Below, one piece after another: positions 1 to 64,000 of a stretch of DNA of 64,000 nt (position 1 is its first letter; each line of letters opens with the position of its first letter). The DNA comes from a virus (Duplodnaviria; Caudoviricetes): positions 32,001-96,000 of the IMG/VR virus record IMGVR_UViG_3300020336_000481; one strand, given 5' to 3'. The notes beneath the pieces are model-generated. The model was not told the origin of the DNA, did not search any database, and saw only the letters and a list, made by a program, of their open reading frames with translations. Position numbers and translations under genes: made by a program.

Positions 1-1057
1 TTTCTGCAAACGCAGTACCAATACTTAAATCTTCTTCAGCAATTAGTTTAATTTTATCTCCAACGCCTTCTACATACCAACTACCGTTTGCATATTTGCT
101 AGGAGTAACTTCGCCTTGAAAAGTAATTTTCATTCCATTACTTAGAGTAACGTTTTCACCAGTAGTATAACTTTTCTTACCCAAAACTTCTGCTTCAACA
201 TCTATTGACTTTGCATCTGTTTGATCGTATACCCTAATGACTCCGCCGGCGTTTATTTCATCATCGCAAAGATAATATAAAATATCAGGACTGTCACTTT
301 CTAACTTAATTGTAATAGTACCTGTTTCAATACTGTTATTTGTTACGCCATTAGTATATAAAAAGTTTGAATCTGTATCATTTTTTGTTTTAATTGACAC
401 AGGAAGTCCTGGAGTATTAACATCTATTTTATATTCAACCCCTCTATATAAAACAAGTGTAGGGTTTTGTGTAAGTCCGTTAGGAGTAAAAACATATCCA
501 TAGTTGTCACCGTTGTTCACTAAATCTAAACTATAAGTACTTTTTATATCTATAGATGTTTTGCCTGTGATGCCAATAGTTTGTGGGCCGCTCGGAAGCC
601 AATAATATTCTCTAAAATTGCTAAACTTATCCCAGTTAATTTGAGGATCCCAAGCATATGATTCTTGACTATTTGTTTTACTATGGTCGTTAGTACTAAG
701 ATTAAAATTTTGCAACTGATTCATAAAGTCGTTATAGTCTTTATAGAATGTTACATTGTCTAAGGAGTCTTTAATAACTGCTGCTGGCTCTAACTGATAA
801 TCAGTACGTTGTTTTGTAACATCAGTAAGATATGTGTCATCACTGCTAAACGCCTTTGCTGATTCTCGTCCAACATAGCCGTTTAATTTTTCTACTACTC
901 CTGGTTGAATCATTTGATCCAACGTTGCAGCTAAAAATTTATTATTTTTTGTAGTTCTAAAATATTTTGGTAAGTGGTAGGCACTTCGTCTTTTATTAGA
1001 CTTATCTTCGTTGCCAGCTGGCAACGGAAATTCGTTTTGATTGTCATCGTAAGACAT
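1..1057 (-). CDS. Large baseplate wedge/virion structural protein (N-terminal part; runs off the left edge)
   Basis: Not in the ORF track. ATG at 1057-1055 overlaps the TAA of the upstream gene. Reads MSYDDNQNEFPLPAGNEDKSNKRRSAYHLPKYFRTTKNNKFLAATLDQMIQPG...WDKFSNFREYYWLPSGP. Follows the gp6-like gene, where T4 gp7 lies. Confidence 0.65.
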   Translation of the reverse strand, partial: MSYDDNQNEFPLPAGNEDKSNKRRSAYHLPKYFRTTKNNKFLAATLDQMIQPGVVEKLNGYVGRESAKAFSSDDTYLTDVTKQRTDYQLEPAAVIKDSLDNVTFYKDYNDFMNQLQNFNLSTNDHSKTNSQESYAWDPQINWDKFSNFREYYWLPSGPQTIGITGKTSIDIKSTYSLDLVNNGDNYGYVFTPNGLTQNPTLVLYRGVEYKIDVNTPGLPVSIKTKNDTDSNFLYTNGVTNNSIETGTITIKLESDSPDILYYLCDDEINAGGVIRVYDQTDAKSIDVEAEVLGKKSYTTGENVTLSNGMKITFQGEVTPSKYANGSWYVEGVGDKIKLIAEEDLSIGTAFAE

Positions 1058-4000
1058 TAGTAACTGTATCCTCCGCCACTAGAACTACTACTGCTTGATG
1101 TACTTGTACTTGTACTTGTATTTGTACTTGTATTTGTTGTAGTTGTTTCTGATACATATTCAGCACTTTGAATACCTGTGTTTGTACTTGCAGACGTTGT
1201 TGTAATAACACCTGATGCTTTTAATTTTGTAGCTGTTACTGCATCAATTATTTCAACATCGTCAACTGTTGCACCACTAATAAAGATTTCATCTGTTTCT
1301 GATTTAATTTCAAATAATGATCCAAACGCTTGGCTTTCTTGCGTTGGTACAATAACAAAAGTTACTAAGTCTGGTGCTAGTTGCCCCATTACATAACTAG
1401 ACATTTCTGTAAAATAAAACTTTTCTCCAAAGTCCCAGTTATCAAGAGCAAAATATTGATTGATTGCACTAACAATTCTAGTTTTTATATCATTATCGTT
1501 TAACACTAAGTCTGGATTTTTTACAACTTTAAATCTTGCCTGCAAACCTGTCTCCGCTTTAGTACCAAACAGTACTTTATACTTAACTGGATGATAAATT
1601 ACTTCATCACTAAGTGATTTAATTTTGTTAATATCTGGTCCGTAACTAATTGCAAGTGCATCTGAACTTGCAGGTAAAGGTTTTGTTGCAACTACATTGT
1701 TTAAATATTTTCTGTAACTGGTGTCGTATGTTTTTGTTAACACATATAAGTCTATAATATTACTTGCTGAGGGATCTATCCTTGAACTATCATCTGCAGC
1801 ATGGATATATTGAAACTTAATAGTGTCTCTTCCTAGTCTTGCTTTATAATCGCTTATTACACTATAAGTTCCCGTACTTTTAGTAAACTTTTCAAATATA
1901 TCTTCTTGTATATAATAAAATACTTGTCCGTCAGTATTTTTACTTGGAGCATTAGTGAGTTCGGATTTATTTCCAAGTACTGTAATGTTAGTTGTGCTAT
2001 CATAATTAAAATCTTCTACACCATCATCTGTTATTACTTTTTTAAAGAATATATATTTTGTACTTGCATTAGTTGTAGGAGCAACTATTTGTTCAAATAG
2101 ATCTGGATCGTCTACAACTCCATCTTCATCTTCATCAAAGAAACTGATTTGTATTTTTTTACTATCAATATAACCTTCTGCATCTCTATATTCTTCAACA
2201 ACTTCCCAATCCCAATCAGTTGTAAACGGTGTTAATACGTCAGGTTTTTTATTAATATCTAATATAGAAATTTTATCTTTAACAATTTTTCCTGTAAGGT
2301 TATTATAAATTTTATCACTAGAGTCATAATAAAATCTTACTTCTTGATCACTTTCAAATACATATCTCATAGATCTATATGTAATATTATATGTTTGACC
2401 GTCCGTTTCAAATAACAATATCCAACTTGCATCAAGTTGCTGATTTGTTGTATCTCCAGTTTTACCTGTACTAAATCCACTATACAAGTTTAAATTGTTT
2501 TCTGTAATTAAACGCCAGTTTCCTAAATCAATATCAAAACGTAAACCAAAAGTTCTATAATTAAAAATTTGATCTGTTACTTGTGTGTTAACATCATTTT
2601 GTAAAGTGTTAGATAAGTACGGAAGTATCTGTGTTAGTTTTGCACCTGATGGAATAATATCATTAAGTTGTATAGCACCTAATCCTGCATCAGTTTTTAC
2701 TGTGCCGTTACCTTCAACACTAACTATTTTTGTCCATTTGTAAGTTACTGCATTTGTGTGGTCTGCTGATCCTGTCATAAGTTTATGAGAATCGTCAGCC
2801 ATAAAGTGTTGCCCTGCTGGTGCTTCAAATTTTACTAAAGCGCCAGGTACAATTAATTTTAAATTATTACCCGTAAATGAACCTACAAAAGATTTTATAT
2901 CTCCTTTTTGGAAATATCCTGTATTTTGATTTGTATCTGTTGTTTCAGATAACCATGTCACACCCAAGTCGCCTACAAGTTTTTTAGGAAATGTATCGTA
3001 ATAATAATTTCTTACATTCTTACTTGCTAGTATAGGTTCAACTGTGTTTAAGATTGCTCCTTGTACATCAGTTTTTGTAGTAAAAGTAAAACTTTCTTTA
3101 GGGTTTAAATATTCTTTATATATTACACCGTCATTTCCATAAATGTTTGTTTTACTGTATTTGCCTGTAGCATCTAATAAATCAAAGTATCTGCTAATTC
3201 CGCTTGTAGTTCTATTAACAGCTTTAGCTTTAATAATTTCTTGATTAATACCTAATGGACCAACTTGATAGTCTTCGCCGGTTATTAATCTATTTTGTGT
3301 ATAATATGTGCTTGGAGCATTCTTTTTAATACTTGCACTAGTTTCACTTGTGCTAGAGTTATCAACTGTGTATTTTAATTCTAAACTAAGTGTAATTTCT
3401 TCTTGCTTTCCTTGTTTTGACAAATAAGGAATAGTGACGCTAATACCACGCATACCTTCTGGAGTTACAATAACTCTGTCTGCTCTACTATTTCTATAAT
3501 ATGTTCTAAAACTACCTTTTGGCAAGTTACCAAAAACACCATCTGAAAATATAAAACTAACTCTATCTTCTGCTCTTGTTAATACACTATAAATATTTCT
3601 AATTTTTTTGTTTACAGAATTATAAATTATATTATTGCCTTCTACAGCATCAACTTTTGTCCATAATTCTTCTTCGTTGCCTAGTGTGTCTAACTTGTAT
3701 AACCAAACATCGCTGTTGTTAATGTTTGTACTATCAATTGCAACTATTTGGTTTGTGCTAGGACTTGCTATTGTAAATTGTCCACTATCTAATGCACCTT
3801 GTTTGAACATACAGAAAAATCCGCTATTAGAACTTGCAGATCCTCTACCATCATTTCTATATAAAAATGCAAAGTTATTTCCAGGGTATGGTGCTTCTTC
3901 TACTATATCTCCGTCTACGTCTGTAGACACTACTTCAAATCTTGTTGACCTTCCGTCAACATTTTTTGTAAATCCAAAAGCAGGTACTTCTGTGTTAGTA

Positions 4001-4572
4001 CTATTAAGTCTATACTGTTCTGTTGGAATATCATTAACCGTTTCTTTTTTAACTGGTTTGCCAAATGCATTATTAACAGGTAATGCAGAATTTAATACTT
4101 TAATAAATTGCTCATACCAGTCTGGGTTACTAGGATCATTCCATATAATAGTTTGATCTTCTAAATTTACGCCATTAGCATCAATAACTTCTTCTGATGA
4201 CCGTATAGATTCTATTTTTAGCAATCCGTTTGCGTTTCTTACTCGCTTAGGATTGTATGACAGTAAACGTGCTAATCGTAGAACACTTTCTCTACGTTCA
4301 GCTAATTCTAGATAATTTTCTCTAGCATTTAGATCAATCCTAAACGCTATGTTTTGTCCAAGATATGCAATAAGATCAATTAGTGCAAGATACTCTGAAC
4401 TTTCAACATAATCATTAAAATCTTCAGGATAATTTTCACGCAGATAACTAATCATAGTTCTACGTAAATTGTCAAAGTCATAGCTCTGGAAGTCTGCGTT
4501 TCTAAAAGTTTGATATACTCGCTTCCAGTCTTCTGCTAGTAATAACCTATTTTGTCTATCTGTTGACGACAT
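1057..4572 (-). CDS. Baseplate wedge subunit, T4 gp6-like
   Basis: N-terminal DFDNLR..L...YPEDFNDY.ESS...ALIDLIAY...LELAERRESVLRLARLLSYNP pattern of gp6/baseplate J; ITGEDY motif; downstream of gp25-like gene. Confidence 0.85.
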   Translation of the reverse strand: MSSTDRQNRLLLAEDWKRVYQTFRNADFQSYDFDNLRRTMISYLRENYPEDFNDYVESSEYLALIDLIAYLGQNIAFRIDLNARENYLELAERRESVLRLARLLSYNPKRVRNANGLLKIESIRSSEEVIDANGVNLEDQTIIWNDPSNPDWYEQFIKVLNSALPVNNAFGKPVKKETVNDIPTEQYRLNSTNTEVPAFGFTKNVDGRSTRFEVVSTDVDGDIVEEAPYPGNNFAFLYRNDGRGSASSNSGFFCMFKQGALDSGQFTIASPSTNQIVAIDSTNINNSDVWLYKLDTLGNEEELWTKVDAVEGNNIIYNSVNKKIRNIYSVLTRAEDRVSFIFSDGVFGNLPKGSFRTYYRNSRADRVIVTPEGMRGISVTIPYLSKQGKQEEITLSLELKYTVDNSSTSETSASIKKNAPSTYYTQNRLITGEDYQVGPLGINQEIIKAKAVNRTTSGISRYFDLLDATGKYSKTNIYGNDGVIYKEYLNPKESFTFTTKTDVQGAILNTVEPILASKNVRNYYYDTFPKKLVGDLGVTWLSETTDTNQNTGYFQKGDIKSFVGSFTGNNLKLIVPGALVKFEAPAGQHFMADDSHKLMTGSADHTNAVTYKWTKIVSVEGNGTVKTDAGLGAIQLNDIIPSGAKLTQILPYLSNTLQNDVNTQVTDQIFNYRTFGLRFDIDLGNWRLITENNLNLYSGFSTGKTGDTTNQQLDASWILLFETDGQTYNITYRSMRYVFESDQEVRFYYDSSDKIYNNLTGKIVKDKISILDINKKPDVLTPFTTDWDWEVVEEYRDAEGYIDSKKIQISFFDEDEDGVVDDPDLFEQIVAPTTNASTKYIFFKKVITDDGVEDFNYDSTTNITVLGNKSELTNAPSKNTDGQVFYYIQEDIFEKFTKSTGTYSVISDYKARLGRDTIKFQYIHAADDSSRIDPSASNIIDLYVLTKTYDTSYRKYLNNVVATKPLPASSDALAISYGPDINKIKSLSDEVIYHPVKYKVLFGTKAETGLQARFKVVKNPDLVLNDNDIKTRIVSAINQYFALDNWDFGEKFYFTEMSSYVMGQLAPDLVTFVIVPTQESQAFGSLFEIKSETDEIFISGATVDDVEIIDAVTATKLKASGVITTTSASTNTGIQSAEYVSETTTTNTSTNTSTSTSTSSSSSSSGGGYSY
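1099..1134. repeat. Six tandem 6-bp units (tgtact/tgtatt) encoding the Ser/Thr tail of the gp6-like protein
   Basis: tgtact tgtact tgtact tgtatt tgtact tgtatt; encodes part of TNTSTNTSTSTSTS. Confidence 0.85.
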
Positions 4573-4591
4573 TCATTTATCCTCTTTTTAG

Positions 4592-4598
4592 TATTTAT
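4592..4598 (-). promoter_or_regulatory. Late (gp55-type) promoter ATAAATA
   Basis: T4 late consensus is TATAAATA; lies upstream of SD GAGGA and the gp6-like start. Confidence 0.7.
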
Positions 4599-4625
4599 TA
4601 TAAACGATTAAGTGCGTGGTTAATT

Positions 4626-5072
4626 CTATGTTAAAAACCCGGCATCTTCATCAAATTTAAGTTTTATACTTTCGCTTATGTTATAGGGCAAATAAGTTAA
4701 GGTACACTCTATTTGTATACCTGACTCATATTGATCTACTGTAATATTATCTACACCTACACGTGGATCATAGTTAATGACCCTAGTTACATTTTGTACT
4801 ATTGCATCTCGCATACCGTCAGTTAACGGTTCAAAAATAGCGTCCCAAATAATTGTTCCAAATTCAGGATTACTTAATTTTTCACCTTGTCTTATATGAA
4901 AGTGATTAATAATATCTTGTTTTATTAATGCTATGTCATAAAGAACAGGATCGTTACTCTCTGGATTTACTGTGCTAAATCCTCTGTAAGCCCTTGGAGA
5001 GACATCTTCAGTATTTTTTACATTACTTTTTACTGTAACTTGTTTGTATAAATTTTTTTCTAAAGTGCTCAT
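4626..5072 (-). CDS. Baseplate wedge subunit, gp25/GPW family
   Basis: L.DIALIKQDIINHF.IRQGEK..NPEFGT.IW..IFEP...DPRV pattern; 148 aa. Confidence 0.9.
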   Translation of the reverse strand: MSTLEKNLYKQVTVKSNVKNTEDVSPRAYRGFSTVNPESNDPVLYDIALIKQDIINHFHIRQGEKLSNPEFGTIIWDAIFEPLTDGMRDAIVQNVTRVINYDPRVGVDNITVDQYESGIQIECTLTYLPYNISESIKLKFDEDAGFLT

Positions 5073-5076
5073 ACCG

Positions 5077-5084
5077 TATTTACC
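5077..5084 (-). promoter_or_regulatory. Late promoter variant GGTAAATA, 4 nt before the ATG (probably leaderless)
   Basis: Minus strand reads GGTAAATACGGTATG; no SD between promoter and start. Confidence 0.6.
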
Positions 5085-5089
5085 TTAAT

Positions 5090-6481
5090 TTATGTCTGCT
5101 TTTTAAATGTGTCAAATATTGTAGTACTTGTTGCAGTAGGTTCAGTTGCTCCAGTTGATGACACAGTTTTGTCTGGTGTAAACTCTGCAGGATTTAAATT
5201 TTCATGTCCTTGCCACGGTTCGTGCTGTGGCACTCTATTAGGAGATGTTGCATCAGTTGCAATGGCTGCTGTTGGTCCGTTCATATGAATATTATCTGGA
5301 GCGGTCTCAGTATGTGTTTTAGCATTAATATGCGTTCCGTTAGCAGCGGTTAGTTTACCATCTACTCCTGCTTTGACTTCCCAATTTGCTCCTGTTTTTT
5401 GAAATATATTCTGAGCTGATATCATATTAATGTTATTACCTGCTTCAATATTAATATCTCTATCTGCTTTTAAATTAAAATCATTACTTGTGTGTATACT
5501 TACACTGTCTTGTGCAAAGATATCAATCTTACCATTACTTGTCATTTCTAACCAGCTAGTTCCTTTAGCATTGCTTATGTAAATTAAATCTTCACTGTTG
5601 TGTAAAAGTATTTGATGGCCTGTTCTAGTTCTAAGTCTAATTAATTCATTAGCAGGAATACTAGGATCTCCTCCTGTGTCACCTGCTTCTATATTTGCAT
5701 ATGTTGGACCAGTTGTAGATGCTGTACCTTTTCGTAATAACGAAGCATCTCCGTCGTCCATAACAAAACTACTTCCACCAAGCCTACTAAAAGGCACATC
5801 ACTTTGAGAACCTTTGGTTCCGTATTTTACTTTAGGTTTTCCGGATCTTTTATCTGCAGGTCCTGGAGTACTCCAACCAAAAACCATACTAGGTGCTTCT
5901 CTTCTAGCACTGCTAGTATTTGATCCTCTAATTTGATCTTCAAGTAATCCCTGTGTTTCTAAAATAGAGTATTGAAGATCGTTATGCGGTTTAATAAATT
6001 TTGTAGGATCTCTTCCTTTTGCAGTTTCTTGTTTTTTATTATATTCTGCTACAGGCAATGATTTTGTAGAATCTTTGTCATTAAATGTTGTACTTGCATT
6101 TCCTGGTACTGAAAAATTCATATACTCGTCTTGTATACAACCTATCCAAAATCCCTTGCCTGCATTACCTTCTACAAATATTACAAGTACCTTAGTTCCT
6201 ACATCAGGCGGTATTGCCCACATTCCATATGCTTTTTGAGTAAAGTCATATCCGTCATTTTTTGTTAGACCTCTAAAAGGTGTTACTCCATAAAATGGAC
6301 TTAGATATTGACATTCAACAATTTGTCCGGTAGTTTCTGATAAGTTTCCACTTTCTGTAATTTTTAAAAGTTCTACTTCTACTGCACCGCTAAATTTTGG
6401 ATCAAGATGATTTACTATTTTTCCTATAAATGGTCCTGAATTTGGCTTAGGTTGTGTAGCTGTTCTTTTATCTATACTCAT
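5090..6481 (-). CDS. Baseplate central spike, gp5/VgrG-like, no lysozyme domain evident
   Basis: OB-fold-like N-terminus (DP...G.VEV...YGMWAIPPDVGTKVLVIFVEG...FWIGC), RTRTGHQILL motif and beta-helix-like repeats. Confidence 0.8.
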   Translation of the reverse strand: MSIDKRTATQPKPNSGPFIGKIVNHLDPKFSGAVEVELLKITESGNLSETTGQIVECQYLSPFYGVTPFRGLTKNDGYDFTQKAYGMWAIPPDVGTKVLVIFVEGNAGKGFWIGCIQDEYMNFSVPGNASTTFNDKDSTKSLPVAEYNKKQETAKGRDPTKFIKPHNDLQYSILETQGLLEDQIRGSNTSSARREAPSMVFGWSTPGPADKRSGKPKVKYGTKGSQSDVPFSRLGGSSFVMDDGDASLLRKGTASTTGPTYANIEAGDTGGDPSIPANELIRLRTRTGHQILLHNSEDLIYISNAKGTSWLEMTSNGKIDIFAQDSVSIHTSNDFNLKADRDINIEAGNNINMISAQNIFQKTGANWEVKAGVDGKLTAANGTHINAKTHTETAPDNIHMNGPTAAIATDATSPNRVPQHEPWQGHENLNPAEFTPDKTVSSTGATEPTATSTTIFDTFKKQT

Positions 6482-8916
6482 TACGTTGCGCCACCTTCAC
6501 TACTATTCGTTTCAGTAATTTGATTTTCTTTATCACCTGAAGTAATAAGTTCTTGAAATAACTTACTACCTTTAAGTTTATTATCTGTTTCTTGATTACG
6601 TCTTCTAACACATTGCAAGTCTTGTTGGAATATACCTTTGTCAAATTTATTTTCTACCATTACAACTTGATACAAACCACTAAATGCTCCAACAGGAGCA
6701 AATCCGCCATCCGGAAAATGCATGTTGCCGTCACCTTGATAATCAATTGGTGTTCTAAAGTTTATTATAATATCTGTTTCACTACTTTGATAATTTACAC
6801 TTCCGTCTTTTGTAATATTAATAAAAGTTGGGTCGGGCTTTGATGTATAATTTCCAATTCCACTATCAGCAATATAATAAGGATCTCCCATAATAGTAAA
6901 GTTTACTACAACTAAATCTGCTGGACTATTGACGATAGCTTCATTTACATCTCTTGCAACTTGTGTTTGTGGATCTTCTAAGGCTCCGTCGCCACCAACA
7001 GTTTTTTTAGCACCAGTAGTTGTTTTTGTTTGTGTAGTTCCTGAGGAACTTACTGAGTTATCACCATCTGCTTGTTTTGTTACAACGTCTGCATCTGTAG
7101 TTGCCATTTGTCCAGCGGCACCTTCTTTACTTGCAAGTGAAGCTTGACCACGCATGTCTTGAATAGCAAGGAAAAATGCTGTATTAATTTCTATATCAAA
7201 TTCTAATATATCTTTATTTTCACCTGTGTATATGTAATTGTATATCTTTGCTGCTTGTCCTAATTGTTGTTTCCAGTTTGCCATAGGCTTTGACGGAGGA
7301 CTAAATCTAGAAGCACTTACTTTGTAAGGTACTATTCTATATACATAAACTTTTGGCGGAGCGCCTGTAGCATCTACAGTTTCACTGCTTGAAGCATTGT
7401 AAACATGTGTTTCTATCATAAACCAAGGTATCATGTTATTTTCATCTGGCACTGCTTGGCTTAACTGTCTACCATAATCACTGATAAGAATTAATTCTTC
7501 TATTATTTCTTGTATTTTTGTACCTGCAACAAAAGTTAATTTTGAACCTTCGTCAGATATAGTAAGTTTACCTCTTTTAAATGAGCCTGGGCTATCTTCA
7601 ATTTCTGAAAACTTAGCTTCACCAAATGGAACTTTTCCACCTTTAAGGTAATCTTTTACTACTTTAGCTTTACCAATGTCATTTATATTTTCTGGATTTT
7701 CAGCATACTCACGAACTGCTTCTCCTAACTGGCTTCTTTTTACTACTACTCCTAAAATTTCACTTACTTTAGCATCAAAGTCTGCGGGTATTTTTCCGTT
7801 TTGTATTCCTGTTAATGAATCATACAATTTTTGTTTTTGTTCTTCTGATAATTCTCGTTGTCCAGAGGATGATTCTGTTGTTGCTCCTGAGTCGCTTTCG
7901 CCTCCGGCTAAAACATTTTCTTCAGCAGTACTTTCTTTATTAGGAAAGACAAATACATAGTTGTCTGCTTTAGCAATTTGTTTTGCTTCTTCTAATGCTA
8001 AGGCTTTTGTGTTTAATATTGCAGATAAACTAGATGCACCTGATTGCAACAATTCTTCTATTGTTCTACCTTGTAGTACAATATCGTTTTTTGTAGTTTG
8101 AACATTATCTGTTAGAGCTTGATGGTTCCAAGGAATAGCATCAACATCATATGTGCTGCCTCCTTCAGTAACATTAAAGGAACTATTAATTATTTTAATT
8201 GGAAAATATCTTTTTGTTCCGGGGGCACTTACTATACGTCCTGAGCTGTCGTAACCTTTAAATTCTAAAGTTAATATGAATGGTGCTTGTATATAATTTT
8301 TATGCCCTGCTTGAAGTGCGGCTAACTGTAATGTTTGTAAAAACATTCCCATACTGTAAGGTTCAAGTACTTTAAAATTAAAAGATACTGCATTAGTTTG
8401 TCTTGTTTTAGGAGTTGGCGTAAGTACTGTGCCAATGTTGACATCTTCTATAAAAAATTCACAAGCGCCTTCGGTTTCATATTGTGTTAAAACTTTTTTT
8501 CTGCCACTGCCGCCACTTTTTAAAATTACAACACTTGGTCCTTTTACTCTGTATGTTTTGTCAGGATTATTTATTTCATCATCAGTTAGGCATCCTAAAG
8601 TGAAATTATAATTATAACTTGCAAATTTTTCTAATGTATTTGGCCAAGGAGGGAACCCTTGAAAACTACTAATTACTCCACCTAAACTTGTGTTTAGTGC
8701 AGCTTCAACTTGACTGTTAATTTTTCCTAAGGCACTTGTTAACGGTGATGCTACTGCATTTACTAAATCTTTTACGCCGCCTTCAACTGCTGACGCTACT
8801 CCGTTAATATCAATGTTTGAAGAATTAGCTAAAGTTGTGGCTGTTTTTTTAGCTTCTACAGATATATCGCCAACTGCATTTTTTCTTTCAGCAATGTTTT
8901 GAATATTAGGATTCAT
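6481..8916 (-). CDS. Baseplate hub protein (gp27/gpD-like)
   Basis: Lies between gp53-like and gp5-like genes; C-terminal I.GDPYY...FSGLYQV..VENKF..G.FQQ.L...R pattern typical of hub proteins. Confidence 0.6.
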   Translation of the reverse strand: MNPNIQNIAERKNAVGDISVEAKKTATTLANSSNIDINGVASAVEGGVKDLVNAVASPLTSALGKINSQVEAALNTSLGGVISSFQGFPPWPNTLEKFASYNYNFTLGCLTDDEINNPDKTYRVKGPSVVILKSGGSGRKKVLTQYETEGACEFFIEDVNIGTVLTPTPKTRQTNAVSFNFKVLEPYSMGMFLQTLQLAALQAGHKNYIQAPFILTLEFKGYDSSGRIVSAPGTKRYFPIKIINSSFNVTEGGSTYDVDAIPWNHQALTDNVQTTKNDIVLQGRTIEELLQSGASSLSAILNTKALALEEAKQIAKADNYVFVFPNKESTAEENVLAGGESDSGATTESSSGQRELSEEQKQKLYDSLTGIQNGKIPADFDAKVSEILGVVVKRSQLGEAVREYAENPENINDIGKAKVVKDYLKGGKVPFGEAKFSEIEDSPGSFKRGKLTISDEGSKLTFVAGTKIQEIIEELILISDYGRQLSQAVPDENNMIPWFMIETHVYNASSSETVDATGAPPKVYVYRIVPYKVSASRFSPPSKPMANWKQQLGQAAKIYNYIYTGENKDILEFDIEINTAFFLAIQDMRGQASLASKEGAAGQMATTDADVVTKQADGDNSVSSSGTTQTKTTTGAKKTVGGDGALEDPQTQVARDVNEAIVNSPADLVVVNFTIMGDPYYIADSGIGNYTSKPDPTFINITKDGSVNYQSSETDIIINFRTPIDYQGDGNMHFPDGGFAPVGAFSGLYQVVMVENKFDKGIFQQDLQCVRRRNQETDNKLKGSKLFQELITSGDKENQITETNSSEGGAT

Positions 8917-8917
8917 T

Positions 8918-9220
8918 TTAATATCCTAATAATTCTGCAAGACTTTCACCTTTAGGCAAATATATTTCTGTGCCTGCTACAAAGTCATATACTGGGTCTT
9001 TAAGTATACTTAAATTTCTTTGTGCAAACACCCACCATAATTTTTGATTGTCATATAAATCATATGCTAGTAGATCTGGTCGGTATGTGTATTGTGGTTC
9101 AATTGTATAAACAATGTCATCTGATTCTGCAGGGACCGGACGTATAGTTAAAATATCTAGATACTGATCATTTACAAACGTTGTGCTAAACCATGGACTG
9201 TCTGCATTATAGTTTGCCAT
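8918..9220 (-). CDS. Baseplate wedge subunit, gp53/LysM-like
   Basis: Y.YRPDLLAYDLY....LWWVFA..N motif. Confidence 0.8.
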   Translation of the reverse strand: MANYNADSPWFSTTFVNDQYLDILTIRPVPAESDDIVYTIEPQYTYRPDLLAYDLYDNQKLWWVFAQRNLSILKDPVYDFVAGTEIYLPKGESLAELLGY

Positions 9221-10122
9221 TATAAAAATCCTTTTTCGTCTATTAGATAATCACCGCGTACAAATTTATCTAACTTAAATTTACCAACAGTTGATCTACT
9301 GTAAATTGGTTGTACTACAACGGATATTGTACATCTTGTTGGTGCCCATGTTCCGTTGGGTCCAATTTGACACTTAATATAATCTACATCGTTTGGTAAT
9401 TCAACTGTAAACATTTGTACTGCGACTGGAACATTCTTAAATACATAATCTCCGTAACCGTTTAGTTGTACTATTGGAGGCGGTGTTCCTTGGTTTGCAG
9501 TATTTTCACCATATGCCATTTTAGTAACACTTCTTAAGTAGTGTACTGCTGCAACCCAATATTCTGCTTCTTTTGCATTTTCTATATAAAAGTCTCCAAC
9601 TATAGTCATTGCGTTCACTTGTGAGTTCTGATATGCAAAAAAAGGATAATTACTATGTACAGGTTGCATTGTGTTATAGTTAGCACTTTGCTCAATTACA
9701 ATTTGGGGCGTATAAGGAAAAACAAAACCATTGGTTTCAGCAAGAGGTAACAAAAGCGGACTTCCTGCAAACGTTGCTGGCATAGATAGTTTAACACGCC
9801 AGTCGTTATCGTTTGAACTTCCCCAATTAGCATCTGAAAATTTTGGAGATAGCGGATTGGCCCCAGTTAAAAGATTTACTGCTCTCAGAGCTTTACCAAA
9901 ACCTGTATCACTAACAAAACTCTGTATATTGTCTTTAGCACGAGTAATTGCACCACCAGTAAGACCGTCACCGACTTTCATTGCTGAGCCTAAAAAGTTG
10001 TTTACTGAAGAAGCAGCAATACTTCCGTTGGGTTTACCAGGAACATCTGCTCGTGGACTAGATGAAACACCTTGGTTTACTCCATTTCGTGACACTATTC
10101 CGTTTTTAAAGACTGTTGGCAA
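9220..10122 (-). CDS. Baseplate/tail-tube junction protein (gp48/gp54-like), TTG start
   Basis: FPYTPQI and PPPIVQLNGYGDYVFKNVPV.V..F.VELP motifs; SD AGGAG upstream of TTG; first gene of the baseplate operon. Confidence 0.55.
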   Translation of the reverse strand: MPTVFKNGIVSRNGVNQGVSSSPRADVPGKPNGSIAASSVNNFLGSAMKVGDGLTGGAITRAKDNIQSFVSDTGFGKALRAVNLLTGANPLSPKFSDANWGSSNDNDWRVKLSMPATFAGSPLLLPLAETNGFVFPYTPQIVIEQSANYNTMQPVHSNYPFFAYQNSQVNAMTIVGDFYIENAKEAEYWVAAVHYLRSVTKMAYGENTANQGTPPPIVQLNGYGDYVFKNVPVAVQMFTVELPNDVDYIKCQIGPNGTWAPTRCTISVVVQPIYSRSTVGKFKLDKFVRGDYLIDEKGFL

Positions 10123-10144
10123 AATTATCTCCTTTTATATAAAG

Positions 10145-10151
10145 TATTTAG
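10145..10151 (-). promoter_or_regulatory. Late promoter variant CTAAATA for the baseplate operon
   Basis: Minus strand CTAAATAC upstream of the SD; abuts the -35 of the divergent gp55 promoter. Confidence 0.55.
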
Positions 10152-10180
10152 TTGACAAAATTATCAGAGTATATTATAAT
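10152..10180 (+). promoter_or_regulatory. Consensus sigma70 promoter for gp55
   Basis: TTGACA (10152-10157), 17 nt, TATAAT (10175-10180). Confidence 0.9.
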
Positions 10181-10203
10181 AGAACATAAACCTAGGAGAA
10201 ACG

Positions 10204-18083: not shown

Positions 18084-20336
18084 ATGGCTGAAGATGAAAA
18101 AAAAGTAGCAGATCAATACGAAACCCTGGCTAAAACTCTTCTGAAAAGTACTCAAGGATTAGCAACGTTTTCAGCTACCCTAGCTTTAACTAAACCTGGA
18201 TTAGACGATTTTGGCAAACTAGCTGAAGTTGTTCCTGCGTTAGGCCCTGGGCTTAAAGCAATGCTTGGTGTTTTAAGTAAGCAAACTCAAGCATTCCAAG
18301 CATTATCATCGAGCGGAATGACCTTTGACGGTAATCTACAAGATATGGTACAAAGTGCTACCGCCGCTGGTATGACACTTGATCAACTACAAAGTTTTAC
18401 ATCATCAAACAGTCAATCATTTGCTATGCTTGGTGCTTCAATGGGCAAGTTTGGCAGCACTGTTGAATCAGGTGGCAACGCATTTTTAGATGCAACAGCA
18501 GCATTTTATCAAGATAAACGACTAAGCCAAGGATTAAGAAATCTTGGAATGAGTTTTGAAGAAATTAATGACAACTTAATGATGAATGCTCGTATAAGTG
18601 CATTTACAGGAAGAGTAGATCAAAGATCAGCCGCTCAAAGAAATGCATCAGCAGCTGAATTTGCAGAAGAATTACAAATTATAGCAAAACTTACAGGTAA
18701 GCAGGCAGACGAACTACAAGCAGAAATGGCCGCTAGACAACGTGAAGGTGATTATAGAGCTATGATGCTACAAAAAACACCTGAACAAATGGCGGCAATA
18801 GAAAAAGCTATGGCCCAAGCAGATGCTGCTGGTTTTGGCGACTTGTTAAAAGATTATTTAATAAGAGGATTTCCTAGCAAAGATCAAGCAATGGTTGCAG
18901 GTATGTCAGGCGATATGGTTCAACTTTTTGAAAACATGACAACTAATCTCGAAGGCGGTGCATCAGGACTAGCTGAATTTAATAAACAAACCGATCAGAT
19001 ATCAGGAGTTGCAGCAAAAACAGTTAGTGATCCTAGTTTCTTAGCAATAGCATCACTAGGTGATCTTAATAGTGCAAGTGCCGCAGCATCAAGAACACTA
19101 TCATTAATGGGTGAAGCACAATTTGGTGTAATAGCAATACAACGTGAAGCGGCTGCAGAAGGCAGACAAATTACTGTAGAAGAAGCAAAAAAACTAGCAG
19201 AAGAAAGAATTGCAGCAGCAAGAGAAGACCAAGACACTCTTAAAGAAAATGCTACAGAAGGTGGCAAAGCCTTAACACAAGCAATGCTAAGAGCTGAAGA
19301 AGCACTAATGGATACAGCTATTGCAGTACAAAAAACAGCAACAAATGATTTTTATAATATGCTATCTAACGAAGCAGATGGATTTATAAAGAGCTTACAA
19401 AGTGCTGGCGTAAAAATTGGCACCCTAGCAGATCAGATATCAACGGGACTTGGTGGTATTTTTGGTGATGACGCTACTTTTCAAGGAAACCAAAAATTAG
19501 AAATTCTAGCACTTGCTAACGAATTAGAGAAAAGAAATCCAGATGATCCTGCAGCTAACGAAAAGATGGATGCTTTAGCTACAAACATAAACGCCTTAGT
19601 AACACAAATAGAAAGTGAAGGTAGTCAATCTAAGAGAGAAGATTTATTAAAAACATTAAAAGTAGCAATTCAAACAGGAATGCAAGAACTTAAAGCAGAT
19701 GATCCTGATGAATCATTTAGTACTCCGTCAGGATTTGAAACTCCAAAATTATCTACAGGCACATTTGGTGAATTAGGAACAGCATTTGCAAATTTTGGAA
19801 ATGAAACTATAGCGGCACTGCACGGAACAGAAATGGTTGCTACTCCGGATCAAGTGGACAAATTACTCAGTGGAAGCTATAATATGGGGTTGACTTCTGC
19901 TACAAATGAGCTTAAAATGTTAACTAAATCAGGAAACAATATGGCCAAAACAGATGTAATACAAGTAGGAGATATGTTAGAAACAGGATTTGCTACAGTA
20001 TCTTCAGGATTATCAAAGGCAGCACCTTCTATTGACGACGGTATGAAAAGTTTAGTCTCGAATAATGCCTCAACCATGCAAGGTATGATAAGTAATATGA
20101 GACCTGCTGTAGAATCTGTTAACACAGAAATGCAAAAAATTGACTTATCAGGTATTGCAGATAGTATTAAGACTGCATTACCAATGGACAAACTATTTGG
20201 AGATTTAAAAGTAAGCATGGACGGAGTTAAAACTAGTGTTGACATGACAGGATCAAAACAAATATCTAACCAAGCCAAACAACTTAGACAAGGCAAAAAC
20301 ATGTTAGGTGATTTAACTAGGGGAACTGGTATATGA
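18084..20336 (+). CDS. Tape-measure-like protein (gp29 analogue)
   Basis: 750 aa, Ala/Gln/Leu-rich helical composition; GT...FANFG.ET.A.LHGTE.V.TP.Q motif seen in tape-measure C-termini. Confidence 0.7.
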   Translation: MAEDEKKVADQYETLAKTLLKSTQGLATFSATLALTKPGLDDFGKLAEVVPALGPGLKAMLGVLSKQTQAFQALSSSGMTFDGNLQDMVQSATAAGMTLDQLQSFTSSNSQSFAMLGASMGKFGSTVESGGNAFLDATAAFYQDKRLSQGLRNLGMSFEEINDNLMMNARISAFTGRVDQRSAAQRNASAAEFAEELQIIAKLTGKQADELQAEMAARQREGDYRAMMLQKTPEQMAAIEKAMAQADAAGFGDLLKDYLIRGFPSKDQAMVAGMSGDMVQLFENMTTNLEGGASGLAEFNKQTDQISGVAAKTVSDPSFLAIASLGDLNSASAAASRTLSLMGEAQFGVIAIQREAAAEGRQITVEEAKKLAEERIAAAREDQDTLKENATEGGKALTQAMLRAEEALMDTAIAVQKTATNDFYNMLSNEADGFIKSLQSAGVKIGTLADQISTGLGGIFGDDATFQGNQKLEILALANELEKRNPDDPAANEKMDALATNINALVTQIESEGSQSKREDLLKTLKVAIQTGMQELKADDPDESFSTPSGFETPKLSTGTFGELGTAFANFGNETIAALHGTEMVATPDQVDKLLSGSYNMGLTSATNELKMLTKSGNNMAKTDVIQVGDMLETGFATVSSGLSKAAPSIDDGMKSLVSNNASTMQGMISNMRPAVESVNTEMQKIDLSGIADSIKTALPMDKLFGDLKVSMDGVKTSVDMTGSKQISNQAKQLRQGKNMLGDLTRGTGI

Positions 20337-22078
20337 GTTGGAAAAAATATTTTACACCTGTAGACGCACAAGGACAACAAGTTGGAAGCATGAGTCCTTT
20401 GAGTGGAGCAAACAACAGTGGTAAAGGACCAGCTAGTGCAAACTATAGTTCTTATCTACCAGATGTATACGTAGGAAGCCCCAACCGTATAGAACGCTAC
20501 GGACAATATAATACAATGGACAATGATAGTGAGGTAAATGCCGCACTAGATATCCTTGCTGAATTCTGTACACAAGAAAACGATCAAAACAAAACTAATT
20601 TTAAATTTACCTATCATAAAAAAGCAACAAATTCTGAAATTACAATATTAGGACAATACCTACAACAATGGTGTAAAAATAATATGTTTGAAAGACGTAT
20701 GTTTAAAATCATACGTAATACATTTAAGTATGGTGATGCATTCTTTGTTAGAGATCCCGAAACTGGAAAATGGTTTCATGTTGATCCAGCAAAAGTTACA
20801 CGTATTATTGTTAACGAATCAGAAGGCAAAAAGCCTGAACAATATGTAATTAGAGACTTTAATGTAAACTTTAGAGACCTAGTAGCAACAACACCGTATC
20901 AAACAAACGGAAATGTTACTGGTGGAGGCGAAGGATATATTACAGGTGGCGCCAAAGGAATGGTTGGAGGTAATTATCCTAAATCATCTGGAGGAAGATT
21001 TCATCAAAATGACGGTGAAGTTGCAGTTGATGCACAGCATGTGGTACATCTAAGTTTAAGTGAAGGACTAGATAATAATTATCCTTTTGGTAATTCATTA
21101 CTTGAAAGTATTTTTAAGGTATACAAACAAAAAGAACTATTAGAAGACGCTATTATTATATACAGAGTGCAAAGAGCACCTGAACGTAGAGTATTTTACG
21201 TTGATGTGGGTAATATGCCATCACATCTTGCTATGCAATTTGTAGAGCGTGTTAAAACCGAAATTCATCAAAGAAGAATCCCATCGGCAACAGGTGGAGG
21301 ACAGAATGTCGTAGACTCAGCATACAATCCCCTGTCAATTAACGAAGACTACTTTTTCCCACAAACAGCTGAAGGACGTGGTTCTAAAGTAGAAACACTA
21401 CCAGGTGGTACTAACCTAGGCGAAATTGATGACTTAAAATACTTTACTAATAAACTAGTAAGAGGTTTACGTATTCCAAGTTCTTACTTGCCAACAGCAG
21501 CAGATGACGGACAAAGTCAATTCAATGATGGCCGTGTAGGAACAGCATATATTCAAGAATTAAGATTTAACAAGTACTGCGAACGTTTACAAAATTTAGT
21601 TTCTGAAAACTTTAATGCAGAATTCAAAAGTTATTTGCTTAGTAAAGGTGTAAACATTGATGTTTCAATGTTTGACTTAGATTTCCAACCACCACAAAAC
21701 TTTGCAAGTTACAGACAAGCTGAACTAGACAATCAACGTATTCCAACATTTACACAGTTGCAACAAATACCATTCATGAGTAATAGATTTGCAATGAGTA
21801 GATATCTTGGTCTTAGTGAACAAGAAATTGCCGAAAACGAGCGTATGTGGCGAGAGGAGAATGACGAAAATCTTGCTCCACCACCCGCAGATGCTTCAGG
21901 TGAGATGAGAGGTGCTGGAATTAGCAGTGCTGGAATCAGTGCTGATTTATCAGGTGCTGAAGATATTATCGGAGATGAAGAAGCGCCAATTGAAGGCGGC
22001 GCCGATGCACCTCCAGAAACTACAACAGACACAGCTGGAACTGGCGCAGGTCCTACACCCGACGAAAGTCCAATTTAA
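20333..22078 (+). CDS. gp20: Portal protein
   Basis: EDAIIIYRVQRAPERRVFYVDVGNMP, EDYFFP..EGRGSKVETLPGG.NLGEIDD..YF..KL.RGL.IP.S. Confidence 0.96.
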   Translation: MSWKKYFTPVDAQGQQVGSMSPLSGANNSGKGPASANYSSYLPDVYVGSPNRIERYGQYNTMDNDSEVNAALDILAEFCTQENDQNKTNFKFTYHKKATNSEITILGQYLQQWCKNNMFERRMFKIIRNTFKYGDAFFVRDPETGKWFHVDPAKVTRIIVNESEGKKPEQYVIRDFNVNFRDLVATTPYQTNGNVTGGGEGYITGGAKGMVGGNYPKSSGGRFHQNDGEVAVDAQHVVHLSLSEGLDNNYPFGNSLLESIFKVYKQKELLEDAIIIYRVQRAPERRVFYVDVGNMPSHLAMQFVERVKTEIHQRRIPSATGGGQNVVDSAYNPLSINEDYFFPQTAEGRGSKVETLPGGTNLGEIDDLKYFTNKLVRGLRIPSSYLPTAADDGQSQFNDGRVGTAYIQELRFNKYCERLQNLVSENFNAEFKSYLLSKGVNIDVSMFDLDFQPPQNFASYRQAELDNQRIPTFTQLQQIPFMSNRFAMSRYLGLSEQEIAENERMWREENDENLAPPPADASGEMRGAGISSAGISADLSGAEDIIGDEEAPIEGGADAPPETTTDTAGTGAGPTPDESPI

Positions 22079-22080
22079 AA

Positions 22081-22088
22081 GGTAAATA
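22081..22088 (+). promoter_or_regulatory. Late promoter variant GGTAAATA, 5 nt before the ATG (probably leaderless)
   Basis: GGTAAATACTAGCATG; no SD. Confidence 0.6.
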
Positions 22089-22093
22089 CTAGC

Positions 22094-22342
22094 ATGATAC
22101 TACGTGAACTATTTTATTTTGATAAAGAAACACTCGAAGCAATTGAAGATGACAGCTACGATCCATCTTCAGATAAATTTATCATGAAAAAAACAGACAC
22201 AAGAAAAACACGTCTTACATTAGCCCAGATAAACAGAGCAAGATTAGGTGCTGAACTACATAAAGAAGAACAAGCTAAAGAATTAGAGTTTGTTAGACAA
22301 ATGTACGGATTAGCAGGTCAGGCGGCTGCAGCTGGTGTTTAA
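22094..22342 (+). CDS. Small head-module protein
   Basis: 82 aa directly after the portal; MILRE leader, DTRKTRLTL.QIN..R motif. Confidence 0.7.
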   Translation: MILRELFYFDKETLEAIEDDSYDPSSDKFIMKKTDTRKTRLTLAQINRARLGAELHKEEQAKELEFVRQMYGLAGQAAAAGV

Positions 22343-23091
22343 TGGCAAAAATAGATAAATCCCAATATACAAAAGAAGAATGGCGTAAAATAAAACATGA
22401 ACGTCAATTAGCAAAAAGAAAAAGAAGAGCAGACAAGGCTCTAAAAACTAATAAACATTTTGTAGAAAATTTAAAAAAACAAACTAGTACTAGAACTAAA
22501 AGTAAAGTCGCCTTTGTAATAGGTAACGGCACTAGTAGACAAGGTATAGACTTAGAAAAACTACAGCAATACGGTCCAGTATATGCTTGTAATGCAGTAT
22601 ATAGAGATATGGATCCTGATTATCTAGTTGCTGTAGATGTTAAAATGGTTTTAGAACTTAATAAAGCAGGATATCAATATAAAAATCCAAACGTATGGAC
22701 TAATCCTAATAAAAGTAGTCTTACTATGAAAGGATTTAATTATTTTCAACCTAGCAAGGGTTGGAGTAGTGGGCCAACAGCATTATGGTTAGCTAGTCAA
22801 CACGGATATGAAAAAATTTATATCTTAGGATTTGATTTTAAAGGTATTGGAACAGACTTAAATGCTTTTAACAACTTATATGCTGACACAAATAATTATA
22901 AAAAATCTACAGACGGTGCAACATTTTTTGGAAATTGGTCCCGTCAAACAGTGTCTGTAATAAAGGATACAGTAAATGTTAACTTTATTAGAGTAATATT
23001 AGCTGATAATTATCAGCCAGAAGAACTAAATAATTTTGCAAACTTTAATGCAATACACAAAGAGGATTTTATTAAAATCTTCCAAATCTAG
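22342..23091 (+). CDS. Maf/Cst-II (GT42)/DUF115-fold transferase-like protein with a basic N-terminal extension
   Basis: AFVIGNGTSR, YACN, DYLVAVD, SSG..A..LA...GY.KIYILGFDF motifs. Confidence 0.65.
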   Translation: MAKIDKSQYTKEEWRKIKHERQLAKRKRRADKALKTNKHFVENLKKQTSTRTKSKVAFVIGNGTSRQGIDLEKLQQYGPVYACNAVYRDMDPDYLVAVDVKMVLELNKAGYQYKNPNVWTNPNKSSLTMKGFNYFQPSKGWSSGPTALWLASQHGYEKIYILGFDFKGIGTDLNAFNNLYADTNNYKKSTDGATFFGNWSRQTVSVIKDTVNVNFIRVILADNYQPEELNNFANFNAIHKEDFIKIFQI

Positions 23092-23119
23092 GCTCATAAT
23101 CTATAAATGGGCCGTTTTT
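23091..23119 (+). terminator. Probable intrinsic terminator
   Basis: ggctcat/atgggcc stem followed by gttttt. Confidence 0.5.
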
Positions 23120-23151
23120 CGCCTATATCTACGTATATATCCTGTGTTTAA

Positions 23152-23158
23152 GTAAATA
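23152..23158 (+). promoter_or_regulatory. Late promoter GTAAATA for the core/protease/scaffold/capsid genes
   Basis: Upstream of the strong SD AGGAGG. Confidence 0.6.
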
Positions 23159-23200
23159 CAACTGACAGCCTTACCAATATTAAATCACAGGAGGTACAAA

Positions 23201-24142
23201 ATGGCAGATCAAAATAAATTTGAACAAATGCTTGAAAAGCTGATTGCTGAAGATAAAGCAGGAGCTGAAGAGCTTTTCCACGAAATTGTGGTAGAAAAAT
23301 CAAGAGACATTTATGAAAACTTACTTGACGACGATGTTGAGATTGATGAAGCGGATAGCGATTCAGAAGACAAAGACGTTGAGGAAGCATCTAAAGACGA
23401 TGACGAAGCAGTAGACGAAGCATCAAAAGATGATGACGAAGCAGTAGACGAAGCTAAAGACGAAGACGAAGACGTTAAAGAAGACTTCGATTTAGACGAA
23501 TTTGAAGTTGAAGGCGAGCCAGAAATGGGCGGCGATGCTACTGACGACATGATGGGTGACATTGAAGGCGGAGACGACATGGATATGGAACCAGCAGGTG
23601 ATGAAGACGCAGAAGACGTTGAAGACCGTGTTACTGATCTTGAAGACGCTTTAGATGATTTAAAAGCAGAATTCGAACAAATGATGGCAGATCAAGATGG
23701 TGAATCTGATGATGAACCAGCTGATGAGCCTGAAATGGATATGAGTGACGAAGAAGACGAAGGCGAAGAAGAAGAAGAGCCTGAAGAAGAAGTTGCTTAT
23801 GAAGAATCAGACGAAGTTGAAGCAAAGGCTACAACTGACCCTGTAGAGCAAATGCGTGAATATGTTGAAAAAATTACACCAAAAATGGGTGAAACTGGTA
23901 CAGACAGTACTAAATCACCAGTAGCTGGTGCTAACAACATGGGCGGAGATGCTTCAAACTTAGTACAAGGTGGTGAAGAAGCAGGTGGTAAAGCACAGGC
24001 TCCTAAAGAAGACAACGCAGGGAACGTTAACGTACCAGGCGGAAAAGCTTCTAAATCATTATCAGGTACTAAAGGCCACGGCGCTGAGAAAAAAGGCGCA
24101 GGCGAAACTGCTGACAATAAGAAATCAACTATTGGCAGCTAA
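23201..24142 (+). CDS. Highly acidic prohead core protein
   Basis: Asp/Glu-rich, many [ILV]xE sites; lies between portal and protease, where T4 gp67/gp68 are. Confidence 0.7.
   Translation: MADQNKFEQMLEKLIAEDKAGAEELFHEIVVEKSRDIYENLLDDDVEIDEADSDSEDKDVEEASKDDDEAVDEASKDDDEAVDEAKDEDEDVKEDFDLDEFEVEGEPEMGGDATDDMMGDIEGGDDMDMEPAGDEDAEDVEDRVTDLEDALDDLKAEFEQMMADQDGESDDEPADEPEMDMSDEEDEGEEEEEPEEEVAYEESDEVEAKATTDPVEQMREYVEKITPKMGETGTDSTKSPVAGANNMGGDASNLVQGGEEAGGKAQAPKEDNAGNVNVPGGKASKSLSGTKGHGAEKKGAGETADNKKSTIGS
23384..23449 (+). repeat. 33-bp tandem duplication (EASKDDDEAVD x2, degenerate third copy follows)
   Basis: gaagcatctaaagacgatgacgaagcagtagac / gaagcatcaaaagatgatgacgaagcagtagac. Confidence 0.85.
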
Positions 24143-24162
24143 TTTATACGAGGAAGTTATAG

Positions 24163-24786
24163 ATGCTTAACTTACGAGAGAATTTGACATTCGACCAGGC
24201 TAAAATGGTTGTTGAAACCGCTAATGAAGGTAAAGATCTTTTTATGAAAGGAATTTGCATTCAAGGTGGAGTACGCAATGCTAACCAGCGTGTGTATCCT
24301 GTTAATGAAATTGGCAGGGCTGTCAAAACTCTAAATGATCAGATAACTGGAGGATACTCAGTTCTCGGCGAAGTTGATCATCCAGAAGGCCTCAATATAA
24401 ATTTAGACCGAGTGTCGCACATGATCACAGAAATGTGGATGGAAGACGCTAATGGATATGGGAAATTAAAAATATTACCAACCCCAATGGGGCAGCTAGT
24501 TAAAACAATGCTTGAAAGCGGAGTTAAATTAGGTGTCTCATCCAGGGGATCAGGAAATGTAAGCGAAAGCGGTAACGGTGAAGTTTCAGAATTTGAAATT
24601 ATTACAGTTGACGTTGTTGCTCAGCCAAGTGCTCCAGGGGCTTATCCAACTCCAATCTACGAGCATCTAATGAATACTCGTGGCGGGTATAAGGCATATG
24701 AACTTGCACAGGCAACAAGAAACGACACAAAGGCACAAAAATATTTAAAAGAATCGTTGATAAACATTATCAACCGACTCCAATAA
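24163..24786 (+). CDS. gp21: Prohead protease
   Basis: N.N.RVYP, GEVDHP, RVSH, TPMG, GVSSRGSG, D.VAQPSAP.A. Confidence 0.95.
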   Translation: MLNLRENLTFDQAKMVVETANEGKDLFMKGICIQGGVRNANQRVYPVNEIGRAVKTLNDQITGGYSVLGEVDHPEGLNINLDRVSHMITEMWMEDANGYGKLKILPTPMGQLVKTMLESGVKLGVSSRGSGNVSESGNGEVSEFEIITVDVVAQPSAPGAYPTPIYEHLMNTRGGYKAYELAQATRNDTKAQKYLKESLINIINRLQ

Positions 24787-24799
24787 AAGGAGAATTAAT

Positions 24800-25894
24800 A
24801 TGTTGGATGCACTAAAAACACTTTTTGAAAACGATGTAGTTTCTGAAGAAGTGCGTACACAAATTGAAGAGGCTTGGAATAGTAAAATCGCCGAAAATCG
24901 CCGTGAGGTGACTGCTGAACTACGTGAAGAGTTTGCTCAAAAATATGGGCATGATAAAGCACAAATGGTTGAAGCAATCGACACAATGCTATCTGAAAGA
25001 CTAACAGCTGAACTTACTGAGTTCGCTGAAGATAGAAATCAGTTAGCAGAAGCAAAAGCAAAATATGCTGTTGCTATGCGTGAAAATTCGGATTTGCTAA
25101 AGAAATTCGTAGTTGAATCTTTATCCAAAGAAGTTCGTGAACTTCATGAAGATCAAAAAGAAATGGCTACTAAATTTACCAAACTTGAAGAATTTGTTGT
25201 AGAAGCACTTGCAAAAGAAATTGCAGAATTTCAAACAGATAAAAAAGATCTAGCAGAAACCAAGGTAAAACTTGTACGTGAAGCTAAATCTAAATTTGAA
25301 GAAATTCGTAAGAGTTTCATCAACAGAAGTGCAAAGTTAGTATCTGAAACAGTTGGAAAAGGGCTTAACAAAGAACTTACTCAACTTAAAGAAGATATTG
25401 AATCTGCACGTAAAAACGACTTTGGACGAAAATTATTCGAGGCTTATGCTTCTGAATATGCTCACAGCTATCTCAATGAGAAGTCAGAGACAGCTAAATT
25501 AATGAAGGTTGTGAAACTTAAAGACTCACAACTTGCAGAAGCCAAAGCTGCCGCAGATGAGAAATCTAAACTAGTAGAAAGCAAAGATGCTGAAATTAGT
25601 AAAGTAAAAAACGCGGCAACGAGAAATAAAATAGTCAATGAACTTATTGCACCTTTGAGCAAGGATCAAAAAGATATCATGATGGACTTACTGGAATCGG
25701 TTCAAACAGAAAAACTTAGTTCTTCTTTTGATAAGTACCTACCAGCAGTGATTGATGGTAAATCTCCAGAAAAGAAAAAGGCGAATTTAACAGAAGGCAA
25801 AGAAATTACAGGCAACAGAGAAGAAAAAACAATTAGTTCTAAAGCAGACGAAAATAATGTTATTGACATTAAACGTCTAGCTGGATTAAATTAA
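24800..25894 (+). CDS. gp22: Prohead scaffold protein
   Basis: Coiled-coil Glu/Lys-rich protein between protease and capsid genes. Confidence 0.8.
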   Translation: MLDALKTLFENDVVSEEVRTQIEEAWNSKIAENRREVTAELREEFAQKYGHDKAQMVEAIDTMLSERLTAELTEFAEDRNQLAEAKAKYAVAMRENSDLLKKFVVESLSKEVRELHEDQKEMATKFTKLEEFVVEALAKEIAEFQTDKKDLAETKVKLVREAKSKFEEIRKSFINRSAKLVSETVGKGLNKELTQLKEDIESARKNDFGRKLFEAYASEYAHSYLNEKSETAKLMKVVKLKDSQLAEAKAAADEKSKLVESKDAEISKVKNAATRNKIVNELIAPLSKDQKDIMMDLLESVQTEKLSSSFDKYLPAVIDGKSPEKKKANLTEGKEITGNREEKTISSKADENNVIDIKRLAGLN

Positions 25895-25905
25895 GGAGAA
25901 AAACT

Positions 25906-27072
25906 ATGTCAGAACTATTAGAAGGACGCTGGCAGGATACCAAAAGTGCTCTACTAGAAGGATTACAAGGTACTAAGAAAAGTGTAATGGAAACTACACT
26001 TGAAAATACCCGTAAGTACTTGTCAGAGAGTGCAACAGCTGGTGCAACATCTGCCGGTAACGTCGCTACATTAAATCGTGTGATTTTACCAGTTATTAGA
26101 CGTGTTATGCCAACTGTTATTGCTAACGAAATTGTTGGTGTTCAGCCTATGACTGGCCCTGTGGGACAGATTCACACACTAAGAGTCCGTTATTCGGAAT
26201 CAAATGATAACGTAACAGCAGGCGATGAGGCACTTAGCCCATTCAAAATTGCTACTGCGTATTCAGGTACAGGTACTGATCCAGATGGTAAAGCTAACGC
26301 AACAGCCGCACTTGAAGGTTCAGCTGGTAGAAAACTTTCTATCCAGATCCTAAAGCAAACTGTAGAAGCAAAAACCAGAAAGCTATCAGCAAGATGGACT
26401 TTTGAATCTGCACAAGATGCTCAATCACAGCACGGTATTGATATCGAAGCTGAGATTATGGCAGCTCTTGCACAAGAGATTACCGCTGAGATCGATCAAG
26501 AAATTCTTGGAAGCCTAAGAGGGTTAGCAGGAACTATTGAAACTTACGATCAAGCAGCAGTAAGTGGTACAGCTACTTTTGTTGGTGACGAACATGCAGC
26601 ACTTGCAGTTCAAATTAACAGAACAGCGAACACTATCGCTCAGCGTACAAGAAGAGGTGCAGGTAACTTTGCAGTTGTTAGCCCATTTGCGTTAACAATC
26701 CTACAAAGTGCTACTACTTCAGCTTTTGCTAGAACAACAGAAGGTACTTTTGAAGCACCTACAAACACTAAATTCGTTGGTACATTAAACAACGCAATGA
26801 AAGTGTATGTTGATTCATATGCAGCTGATAATACACCAGTACTTGTTGGTTACAAAGGTTCAAGCGAATCAGACGCAGCAGCGTTTTACTGCCCATATAT
26901 TCCATTAATGAGCAGTGGAGTTGTACTTGACCCAGCAACATTCGAACCTGTCGTGAGCTTCATGACACGTTACGGATATGTTGAGTTGTCAAACACAGCG
27001 TCATCACTTGGTAACGCAGCTGATTACTTAGGTGAAGTTGCAATTACTTCAAGTAATGTAAGCTTCAGCTAA
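25906..27072 (+). CDS. gp23: Major capsid protein
   Basis: RRVMP..IA.EIVGVQPMTGP.GQI, AKTRKL.ARWT.E.AQD, EI.AEID.E, FYCPYIPL, F.P...FMTRYG. Confidence 0.97.
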   Translation: MSELLEGRWQDTKSALLEGLQGTKKSVMETTLENTRKYLSESATAGATSAGNVATLNRVILPVIRRVMPTVIANEIVGVQPMTGPVGQIHTLRVRYSESNDNVTAGDEALSPFKIATAYSGTGTDPDGKANATAALEGSAGRKLSIQILKQTVEAKTRKLSARWTFESAQDAQSQHGIDIEAEIMAALAQEITAEIDQEILGSLRGLAGTIETYDQAAVSGTATFVGDEHAALAVQINRTANTIAQRTRRGAGNFAVVSPFALTILQSATTSAFARTTEGTFEAPTNTKFVGTLNNAMKVYVDSYAADNTPVLVGYKGSSESDAAAFYCPYIPLMSSGVVLDPATFEPVVSFMTRYGYVELSNTASSLGNAADYLGEVAITSSNVSFS

Positions 27073-27093
27073 TAAGCTAAGTTATACTAACTT

Positions 27094-27123
27094 AAAAAGG
27101 GCGGCTTAGGTCGCCCTTTTTTT
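27094..27123 (+). terminator. Intrinsic terminator after gp23
   Basis: aaaaagggcggc-ttag-gtcgccc followed by a T run. Confidence 0.9.
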
Positions 27124-27151
27124 ATGACTAAAACCCTAACCGAAAGGATTT

Positions 27152-27298
27152 ATGGCTCGTGTTAAATTTAATCCAACCCTAGAAGCACATGAATACACAA
27201 AAAAGAAAACATCAATAGGCGGAGGAAAACATTCCAAAACTATGATGAATAAAAGTAAAAGAAGAAGCTACAAAAAGTATAATGGACAAGGAAAGTAA
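27152..27298 (+). CDS. Small basic protein (48 aa), below the ORF-track cutoff
   Basis: MARVKFNPTLEAHEYTKKKTSIGGGKHSKTMMNKSKRRSYKKYNGQGK; SD AAGGA upstream. Confidence 0.75.
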   Translation: MARVKFNPTLEAHEYTKKKTSIGGGKHSKTMMNKSKRRSYKKYNGQGK

Positions 27299-27325
27299 TT
27301 TTTTTAAATTTTGGTAAAAAAGAGG

Positions 27326-27354
27326 TTGACTTCTGAATAAAAGTTTGCTATATT
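27326..27354 (+). promoter_or_regulatory. Sigma70 promoter with extended -10, driving the ncRNA
   Basis: TTGACT (27326-27331), 17 nt, TATATT (27349-27354), with TG at 27346-27347. Confidence 0.85.
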
Positions 27355-27360
27355 AAGTAC

Positions 27361-27577
27361 ATAAGCAATAAAAGAGTAATTAACTTTTATTTGTAGTGCA
27401 TCGAAGAGGCCTTTACCAGAAGGGCTTAAGATGACTAGCCAGGGGTGGTACCCAGGGTCTGTAGTAGAAATACGCAGGTTCACATCGCAGTCACTAGCGG
27501 GGTTAGGTTGTACAGAAACAGAATGGTATTCCGGACTGTGCTTGTAGGTGAAACCGAGTCCTACCTACTTTGCTTAT
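27361..27577 (+). ncRNA. Structured ~217 nt non-coding RNA, family unassigned
   Basis: Begins at the predicted TSS; 5' ataagcaa pairs with 3' ttgcttat; internal helices with G-U pairs and a GAAA loop; followed by a terminator; no listed ORF. Confidence 0.8.
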
Positions 27578-27583
27578 CTTTTT

Positions 27584-27617
27584 AAAAGCCCTAGCATTTA
27601 TTTGTTAGGGCTTTTTT
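27584..27617 (+). terminator. Intrinsic terminator of the ncRNA
   Basis: aaaagccctagca...tgttagggc followed by a T run. Confidence 0.88.
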
Positions 27618-27625
27618 CTCTTTTG

Positions 27626-27720
27626 ATAAATACATATGTCAATATTTAGTGTACCGCTGACAACGGTGGACTTATGCGGAAACCAACCGCGTATGACATA
27701 GAACGTCAATAAAAAGGAGA
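27626..27720 (+). promoter_or_regulatory. Late promoter ATAAATA (27626-27632) plus a structured 5' leader
   Basis: Leader holds gtgtaccg/cggtggac, tatgcgg/ccgcgta and tgac/gtca helices before SD AAGGAG. Confidence 0.6.
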
Positions 27721-27725
27721 AAAAA

Positions 27726-28085
27726 ATGGGAAGACCAATTAATAAAAAATATTTTGGTGTTGTCGGCGATAACACACAGCCAACAATAGCAATTAGATAT
27801 CACGATGGATCAGCTACTAGAGAAGGTTATATACTTTCTCAAAGAGGCACAAACAAATTTAACTGTGACAGTGCAGCTGGCTCAGCAAAAGTTTGTAGAC
27901 TTGTTAATGAGACTGCACCTAACGCTGAAGGCGAATGTTCTTTAGTAGGTTACGCAGACGGTGGCACAGCAATTATTCTTAAGAAAATGTTCAATAGAAC
28001 AGCAATAGACTGGAATAGCAATCGTTACAAGTGGACAGTTGAAGACGATTCAACTCAATCATTAATTAGATTAACAGCTATCTAA
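27726..28085 (+). CDS. Small virion structural protein
   Basis: Late promoter, strong SD; MGRPINKKYFG...GYI..QRG..KF; first gene of the fibre region. Confidence 0.6.
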   Translation: MGRPINKKYFGVVGDNTQPTIAIRYHDGSATREGYILSQRGTNKFNCDSAAGSAKVCRLVNETAPNAEGECSLVGYADGGTAIILKKMFNRTAIDWNSNRYKWTVEDDSTQSLIRLTAI

Positions 28086-28106
28086 ATTATATAGGGGTAA
28101 CATTCA

Positions 28107-29363
28107 ATGGCAAGAGTAGTTAGGGTTTCTAACAGTAATTACAAAATAGCTGTTCAGTCAGGTGGACAAATAACACTTGATACTGGAACAACTAGTAATG
28201 AGACTAGATCGATATCTGGTGCTACTCAAGCCAACCCTGTTGTAATTACAACATCAGTAGCAAATAACTTTTACGATAAACAAAGGATAACTATTACTGG
28301 TGTTGTAGGTATGACTCAGTTAAATGATAATAGCTATTACATCAGAATATTAACTAATCAAACTTTTGAACTATACAGCGACCCGTCACTTGCAACCAGT
28401 GTAAACGGTACAGGATATGGATCATGGGTAAGCAATGGTGTTGTTGAAGGTAGGTTTGGTAATGTAGTAGTAATAGGTAACCTTGAAGTACAAGGTACTA
28501 CAACTACTGTAGACAGTACAACACTAACTGTTGCAGATAATATTATTGTACTTACTAAAGACAATATATCTGCAGGTATTCCAAGTTCATTAGGATATCA
28601 AAGTGGTATTGAAGTAGAACGCGGAAGTTTACAAAATAGTAAATTAGTATTTGATGAACAAATTGCTTGGACATTAGGTGGAACTTCAGGACAAGGTACT
28701 TGGACATTTTTAAAAGGCACAGATCTTTTACCAATCAAAACTCCGGGTATTGTTGCAGGTGGAAATTTATACGTAAGTACAGGTAACGGTGTTATTAGTG
28801 TCACAGGCACAACAGATTATGAAGAAAAAGTTTTTGGATATACCGGCGGAACAATTAACGGAACAGTTATTGATGATGATGCAGTACCAAACGCAAAAGC
28901 AGTTGCAGATTACGCAACATATGTAATTCAAAATTCATTCCAGTCAGCTATTGCAGAAGGTGATACTAAAGCAGAAGTATATGACTTTAGTGTAACTGGA
29001 AGTGAAAGTAATTTTAATATTGCAGTAGACGGTATATCAAACACAAATTTTTACCCTAACCGAGTTGAATTTCCTAGTGTTAAAATTCAAGAAAACGAAA
29101 TAAGCACATTAGATAGTAATAAAGATTTAATTTTATCTGCACCTGGTACAGGCTCAGTAAAAGTAAAAGATGTATTAAGTTTAACAACTCCGCTATACGA
29201 TGACGATTTATCTAATGATCCTAGTGCACCAGCAGATGGAATTAAAGTTTATTCTAAAACCCAGGCACAAGGACAAACAGGACTATATTTTGTAAATAGT
29301 AATAATAAAAGCGGAGAACTAGTAAGCAAAAACCGAGCATTATTGTTTGGTATGTTGTTTTAA
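28107..29363 (+). CDS. Virion structural/fibre protein with an FCCH-like beta domain
   Basis: ISGATQANPVVITT...ITITGVVGMTQLN...TFEL domain; GNLEVQGTTTTVDSTTLTVADNII fibre motif. Confidence 0.7.
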   Translation: MARVVRVSNSNYKIAVQSGGQITLDTGTTSNETRSISGATQANPVVITTSVANNFYDKQRITITGVVGMTQLNDNSYYIRILTNQTFELYSDPSLATSVNGTGYGSWVSNGVVEGRFGNVVVIGNLEVQGTTTTVDSTTLTVADNIIVLTKDNISAGIPSSLGYQSGIEVERGSLQNSKLVFDEQIAWTLGGTSGQGTWTFLKGTDLLPIKTPGIVAGGNLYVSTGNGVISVTGTTDYEEKVFGYTGGTINGTVIDDDAVPNAKAVADYATYVIQNSFQSAIAEGDTKAEVYDFSVTGSESNFNIAVDGISNTNFYPNRVEFPSVKIQENEISTLDSNKDLILSAPGTGSVKVKDVLSLTTPLYDDDLSNDPSAPADGIKVYSKTQAQGQTGLYFVNSNNKSGELVSKNRALLFGMLF

Positions 29364-29375
29364 TAAGGAAAAGAA

Positions 29376-29732
29376 ATGGCGATACAGAATGCACAACTAA
29401 CAACAACGCAACTTGATCTTGTTACAGTTCCATCTGATAAAAGTTATGCTATAACAAATATTATGGTATGTAATACTTTTGACCCTAATGACGGAGCGGC
29501 TGCATCAAATGGTGCAAGTTTTGATATTCATTTAATAAAAAGCGGACAAGCATTAAGTAATAGTATTACATGTGTAGTAAGAGAATTAAGTCTTCCTGCA
29601 GGAGAAACATTTACGTTTGACTCTGAAAGAATTGTTTTAGAGCAAGGTGATAAAGTAAGTTTTGTTGCACAACCTAATACAGGTTCAGGTAATACAAACT
29701 TATCAGCAGTTGTAAGTTATTTGGAAGTGTAA
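29376..29732 (+). CDS. Small virion protein (paralog of 39210 and 53027)
   Basis: LTTT...L.TVP....AIT.I.VCN...LPA..T...ERIVL..GD.....SY.EV. Confidence 0.65.
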   Translation: MAIQNAQLTTTQLDLVTVPSDKSYAITNIMVCNTFDPNDGAAASNGASFDIHLIKSGQALSNSITCVVRELSLPAGETFTFDSERIVLEQGDKVSFVAQPNTGSGNTNLSAVVSYLEV

Positions 29733-29735
29733 AAA

Positions 29736-30539
29736 ATGAGACTTTTAAAAGGTCAAAATACTAACCTAAGAAACATTTACGGAAAAGGCGTAAAGTATGA
29801 CGTAAATGATCAAGTTATCATGGATAGTGATAACGCTGTTCTTGTGCCTAAAGGTACAACAGCACAACGTCCGACCACTCCAGTTAACGGACAATTTAGA
29901 TACAATACAACAGATAATGTATTTGAACAATACGAAGCTGGCCAATGGCGCCAAGGAAGATATGCAGAACCTGTTAGAGTAGGCATAATACAACAAACAT
30001 TAGGTTATGGCGATGCTGTTGAAGTTTATTTTGGACCACTAGCAAGTGGAGATTCAAACTTTCCTAATCCGGCAGCAGCACAAAACATTTTAGTATTTGT
30101 AGAAAACGTCTTTCAAATATCCACTACTAACTATGTGTTAGAACAAAATCCTGCAAAAACAAACACAGTTTCATCTGTAGTAAGCGTAGGGGCAACTACA
30201 GTAATTCAAACAACTACAGCACACGGATACGCGGCGACAGACCTGGTTTATATAGAAGGTATAAATGCAAACGGTGATGCTATTGAAAACATAAACAACG
30301 GTGACAGTTCAAGTCCAACCAGTCATGACGTTGTAAGCATTCCAGCAGCTAATCAAATTGAAATTGCTGTTGATACTTCAGGCGGAAATACAGGTACATA
30401 TAATACTTCAAATCTTGCAACAATTAAAAGAGCAAGTTCCATCGACGGACAGTTTTATGCAGACGGCTATTACCTTAAATTTAATTCAGCTGTTGATTTA
30501 AACAAAGCAGTTACAGTTCTTCATAACTTTGACAAATAG
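29736..30539 (+). CDS. Virion structural protein
   Basis: VPKGTTAQRP...GQFRYNT module; ILVFVENVFQ motif. Confidence 0.65.
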   Translation: MRLLKGQNTNLRNIYGKGVKYDVNDQVIMDSDNAVLVPKGTTAQRPTTPVNGQFRYNTTDNVFEQYEAGQWRQGRYAEPVRVGIIQQTLGYGDAVEVYFGPLASGDSNFPNPAAAQNILVFVENVFQISTTNYVLEQNPAKTNTVSSVVSVGATTVIQTTTAHGYAATDLVYIEGINANGDAIENINNGDSSSPTSHDVVSIPAANQIEIAVDTSGGNTGTYNTSNLATIKRASSIDGQFYADGYYLKFNSAVDLNKAVTVLHNFDK

Positions 30540-30545
30540 ATTTTA

Positions 30546-30552
30546 ATAAATA
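30546..30552 (+). promoter_or_regulatory. Late promoter ATAAATA
   Basis: Upstream of SD AGGAG. Confidence 0.7.
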
Positions 30553-30571
30553 CTGTGTCAGGAGATAATTT

Positions 30572-33500
30572 ATGGCACAAGTAGGTAGAATATCCGGTCC
30601 GTTATTAGAAGCAAATTTAGAAAGAAACGGCAAAAATCTTTCTTTTCGTAACGACTTAGATACCACACAATTATTATTATTAGACGTAGTAAATGGCAAA
30701 CTAGCAGTAAACTACGCTACACCTAGCCGCGAATTAGAAATTGCAGGCACAACAAGATCAACCAACTATCTCTCTACAGATTCCACACTTGCAGATATTA
30801 TATTTGATAATAATGAAATAAAAAATATTTCAGGTAATATTAATTTTAATGCTACAACTGCTATTGTATCACCAAACATTGAAACTGACAATATAAGAAT
30901 TACTGATAATACAATATCTACACATAGAAGTAATGCAAACTTAGAATTACGCCCTTGGAGAGATTATCAACTAGTTAACGGTGATCCGTATACGACAGAA
31001 TTGCTTGCCGGACTTACAGCGGCGTCATCAGGTGGATCTCACACTTACAAAGCATTTTGGGAAGTAGTTTTACCAAGCGGATTTGCAAGAGGAGATGTAA
31101 ACGAAAGTGGTGGTATTGACATTGACGATGTTATGGCGTTCCTTAGTGTAGCTAGAGGAATTACTACATCAGGCAGTACATACGACCGCAGTGTAGCAGC
31201 AATTGAAGCAAGTTTACCTACATTGGAAGTTAAAAGCAATTTAAATGTAGATGGAGCAATTAATGCTACCGGCAATATTACAATGGACGGTAATATTACA
31301 ATAGGTGATAATCAAGCTCAAGATACTGTAGATTTTAATGCAGAATTTATTAGTAACATTGAACCAGATGTTACTTATACATACAACATAGGAAGTTATA
31401 ACGATCGTTGGTTACGTCTTGATACTAATCTTGTAAACGGACAAAAAGTAATTGCCGGTAATTATATTGCTGGCGGCGTTGACATAGCACAACGACAAGG
31501 AAATATTTTTTATGTTAGTGTTAACGGTACAAACACCAATAGTGGAGAACATCCACAATCACCTTTTAAAACAATTAAACATGCTTTAGACGCTGTTGAT
31601 GCTAGTTCAGCAGGCCCTGTAACTATTCACGTTTATCCAGGAGACTACGAAGAACAACTGCCGTTAACAGTGCCATCTAATGTTACAATACAAGGACATG
31701 ATTTAAGAAATACTGTAATTAGACCAGATACTAGCAGCCAAAGCGAAGACGTATTTTTACTTAACGGTGAAACAACAATTAAGCAACTTACAATTAAAGA
31801 CTTTTATTACGACAGTGGAAATAATAAAGGACATGCATTTAGATTTGCAAATAATGCTGTAATTACAACACGTAGTCCTTACATACAAGATGTAACTGTA
31901 ATTACACAAGGTACAACTACAAGTGCAAGTGATCCAAGAGGTTTTGCAAGTGGAGATGCAGGTAAAGGCGCTTTAATAGATGGTGCAGTAGTACCAGCTT
32001 CGAGCAACGAAGCAAGTATGTTATTCCATGCTGCAACTTTCATTACACCAGGCGTTGATGCTATTACAATGACCAATGGTGTAAGAGTAGAATGGCTTAA
32101 TAGTTTTACATATTTTGCCAACAGAGGATTATATGCAGTACGAGGTTCAACAGGACATCAAAGTCCCGACGGGAGTACAATAAATTACGGAGCAGAAATA
32201 CGTTCAATTGGATCTGCAAATGTATACGGAAACAAAGGTGCTGTAGCAGATGGTGCCGGCACACTAATGTATCTTATTAATCACAACTTTGCATACATAG
32301 GCGTTGGTAAGTTTGTTGACAATGATCCAAGTAGATCTATACAAGCAAACGAAGTTGAAGAATTAAATTCAGGTAAAGTTTATTTTAGTTCAACAGACCA
32401 TTTAGGTAATTTTAGGGTAGGAGATAGCTTTCTAGTTGACCAAGAATCAGGAGAAACTACACTTAACTTATCTGAAGCAGAAATAGACTCTTTTGGTGGC
32501 TTAAATATTACAACTAGTGGTGCATTAACAGTTGTAAACGGAAACCTTGTAGAAACAGGAAATATTAGATTACAAGGTAATCAAATTTTATCTACAGCAA
32601 ACGATATTAACATTGTTGCAAGTGGTTCTAATAATATTAATTTTTTAACAAGTTTAAACATTACTAATAATTTAGATATTACAGGTAATTTGACAGGTGC
32701 TGGTAATTTAAAATTAGGCGATGAAAGTGTAGATACTGTAACATTTAATGATCCTTTTGATCAAAATATAAAACCTGCTGTGTCAGGAACCTTTGATTTA
32801 GGAAGTCCTACACTACGCTGGAAAAATGCATTCTTATCACAAGCAGAAATTAGCGATATAAAAATATTTGATAACGTTATACAGACTAATGTTTCTAATG
32901 CAGACTTAGAACTTCGTGCAAATGGTACTGGTAAAATATTAGTACCAAACAATAATGTAACTTTTAGTAATAACTTAACTGTCAACGGCACAACTAATTT
33001 ACAAGGTCTGTCAACTACAGGAAATATTGTACATTCAGGCAATTTACAATTAACAGGGAACTTTGATGTTACAGGTAACTTATCTGCAACACAAAATTTA
33101 ACAGTAAACAGTGATGTTTCCTTTCAAGAATTTAATATAACAGGGAACTTAATAGAAACTACACTTTCAGATGCAGATTTAGATTTACGTGCAAATGGCA
33201 CAGGAGACGTAGTTTTTAATGACTCAGCAACATTTAATGCATTAACTATTACACAACATTCCGACCTTATTGATGTTGACGTAACTTCTAGCGTACAAGC
33301 TACAGACTTTACAACAGATCAAATATTAGTTAGAGAAAACTTTATAGAAACAAGATTTAGTAATGCTGATTTAGATTTACGTGCTACTGGCAACATTGTT
33401 ATTCAAGAAAATACTACAGCAGAACAAAATCTAACAGTAAACGGCACAACAACATTAAAAAATACAGGAATTACAGGTACACTAACGCATGTAGGAAACA

Positions 33501-34831
33501 CAACACAAACAGGTAATAGAAATATTACAGGTAACACTACAATAACAAAAAATTTAGATGTTACTGGGTCAGCACAACTTGAAGAAATATTAATTGATGA
33601 CAATTATATAACTACAACTACGTCAAATGCAGATTTAGAATTACGTGCTAGTGGAAGTGGTAATATTATTGTTCCTAGTAATGATGTAGTAATCAGTAAA
33701 GATTTAGCTGTAGACGATTTAGTATTACAAAGTCAACTTACAGTAAACAATCTAACTGGAAATAATTTAAGTATTAATACATTTAATATTACAGGAGATT
33801 TTCAATTTGAAAATATTAATATCTCTGATAACGTAATTCAAACAACACTTTCAAATAGTGACTTAGAGCTACAGGCAAACGGCTCAGGAAATTTAAACTT
33901 TCAAGAAAATGTTGTTGTAAATAATAACTTATCTGCTGATAATTTAACAGGCGTACAAAACATCAATATTACTAGCGGTGTAACATTTGATCAATTTACT
34001 GGTAGCTCTAACATAAACTTTTTTGACAATGTAATACAAACCACAGTATCAAACAGTAACTTAGAACTTAGAACATCTGGCGCTGGTACTGTTAAATTAG
34101 ACGATTTTGATTTTACAAGCAGTGTAATTGCAAATAATGGTTCAAATAATATTCAATTTACGCCTGGTTCAAATAACTTAAATATATCTGCAACAGGGTC
34201 ATTGAAACTACCAGCAGGTGCTACAGCATCAGGGTCACAAGGACAAATTAGATATAACACTACTACAAATTCTTTTGAAGGATTTGACCCTAATAATATA
34301 CACTTTGGCGGAGTGTTTAGTTCAAACCGTTTAACCAATTTAGTAGCAGATACAAATAATAATATTATTGGTACAGTTAATAACTCTGTTAAACTTACTA
34401 TAAATGCACAAGGCGTAGAAACTACACAATTACAAACTGAGGATATTAATATCAACAGTACAACAATAAGGACTAATGTTTCTAATAGTGATTTAGTTCT
34501 TAACCCTAGCGGAGTAGGTATTGTAAAAATGGGTAATATCAATATTAGTGATAATACTATTGATAACACTACTAGCGGCGCCGCATTATTACAAACTACA
34601 GGTACAGGTTATGTAAAATATGATGGACAAAAAGGCTTTGTACTTCCAAGAGGAACTACAGCTAATCGTCCAGCAAGTCCTGCTGCAGGAGAAACAAGAT
34701 TTAATACTGACACTACATCAGTTGAAATTTATACTGGCTCAGATTGGGTTATTGCTACAGGTACAGGAGCAGTACAAACTAGGGTAGGAAATGAAAATCT
34801 TGCATTCGCTTTGAGTCTAGCACTAGGGTAA
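30572..34831 (+). CDS. Long fibre protein A (beta-helix-like domain plus SNADLELRANGTG repeats)
   Basis: Asn/Thr-rich repeats; FYVS.NG...NSG..P..PF.TI..AL pectate-lyase-like start; paralog of 34974. Confidence 0.8.
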   Translation: MAQVGRISGPLLEANLERNGKNLSFRNDLDTTQLLLLDVVNGKLAVNYATPSRELEIAGTTRSTNYLSTDSTLADIIFDNNEIKNISGNINFNATTAIVSPNIETDNIRITDNTISTHRSNANLELRPWRDYQLVNGDPYTTELLAGLTAASSGGSHTYKAFWEVVLPSGFARGDVNESGGIDIDDVMAFLSVARGITTSGSTYDRSVAAIEASLPTLEVKSNLNVDGAINATGNITMDGNITIGDNQAQDTVDFNAEFISNIEPDVTYTYNIGSYNDRWLRLDTNLVNGQKVIAGNYIAGGVDIAQRQGNIFYVSVNGTNTNSGEHPQSPFKTIKHALDAVDASSAGPVTIHVYPGDYEEQLPLTVPSNVTIQGHDLRNTVIRPDTSSQSEDVFLLNGETTIKQLTIKDFYYDSGNNKGHAFRFANNAVITTRSPYIQDVTVITQGTTTSASDPRGFASGDAGKGALIDGAVVPASSNEASMLFHAATFITPGVDAITMTNGVRVEWLNSFTYFANRGLYAVRGSTGHQSPDGSTINYGAEIRSIGSANVYGNKGAVADGAGTLMYLINHNFAYIGVGKFVDNDPSRSIQANEVEELNSGKVYFSSTDHLGNFRVGDSFLVDQESGETTLNLSEAEIDSFGGLNITTSGALTVVNGNLVETGNIRLQGNQILSTANDINIVASGSNNINFLTSLNITNNLDITGNLTGAGNLKLGDESVDTVTFNDPFDQNIKPAVSGTFDLGSPTLRWKNAFLSQAEISDIKIFDNVIQTNVSNADLELRANGTGKILVPNNNVTFSNNLTVNGTTNLQGLSTTGNIVHSGNLQLTGNFDVTGNLSATQNLTVNSDVSFQEFNITGNLIETTLSDADLDLRANGTGDVVFNDSATFNALTITQHSDLIDVDVTSSVQATDFTTDQILVRENFIETRFSNADLDLRATGNIVIQENTTAEQNLTVNGTTTLKNTGITGTLTHVGNTTQTGNRNITGNTTITKNLDVTGSAQLEEILIDDNYITTTTSNADLELRASGSGNIIVPSNDVVISKDLAVDDLVLQSQLTVNNLTGNNLSINTFNITGDFQFENINISDNVIQTTLSNSDLELQANGSGNLNFQENVVVNNNLSADNLTGVQNINITSGVTFDQFTGSSNINFFDNVIQTTVSNSNLELRTSGAGTVKLDDFDFTSSVIANNGSNNIQFTPGSNNLNISATGSLKLPAGATASGSQGQIRYNTTTNSFEGFDPNNIHFGGVFSSNRLTNLVADTNNNIIGTVNNSVKLTINAQGVETTQLQTEDININSTTIRTNVSNSDLVLNPSGVGIVKMGNINISDNTIDNTTSGAALLQTTGTGYVKYDGQKGFVLPRGTTANRPASPAAGETRFNTDTTSVEIYTGSDWVIATGTGAVQTRVGNENLAFALSLALG

Positions 34832-34854
34832 TCAGCACTTAATTTTTTAATAAG

Positions 34855-34970
34855 ATAAATATATGTAATGCAAAGTAAGACCATACTTGCAGGGTCAAAC
34901 TGTGGTTAGCCGGCAAAGAGCGAAAGCTGAAAATTAGGCTAGAGGGACAGGATCCCCGTGTTAAGGAGAA
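34855..34970 (+). promoter_or_regulatory. Late promoter ATAAATA (34855-34861) plus a structured ~105 nt leader
   Basis: Hairpin whose loop gacc is complementary to downstream ggtc; tagcc/ggcta enclosing agc-GAAA-gct; ggga/tccc before the SD. Confidence 0.6.
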
Positions 34971-34973
34971 GAG

Positions 34974-37900
34974 ATGGCAGTTGGTCGTATATCTGGTCCG
35001 CTCTTAAAGCCAAATCTCATTAGAAATGGGATTGATTTAGCTTTTGAGACGGATTTATTGTATCTTGATGTAAACAATCAAAGGATTGGTATCAAATCGA
35101 GTACTCCTCAACACGAGTTAGATGTTACAGGAACGGTTCGTTCAACTAACTTAGAGATCACAAACACTGCAAACATTGCAGACCTTACTATCCAAAACAG
35201 CACAATATCAACTAATTCAAGTTATTTAAATCTTGGAACACTTGATACTGTAGTATATCAAAATAAATTAAGAGTTGATAGCCTTGATATTGTAGGCAAC
35301 GTAATATCTTCTAATAATTCAAATGCAAATATAGAATTAAACCCTAACGGCACCGGTACTGTTGAAGTACTTGCAAATATGAATGTTACTGGCAATATAC
35401 ATGCTACAGGTAATATTAGTGCAGACGGTAATATTACAATAGGTGATGCTAACACTGATAATATTACAATTAATGCTGATGTAGCAAGTAACTTAATACC
35501 TGATGTTGATAACACATATACACTAGGTACCAGTACAAAAAGATGGCAAGATGTTTGGGTAAACAATTTAAATGCCACTACAATAAATTCTAATAGTGTT
35601 GCTATCGACGGCATTGATTTAATATTGCGCCAAGGAAATTTATACTACGTAGCAGAAAACGGTTCAGATACAAATTCAGGAGATCATCCACAAGACCCTT
35701 ATGCATCAATTACAAAAGCATTAACTGTTGCAACTGCCGGTGACACAGTACACGTATTCCCAGGCGAATATCAAGAAATATTTCCAATGACAATTCCAGT
35801 AGGTGTTACAATCAAAGGACACAGTATAAGAAGTGTTAATATATCACCTACATCAGGAACTAATACAAATGATGCATTTTTATTAAACGGTGAAACAACA
35901 GTTAGTGATTTAACAATCAAAGATTTTTACAATGGTTATGCATTTAAATTTGCATCTAATGCTTCGGTTACAAGTAGAAGTCCATACCTTAAAAATATAA
36001 CAGTAATTACAAAAGGTAGCGTAACAACAGCAGAAGATCCTAGAGGATTTAACCAAGGAGACGCTGGTAAAGGTGTACTAGCTGACGGGAAAGACGTTGC
36101 AAGTGGTAGTAACGAAGCAAGTATGTTATTTCATAGTTGTACATTTATAACACCAGGTGTAGATGCAGCAACTTTTACTAACGGAGTAAGAATTGAATGG
36201 CTAAACTGTTTTTCATACTTTGCTAATAAAGGAATTTCGGCATATGACGGTACTTCAAGTGACGGAAAATACGGTGACGGAAAAACACGTATTAGATTAA
36301 GTGGTATATCAGGCACCTTTACCGCAGGAAATACAGTAACATTTACAAGTACAGATAATTCAACAATAGTAGCTGTAACAGTTGAAAGTGTAGACAATGA
36401 CATACTTGTTGTTGACGGTAAAAATACAAATTTAATAGGATTCGACACTACGCCTGCAAGTATATCAAATGGTGCAGGAGCAACAGCAACAACTATTGAG
36501 AATGTAGATGTAAAAGACTTTGGTGCAGAAGTAAGAATGATAGGTAGTGCTAGTGTTTACGGTAACTTTGGCTTACACGGTGACGGTCCTGGAGTTATTG
36601 TTTATGCTGTAGGGCAGAATTTAGCTTATATAGGTAACGGAAAAGAAGTTACTAACGATCCGGGAACAGTAATACAAGCAAATGAAGTTGTAGAACTTAA
36701 CGGTGCTAAAATAAGATACAACTCAGTTGATCACAAAGGTGATTTTAGAGTAGGCGATCTTTTTACAGTTGACCAAGATACAGGTACAGTAAATTTTGTT
36801 GCAAGTGCATTAAATGTTGATCTTACTAACGGTGCAACATTTACAACAGGAAGCAATACTACATTTATAAATGGTGCTAGGATTGATACCGGTAATTTAA
36901 GAATAAGTGGAAACACAATAGAAAGCACAAGCGGAAATATTAACTTTAATAGTGCTACTAATTCAATTAACTTAAATGATAATGTAAACGTTACTGGTAA
37001 TATGGATGTTACTGGTAATATTACACTAGGCGGAAACATACAAATTGGTGACGAAGTTACTGATAGTATTACAATTACAGCTGGTATTAATAGTAATTTA
37101 GTACCAAGAACAACAGATACACATACATTAGGAACAAGTTCCTTAGAATGGAAAAATTTATACATTAATGAACTTGATGTAGACGATATACAAATTAATA
37201 CAAACTTTATTTCTACTACATCATCTAATGCAGACTTAGAACTTCGTGCTAACGGCACAGGTAAAATATTAGTACCAGGAAATAATGTTCAAGTTACAAA
37301 CGACCTTACAGTTAATGGAACTACAAATTTATCAAATTTAAATATTACAGGAAACTTTGGATTAGTAGGTAACTTTACAGAAACAGGTGATGTTAGTGTA
37401 ACAGGCGATGTAACAGTAAGCCAAGACTTAACCATAGGCGCCACTGCACAATTTGAAGAAATAAAAATAGAAGGTAATGTTATTACAACTACTTCTAGTA
37501 ATGCTGATTTAGAATTACAAGCAAATAGCGGCGGCAGAGTAATTATTCCGTCAAATGATGTTATAGTAAGTCAAGATTTAAATGTAACAGGTGCAGTAGC
37601 AGCAAATACAATTACTGCTCAAGGTAATATTGATGCTGATACTTTTACAACCGGCGATATACAAATTGACGATAATTTTATTACTACAACATTAAGCAAT
37701 TCTAATTTAGAACTTCGTGCAAATGGTACTGGAAAAGTAATAATACCAAGTAATGATATTGTTGCTTCACAAAATTTAACAGTAAATGGTACAACAACAT
37801 TAAAAGGCACAGGAATCACAGGAACAATTACACACGTAGGAAACACAACACAAACAGGTAATAGCAATATTACAGGTGATGTTACAATAAGTCAAGATTT

Positions 37901-39206
37901 AGATGTAACAGGTTCTGCACAATTTGAAGAAATATTAATTGATGACAATTATATAACTACAACTACAACAAACGCAGATTTAGAATTACGTGCAAATGGT
38001 ACTGGTAATATTATTGTTCCTAGTAATGATGTTACATTTAGTAAAGACTTAACTGTTAGCGGAACAACTACTGCAAACTCCTTAAACGTAAACGGAAACA
38101 TTACAGCTACTTCAGCAACACTTGACACCTTTATTGTTCAAGGAGATGTACAATTAGAAGATATTAGTATTGATGGTAATGTAATTACTACAACGTTAAC
38201 TAACAGTGATTTAGATTTACGTGCTAACGGTTCGGGTGTTGTTAGAATACCTAGTAATGATGTAACAATCACAAATGATTTACAAATTGGCGGTAACTTA
38301 ACTGTAAACAGTATTAATAGTGCTGGTACACTTACTGCAAATAATTTTAGCACAGGCGATATTTTAATTGATGATAACTTTATTACTACAACTTTAAGTA
38401 ATTCAAATTTAGAACTACGTACAAGTGGTACAGGTAGTGTTATTATTGACGACTTACAACTTAGCAATAGTAATATTACCACAAGCACTAGTGATATTAC
38501 TATAACTCCAGGAAGCGGTGATGTAATTGTTAACGGAACTGGTGCAGTTAAATTGCCAGTTGGTAATACTGCACAACGATCTACAGCAGTAACAGGACAA
38601 ATTAGATTTAACAGTGAACTTTCAAGATTTGAAGGCTACGACGGCGCAAACTGGATTAAATTAAACGGACTACAAGATATAGACGGGGATACCAGAGCAA
38701 CAGCAGAGCTTACAACAGGAGCAAATGATAACAAAATTAGATTTTATATCCAAGATAACGTAGTTGCAGACATAAATGCAAACGGGTTAAATACAAGTAG
38801 AGTAACCGTAGATGACATCGAAATAGATGGAAATAAGATAAGTACACTTACTACAAACACTGATTTGATTTTACAAGCAAACGGTACTGGTAACGTAAGG
38901 TTAGATAATTTTGGGTTTAACAGTAATATAATATCAAATACAGTTGCTGATAGTGTAACTACTTTTCAAAACTCTGGAAATGGTTACTTTAAAATAGACG
39001 GTACAGGCGGCTTTGTTATACCAAGAGGTACAAGTGTACAAAGGCCAACTGCCGTTGAAGTAGGAATGATAAGATATAATGAGGATGATGTAAGAGTTGA
39101 AGTTTATAACGGAACACAATGGACAAGTGTTGCAGGTGCTGCAGCAGGTATTACTATTACAGAATCACAAGACATTGCATTAGAATTAATATTGAGCTTA
39201 GGATAA
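34974..39206 (+). CDS. Long fibre protein B (paralog of 30572)
   Basis: Same N-terminus (VGRISGPLL..NL.RNG..L.F), same domain order and repeats. Confidence 0.8.
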   Translation: MAVGRISGPLLKPNLIRNGIDLAFETDLLYLDVNNQRIGIKSSTPQHELDVTGTVRSTNLEITNTANIADLTIQNSTISTNSSYLNLGTLDTVVYQNKLRVDSLDIVGNVISSNNSNANIELNPNGTGTVEVLANMNVTGNIHATGNISADGNITIGDANTDNITINADVASNLIPDVDNTYTLGTSTKRWQDVWVNNLNATTINSNSVAIDGIDLILRQGNLYYVAENGSDTNSGDHPQDPYASITKALTVATAGDTVHVFPGEYQEIFPMTIPVGVTIKGHSIRSVNISPTSGTNTNDAFLLNGETTVSDLTIKDFYNGYAFKFASNASVTSRSPYLKNITVITKGSVTTAEDPRGFNQGDAGKGVLADGKDVASGSNEASMLFHSCTFITPGVDAATFTNGVRIEWLNCFSYFANKGISAYDGTSSDGKYGDGKTRIRLSGISGTFTAGNTVTFTSTDNSTIVAVTVESVDNDILVVDGKNTNLIGFDTTPASISNGAGATATTIENVDVKDFGAEVRMIGSASVYGNFGLHGDGPGVIVYAVGQNLAYIGNGKEVTNDPGTVIQANEVVELNGAKIRYNSVDHKGDFRVGDLFTVDQDTGTVNFVASALNVDLTNGATFTTGSNTTFINGARIDTGNLRISGNTIESTSGNINFNSATNSINLNDNVNVTGNMDVTGNITLGGNIQIGDEVTDSITITAGINSNLVPRTTDTHTLGTSSLEWKNLYINELDVDDIQINTNFISTTSSNADLELRANGTGKILVPGNNVQVTNDLTVNGTTNLSNLNITGNFGLVGNFTETGDVSVTGDVTVSQDLTIGATAQFEEIKIEGNVITTTSSNADLELQANSGGRVIIPSNDVIVSQDLNVTGAVAANTITAQGNIDADTFTTGDIQIDDNFITTTLSNSNLELRANGTGKVIIPSNDIVASQNLTVNGTTTLKGTGITGTITHVGNTTQTGNSNITGDVTISQDLDVTGSAQFEEILIDDNYITTTTTNADLELRANGTGNIIVPSNDVTFSKDLTVSGTTTANSLNVNGNITATSATLDTFIVQGDVQLEDISIDGNVITTTLTNSDLDLRANGSGVVRIPSNDVTITNDLQIGGNLTVNSINSAGTLTANNFSTGDILIDDNFITTTLSNSNLELRTSGTGSVIIDDLQLSNSNITTSTSDITITPGSGDVIVNGTGAVKLPVGNTAQRSTAVTGQIRFNSELSRFEGYDGANWIKLNGLQDIDGDTRATAELTTGANDNKIRFYIQDNVVADINANGLNTSRVTVDDIEIDGNKISTLTTNTDLILQANGTGNVRLDNFGFNSNIISNTVADSVTTFQNSGNGYFKIDGTGGFVIPRGTSVQRPTAVEVGMIRYNEDDVRVEVYNGTQWTSVAGAAAGITITESQDIALELILSLG

Positions 39207-39209
39207 AAT

Positions 39210-39539
39210 ATGGCAACTTTTTTTAGAAATAGAGTAATAAAAAACGTAGGTAAAGTACCAATTGAAGTTGTGACTATTGGTGGTGCTAATCGAGCTACAG
39301 CCATTGGACTAAGTCTTACAAACTTAACATCAGAATTTTTATATGTAAATGTTTTTATAAAAGATGACACAAGTGTTTCAGGATACTATTTAAAAGATGC
39401 AGTGTTACCTGCAAATACAAGTTTAAGAGCAATCAATGGTGGAGAAAAATTAGTTCTACCAGAAAATAACGCACTATATGTATCGTCGAGTGTTGATGAT
39501 AGCGTAGACGTTATTTTAAGTTACGTGGAGATTACATAA
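39210..39539 (+). CDS. Small virion protein (paralog of 29376 and 53027)
   Basis: IGLSLTN...LPANTSL...GEKLVL....L.V.S.....VDVILSYVEIT. Confidence 0.65.
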   Translation: MATFFRNRVIKNVGKVPIEVVTIGGANRATAIGLSLTNLTSEFLYVNVFIKDDTSVSGYYLKDAVLPANTSLRAINGGEKLVLPENNALYVSSSVDDSVDVILSYVEIT

Positions 39540-39919
39540 TGACTCAATATATAGGAACTAGTCCACAAGCAGTATTTGACGGATTTATTAAGAGATACTT
39601 TTATGGAATTAGACGTAACGACGACGGTGAATTGTTTTTAATTAAGATTGATCAATTCCAAGGCGGCACAGATCAAATTGCTATAATAAATGATATTGGA
39701 GATTTAGAAGATAACTTTGAAGATTTTGAAGAAGGTATTGATTATTTGTCAGGTGTAGACGAAACACATGACGTTGTTAATAAAAATTTAAAATATCCCC
39801 AATATAGATGGGACGGACGATCATTAATTTATTATATTGACCCTATTGACGGTCAATTTATACAAAAAATTAATCAACTACATGAATACGAAACTAATAT
39901 TTCGTCAGAAGGATACTAA
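39539..39919 (+). CDS. Hypothetical virion-associated protein
   Basis: 126 aa, translationally coupled within the fibre operon. Confidence 0.6.
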   Translation: MTQYIGTSPQAVFDGFIKRYFYGIRRNDDGELFLIKIDQFQGGTDQIAIINDIGDLEDNFEDFEEGIDYLSGVDETHDVVNKNLKYPQYRWDGRSLIYYIDPIDGQFIQKINQLHEYETNISSEGY

Positions 39920-39922
39920 CAG

Positions 39923-42900
39923 ATGTCAGAATTTAATTTAAATAGATTTAGGTATAATTGGAAAGGCGATTGGGTTACTGGTACTGCTTACAATAGAGAT
40001 GATATTGTAAAAGTAGGTGGTAAAACATATGTATGTTTAGTTACACATACTGCTAACGCTTCTTTCAACGTTGACTTAACAGCTACACTACCCGGCAGTA
40101 ATCCTTCTGTTCCTCAACCAAAATGGGTTGTAATGACGGAAAGTACAACTTATAAAGGAGCCTGGCAATCAGCAACTGAATATTATCCAGCAGATATTGT
40201 TTTAAAAGATGGTGTACTTTGGAAGTGTACAACTTATATAGGTAGTTCTTCTAACTGGGCAATTGACGAATCTAGTTGGGAAATATATGCAGGACATATT
40301 GATTTTAAGGGAGACTGGACAAACACAACCGATTATGGCCAAGGCGCACTAGTTAGGTATAACGGAATTGTATACAAATGTGTAACTTCACATGTAAGTC
40401 AAACTACACTAGAAGACGACTTATCAAAATGGGCAATATTCTATGAAGGAAGACATTTTGCAGGAACATGGGCAATATCAACTAATTATAGAAAAAATGA
40501 TTTTGTACTTTATGGAGGTTCAATATGGAAATGTACGCAAACACACACTAGCGGTATAGTTTCTATTGATACAACAAAATTTACAATAGCATTTCATGGA
40601 TTTGAAAATGAAGGCTACTGGACTAATGAAAAACAATATCAAACAGGCGACATTGTACGCTACGGCGGATATACGTATATTGCTGTTAATGTAAACAAAG
40701 ATAGTAATCCAGATGCAGCGTCAGGAACTAGTTTAGATAGCACGTTAGATTGGCAAGTTCTTTCATATGGTTATAACTTTAAAGGTGACTATAAATCAGA
40801 CAGACCTTACAGAGCAGGAGACGTTGTATTAAGAGGAGGTGATTTATACCTTGCACTAATTCCTATTGATAGAGAAGCTCAAGATGATAGTAGTATAGAT
40901 TACTTAGATACAGCAATATGGGAAAAATTAATACCAGGACAACAATGGTCAAAACAAGACGGACATGTTTTCTTTGATGTAGAAGTAAGAAGAAATGCTG
41001 CCAACACTGCAGATGTATATTTTATAGACGGATCAGAACGTCCACAACTTAGTTTACAAAAAGGTGTAACATATACTTTTGATCAAAGTACAGACTCAAA
41101 TGAAAATTATGGCGGCGGCACTAGCCATCCATTGTCTTTCTCATCTGATGATCCTGACGGAGATTCGGGTAGTGGATCGGCATATACTTACATGGTACAT
41201 TATTATCTTAATAATAATAAGGTAGTAAAATCTGATTATATAAGTGGTTTTGCAACAGCATGGCGAAGAAAAATAGAAATCATGGTAAACAAAAACACAA
41301 GTACAACTTTATTTTACTATTGTACTAGTCATATTGGAATGGGTAATTCATGTGATGTGTCGTCTGATATACAAGCAGAATCAGGAAGTTGGATCCAAGC
41401 AAACAAATATCATGTTGGAGACGTAGTTTATTTTTATGGTGATGCATACAGTTGTAACTTTGAACATACATCTAATACTGATAATTTCCCGGGTGATAAC
41501 GGAAGTGGTTATTTTTATTGGGATATATTAATACAAGGCGGTATTGATGCCGGCCTAAATACTAAAGGCGATTTACTTACATACGGTACTCCAACTACTA
41601 GTTCACTTAAAGGTGACGGCAGTTCACAAGGACTTACAAGTGTGCCTATTGGAGTTTCTGAACAATTACTTTCAGTAAACAACAATGACGAAGTATTTTG
41701 GAGAGAATATTTAGATTCAGCATTTAATGTTCATGTTACACAAAACGGTGTTGACGAAATAGGCAGAGGCCTAACAGCAGATAAACCTTTTAAAACTGTA
41801 GGATACGCATTAGAATTTGTACAAGAAAATTTTACAGCTAATACACCTGTTAAAGTAAAAATTGCAACTGGTAGATATACAGAAGCAGGACCAATGGTTA
41901 TTCCAGCAGGATGTGTTGTGATGGGAGATGAGCTAAGAGCCACAACTATTGAAGCACAACCAGCAATCAAAGAAATGTTAAATGACTTACCAATTACACA
42001 AGGATATTTAGATAGACTTACAAGCATAGTATTTGATCTGATTAATAACAATTTAATTAGTGCAAGTAACGGACACACCGAAGCACAAGTAAGAAACTTA
42101 CCAGCTGCTGGTGTAGGAATTTCTACAATAATTGCAAACCTTATTACAGATATTAAAAATTATCAAGATCAAGCATTAGGTAGCGGCGTTGATTCTCCAA
42201 CTGTTACAGGTACTAATACACTTACAGTTGACCAAGGTAGGTTAAATGCAGTTGCTATTTTAAGAGCAAACGTAAAATATCTTAAAAAAGAATTAACTAG
42301 TTTTGTTGATGCAAATAATTCAACTTACTCGTATACTGCTTCTAGAATGGAAAGCGATATTGAATTCTTTATCAAAGGTTTTATCTATGATTTACAATAT
42401 CCTGGAAATTACAAAACAGTGCTTATGGCTAGAAGATATTGTAATAGGCACAGCGGCTCTACACTAGATGATATGTTTTGGGTTAGAGACGTTACAGGTA
42501 TTAGAAATTGTACACTTGAAGGGTTGAGTGGAGGACTTAATCCTCCTGGAGTTTTTGACTTATATAGAAAACCAACCGGCGGAGCGTTTGTTGCACTTGA
42601 TCCAGGTTGGGGTCCAGCAGATGATAAAACATGGATTAAAACACGTTCACCATACTTACAAGGTGTTACTAATATAGGTACAGGTTGTGTTGGTAAAAAG
42701 ATTGACGGTGCATTACATAACGGTGGTAATAAATCTATGGTATCAAACGACTTTACGCAGGTATTAAGTGACGGAGTTGGTGCTTGGGTATTAAATAATG
42801 CTAGAGCAGAACTTGTGTCAGTATTTACATACTATTGTACGGTTGGATACCTAGCAGAAAATGGCGGTATTATACGTGCTACTAACGGTAACAATTCATA

Positions 42901-45850
42901 TGGTAGATATGGTGCTATTGCAGACGGTATAGATGCAACAGAAACACCAGCAACCGCTACTGTTAACGGAAGAAATCAAGAAGCAATAGTACAGTCAGTA
43001 TTTGCTGGAGAATTTTCAGATAATATATTTGGTATTGAATATAGTAATGCTGGGGAAAACTACACACAAGCAACAGCATCAATATTAGGTGCAGGTACAA
43101 ATGCCGTTTTAGAATTTGATGATTTTAGAACAGGCGGACTTTTTGAATCAAGAATTATTGATCCAGTTGACTCAGGTAGTTCAGGTGGAGCAAACTTTAC
43201 AGTAACAAACGGCAACGCACAACAACCTGATGGAATTGATGATTCATATCAAATTAAATTACAATCAACAGACACAGGTACAGCAGATAGTTACACTGGT
43301 ATGAAAATTATAATTACAGGTGGTGATGGTACAGGACAATACGGCATTGTAAATAGTTATAATGTTGGAACTAGAACTCTTAGTGTAATAAAAGAAACTA
43401 CAGGACTTCAAGGTTGGGATCATATTATTCCAGGTACTGCAACAGCAACGCAGTCAACTAATACACAATACAGAATTGAACCAAGAATAACATGTTCTGC
43501 GCCAGGATTTACTTCTAGTGCAGGTGATATAGGTGCAGGTATTGATACAATACACTCAGCGTACGGTGATACTACACAATCATTTACAGGTATTGCAGGA
43601 CAGTTAGGTACAGGAGGTGTTATAGACTTTGACGGATTAACACCAACAGCAGCAACATTTGACATACAGAAAATTGCAAAAAAATATACAGTTACTATAA
43701 ACACAGCAGGGTTAGGTTATGCAGTAGGAGATACAATTACTATAGCTGGTAACTTGGTAGGTGGAGTAACACCAGCAAATGATATTACAATTACAGTACA
43801 AAGTACTACCGACGATAGTTCAAACAGTATTGTAACTTTTGGTTATGCTGGAGTTGCAAGAAGTGGTAGATATGTTGTTTTAGGAGCTGCAGGAGTTAGG
43901 TATAGTGAAGATACTAGTTTATGGAATACTGTAACATTGCCAGGTACAACAGACTATGTACGTGTAAAAGCAGGTAATAATAGATTTGTTGCTATTAGAG
44001 AAAATCAAGGATCGTGTGCATATTCACTAGATGGTGTTACTTGGTCATCAGCAGTTATGCCTGCAAACCTTAAATGGATTGATATAACATATGGTGGCGG
44101 ACAATTTGTTGCTATTGCTGAAAATTCAAATACTGTGGCGTTAAGTTCAGATGGTATAAATTGGACATCACAAGCTATTCCAGATGACGGCGTTGGCGAT
44201 AGTGCAGCAACACAATGGCAACGTATTGCATACGGCAAAGGAAAATATGTAGTTGTTTCAGGTAGTGAAAGATGGACAGCAACATCAACAGATGGTGTTA
44301 CTTGGTCTAGACATCAAAATGCATTAGGAACATCTTATGCATTTATTGATTTTGTAGCGTTATCATATGGTAGAAATAAATGGATTGCATTGGCAACCAA
44401 CGGAACTAACACTTACAGTTTTGATGGTATAGTTTGGTATAACGGTGGAGACTTGCCGTTTGATGAAGACGGATCGTCAGCTTTACAATGGGAAGATTTA
44501 TCCTACGGTGACGGAGTTTGGATAGGAGTTGCAACTTCAGGTGGAACAGCAACTACAAGGGCTGCAAGTTCGCAAGACGGAATTAACTGGCAAGTAAGAT
44601 CTACATTAGTACAAAAAACTTGGAAAACAATAGTGTTTGGAGACTTTAATAATACTCCAATATGGTTAGCTTTAGGTGCTAATGATAATTTAGCATGTTC
44701 TAAAATAGTTACTGGAGCAACAGCATTACTTAGAGCAGATGTTGCATCAAACGGAATATTTAATTTTATAAAAATATGGGATCCAGGTAGCGGATATGAT
44801 TCTAGTAACCCACCTACAGTAACTATTATAGATAATACATATACTTTAGAAGTATTTTTAGAAAATAGAATTGGTAATGGAGTAATTGGAGAACCAAGTT
44901 TTGTAAATCGAGGACTTGGGTATAAGACAAGTAGTACTCAAGTTTCTATTACAGGTGACGGGTATGCTGATAGTTATACTAAAGGAGCAAATGTAACATT
45001 AGATGGAATATCAACAGTTCCAGGACCTGGTGCACAGCTTTACTTTACTGGAATATTAGATCTAGGTACAGCTGATCCTACTGATTTAAAACGTTATGTT
45101 GTAAGTAAAATTACAGATTTAGGACAAGATGATAGTGGAACAGGTACTAAGAAAGTTCGATTCCAAATATCTCCTCAGCTTAAAAATGGTGACAATCTTT
45201 TACATGCAACTTCAGTACAGATTAGAGAAAAGTATTCACAATGTAGAATATCAGGACATGATTTCTTAGACATTGGAACAGGAAACTTTAGTGAAACAAA
45301 CTATCCTACGTTATATTCAGGTGGAGCATATTTTGTAAGTGCTCCTGAAAACGAAGTTATTGAACAAAACGGCGGTCGTGTATTTTATACAAGTACAGAT
45401 CAAAATGGTAACTTTAGAACAGGTGAACTTTTTGCTGTTGAGCAGGCAACAGGTATTGTAACAATTAGTGCTGATTTCTTTGACTTAGACGGTCTAAGTG
45501 AATTATCACTAGGTGGAGTTAGACTAGGTGGATCAGGTGCAGTAATTAAAGAATTTAGTACTGACCCATTCTTTAGTCAGGATAGTAATAACGTTGTACC
45601 AACGCAACGTGCTATAACAACTTTCCTTGCAAATAGACTTAGTGTTGGTGGTTCTGACTTAGAAACAAACTTTTTAACAGCAGGGCAAATACAATTAGGC
45701 GGTCCAAATAATATAATAAGCACAACAATAGGAACAGAAATACAAATTCCGGTAATGGCAGTGTTTGATGGACCGGAATCGGGCATTAACGGAATATTAA
45801 TAGGACAAATGCTAACAAACAGGAACCCCTTTGATGAGTCCATGCAATAA
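39923..45850 (+). CDS. Giant appendage protein 1: CBM5/12-like repeats, cupredoxin-like insert, beta-helix, Asp-box propeller
   Basis: Repeats of W...T.Y...D.V.Y.G..Y.C; YYCTSHIGMG; many S.DG..W Asp-boxes; paralog of 45896. Confidence 0.75.
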   Translation: MSEFNLNRFRYNWKGDWVTGTAYNRDDIVKVGGKTYVCLVTHTANASFNVDLTATLPGSNPSVPQPKWVVMTESTTYKGAWQSATEYYPADIVLKDGVLWKCTTYIGSSSNWAIDESSWEIYAGHIDFKGDWTNTTDYGQGALVRYNGIVYKCVTSHVSQTTLEDDLSKWAIFYEGRHFAGTWAISTNYRKNDFVLYGGSIWKCTQTHTSGIVSIDTTKFTIAFHGFENEGYWTNEKQYQTGDIVRYGGYTYIAVNVNKDSNPDAASGTSLDSTLDWQVLSYGYNFKGDYKSDRPYRAGDVVLRGGDLYLALIPIDREAQDDSSIDYLDTAIWEKLIPGQQWSKQDGHVFFDVEVRRNAANTADVYFIDGSERPQLSLQKGVTYTFDQSTDSNENYGGGTSHPLSFSSDDPDGDSGSGSAYTYMVHYYLNNNKVVKSDYISGFATAWRRKIEIMVNKNTSTTLFYYCTSHIGMGNSCDVSSDIQAESGSWIQANKYHVGDVVYFYGDAYSCNFEHTSNTDNFPGDNGSGYFYWDILIQGGIDAGLNTKGDLLTYGTPTTSSLKGDGSSQGLTSVPIGVSEQLLSVNNNDEVFWREYLDSAFNVHVTQNGVDEIGRGLTADKPFKTVGYALEFVQENFTANTPVKVKIATGRYTEAGPMVIPAGCVVMGDELRATTIEAQPAIKEMLNDLPITQGYLDRLTSIVFDLINNNLISASNGHTEAQVRNLPAAGVGISTIIANLITDIKNYQDQALGSGVDSPTVTGTNTLTVDQGRLNAVAILRANVKYLKKELTSFVDANNSTYSYTASRMESDIEFFIKGFIYDLQYPGNYKTVLMARRYCNRHSGSTLDDMFWVRDVTGIRNCTLEGLSGGLNPPGVFDLYRKPTGGAFVALDPGWGPADDKTWIKTRSPYLQGVTNIGTGCVGKKIDGALHNGGNKSMVSNDFTQVLSDGVGAWVLNNARAELVSVFTYYCTVGYLAENGGIIRATNGNNSYGRYGAIADGIDATETPATATVNGRNQEAIVQSVFAGEFSDNIFGIEYSNAGENYTQATASILGAGTNAVLEFDDFRTGGLFESRIIDPVDSGSSGGANFTVTNGNAQQPDGIDDSYQIKLQSTDTGTADSYTGMKIIITGGDGTGQYGIVNSYNVGTRTLSVIKETTGLQGWDHIIPGTATATQSTNTQYRIEPRITCSAPGFTSSAGDIGAGIDTIHSAYGDTTQSFTGIAGQLGTGGVIDFDGLTPTAATFDIQKIAKKYTVTINTAGLGYAVGDTITIAGNLVGGVTPANDITITVQSTTDDSSNSIVTFGYAGVARSGRYVVLGAAGVRYSEDTSLWNTVTLPGTTDYVRVKAGNNRFVAIRENQGSCAYSLDGVTWSSAVMPANLKWIDITYGGGQFVAIAENSNTVALSSDGINWTSQAIPDDGVGDSAATQWQRIAYGKGKYVVVSGSERWTATSTDGVTWSRHQNALGTSYAFIDFVALSYGRNKWIALATNGTNTYSFDGIVWYNGGDLPFDEDGSSALQWEDLSYGDGVWIGVATSGGTATTRAASSQDGINWQVRSTLVQKTWKTIVFGDFNNTPIWLALGANDNLACSKIVTGATALLRADVASNGIFNFIKIWDPGSGYDSSNPPTVTIIDNTYTLEVFLENRIGNGVIGEPSFVNRGLGYKTSSTQVSITGDGYADSYTKGANVTLDGISTVPGPGAQLYFTGILDLGTADPTDLKRYVVSKITDLGQDDSGTGTKKVRFQISPQLKNGDNLLHATSVQIREKYSQCRISGHDFLDIGTGNFSETNYPTLYSGGAYFVSAPENEVIEQNGGRVFYTSTDQNGNFRTGELFAVEQATGIVTISADFFDLDGLSELSLGGVRLGGSGAVIKEFSTDPFFSQDSNNVVPTQRAITTFLANRLSVGGSDLETNFLTAGQIQLGGPNNIISTTIGTEIQIPVMAVFDGPESGINGILIGQMLTNRNPFDESMQ

Positions 45851-45870
45851 TGAGTAATACTTGGCAAAGG

Positions 45871-45877
45871 ATAAATA
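45871..45877 (+). promoter_or_regulatory. Late promoter ATAAATA
   Basis: Upstream of SD GGAG. Confidence 0.7.
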
Positions 45878-45895
45878 TAGTAACGGAGAGTCTAA

Positions 45896-48800
45896 ATGGC
45901 AGAGTTTAAATTAGGAAGAATTAGATTTGTTTGGAAAAATACCTGGTCTACTTCTACCACTTATTATAAAGATGATGTAGTCTCGTTTGGAGGTCGAACT
46001 TATATTTGTGTAATTGGACACAATAGTTCAGCAGACTTCTTTACAGATTTTAATATAAGTCCACCAAAGTGGAACTTAGTAAGTGACGGAACATCGTGGA
46101 AAGGTGAGTGGAGTACAGGCGTTTCGTACATTGAAAACGACATTGTACAATACGGTGCAAGATTATATATCTGCCAAACTAATCATACATCCGTAAATGA
46201 CTCTACACTAGGTTTAGAAAATGATATAAGTGCTTGGCAACTATATGCCGAAGGCTTAGATTACAAAGGTGCTTGGACGACAGCAACAAGATACATTGTA
46301 AATGATGTAGTTAAATATGGCGGTACAACGTATGTTTGTAACACTTATCATACATCAGCTTCAACCGCGTCAAGCGGACTAGAATCAGATCAAGCAAAAT
46401 GGGATTACTTTAATCAAGGTTTAGAATACAACGGTGATTGGACTGCTAACACAAGATACAAAGTAAATGACATTGTTAGATACGGCGCAGCTCTTTGGAT
46501 TGTAACAACTCAACATACTTCGTCAACTAGTTTTGGATCAGACGAATCTAATTGGACACAGTTTGTAAGAGGTATTCAGTTTGAAACAGAATGGGACGTA
46601 CAGAAAAATTATCAGCCAGGCGATATTGTACGCTATGGCGGAAATCAATTTATTGCAAAAACAAATCACAGCGGTCAAAACCCTGTAACTTCAACTACAA
46701 ATTGGAGTGTTTATTCAGAAGGAATTAGATTCTTAGGCGAATGGGGAGAAGATAGTTCTAGCCAAGATTATAAAGTAGGTGAAGTTGTAAGACACGGAGC
46801 ATATACATATATTTGTACAGCTACGCATAACGGACAAGAACCACCAAATGCAAGTTATTGGAATAGATTAAACACTGGTTTAAAATGGCGTGGAATTTGG
46901 GCAGATGACAGACAATATATGTTAGGTGACGTTGTACGTTATCTTGATAACAGTTATGTTTGTATACTTGGACATTTATCAGAAGGTGACGATGGTTCAT
47001 CAGGTGTAGGCGCCGGCGCTGGTAATAGTAGACCAGATCAAGATACAACAGGCACTTATTGGAATATTATTGCAGTTGGTAGTGAACAAAGTGTTCTTAC
47101 TACAAAAGGTGACTTAGTTTATTATTCAGGAACAGCACCTACAAGATTACCAGTAGGAGCAGAAGGACAAGTACTTAGAGTTGGAACATCAGATATTCCT
47201 GAATGGGCATATATGGGTGTTGCAGATGATGTTTATCATGTTGCTACACACGGAACAGATGCTCCTGCTCCAACACATGGGCGTACAATTGATAAACCTT
47301 GGGCTTCGATTAGATATGCATGTAAGCAAGTAGAAGAAGGATTAAAAAATCCTAATGCAAAGTCTTTACTAGAATTAAATAGGCCATTTATACAAAAAGA
47401 AATTCGTAACTGGGTTGACTATCAAATTACTAATACAATAACACCGTTTGCGGGATCTTATGTATACGACACATTAAAATGTGAAAGAGATATGGGCCTT
47501 ATTGTTGATGCATTAATATGGGATATTACACACGGTGGAAATGTTAAATCTAGAGAATCAGCAATTAAGTATGTAACAGAACCAGGAAGTTTTTATACCT
47601 TAGGTCAAAGTGAAGAAACTGTTGCCGCAATTAATTACGGCTTAACAGTTATATCAAGTGTACTTGCACAAACTGCACCGTCTGCAAATTATCAAACACT
47701 TAACGGCGATAATTCTACAGCAGTAGTAACACAATACTTTGATAGTACGCTTATAGCAGAAACAGGCGTTTATACTGAGATTACAGGACTAGCAGGTATT
47801 ATTACAGGTGCAATTACTGCAAATAGTACTGCAAATATTCCTGTAAGACTTATTAGAAGTGTATTAATTAAAGTTGCAACAGGAAAATATTACGAAACAT
47901 TACCAATTTTAGTTCCAGCAGAAACTTGTGTAATAGGTGACGAACTTAGGTCTACAAATGTTCAACCAAGAAAAGCAAGTAATTCATCTCTTACATCAAG
48001 ATCAGATGCTGAATTTAGTTTTAAAGCATTAGAAAGAGTAGAATCAATAATCGGTGATATTGTTTTAGGATCAACTGTTTCTAAAACTACAGGCAATACT
48101 AAAACACAATCACAATTATTTCCATTTGGTGAAGCACAACAATCAAATGCTGCAAAACAATTAACAAGAATTATTAGAAGAAATGCTGATCATAAAGTTG
48201 GCGACAAAGTAGAAAGAACACTTGTTGCTACAGCATCAACACATGATGTAAACTATGGGTATGCTAGAGATTTACTTCTAGCTAACAAAGAATTTATTAA
48301 AGCTGAAGTTACCGGTTATTTAACGACAAACTATTCAACTTTAAAATATAGTAAAACAAAATGTAAACAGGATGTAGGATATATTATTGACTCTTTAGTT
48401 TATGATTTATCATATCAAGGTACATGGCAAAGTATTACTGCTGGACTTGCATATTATGCAGGTACATCAGGTTCATTGCAAATTAACAGCACAGAAAAAG
48501 CTGCAACACTACAAGCATATGTGTTTATGCGTTCTTTATTACAAACTATTGCACAGAATGTTACAGTTAATCCAACACAACAAAGTGCAATTACACAAAT
48601 AAACGGAACAGCAGGAAATACTGCAGCAGCGGCACAAATTAACACTTTGATGACAATAGTTATTGATATTATTAATTTAGGTACAGCTAGTGCTCCATCA
48701 ATTACATATCCAGACATAAGTGGCGTAGCATCGGCTTTAACAACTGCTTCAACAACGTTAAGTAGTAACTATACAACACTAAAAAGCGAGATGGTTGCTT

Positions 48801-51800
48801 TTATAAGTTACAACTTTCCAAATCTAACACATGACAGTGCCAAGTGTGAAAGAGACTTAGGTTACATTCTAGATGCAGCAAGATATGATTGGATGTTAGG
48901 AACTAATTTTGCCGGCATAGTAACTGCTTACAGTTATTTAAGAACTTCTGCTAATAAAGTTACAGGCCCGCAAAAAACTGCTACTCTAGCTGGTTTTGAG
49001 TTTGCTAGACAACGTGCTAGAACCAAAGTAGGCGGAAATAGTATAGCACAAGCATATATTGATAGTACTTTTGAAATTGTTAATGATATAATTTTAGGTG
49101 GTAGTAATGAAGCTAACACAAGACAAATTGACGAATTTAATAATTATAGTGCAATTAGACAACTTCAACTTAATGAAGACTTTATTGTCGACGAAGTACA
49201 CGCATACATAACTAACTACTACAAATCAAATGTAACTAATATTACAGGTAGCTCAAATACACTAACAGTGTCAAGCACAGCCTGGATGAAACAAAATATG
49301 ATGATTAAATTTGTTTCTCCAGATGATTCAACAAATACTGTTGTAGATGCAGGGTTGGTTGAAAATCAAATTTATTATGTAAAAGATATTAAAAGCTCAA
49401 CATCACTTACAATAAGCTCAACTATCGGCGGAGCAGAAGTAAGTTTAGTTGATTACGAATTTGACTTTGTAATTACTTTAGGTTACACTTATACTAGATC
49501 TGTTTGTAGCAGAGATATTAAAGAGTATTTGAAAGCAATACGATGGGATTTAAAATATCCAGCAGACTTTAGTAGAGAATATAGAGATACTGTAAATAGT
49601 ACTAATTTTAATTTTATAGTACCTGGAATTTATAAAACTGCACTAGCGGCAAGATATTATGGAAATGCAATAATTGGCTCTCAAGAAGAAGACTTTTATT
49701 ACTTAAGAAATGGTACAGGTATAAGATTACAAACATTAGACGGATTACAAGGCGACCTAGGTCCAGCAAATGCTTATGGAACAAGTCGACCATCAGCAGG
49801 TGCATATGCATCACTTGATCCGGGTTGGGGTCCAGATGACGAACGTGTTTGGATTACAGCAAGATCACCATATGTACAAAACTGTACAACATTTGGTACA
49901 GCGGCAACAGGCCAACGAATTGATGGAGCATTACACAACGGTGGTAATGACTCAATTGTTAGTAACGACTTTACACAAGTTATATCCGATGGTATAGGCG
50001 CACACATTCTTAACAATGGTAGAGCAGAACTTGTGTCAGTGTTTACATATTACTCACACGTAGGTTACCTTGCTGAGAGCGGAGGTAGAGTACGTGCTAC
50101 TAATGGTAATAACTCATACGGTGACTTTGGATCAGTTGCAGAAGGCTTTGATACAAGTGAAACACAGATAACAGGTGTAGTTGATAATAGCAGTCAATAT
50201 AGACCTACAATAAGTCTTGTACAAACAGACGGTGCAGCAGAGATTTTACAAGTAGAATACTCACATGCTGGTAGTGAAGCAACTAGATCAGAAATAAACT
50301 TCTTTGGTCCAGGTACTAACGAATTAGCTAAAGCAGACGAATTTAGAGATGACGGAGTATTCCAAGTTAGATTACTTGACTTAGATGATTCAAGTGGTGA
50401 CATTGGTGGTAGTGGTTATACTATTACTGCTAATACTGCACAGTCAGGAACAACGTCACAAATTATTTTAAGTGCAACAGATTCTGCAAGTTCATCAGAT
50501 TATCCTGGTATGAAAGTTATTATTACAGGCGGAACAGGTGCAGGACAATATGCTATAATTAATACATATAATTCAGGTACAAAGGTTGCTACAGTTAATA
50601 AACAATCAACAGGAACTTCGGGTTGGGAAACAGTTGTTCCAGGTAGAGAGATTGTAGCACCATCTAGTACATCAACATATCAAATTGAACCTGCAATATC
50701 ATTTAATGCTCCAACTAATACAAGTCAAGCAGCAACACTTCAAGCAAGTGATACTTGGAGAAGGGTGCATTATGTAAGAAGTAGTGCAAACTACACAGGC
50801 GTTACAGGAACTACTTCTGGACACACAGGTACAGTTGCAAGTTTTGATATTGATAGGGTTGATAGCAAATATTTTGTAACAATAGAAAACGGTGGAACTG
50901 ACTATACAAGATTAGAAACTGTTGTAGTTCCAGGAACTAGTTTAGGTGGAGCAACACCTGCTAACGATTTAACACTTACAATTACTACAGTAAATGCTGT
51001 TACAGGCGCTATTGTAGATTTTGATTTTGCTGGTAACGGATTAGGCGGCAAATATTTATTATTAGGTGATGACACTATTGCAAACGAAAGTATTGATGGA
51101 GTTACATGGACAGCTAAAACAGTACCAACAACAGGAAGTGGCGGTACTTGGAGAAATGTTGCAAATGGATTCTTAGATGACGGTAGTTCAAGTTTTGAGA
51201 CTACAGCCGCAGTAGCAGTTACTAATGGGTCATTAAATTACATGTACTCAACAAACGGTAATACATGGACAGGTGGAACGTTACCTAGTGGTATAGTTGG
51301 AACTGATACTAAAGATGTAGCGTACGGAGAAGTGATAACAGGTGTAAGTAGATTTGTAATTATTAATCCGCAAACTACAAACGTAATTACTTCAGATGAC
51401 GGAGGAGCAAGTTGGATATTAAGGTCAGGTGCATTACCAAGCACAGGACATGCACATATTACTTACGGCCAAGGACGTTTTGTTGCAGTAAAAGATAATG
51501 CATCAGCGGCTACAGATACATGCTGGAGTACAGATGGTGTTACTTGGACTCAAGGTGCATCACTTCCAACAGGTAACTCCTATAAAGATTTAGCTTATGG
51601 TAATAACTTGTTTATTGCAATAAGTAGCACAAACAATAAAGCAGCAATAAGTAGTGACGGTAAAACTTGGAGAGAAGTTAGTGTTCCAAGTATAGATGGA
51701 TCGTCAACATCTAACTATACAAGTATTGCTTACGGACACGGTGTATTTGTTGCGGCAGCAGATAACAACGCTACTGTACAAGATTATAACAGTGTAGTTT

Positions 51801-53005
51801 ATACCGAAGACGGTATACACTGGTATACACAAGGAGTAACAGTAGGTGGCAATATTCAAGGATTTGGCACAATAGCATTTGGTAATCCAAATAGAGTAGG
51901 TGGATTTGTTGCTATTGACAATGCAGGTTCTACAAATATAGCTACACTTGCAAAAATTGGTGCAAGAGCAAGAGGTAGAGCAAACATTGCTAGTGAAAAG
52001 ATATTTGAAATTAAAATGGAAGAACCAGGTTCGGGATACACAACACCGCCAACTATGACAGTTACAGATCCAAGTAATATTTACGATATTAACTTTACTG
52101 TAAGAACAGGTAAAGGTGTAAGTTCTCAACCAAGTTTTGAACATAGAGGCGCAGGCTTCCTTACTGCTACGGCAACAGTTGATGCAGTAGAGTATAATGG
52201 TGGTGCTGACTTCTTCCAAACAGGAAACTTTATTGCAGCAAGACGTTTAACTAAACGACCAGTTGCAGGGTCAAACGTAGTATTTGATAGTTTACCAAAT
52301 AAAACATTTAAATTAGTTGATGTGATTACGTTCTTAGGTACCAACGATGGATCATACACAGGATTTTTACAAATCAGTCCAAACATGACTGTTACAGATG
52401 CAGTCGTAGACGGTGATCCAATAACAATGCGTATACGTTACTCACAAGTACGTTTAACTGGACATGATTTCTTAGATATTGGTACAGGTAACTTTACTAA
52501 ATCAAACTATCCTGGTGTTCCTACAGTAGCACCAGACCAAACTAAAGAAACACAAGAGTCAAACGGCGGAAGAGTGTTCTTTACTGCAACTGACCAAGAT
52601 GGTAACTTTAGAGTTGGTAATTTGTTTAGTGTTGAACAAGCAACTGGTGTTGCGACATTGAATGCTGATGCATTTAATATTGCAGGTCTACAAGAACTTA
52701 CACTAGGTGAAGTTACACTAGGTGGTAATTCAGCAAGTATTACTGAATTTAGTACAGATCCGTTTTTTACAGCAAACTCGGATACTGTTGTACCAACACA
52801 AAGAGCTGTAAAAGCATATATTGAAGCACAAATTGGTGGAGGTGGTGCTTCACTAAATGTTAATAGTGTAACTGCTGGTGATATATTTGTTGGAAGTAAT
52901 ATTATTACCAACGTAACCAGCGGAGTGATAAATATAAACGCAAGAATGAACTTTATAGGCGGAGTTACAGGCATACCAATTGCTTTTAACTACTTCCTAA
53001 GGTAA
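45896..53005 (+). CDS. Giant appendage protein 2: CBM5/12-like repeats, helical KC.RD repeats, beta-helix, Asp-box propeller
   Basis: Same architecture as 39923 with extra KCERD/KCKQD/VCSRD helical repeats; shared C-terminal GHDFLDIGTGNF...GGRVF.T.TDQ.GNFR.G. Confidence 0.75.
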   Translation: MAEFKLGRIRFVWKNTWSTSTTYYKDDVVSFGGRTYICVIGHNSSADFFTDFNISPPKWNLVSDGTSWKGEWSTGVSYIENDIVQYGARLYICQTNHTSVNDSTLGLENDISAWQLYAEGLDYKGAWTTATRYIVNDVVKYGGTTYVCNTYHTSASTASSGLESDQAKWDYFNQGLEYNGDWTANTRYKVNDIVRYGAALWIVTTQHTSSTSFGSDESNWTQFVRGIQFETEWDVQKNYQPGDIVRYGGNQFIAKTNHSGQNPVTSTTNWSVYSEGIRFLGEWGEDSSSQDYKVGEVVRHGAYTYICTATHNGQEPPNASYWNRLNTGLKWRGIWADDRQYMLGDVVRYLDNSYVCILGHLSEGDDGSSGVGAGAGNSRPDQDTTGTYWNIIAVGSEQSVLTTKGDLVYYSGTAPTRLPVGAEGQVLRVGTSDIPEWAYMGVADDVYHVATHGTDAPAPTHGRTIDKPWASIRYACKQVEEGLKNPNAKSLLELNRPFIQKEIRNWVDYQITNTITPFAGSYVYDTLKCERDMGLIVDALIWDITHGGNVKSRESAIKYVTEPGSFYTLGQSEETVAAINYGLTVISSVLAQTAPSANYQTLNGDNSTAVVTQYFDSTLIAETGVYTEITGLAGIITGAITANSTANIPVRLIRSVLIKVATGKYYETLPILVPAETCVIGDELRSTNVQPRKASNSSLTSRSDAEFSFKALERVESIIGDIVLGSTVSKTTGNTKTQSQLFPFGEAQQSNAAKQLTRIIRRNADHKVGDKVERTLVATASTHDVNYGYARDLLLANKEFIKAEVTGYLTTNYSTLKYSKTKCKQDVGYIIDSLVYDLSYQGTWQSITAGLAYYAGTSGSLQINSTEKAATLQAYVFMRSLLQTIAQNVTVNPTQQSAITQINGTAGNTAAAAQINTLMTIVIDIINLGTASAPSITYPDISGVASALTTASTTLSSNYTTLKSEMVAFISYNFPNLTHDSAKCERDLGYILDAARYDWMLGTNFAGIVTAYSYLRTSANKVTGPQKTATLAGFEFARQRARTKVGGNSIAQAYIDSTFEIVNDIILGGSNEANTRQIDEFNNYSAIRQLQLNEDFIVDEVHAYITNYYKSNVTNITGSSNTLTVSSTAWMKQNMMIKFVSPDDSTNTVVDAGLVENQIYYVKDIKSSTSLTISSTIGGAEVSLVDYEFDFVITLGYTYTRSVCSRDIKEYLKAIRWDLKYPADFSREYRDTVNSTNFNFIVPGIYKTALAARYYGNAIIGSQEEDFYYLRNGTGIRLQTLDGLQGDLGPANAYGTSRPSAGAYASLDPGWGPDDERVWITARSPYVQNCTTFGTAATGQRIDGALHNGGNDSIVSNDFTQVISDGIGAHILNNGRAELVSVFTYYSHVGYLAESGGRVRATNGNNSYGDFGSVAEGFDTSETQITGVVDNSSQYRPTISLVQTDGAAEILQVEYSHAGSEATRSEINFFGPGTNELAKADEFRDDGVFQVRLLDLDDSSGDIGGSGYTITANTAQSGTTSQIILSATDSASSSDYPGMKVIITGGTGAGQYAIINTYNSGTKVATVNKQSTGTSGWETVVPGREIVAPSSTSTYQIEPAISFNAPTNTSQAATLQASDTWRRVHYVRSSANYTGVTGTTSGHTGTVASFDIDRVDSKYFVTIENGGTDYTRLETVVVPGTSLGGATPANDLTLTITTVNAVTGAIVDFDFAGNGLGGKYLLLGDDTIANESIDGVTWTAKTVPTTGSGGTWRNVANGFLDDGSSSFETTAAVAVTNGSLNYMYSTNGNTWTGGTLPSGIVGTDTKDVAYGEVITGVSRFVIINPQTTNVITSDDGGASWILRSGALPSTGHAHITYGQGRFVAVKDNASAATDTCWSTDGVTWTQGASLPTGNSYKDLAYGNNLFIAISSTNNKAAISSDGKTWREVSVPSIDGSSTSNYTSIAYGHGVFVAAADNNATVQDYNSVVYTEDGIHWYTQGVTVGGNIQGFGTIAFGNPNRVGGFVAIDNAGSTNIATLAKIGARARGRANIASEKIFEIKMEEPGSGYTTPPTMTVTDPSNIYDINFTVRTGKGVSSQPSFEHRGAGFLTATATVDAVEYNGGADFFQTGNFIAARRLTKRPVAGSNVVFDSLPNKTFKLVDVITFLGTNDGSYTGFLQISPNMTVTDAVVDGDPITMRIRYSQVRLTGHDFLDIGTGNFTKSNYPGVPTVAPDQTKETQESNGGRVFFTATDQDGNFRVGNLFSVEQATGVATLNADAFNIAGLQELTLGEVTLGGNSASITEFSTDPFFTANSDTVVPTQRAVKAYIEAQIGGGGASLNVNSVTAGDIFVGSNIITNVTSGVININARMNFIGGVTGIPIAFNYFLR

Positions 53006-53026
53006 AAATAAACGGAGAAAAAAGAA

Positions 53027-53347
53027 ATGGCAAATGGAGTATTAGGAACAGCAGACCTAACAGCTACAACACTTACAACAGTGTATACAGTACCAGCAAA
53101 TACTTTTGCAGTAGTAAGTGTAAATGTTTGTAACCGTAGTTCGGCAGATGTAACAGTAAGAATTGCAACATCAGCAACAGCTACACCCACAAACGCTGAA
53201 TATATAGAATACGATGTGACCTTAGTAGGTAACGGTGCAGTTGAAAGAACTGGCGTTGTGTTACAGACAGGACAAAACGTTGTTGTATACGGATCAACCG
53301 GAGATATTTCAGCACAAGTTTTTGGCTTAGAAACATCAACAGTTTAA
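53027..53347 (+). CDS. Small virion protein (paralog of 29376 and 39210)
   Basis: TTVYTVPA...VNVCNR...IEYDV....ERTGVVL. Confidence 0.65.
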   Translation: MANGVLGTADLTATTLTTVYTVPANTFAVVSVNVCNRSSADVTVRIATSATATPTNAEYIEYDVTLVGNGAVERTGVVLQTGQNVVVYGSTGDISAQVFGLETSTV

Positions 53348-53357
53348 GGAAAATAAA

Positions 53358-54308
53358 ATGGCACGTAAAGTAACAACAGGAATAGTCGGAGCTCCGATAT
53401 TAGGTAACTTAAATGTTAGAGGAAATCTTATTACCACAATTGGTACTAACGCTAATCTAACAATAAATCCAAACGGAAGTGGTACAACATTGTTTAGTGG
53501 GAATGCATCTGTTCAATCTGCTGGTAGTTTAAAACTAAATGACTCAGATAATTCAAACTTTATAGGACTTAAGGCTCCAGGAACTTTAAGTGGCGACTAT
53601 ACACTTACATGGCCTAATGGTTACGGAAGTGCTAACTCATTTTTGCAAACAGATGGCGCAGGAAACTTGACGTGGGGAACTGCAGCAATATCAATTACAA
53701 ATGACACAACAACAAACGCAAATCGTTATGTAACTTTTGTATCAACTGATAGTGGTAGCTTTACAGGAGTAAATGTAACAAGTAGTAAACTTTTATTTAA
53801 TCCATCAACTGGTGCATTAACAATTACTGGACCAATAACAGGTGGAACAGCTGCAAGTGATCAATTAATTTTAAGAAGTACTACTAGTGGATCAAAAGGA
53901 TATGTATACATTGATGAAACTACAGCAAGTTCGAGTACTACATCAGGCGCATTAAGAGTGGGCGGCGGCGTAGGTATTGGCGGAGCATGTTACGTTGGCG
54001 GAGCCTTATCAGCACAAAGTTTAACAGAAACATCAAGTATAGCACTTAAAGAAAACATTAATCCAATTGAGTCAGCTTTAGAAAAGTTGCAACAACTAAC
54101 AGGTGTAACATACGATAGAAAAAACGGTAGTACAAAAAATGAAGCAGGGTTAATTGCTGAACATGTAAATAACGTTTTACCTAATATTGTTACTAAAGAT
54201 ATGCAGGGAAATCCAGAAGGAATTAATTATACAAAATTAACAGCATATTTAGTTGAAGCAGTTAAGACACTCAAGAAGGAATTAGATGATTTAAAAGGGA
54301 GAAAGTAA
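53358..54308 (+). CDS. Tail fibre with C-terminal intramolecular chaperone (peptidase S74-like)
   Basis: TSSIALKENI.PI...L..L.GV.Y...GLIAE.V..VLP..V...INY.KL...LVEAVK.L. Confidence 0.85.
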   Translation: MARKVTTGIVGAPILGNLNVRGNLITTIGTNANLTINPNGSGTTLFSGNASVQSAGSLKLNDSDNSNFIGLKAPGTLSGDYTLTWPNGYGSANSFLQTDGAGNLTWGTAAISITNDTTTNANRYVTFVSTDSGSFTGVNVTSSKLLFNPSTGALTITGPITGGTAASDQLILRSTTSGSKGYVYIDETTASSSTTSGALRVGGGVGIGGACYVGGALSAQSLTETSSIALKENINPIESALEKLQQLTGVTYDRKNGSTKNEAGLIAEHVNNVLPNIVTKDMQGNPEGINYTKLTAYLVEAVKTLKKELDDLKGRK

Positions 54309-54312
54309 TAAA

Positions 54313-55176
54313 ATGGCAACGCTTAAGAATACAGCCATAAGCGGATCATTAACACTCCCATCAGGCACTACCGCACAAAGACCTGTTAATCCACCAAACG
54401 GCGCATTACGTTTTAATACTACCCTTGGATATGCAGAAATATATTTACATGGATTTTGGGGAGACATAGTTTCAGGAACAGATCTTCCAGTAGGTAGAGA
54501 CTGTGTGTGTTGGTTAGATGCAAATGTACCTGAAAGTAATACAGGATCAGGAACAACTTGGTATGATTTATCAGGTAACAATCATCACGGAACATTAAAC
54601 TCTATTACAAGAACAACAAATGGCAGTTTAAGTACAAATAATCAAAATGTAATGCAGTGCAACGCTAGTAGTAGTAGCTACATTAATGTTGTACATGGCG
54701 GACTAGATTTGCGTACAGTTAATACAGGTTATACAGTTATGCATGTTACACGTTATAGCGGTGGATCTAGAGGAAGAACATGGAATGCAGCTTCAAACAA
54801 TTGGCTCTTAGGCCATTGGAGTTCAGGGGCTACAAATCACTACGCAGAAGGATGGGTGTATGGCTCCTCAGGTGGCGGCCAAGTTGTTAATGACGAAAAT
54901 TGGCGATGTTATGCGGCCACTGGTAAAATAGATAGAGATCATTATTCTTTTTGGATAGACGGACAAAGAGTAGCGTTTGAAGATACAGGCGGATCAAATG
55001 GTCCTAACAGTTTTAGATTTGGCACTTATACTAATTTTGGTGAAGTTTCAAATGCTCAAACTGCATTGTTTATGGCTTGGAACAGAGCACTATCAAGTGA
55101 CGAAGTAAAACAAACACAAAATGCAATTCAAACTAGATTTGGACTTACACACAATCAGGTTTACTCTCAAGGATAA
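54313..55176 (+). CDS. Fibre-tip protein with ConA/LamG-like lectin domain
   Basis: LPSGTTAQRP module; WLDA....GSGTTWYDLSGNNHHGTL and WNRALS.DEV.Q motifs. Confidence 0.75.
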   Translation: MATLKNTAISGSLTLPSGTTAQRPVNPPNGALRFNTTLGYAEIYLHGFWGDIVSGTDLPVGRDCVCWLDANVPESNTGSGTTWYDLSGNNHHGTLNSITRTTNGSLSTNNQNVMQCNASSSSYINVVHGGLDLRTVNTGYTVMHVTRYSGGSRGRTWNAASNNWLLGHWSSGATNHYAEGWVYGSSGGGQVVNDENWRCYAATGKIDRDHYSFWIDGQRVAFEDTGGSNGPNSFRFGTYTNFGEVSNAQTALFMAWNRALSSDEVKQTQNAIQTRFGLTHNQVYSQG

Positions 55177-55179
55177 ATA
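55173..55179 (+). promoter_or_regulatory. Late promoter ATAAATA overlapping the stop of the preceding gene
   Basis: ggATAAATAt, upstream of 55203. Confidence 0.6.
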
Positions 55180-55202
55180 TGGTAGTTAGGGAAACAACAT
55201 AA

Positions 55203-57107
55203 ATGGCAAGACTTAATAGCACAACAATTAATGATACAGGTTACCTATCTATCCCTGTAGGAACAGAAGCACAACGAATAGCAACAGTTTCAGGCACTAC
55301 TGTATTTTTTACAAGTGCAGGTAATACTTCTTGGACTGTTCCTGCTAACGTTTACAACGTAGAAGTTTTAGTTGTAGGCGGTGGTGGAGGTGGTGGTTCA
55401 GACATGGGTGGCGGTGGAGGCGGCGGTGGAGTCGTTTATGACGGTACCTATGGCGTTACTCCTGGAGCCTCAATAAGTATTACAGTTGCTAGTGGCGGAT
55501 CAGGTGGTCCAGCAGGAGCTAACCAATCACGTGGTAGTAACGGTGGAAACTCAGTTTTTGGAAATATCACAGCATATGGCGGTGGTGGAGGTGCTAGTAG
55601 ACATTCATCAAACGGAGCACCGGCAAGTGACGGCGCAAGTGGTGGAGGCGGATCAGGCGGTAGAGGTAGCGGTACAACAAGTTACGGCGGTACTCCAGGT
55701 AAAGCAATTTATGACCAAGGTTATGAAGGTTCTCCATCAGGAACTACTTGGTATCCAGGCGGTGGCGGCGGTGCCGGCGGCGTAGGAAGACATTCACCAG
55801 GTGATGGCGGTCAAGGTGTTGTAAATAATATTACAGGATCAGACATATTCTGGGGTGGCGGTGGAGGCGGCTCTGGATATAGTGCTAGAGGCGGCAACGG
55901 CGGTATTGGTGGAGGCGGCGGTGGCGCCGTTCTCACTACATATGGTGGTATTGGTTACAATAATGGAGCCGGAGGTGGTGGCGGTGGTATAAACACTTGG
56001 GCACAAACTCCAGGCGGTGCCGGAGGTGCAAACACTGGTGGCGGTGGAGGTGGTGGAGCACACTACAACTCCAACAACGCTGGTGGTACTGGCGGATCAG
56101 GTATTGTTGTTGTAAAATATAACACAACTTCACAAGATGCTAATCCAGTTACTGGCGGAATACGTATTAATAGCGATAATCAAGAAGTTGAAGTTCTTTC
56201 AGGTACAGGAGATTGGCAAACACTTACAACTCCTTATAAAGCAAGACAAGTTATTACAACATCTTATATGATGGGCGGATATAAAAGTTCAGCTGCATGG
56301 AACAATGTTAATAGGACATCTCATGCAACAGACACTACACAAAATTTAGGTGACGGATCTTTAGAACGTTCATTTAATTATCAATCTGGTGCAACTGGCA
56401 AAGATATTGGTTACGTATTTGGAGCAGGTAATGGTCATGCTATACCTAGTAACTATATTATAGGTTATAACATGCGTACAGAATCTCAATATACAGGTAT
56501 GCAATCAAGAACATTATCAGGTAATAGTTATAATTCAGGAACTATACAAAAAGAATTTTATATGGCTTGGCACTCCGGCGGACAAAGTAGTAATACTGTA
56601 CACAAATATAATTTAATGAATGAAGTTATGGTTACTGAAACTGCTGGATTTTACACAGGCAACACATGGGGAATGTATTGGGAAAATGAAGGATCACTAT
56701 ATTGGGAAAATGATTCACGTTTAATGAATTTTTCAACAGGTGCATGGACATCATGGAGCGGTACACAACCTAGTAATCATCACCAACAAAAATCTTTAAT
56801 GGGGAAATTAAACTTTTGTTGGGCAGGTAATCAAGGTTCTTATAACGGTGGTAATAGCTTCCGTAGAACAAGTTTTGTTACAAGGCAAACTTCTGGTACA
56901 TATAGCAAGCCTCGAGCAAACTGTGGAGAAGAAAATTTTGCATGTGGTCAAGATTGGGGTTACATGATAGGTAATTATGATGGTGCTCAAAACAATGGAT
57001 CATTTAAATGGTATTACTATACGGAAACAGGTGTTAACGGAGGCACAACTATGGAGCCAAAAGGTAAGGCAGGAGCAAGTTCAGGCTTCTGTACATGGAG
57101 AGATTAA
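55203..57107 (+). CDS. Glycine-rich fibre protein with C-terminal Kelch-like propeller
   Basis: WTVPA.V..VEVLVVGGGGGGG...GGSGIVVVKY glycine-rich domain; then YMMGGY / GYVFG / GYMIG repeats. Confidence 0.75.
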   Translation: MARLNSTTINDTGYLSIPVGTEAQRIATVSGTTVFFTSAGNTSWTVPANVYNVEVLVVGGGGGGGSDMGGGGGGGGVVYDGTYGVTPGASISITVASGGSGGPAGANQSRGSNGGNSVFGNITAYGGGGGASRHSSNGAPASDGASGGGGSGGRGSGTTSYGGTPGKAIYDQGYEGSPSGTTWYPGGGGGAGGVGRHSPGDGGQGVVNNITGSDIFWGGGGGGSGYSARGGNGGIGGGGGGAVLTTYGGIGYNNGAGGGGGGINTWAQTPGGAGGANTGGGGGGGAHYNSNNAGGTGGSGIVVVKYNTTSQDANPVTGGIRINSDNQEVEVLSGTGDWQTLTTPYKARQVITTSYMMGGYKSSAAWNNVNRTSHATDTTQNLGDGSLERSFNYQSGATGKDIGYVFGAGNGHAIPSNYIIGYNMRTESQYTGMQSRTLSGNSYNSGTIQKEFYMAWHSGGQSSNTVHKYNLMNEVMVTETAGFYTGNTWGMYWENEGSLYWENDSRLMNFSTGAWTSWSGTQPSNHHQQKSLMGKLNFCWAGNQGSYNGGNSFRRTSFVTRQTSGTYSKPRANCGEENFACGQDWGYMIGNYDGAQNNGSFKWYYYTETGVNGGTTMEPKGKAGASSGFCTWRD

Positions 57108-58133
57108 ATGGCTAATTTAAAAAATACCAATATTAATGATACAGGACATTTAAATTTACCAGCTGGCAATGTTACAGGTAACGGCGTAATTAGATATAGT
57201 GCAACAGAAGGTAAGTTACAAGTTTTTAATACTCAAACTGCAGGCGGAACTTGGGGTGATGCAACTCAACCATATTTAACAAGACAAATTATTACCACAG
57301 GTTATATTCACGGAGGGTATGCTTCGTCAGTTGTTTGGTCAAGAACAAACAAAAGTGAATTTGCTACAGACACAACAATAGATTTAGGTAATACACAGGA
57401 AGGTGCTCATAACTATAAAGCAAGTATGTGGGATAACACTACAAACTATACGTTTGGAGGACTTGCTAACGCTCACTGTGCTTCTAACAACACAGTAACA
57501 GCATATAATATGCGAACTGAAATAAGTTATACATCTGGATACACTAGATCAATGCCTTGGAGTACTAACAATCCTGCATGTTTCCAACATGAACACTATA
57601 GAGGATGGTTTACAGGCGGAGGAAGTGCTGCAACATATGAAATGGATTTTTCTACAGCAACATTATCTAATTTAGGTGTAAATTCAGGTACAAGTGGAGG
57701 TAGTTGGGGTATATCACACGAAAAATATAGCATCTATATGCCTGCTAACCAAGGGTTTATGCATTCAACAAAAAATTATTATTCAAGATCAGGTAGCAAT
57801 CCACAAGGTGATAAACATCAACACTGCGGACAATTTAAACACGCTTACCACATTGGAGGCCGCGAAAGTAATCCAAGTACTAACTGGCGTGAAACCAATA
57901 TGCTTACTGATGTAACAGCAGATACTATTGGAGCAAAACCAGCATACAGCGGTGAAGAAAATTCAATAGTTGGACAAGATTGGTTTTACGGAGTTGGATG
58001 GTATCAAGGATCACACGTTAATACTGCTTTCAAATTTGTATATGCTACTAGACAATCAACTAGTGGATATTCAAGTTTAGCTGCTAAAGGAGTAAACGGG
58101 CAAAGTTCAGCAACGATGTCTTGGAGAGACTAG
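57108..58133 (+). CDS. Kelch-like propeller virion protein (paralog of the 55203 C-terminus)
   Basis: PY..RQ.ITT.Y..GGY, GEEN...GQDW.Y..G.Y.G and terminal WRD shared with 55203. Confidence 0.72.
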   Translation: MANLKNTNINDTGHLNLPAGNVTGNGVIRYSATEGKLQVFNTQTAGGTWGDATQPYLTRQIITTGYIHGGYASSVVWSRTNKSEFATDTTIDLGNTQEGAHNYKASMWDNTTNYTFGGLANAHCASNNTVTAYNMRTEISYTSGYTRSMPWSTNNPACFQHEHYRGWFTGGGSAATYEMDFSTATLSNLGVNSGTSGGSWGISHEKYSIYMPANQGFMHSTKNYYSRSGSNPQGDKHQHCGQFKHAYHIGGRESNPSTNWRETNMLTDVTADTIGAKPAYSGEENSIVGQDWFYGVGWYQGSHVNTAFKFVYATRQSTSGYSSLAAKGVNGQSSATMSWRD

Positions 58134-58138
58134 GTATG

Positions 58139-58145
58139 GTAAATA
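58139..58145 (+). promoter_or_regulatory. Late promoter GTAAATA
   Basis: Upstream of SD AGGAG. Confidence 0.55.
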
Positions 58146-58176
58146 TTTGCACGTTAAAAACTATAGGAGTTAACAC

Positions 58177-59052
58177 ATGACCAATGACAGACTAGTACAA
58201 TATCATTCAGAAAAATTCAACAGTCAAATAAATTCTGATGTAAGTATGCTAAATGACCAAGATAAAGATGTTGTTAGCAGATCAATTAATAAAGAATGGA
58301 CAAATCCTAAATTTAAATTAAAATGGTTTGTAGGTAATGCACAAATTACTCCGTATGCAAAATTTAGACAGTGGTTATTAGAAATTAAATCTAAAGAAGA
58401 GTCAATTGAAAATATGGAATATGAGATTGCTAAACATAATGTTGAAATTGAAAGATTTAAACGTATTGAAGAAGAGTCGCATGATGAATTAGATAAAAAG
58501 ATGGCTGGCATTGAAAAATGGAACAGTGAAAGACTTTTTTATACATCTAGAAGAAGATTACAAGATTGGTACTTAGAGCGTCAACAACTAATTGATCTTA
58601 TCAACGAATTTATGGAGTCAGAAGAAGGTACAGTTCCAGACGGTTCAGGCAGAACTTGGTGGGATATAATTGACACCGAAGAAGAAGATATATGGGAAAA
58701 AGAATATTGGACAAATAGGCTAGGAAAACAAGCAGCAACTGATATGATTTTTTACGGTAGAATTAACAGTGGTAACATGGATGCTATTTTACAATTACCA
58801 CCAGAACAACAAGCAGAAACATTATCACTAGCAGTTAACTTTAGTACTAAGTTACAAAGTTATCAAAATACGTTAGAAAATAAAGCACAAGAAGCAATGA
58901 AGATCGGCATAAATACAGATGATAAAGAATTATTATCACCAAAAGAAATGGCAGAGCAAATCGCATCACAGCCTGACAGAAAAACTGCTCAAAAAGAACT
59001 TGGTAATGATAAAAAACAAGGAGATTTATTAGATGAAGTATATGATATATGA
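58177..59052 (+). CDS. Hypothetical helical/coiled-coil protein
   Basis: 291 aa, SD present; QITPY...RQWLLE and EKEYW..RL.KQAA motifs; function unknown. Confidence 0.6.
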   Translation: MTNDRLVQYHSEKFNSQINSDVSMLNDQDKDVVSRSINKEWTNPKFKLKWFVGNAQITPYAKFRQWLLEIKSKEESIENMEYEIAKHNVEIERFKRIEEESHDELDKKMAGIEKWNSERLFYTSRRRLQDWYLERQQLIDLINEFMESEEGTVPDGSGRTWWDIIDTEEEDIWEKEYWTNRLGKQAATDMIFYGRINSGNMDAILQLPPEQQAETLSLAVNFSTKLQSYQNTLENKAQEAMKIGINTDDKELLSPKEMAEQIASQPDRKTAQKELGNDKKQGDLLDEVYDI

Positions 59053-59578
59053 GACCATTGGTAGCGATGACGTTAGAAATGATCCATCAAAAATTAAAAT
59101 CATAGATTATTTCTGGCTTTACACCATCTCCGAAGTATCTGATGATTTCCCACATGAATGGTTAAAAGGTGAAGAAATAACTAGGCAAGTTGCTCATTCT
59201 TACTATTTTCCTGGAGCAGTAGAGAACGAAATTAGTATTATGCGTAGTACTACTAACCCAGAAGACATGATGGAACCTACAAGTTTAGGTGATAATGACT
59301 ACGAAAAAGTAAATTATGCACTTACTGTAGACGATAGATTAAATGCTGTTAATCTTATGAAAGCAACAATGCGTTTACATGCAACACATTACTGTAAAAA
59401 TGAAGCAGAACGTAATAGATTAATTGCAGCTCTAAATACATTATCACAGTTATCTGAAACACAGATGTTTATGGCAACATATTTTGATTGGGACTGTGCA
59501 TATACGTACAATAAGACTAAAACTAAAGAATTTGATTTTAGTGTTACTGAGCCCTGGGCAGCTACTCCAATAGAATAA
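59033..59578 (+). CDS. Hypothetical protein
   Basis: 181 aa, SD AAGGAG, overlaps the preceding gene. Confidence 0.6.
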   Translation: MKYMIYETIGSDDVRNDPSKIKIIDYFWLYTISEVSDDFPHEWLKGEEITRQVAHSYYFPGAVENEISIMRSTTNPEDMMEPTSLGDNDYEKVNYALTVDDRLNAVNLMKATMRLHATHYCKNEAERNRLIAALNTLSQLSETQMFMATYFDWDCAYTYNKTKTKEFDFSVTEPWAATPIE

Positions 59579-59585
59579 AAATCAC

Positions 59586-59614
59586 TTGCATTGATATATT
59601 ACCTGTGCTATAAT
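59586..59614 (+). promoter_or_regulatory. Sigma70 promoter (extended -10) for the enzyme cluster
   Basis: TTGCAT (59586-59591), 17 nt, TATAAT (59609-59614), with TG at 59606-59607. Confidence 0.75.
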
Positions 59615-59636
59615 AAGTATAGTATAGGAGATACAT

Positions 59637-61310
59637 TTGCCAAAAAATATTTTTAGTGTTCCGTTAAATCCAAAATTAACGCCTGAGCAATTTATTACAT
59701 TTTATAACTTTTTATTAGAACATAAAGAGTATATTAGAGATGTATATTTTACCTGCAGGATTGCGCCTTTTATGAAAGATGCAATGGGTGATATTTTTGT
59801 TAATGATGATGATTACGATCATGCTATTGAACAAGCATTAGTAATTCAAAACAATCTTGGTATTCCGATAAGTGCAACATTTAATAATATACAGGTCCCT
59901 CCTAGCCAAAAAAACTTAGATATTTTTATTAAGAATTTTAAACCTCTTTATGATAGAGGTATTAAGGTTGCTACAATTCCACACACGCATTGGATGGCAA
60001 CTGGTCAAATTAAACGTGCTTTTCCAGAACTATATGTAAAAAATACAATTCTTAGAGATGTTAGAGTTGCTGCAGAAATTGTAAATTTAGCAAAATACGG
60101 ATTTGATTACATTAACTTAGACAGAGACTTAATGCGTGACAGGGATACATTGTTAAGGTTAGTTGAAGCTAAAAAATGGATTAAAGACAATTTAAATAAA
60201 GAAGTACATTATAGCTTACTAGCCAATGAAGGATGCAAGGGCAACTGTCCTATGATGGTTGAACACTTTGAATATAATAATACAAGAGAAGGCAATAGTC
60301 CTCAATATTTTAATGAACCTATTAGTAGGGTAAGTTGTCCTAAGTGGGATGTAGACGATCCTAGTGTACACTTAAAAACAGCAAATATTCCGCCTTGGAG
60401 AGAAGATTGGCAAGAGCTGTTAGATGACTTAGGAGTTGATGTATTTAAAATGCATGGTCGAGAAGCTGTTAGTAGATTATTTGAAACATTAGATATTATT
60501 AAGCGTTGGGCAAATAACGAAGATATATTATTTGATAATTTTGAAGAATACTTAAATGATAATAATTTAAAAGATAAACCTATTAATGCTTGGCGTAAAA
60601 AAATTAAAAACTGTAAGTTTGATTGTTGGGAATGTCATTTTTGTGATGACATTTATAAAATTAAATCAAAGAATGATCATACAGACTTAGTTAAGCATGT
60701 AGCACAAGCTATACTTGATAGCGGAGTTCCTAGTGTAAATATTAAAATACCAGGCTTGACATCTAGAAGAGTACAGACATTATTAAATTTAATTGCTAAA
60801 AAAAGTAATCTGTATATGGAACTTGGAAGTGGACTAGGTGCAACTTTGTGTAGTGTTCTTTACAAAAATAATATAAATGCTATTGCTATTGACAACTGGG
60901 AACAAAATATACAACCTGCTAGGAAAGACTTACCTAATTTACCAGATAATCAATTTGATATGTTTTATAAAAATGTTCAAGATAGTAAAGGTCCTAATGA
61001 TGTACAAATAATAAATGAAGATTTATTTTATGTTGATCCTTCTAAGTATAGTAATGTAGACTTCTGGTTTTATGACGGACCACATGATCAAGAAAGCACT
61101 GCAAAAGCTATTATAAGATATGCACCATGTTTAGCAGATCAATCTGTATTAATATTTGACGATGCTAATTGGCAAGGAGTAGTTGACGGTGCTAGAGAAG
61201 GTGTTAATCAAGCAGGTTTAGTGGTTAATTATGAAAAAATTGTGTTAGGAGACGAAGAAGACCCTAACGGATGGTGGAACGGTTTGTATATAATGGTGGT
61301 AGAAAAATGA
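59637..61310 (+). CDS. Peptidase-U32-like Fe-S domain fused to a class I SAM-dependent methyltransferase (TTG start)
   Basis: LDRD..RD, ANEGCKGNCP...H, FKMHGRE, CKFDCWECHFC; then MELGSGLG.T, FYDGPH, LIFDD. Confidence 0.7.
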   Translation: MPKNIFSVPLNPKLTPEQFITFYNFLLEHKEYIRDVYFTCRIAPFMKDAMGDIFVNDDDYDHAIEQALVIQNNLGIPISATFNNIQVPPSQKNLDIFIKNFKPLYDRGIKVATIPHTHWMATGQIKRAFPELYVKNTILRDVRVAAEIVNLAKYGFDYINLDRDLMRDRDTLLRLVEAKKWIKDNLNKEVHYSLLANEGCKGNCPMMVEHFEYNNTREGNSPQYFNEPISRVSCPKWDVDDPSVHLKTANIPPWREDWQELLDDLGVDVFKMHGREAVSRLFETLDIIKRWANNEDILFDNFEEYLNDNNLKDKPINAWRKKIKNCKFDCWECHFCDDIYKIKSKNDHTDLVKHVAQAILDSGVPSVNIKIPGLTSRRVQTLLNLIAKKSNLYMELGSGLGATLCSVLYKNNINAIAIDNWEQNIQPARKDLPNLPDNQFDMFYKNVQDSKGPNDVQIINEDLFYVDPSKYSNVDFWFYDGPHDQESTAKAIIRYAPCLADQSVLIFDDANWQGVVDGAREGVNQAGLVVNYEKIVLGDEEDPNGWWNGLYIMVVEK

Positions 61311-62830
61311 ATAAACAAATAAAAGAATTAATTATTTTTGGTGGCGGAACCAGTGGTTGGTTGACAGCGTCATACTTGGTAAAAAATTTACAGTCTCCTT
61401 GTAAAATTACACTTATAGAAGACGTGTCAGCAGGACCTATTGGTGTAGGAGAAGGCACACAGCCTCTTACTGCAAAGTTTTTATTTGAATGTGGCATTGA
61501 TCCTAAAAGGTGGATGAAGCCAAGTAATGCAGCATTCAAATACGGAGTTGAGCTAACGGGCTGGAACGATATACCTTATTTTGTAGACAATGATACTCCT
61601 ACTAACTATATGGCTTCACAAATTGATTTTATTAATAGATATTTTCATAACCAACCTTACGAAGAATATGCAAAATGGCATCCTGCATATAGATTAGCTA
61701 AGAAAAATGTAAGTCCTAAATTAGAAACAAACTTAGATGTTAGTTTTGGAATAGGACCAGAGGGGTTTGGTGCTGTACATTTTAGTGCATATGATATTAT
61801 AGATACTCTTAAAAAAATAGTAGGTCCAAAAATTATTCATGTAGATGCTAAAATAGTACAAGCAAAAACTAACTCCGAAGGCATAAGTGATCTTATAGAC
61901 GATAAGGGTAACACATATACTGCAGATTTATTTTTAGATTGTAGTGGATTTAAAAGTGCATTGTTAGGCAAAGGAGTAAAAAGCGAATTTGTATCATATA
62001 AAGAACAAGGTTGGTTATTAAATGATAGTGCAGTAGCAATGCCAACACAATATACTAATCCTCAAGAAGAGTGCCATCCGTATACAAAAGCTACTACAAT
62101 GACAAGTGGTTGGCGTTGGACTATCCCAACATATAAAAGAATTGGAAACGGATACGTTTATAGTAGTGATTTCTTAAGTGAAGAAGAAGCTGAAAAAGAA
62201 TTAAGAGAATCAGTAAATGATTTTGAAACCCCTGTAAAACATTTAAAAATGAGATGTGGATCGCATAAAGAAGTTGCAAAGAAAAATGTAGTGGGCATTG
62301 GATTAGCGGCTGGATTTATTGAACCACTAGAAGCAACCGGCATAACATTTACAACATCTTTAGCTAAAAGTGTTACAGACTTATTAAATCTAAATGGAAT
62401 GAATTGGGACGATAAAGTACGTGATTTTATTAATCAAGGCTTTTACGAAATGTCAACAGAAATACTTGCATTTGTATGGAGTCATTATCACTTTAGCAAA
62501 AAAGATGATACTCCTTATTGGAAAGCAATAAGAGAACAAAAACTTACAGATTTGCCTTCCGACGCTCAACATATTATTTCACAGTATTGGCCAAAGCCTA
62601 AACCGTTTTTATTCTTTAGTCAGCAATCTATGTTTACTAGTATTCAATGGTGGTCAATGATTCATGCAGGAGGAGGTTATAATACTTCTATTAGTTTAAG
62701 TGAAAAAGAAAAAGATTATTTTGAGTATTTTATAAAAAATACTAACAACAGAATAGAAATGGCTGAGGAGTTATTTCCCAATCATTATGAATTTTTAAAG
62801 GAGTGGTATGACGAATGGAAAATAAGTTAG
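61307..62830 (+). CDS. Flavin-dependent halogenase (tryptophan halogenase PrnA family)
   Basis: GGGTSG, IGVGEGT, putative catalytic Lys in FKYG, DCSGF, WRWTIP (WxWxIP), GFIEPLEATG. Start moved from 61271 to 61307 (ATGA overlap, GGTGG SD). Confidence 0.9.
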   Translation: MNKQIKELIIFGGGTSGWLTASYLVKNLQSPCKITLIEDVSAGPIGVGEGTQPLTAKFLFECGIDPKRWMKPSNAAFKYGVELTGWNDIPYFVDNDTPTNYMASQIDFINRYFHNQPYEEYAKWHPAYRLAKKNVSPKLETNLDVSFGIGPEGFGAVHFSAYDIIDTLKKIVGPKIIHVDAKIVQAKTNSEGISDLIDDKGNTYTADLFLDCSGFKSALLGKGVKSEFVSYKEQGWLLNDSAVAMPTQYTNPQEECHPYTKATTMTSGWRWTIPTYKRIGNGYVYSSDFLSEEEAEKELRESVNDFETPVKHLKMRCGSHKEVAKKNVVGIGLAAGFIEPLEATGITFTTSLAKSVTDLLNLNGMNWDDKVRDFINQGFYEMSTEILAFVWSHYHFSKKDDTPYWKAIREQKLTDLPSDAQHIISQYWPKPKPFLFFSQQSMFTSIQWWSMIHAGGGYNTSISLSEKEKDYFEYFIKNTNNRIEMAEELFPNHYEFLKEWYDEWKIS

Positions 62831-63396
62831 CACTAGTTCATGCAGATTTATGGTCAAAAAGTAATGTTGGTACTATAGATCAACGACAAGATTTACTAAA
62901 ACAAATTCTTGCAGCAAAACAAGAAGGCAGTGTAGAAATTCAAGAAAGCAATGCAGGATGCTGGAGGTCAAGAGTAGAATATGAAAATTTAGATTGGCTG
63001 TTTACAGATCTTAAAACAATAGTTCAAAATGCTAGTGAATATTACTTTGATATTGACGAAGTATTTAGAAGTAGAGTGGTTGACAAACAAGTTAAATTTA
63101 GTTATTGGACAAACGTAAACGAATATAATGCATCTAATGTATTACATACACATAACAAAGACACGTTTACAGCTACATATTATCTACAAGGTAGTAGCAC
63201 AGGAACACTTAATTTTGTAAATCCTGCTAACATGACTTTAGAATGTTCAAACATATCACCAATGACGAGATCTGTTGCTGTTCAACCAGAAGATGGAGAT
63301 TTATTTGTGTGGCCAGGCTGGGTGCCACATGAAGTTGTACCTAATCCTAGTCAAAGGCAACGAATTAATATTGCATTTAGTATACAAGTATCATGA
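62815..63396 (+). CDS. 2OG-Fe(II) oxygenase (TIGR02466-like)
   Basis: WTNVN, HTH, TYYL, P..GDL..WP.W.PH.V, RINIAF. Confidence 0.85.
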   Translation: MENKLALVHADLWSKSNVGTIDQRQDLLKQILAAKQEGSVEIQESNAGCWRSRVEYENLDWLFTDLKTIVQNASEYYFDIDEVFRSRVVDKQVKFSYWTNVNEYNASNVLHTHNKDTFTATYYLQGSSTGTLNFVNPANMTLECSNISPMTRSVAVQPEDGDLFVWPGWVPHEVVPNPSQRQRINIAFSIQVS

Positions 63397-64000
63397 TTTT
63401 TAAAAAGAAAAATAAAATAGAGTTTTTTTCAAAAGTTCCTGGAGTAGCGGAAACATTTCCAATTATTCCTACATCTAAGTTTAAACCTAAATGGGTAGAA
63501 GCATGTAAAAACGACTTTATAAGAAATAAAGGTTCTAAACAACCTAGTCACTTACAACTATGCCCTGGTATATTTGAAGTGTACAAATACGGGTACGTAG
63601 TTCCAATGTGGCATGATGTTACAATAAAAACTTTTAGAGATAGGGAAGATTTTGAAGCTGGAACTCCTAGTAAGCATTTAAATGAAATGTATAACGGAGA
63701 AGTAGTAGGTACACATCCTTATGAAATAACAAAATGGCTACCAAAAAGACCTTACAGTAAACATGCATTTGTTAAATTAAACACACCTTGGCATGTTATT
63801 GCTCCGCCTGGTGTAAAGTTTTTAGTTATACCTATCCCTTATGCTGACAATTATGACTATGAAAGTGCTATCGGAATCTTAGACCCTTCAGTAAGTACAG
63901 AAGTAAATATCCAAGCATACTGGAATGTAAATGAAGGAGAAAGAAAAATATTTGCAGGAACACCTATGATGCAACTTGTTCCTATAAGTGAAAAGTCGTT
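63393..64000 (+). CDS. Hypothetical protein (DUF6065/dUTPase-fold-like), runs off the right edge
   Basis: Not in the ORF track; ATGA overlap. Reads MIFKKKNKIEFFSKVPG...CPGIF....GYVVPMWHD...KLNTPW....PPG...GILD...AGTPMMQLVP. Confidence 0.6.
   Translation, partial: MIFKKKNKIEFFSKVPGVAETFPIIPTSKFKPKWVEACKNDFIRNKGSKQPSHLQLCPGIFEVYKYGYVVPMWHDVTIKTFRDREDFEAGTPSKHLNEMYNGEVVGTHPYEITKWLPKRPYSKHAFVKLNTPWHVIAPPGVKFLVIPIPYADNYDYESAIGILDPSVSTEVNIQAYWNVNEGERKIFAGTPMMQLVPISEKS

Follow-up and report, generated by a model that had tools for sequence, protein, structure and literature searches.

The locus and its setting

The window analysed here (64,000 nucleotides, positions 32,001 to 96,000 of IMG/VR virus record IMGVR_UViG_3300020336_000481) carries, behind a phage capsid gene, a short stretch in which a sequence-only reading had seen a noncoding RNA gene that it could not assign to a family. 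Is such a gene really there, to which family does its RNA belong, and does the RNA control the genes that follow it or act on its own? The record is a 147 kb virus sequence with a CheckV completeness of 42%. Its head module within the window consists of a prohead protease, a scaffold-like protein and the major head protein (25906–27072), and because this capsid protein is 67–72% identical to those of Vibrio phage 2.275.O, Sinorhizobium phage Phosso, PA5oct and GAP32, all giant myoviruses, the source is by sequence similarity an uncultured giant T4-like phage. The capsid gene is followed by its terminator, a 48-aa ORF (27152–27298) and the RNA cassette, and 3′ of the cassette lie genes of 119 and 418 aa in a late structural region. 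The location first given for the RNA, between capsid and fibre genes, is correct as to the capsid gene upstream; the “fibre” part goes unsupported, as neither the 119-aa nor the 418-aa gene has an assignable function. The 48-aa ORF encodes a very basic protein (phrog_17967, without a Pfam family), a 55-nt stretch of its DNA matches Pelagibacter phage HTVC115P at 84% identity, and it is kept in just a few related loci. The parts of the cassette are as follows (A2 is the model-based alignment described below).

27309–27354, plus strand: promoter part, with A-rich stretch, −35, TG and −10
27326–27331, plus strand: −35 element TTGACT, read in the sequence
27346–27347, plus strand: TG of the extended −10, read in the sequence
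27349–27354, plus strand: −10 element TATATT, 17-nt spacer from the −35
27361–27577, plus strand: manA-family RNA, P0–P9, 217 nt (covariance alignment, covariation)
27361–27368, plus strand: 5′ strand of P0, ATAAGCAA, pairs with 27570–27577; 91% paired in A2
27570–27577, plus strand: 3′ strand of the closing stem P0, TTGCTTAT
27369–27389, plus strand: P1 hairpin, whose loop holds UAAUUA (27377–27382)
27393–27396 with 27565–27568, plus strand: P2, covaries
27399–27433, plus strand: P3a, internal loop M1 (invariant) and P3b; L3 UACCA at 27414–27418
27434–27508, plus strand: four-way junction P4-P5-P6-P7 (covariation, manA alignment)
27434–27440 with 27501–27508, plus strand: P4, covaries
27442–27453, plus strand: P5 with L5 GUGGUA
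27455–27481, plus strand: long P6 with GAAA tetraloop (27467–27470)
27485–27500, plus strand: P7, with L7 at 27489–27496
27510–27541, plus strand: P8 hairpin, with L8 UGGUA at 27524–27528
27544–27568, plus strand: stretch with the P9 hairpin GUAGG/CCUAC, its 11-nt L9 (27549–27559) and then the P2 3′ strand (27565–27568)
27584–27621, plus strand: intrinsic terminator, stem 27584–27615 and then a T run; 3′ end of the cassette

The window copy taken by itself

The promoter, TTGACT-17-TGcTATATT, matches the consensus at 10 of 12 positions and has an extended −10, and its predicted start, A27361, is the first base of the 8-bp closing stem P0; the terminator that follows the RNA has a 13-bp stem (−19.2 kcal/mol) and a T run. 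All three elements had been noticed from the letters of this one copy, and all three were borne out when homologs were compared (below). Within the window copy alone they do not beat chance: promoter-like matches are no commoner than in shuffles (18 versus 21.2, and 3 versus 2.7), which makes a single match not significant, and the single-copy fold is weak (z = −2.0), with a minimum-free-energy structure that misplaces the central junction. The RNA has a G+C content of 44% versus 35% in the window, a value among the highest 2.9% when all 217-nt windows are ranked. It is the comparative data that settle, at the level of sequence, the reality of the unit.

Assignment to the manA family

A sensitive scan aligned 27369–27574 with the whole of the Rfam manA model (RF01745, model positions 1–192) at 54.7 bits, with E-values of 3.5e-13 and 1.7e-14 in two scans; this score lies 0.5 bit under the curated gathering cut-off of 55.2, and at Rfam gathering thresholds the sole hit reported in the window scan was a freshwater-2 RNA, with manA not reported. 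Twelve of 12 close homologs scanned match manA end to end at 45–62 bits; three of them exceed the cut-off (61.9, 60.4 and 57.4 bits) and the rest score 45–55 bits. The RNA can thus be placed in a family after all, and the caution in the sequence-only reading that a strong Rfam hit would remove novelty largely applies: the family itself is already known, and much of the novelty is removed by the manA assignment. A covariance model built here from the clade (R1) scores the clade’s full-length members at 166–243 bits and five outlying full-length copies at 118–146 bits, and it picks up classical manA RNAs on other viral contigs as well, 38 of them, with scores of 22–50 bits. Because 166–243 bits on R1 stand against 22–50 for classical manA, the window RNA is, as far as sequence comparison goes, a diverged member of the manA family that belongs to a separate clade.

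The family is known as a cis-regulatory riboswitch candidate (Rfam; Weinberg et al. 2010, PMC2864571; Rfam update PMC7779021), and our results suggest that the Rfam manA cut-off and its “Cis-reg” label miss a large phage clade. Relative to that literature, what appears to be new is the large giant-phage clade straddling the Rfam cut-off, the organisation as a free-standing unit from promoter to terminator whose mobile boundaries are defined, the additional stem P0 and the comparative support for assembly loops (below). The most diverged members, loci L286 and L289 (123–128 bits on R1), are without the sigma70 promoter and without stem P0, and have a Photobacterium-like P1 loop (CGACGG) and a terminator-like hairpin 5′ of the RNA; they may be intermediates between the classical and free-standing forms.

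Comparative structure of the RNA

More than 150 viral contigs carry the RNA. Two independent DNA patterns, one built on L5/P6 and the other on P9, gave at least 120 matches each in IMG/VR, and the first homolog set comprised 71 unique copies. RNAalifold, applied to these 71 unique sequences, recovered the manA architecture independently, with compensatory changes in 26 of 45 pairs. When the same 71 sequences (alignment A1) were tested with a 76-pair structure built here, 93.1% of cells were paired versus 82.8% in shuffles, and 42 pairs had double changes versus 24.5 ± 2.4 in shuffled alignments (none of 500 as high) and 11–17 with slid partners. In the model-based alignment (A2, 85 distinct sequences), which leans towards structure because it was fitted to the model, 94.7% of cells are paired and double changes occur in 53 of 73 pairs versus 36.6 shuffled and 21–26 with slid partners. 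The window copy itself has all 66 of the 66 pairs of the comparative structure canonical. Covariation shows the predicted RNA to have the nine-helix manA fold, with a P4-P5-P6-P7 four-way junction enclosed by P2. Stem P0 lies outside the Rfam manA model, and 8 of its 8 pairs show double-sided changes somewhere in A2.

Helices P4, P8, P1 and P3b vary with compensation, and the bases of M1 (RNA positions 43–47 and 67–69) are 99% identical across homologs. In M2, at the base of P4, sequence comparison shows pair 74/148 switching between A-U and G-C, and P6 is laid out as a 7-bp stem, an internal loop, a 3-bp stem and the GAAA loop. Most of the helices that had been drawn from the window copy are upheld by covariation, namely ataaaag/cttttat (P1), catc/gatg (P3a), aggccttt/aagggctt (P3b), ggg/ccc (P5), the GAAA-capped arm (P6), gtacag/ctgtgc with gaat/attc (P8) and gtagg/cctac (P9). 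The exceptions are the tagt/acta extension and the alternative pairings tgact/agtca and tagtg/cacta, in which changes on one side are not compensated on the other and whose bases are part of P2, P4 and L7. Because ORFs are not conserved (the longest ORF drops to 14 aa across homologs), the protein-coding reading was rejected.

A promoter-to-terminator unit that moves between sites

A promoter with at least 9 of 12 consensus matches lies at the same distance from the RNA in 63 of the 71 unique copies (89%), compared with 2.2% at random positions, and 61 of the 71 have the TGn extension. A strict intrinsic terminator is found in 59 of the 71 (83%, versus 3.9% at random positions); these terminators begin a median of 5 nt after P0, and their hairpins fall into 37 unrelated sequences among the 59 copies.

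Among the matches listed, about 105 of 120 loci have the cassette 3′ of the capsid gene, at a distance of 120–1090 nt and in the same orientation; in about 10 it comes after gp32-uvsX-uvsY and ahead of a nucleotidyltransferase-like gene, and in one it is near a DNA ligase gene. Large contigs have one cassette copy each. When copies from the capsid and uvsY contexts are aligned, homology (93–94%) extends exactly from −52 to +254, counted from the first base of the RNA; it begins immediately 5′ of the −35 box and stops where the terminator ends. From this alignment it is concluded that promoter, RNA and terminator travel together from one genomic site to another, as a segment of about 306 nt. 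The view of the locus as a self-contained RNA gene, equipped with a promoter of the host (early) type and a terminator and embedded in a late structural region, is upheld by the conservation of these parts and the movement of the unit. The UvsX of the window record is 79% identical to that of a uvsY-context contig, and the window record has no RNA copy at uvsY; by sequence, capsid-context and uvsY-context phages are of the same kind. In loci found through the downstream protein, the RNA retains 72–86% nucleotide identity even where that protein is only 32–40% identical.

T4 has its oriF at the position after uvsY. The cassette could therefore be read as a replication-origin or primer transcript of the T4 ori(uvsY) type, in which the RNA made from the promoter forms an R-loop that primes DNA synthesis, and its place directly after uvsY in the loci mentioned above, as well as the order of promoter and then short RNA, agree with such a role. 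However, the extensive compensatory changes point to the structure of the RNA as the target of selection, not to an R-loop or DNA unwinding element, a strong terminator closes the unit, and most copies lie behind the capsid gene; we regard an origin function as very improbable.

In locus L205 the DNA upstream of the cassette is 99% identical to uvsY-context contigs and that downstream encodes homologs of the capsid-context 119-aa and 418-aa proteins, with the switch point at the 3′ end of the cassette. This reflects either recombination at the cassette or an assembly chimera through a shared repeat.

Relation of the RNA to the downstream gene

Does the RNA then regulate the gene behind it? As a cis-regulatory leader or riboswitch, it would be the aptamer and the hairpin at 27584–27615 the expression platform, and a ligand would set read-through into the 119-aa gene and onward. 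The cassette has the order promoter, structured RNA, intrinsic terminator and same-strand genes that transcription-terminating riboswitches have, Rfam and Weinberg et al. 2010 (PMC2864571) class manA as a cis-regulatory candidate, and the terminator is absent in 7 of the 71 clade copies, where read-through into the next gene is possible. Unlike in terminating riboswitches, however, the RNA and the terminator share no strand: they neither overlap nor compete, and partition-function folding of 59 homologs gave a probability of 0.96 for pairing of the terminator 5′ arm within the terminator and 0.008 for its pairing with the RNA, and an antiterminator search found none. Homologs share the 3′ end of the RNA but have terminator stems of unrelated sequence, which makes a conserved antiterminator impossible. 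In addition, the gene 3′ of the cassette varies with the site (structural, nucleotidyltransferase-like and others), the cassette boundary coincides with the terminator end, and the 119-aa gene is preceded by a late-type box and a freshwater-2 leader of its own. Cis regulation of the next gene is on this evidence improbable for the window clade.

The terminator-less copies at L166, L192, L193, L196, L210 and L218 have, about 40 nt after the RNA, a C-rich, G-poor spacer (for example CTTTCCTTTACCCATTCCC) that runs into a late-type box. This spacer could be a Rho-dependent stop, or there could be real read-through.

Classical marine and cyanophage manA RNAs share with the window RNA the nine-helix fold, the four-way junction, a GUGGU-type L5, an ACC-type L7 and P9. 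They are also phage-borne, and 15 of 33 lie right behind a sigma70 promoter that matches 11–12 of 12 consensus positions. The differences are an extra P0, a long P6 and an L3 with UACCA in the window clade, and the phage that carries the RNA, which is of the giant T4-like kind here and not a cyanomyovirus. Terminators follow 11 of the 33 classical RNAs (33%, with a control rate of 10.5%) versus the 83% above, and for most classical RNAs an ORF begins no more than about 100 nt downstream, in line with the description by Weinberg et al. (PMC2864571); the 22 of 33 that have an ORF start at this distance and no terminator are a point for the riboswitch reading. At the classical loci L068, L082, L112, L101, L144 and L154, a terminator hairpin with AGGGG or GAGGG is followed by TTTT(T)ATG, so that an ATG lies inside the T run, and the called ORF starts 20–70 nt further on. 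If that ATG opens the next gene, this arrangement would fit cis-regulation in those classical members, unlike in the window clade.

Loops and predicted self-association

We consider it likely that the locus is a free-standing, diverged manA-family RNA gene whose product acts in trans and associates with itself, and that it does not regulate the next gene in cis. The self-association part draws on a 2026 cryo-EM preprint (10.64898/2026.07.01.735769), in which manA RNAs are reported to build pentamer-based decamers and a 60-mer cage in vitro. An L5-L7′ contact is present in all forms solved there; short-P6 forms have L8-L9′ contacts, long-P6 forms use L3-L8′ and GNRA(L6)-P6′ contacts, and L1-L1′ contacts join pentamers. 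The loops of the window RNA are complementary in the corresponding way, L3 UACCA to L8 UGGUA and the UGGU of L5 GUGGUA to ACUA in L7.

The junctions, M1 and L8 are 94–100% identical in the first homolog set while helices vary. L5 and L6 are as invariant as L8, but the first search pattern fixed most bases of L5, P5 and L6, and the second, independent (P9) scan relaxes this forced invariance only in part. Among the copies found by the second scan, P5 has compensatory changes and a GNRA L6 is kept on differing P6 stems. In most copies, however, L5 matches L3 just as well as L8 does. One diverged clade has the change A58U in L3 matched by U164A in L8, with 5 bp between the cognate loops versus about 4 when crossed, and the same clade has L5 GUUAUA with L7 GGAUAC; L3-L8 pairing is therefore separable from L3-L5 pairing. 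The L5 change G87A, in two sequences, turns a G·U into an A-U pair with L7 ACUA. This loop-loop covariation amounts to one or two evolutionary events. In L1 a palindrome, UAAUUA or UAGCUA, is present in 60 of 80 distinct rows versus 22% in shuffled loops, and the switch between UAAUUA and UAGCUA is a double change that retains the palindrome, so the UAAUUA of the window RNA is a candidate for an L1-L1′ contact between copies. From these loop analyses, copies of the window RNA probably pair with each other.

The two Photobacterium RNAs solved by cryo-EM as decamers, manA_pho34_A767 and manA_pho_A28C (10.64898/2026.07.01.735769), were compared with the window RNA by eye on the published sequences, and they share with it a long GNRA-capped P6, the complementarity of L3 and L8, and an identical P9 stem, GUAGG/CCUAC, with an 11-nt loop. 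The Photobacterium contact set, I1 (L5-L7), I2 (L3-L8) and I3 (GNRA on P6), can form in the window RNA. L3/L8 is UACCA/UGGUA in the window RNA versus UCAGC/GCUGA in Photobacterium, a compensated difference between subfamilies, and L1 is the palindrome UAAUUA versus GACGACGG in Photobacterium, with a few clade members keeping the GACGG type. The Photobacterium RNAs are chromosomal (bacterial), whereas the window RNA is a phage cassette.

A different trans-acting role would be that of a monomer that binds a host or phage protein or mimics its substrate, for example as a regulator, a tRNA-like mimic, a decoy or an RNA directed against host defence. The layout as a free-standing early gene would suit such an RNA, its invariant single-stranded junctions and loops could be protein-binding sites, and P9 is loosely T-arm-like. 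This last likeness, which the sequence-only reading had raised as a possible tRNA mimic, proved superficial, P9 with L9 being a standard manA element. A tRNA or tRNA-like element was ruled out, since the P9 loop has 11 nt (a T-loop has 7 nt) and ARAGORN found no tRNA or tmRNA in the window. The RNA has no tRNA or tmRNA features and no match to another Rfam family, a monomer does not predict mutually complementary sets of loops together with a self-complementary L1, and the solved manA relatives are homo-oligomers; we think a monomeric decoy or mimic unlikely.

For the self-associating RNA gene the sequence of events would be as follows. Host RNA polymerase would start at about 27361 from the strong sigma70-type promoter, which in a T4-like phage would mean early expression, and would stop at the intrinsic terminator at about 27616–27621; the predicted product is an abundant transcript of about 255–260 nt, with both ends of the RNA clamped by P0. 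To judge by the loop complementarity and by the cryo-EM structures of other manA RNAs, it would act in trans as an RNA particle. Copies would join via L5 GUGGUA with L7, L3 UACCA with L8 UGGUA and the self-complementary L1, the GAAA loop L6 would dock on a neighbour’s long P6, and pentamer-based closed oligomers would result. Such a particle might be a scaffold, or a sponge for a host factor or a small molecule.

GOLLD and ROOL RNAs are often carried by phages or prophages. Like the window RNA they are products of free-standing noncoding RNA genes, and they self-assemble into closed multimers by loop-loop contacts; they are unrelated to it in sequence and fold and have several hundred nt versus 217 nt, and in the window RNA assembly is a prediction. 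They are large RNAs that form RNA-only homo-oligomeric complexes (Nature 2025, PMC12286853).

Carried to its end, this reasoning leads to the proposal, tentative and in our estimate rather doubtful, that giant marine T4-like phages make early in infection, from a mobile cassette of about 306 nt, a closed RNA-only particle (stacked pentamers or a cage) as a functional product. The assembly loops are among the most conserved parts of a self-contained, mobile and strongly conserved RNA gene, which argues that selection acts on the RNA particle and not on cis-regulation. manA has been an orphan riboswitch candidate since 2010, and RNA-only decamers and a 60-mer cage were reported in vitro in 2026. 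If the proposal is true, it is the particle that would carry out the function, perhaps by serving as a scaffold or compartment or by soaking up a metabolite or host factor; the in-vitro manA cages would gain their first biological setting, and the riboswitch label would be overturned for the window clade.

Searches in other genomes and neighbouring RNA elements

A blastn search of 27100–27800 against 50,697 phage records gave matches confined to the 48-aa ORF region and found no cultured system. Vibrio phage 2.275.O and PA5oct, which have the nearest capsids, gave no manA match, a weak negative as the tool’s control genomes also gave none. In the bacterial genome search the sole hits were two contigs of 153 kb and 335 kb, L279 (PBPT01000082.1) and L280 (PBPT01000016.1), which are binned in one Red Sea Candidatus Neomarinimicrobiota MAG and have the cassette behind the capsid gene in the same context. 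They are most likely giant-phage contigs mis-binned into the MAG, and a weak hint as to the host at best.

Other small RNA elements accompany the cassette. In the window it is followed by a T4-late-promoter-like box, GATAAATAC (27626–27634), and then by the freshwater-2 RNA (RF02980, 27653–27728, 61.6 bits versus a cut-off of 49.9), at whose 3′ end lie the SD and the start codon (ATG) of the 119-aa gene. The literature search for freshwater-2 returned unrelated papers only. The motif is found 3′ of the cassette in 6 of the 12 homolog loci scanned, and by sequence this region looks like a conserved structured late 5′ leader. On the other side, 5 of 12 related loci, L225 (3946–4131), L192, L177, L181 and L164, have a glutamine riboswitch aptamer (RF01739, 47–60 bits) in the interval from the capsid gene to the manA cassette, and the window is without it. 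In L225 this aptamer has a late-type box 5′ and an SD with a 32-aa mini-ORF 3′, and the mini-ORF extends into the manA promoter. The interval 3′ of the capsid gene is a hot spot for small RNA cassettes.
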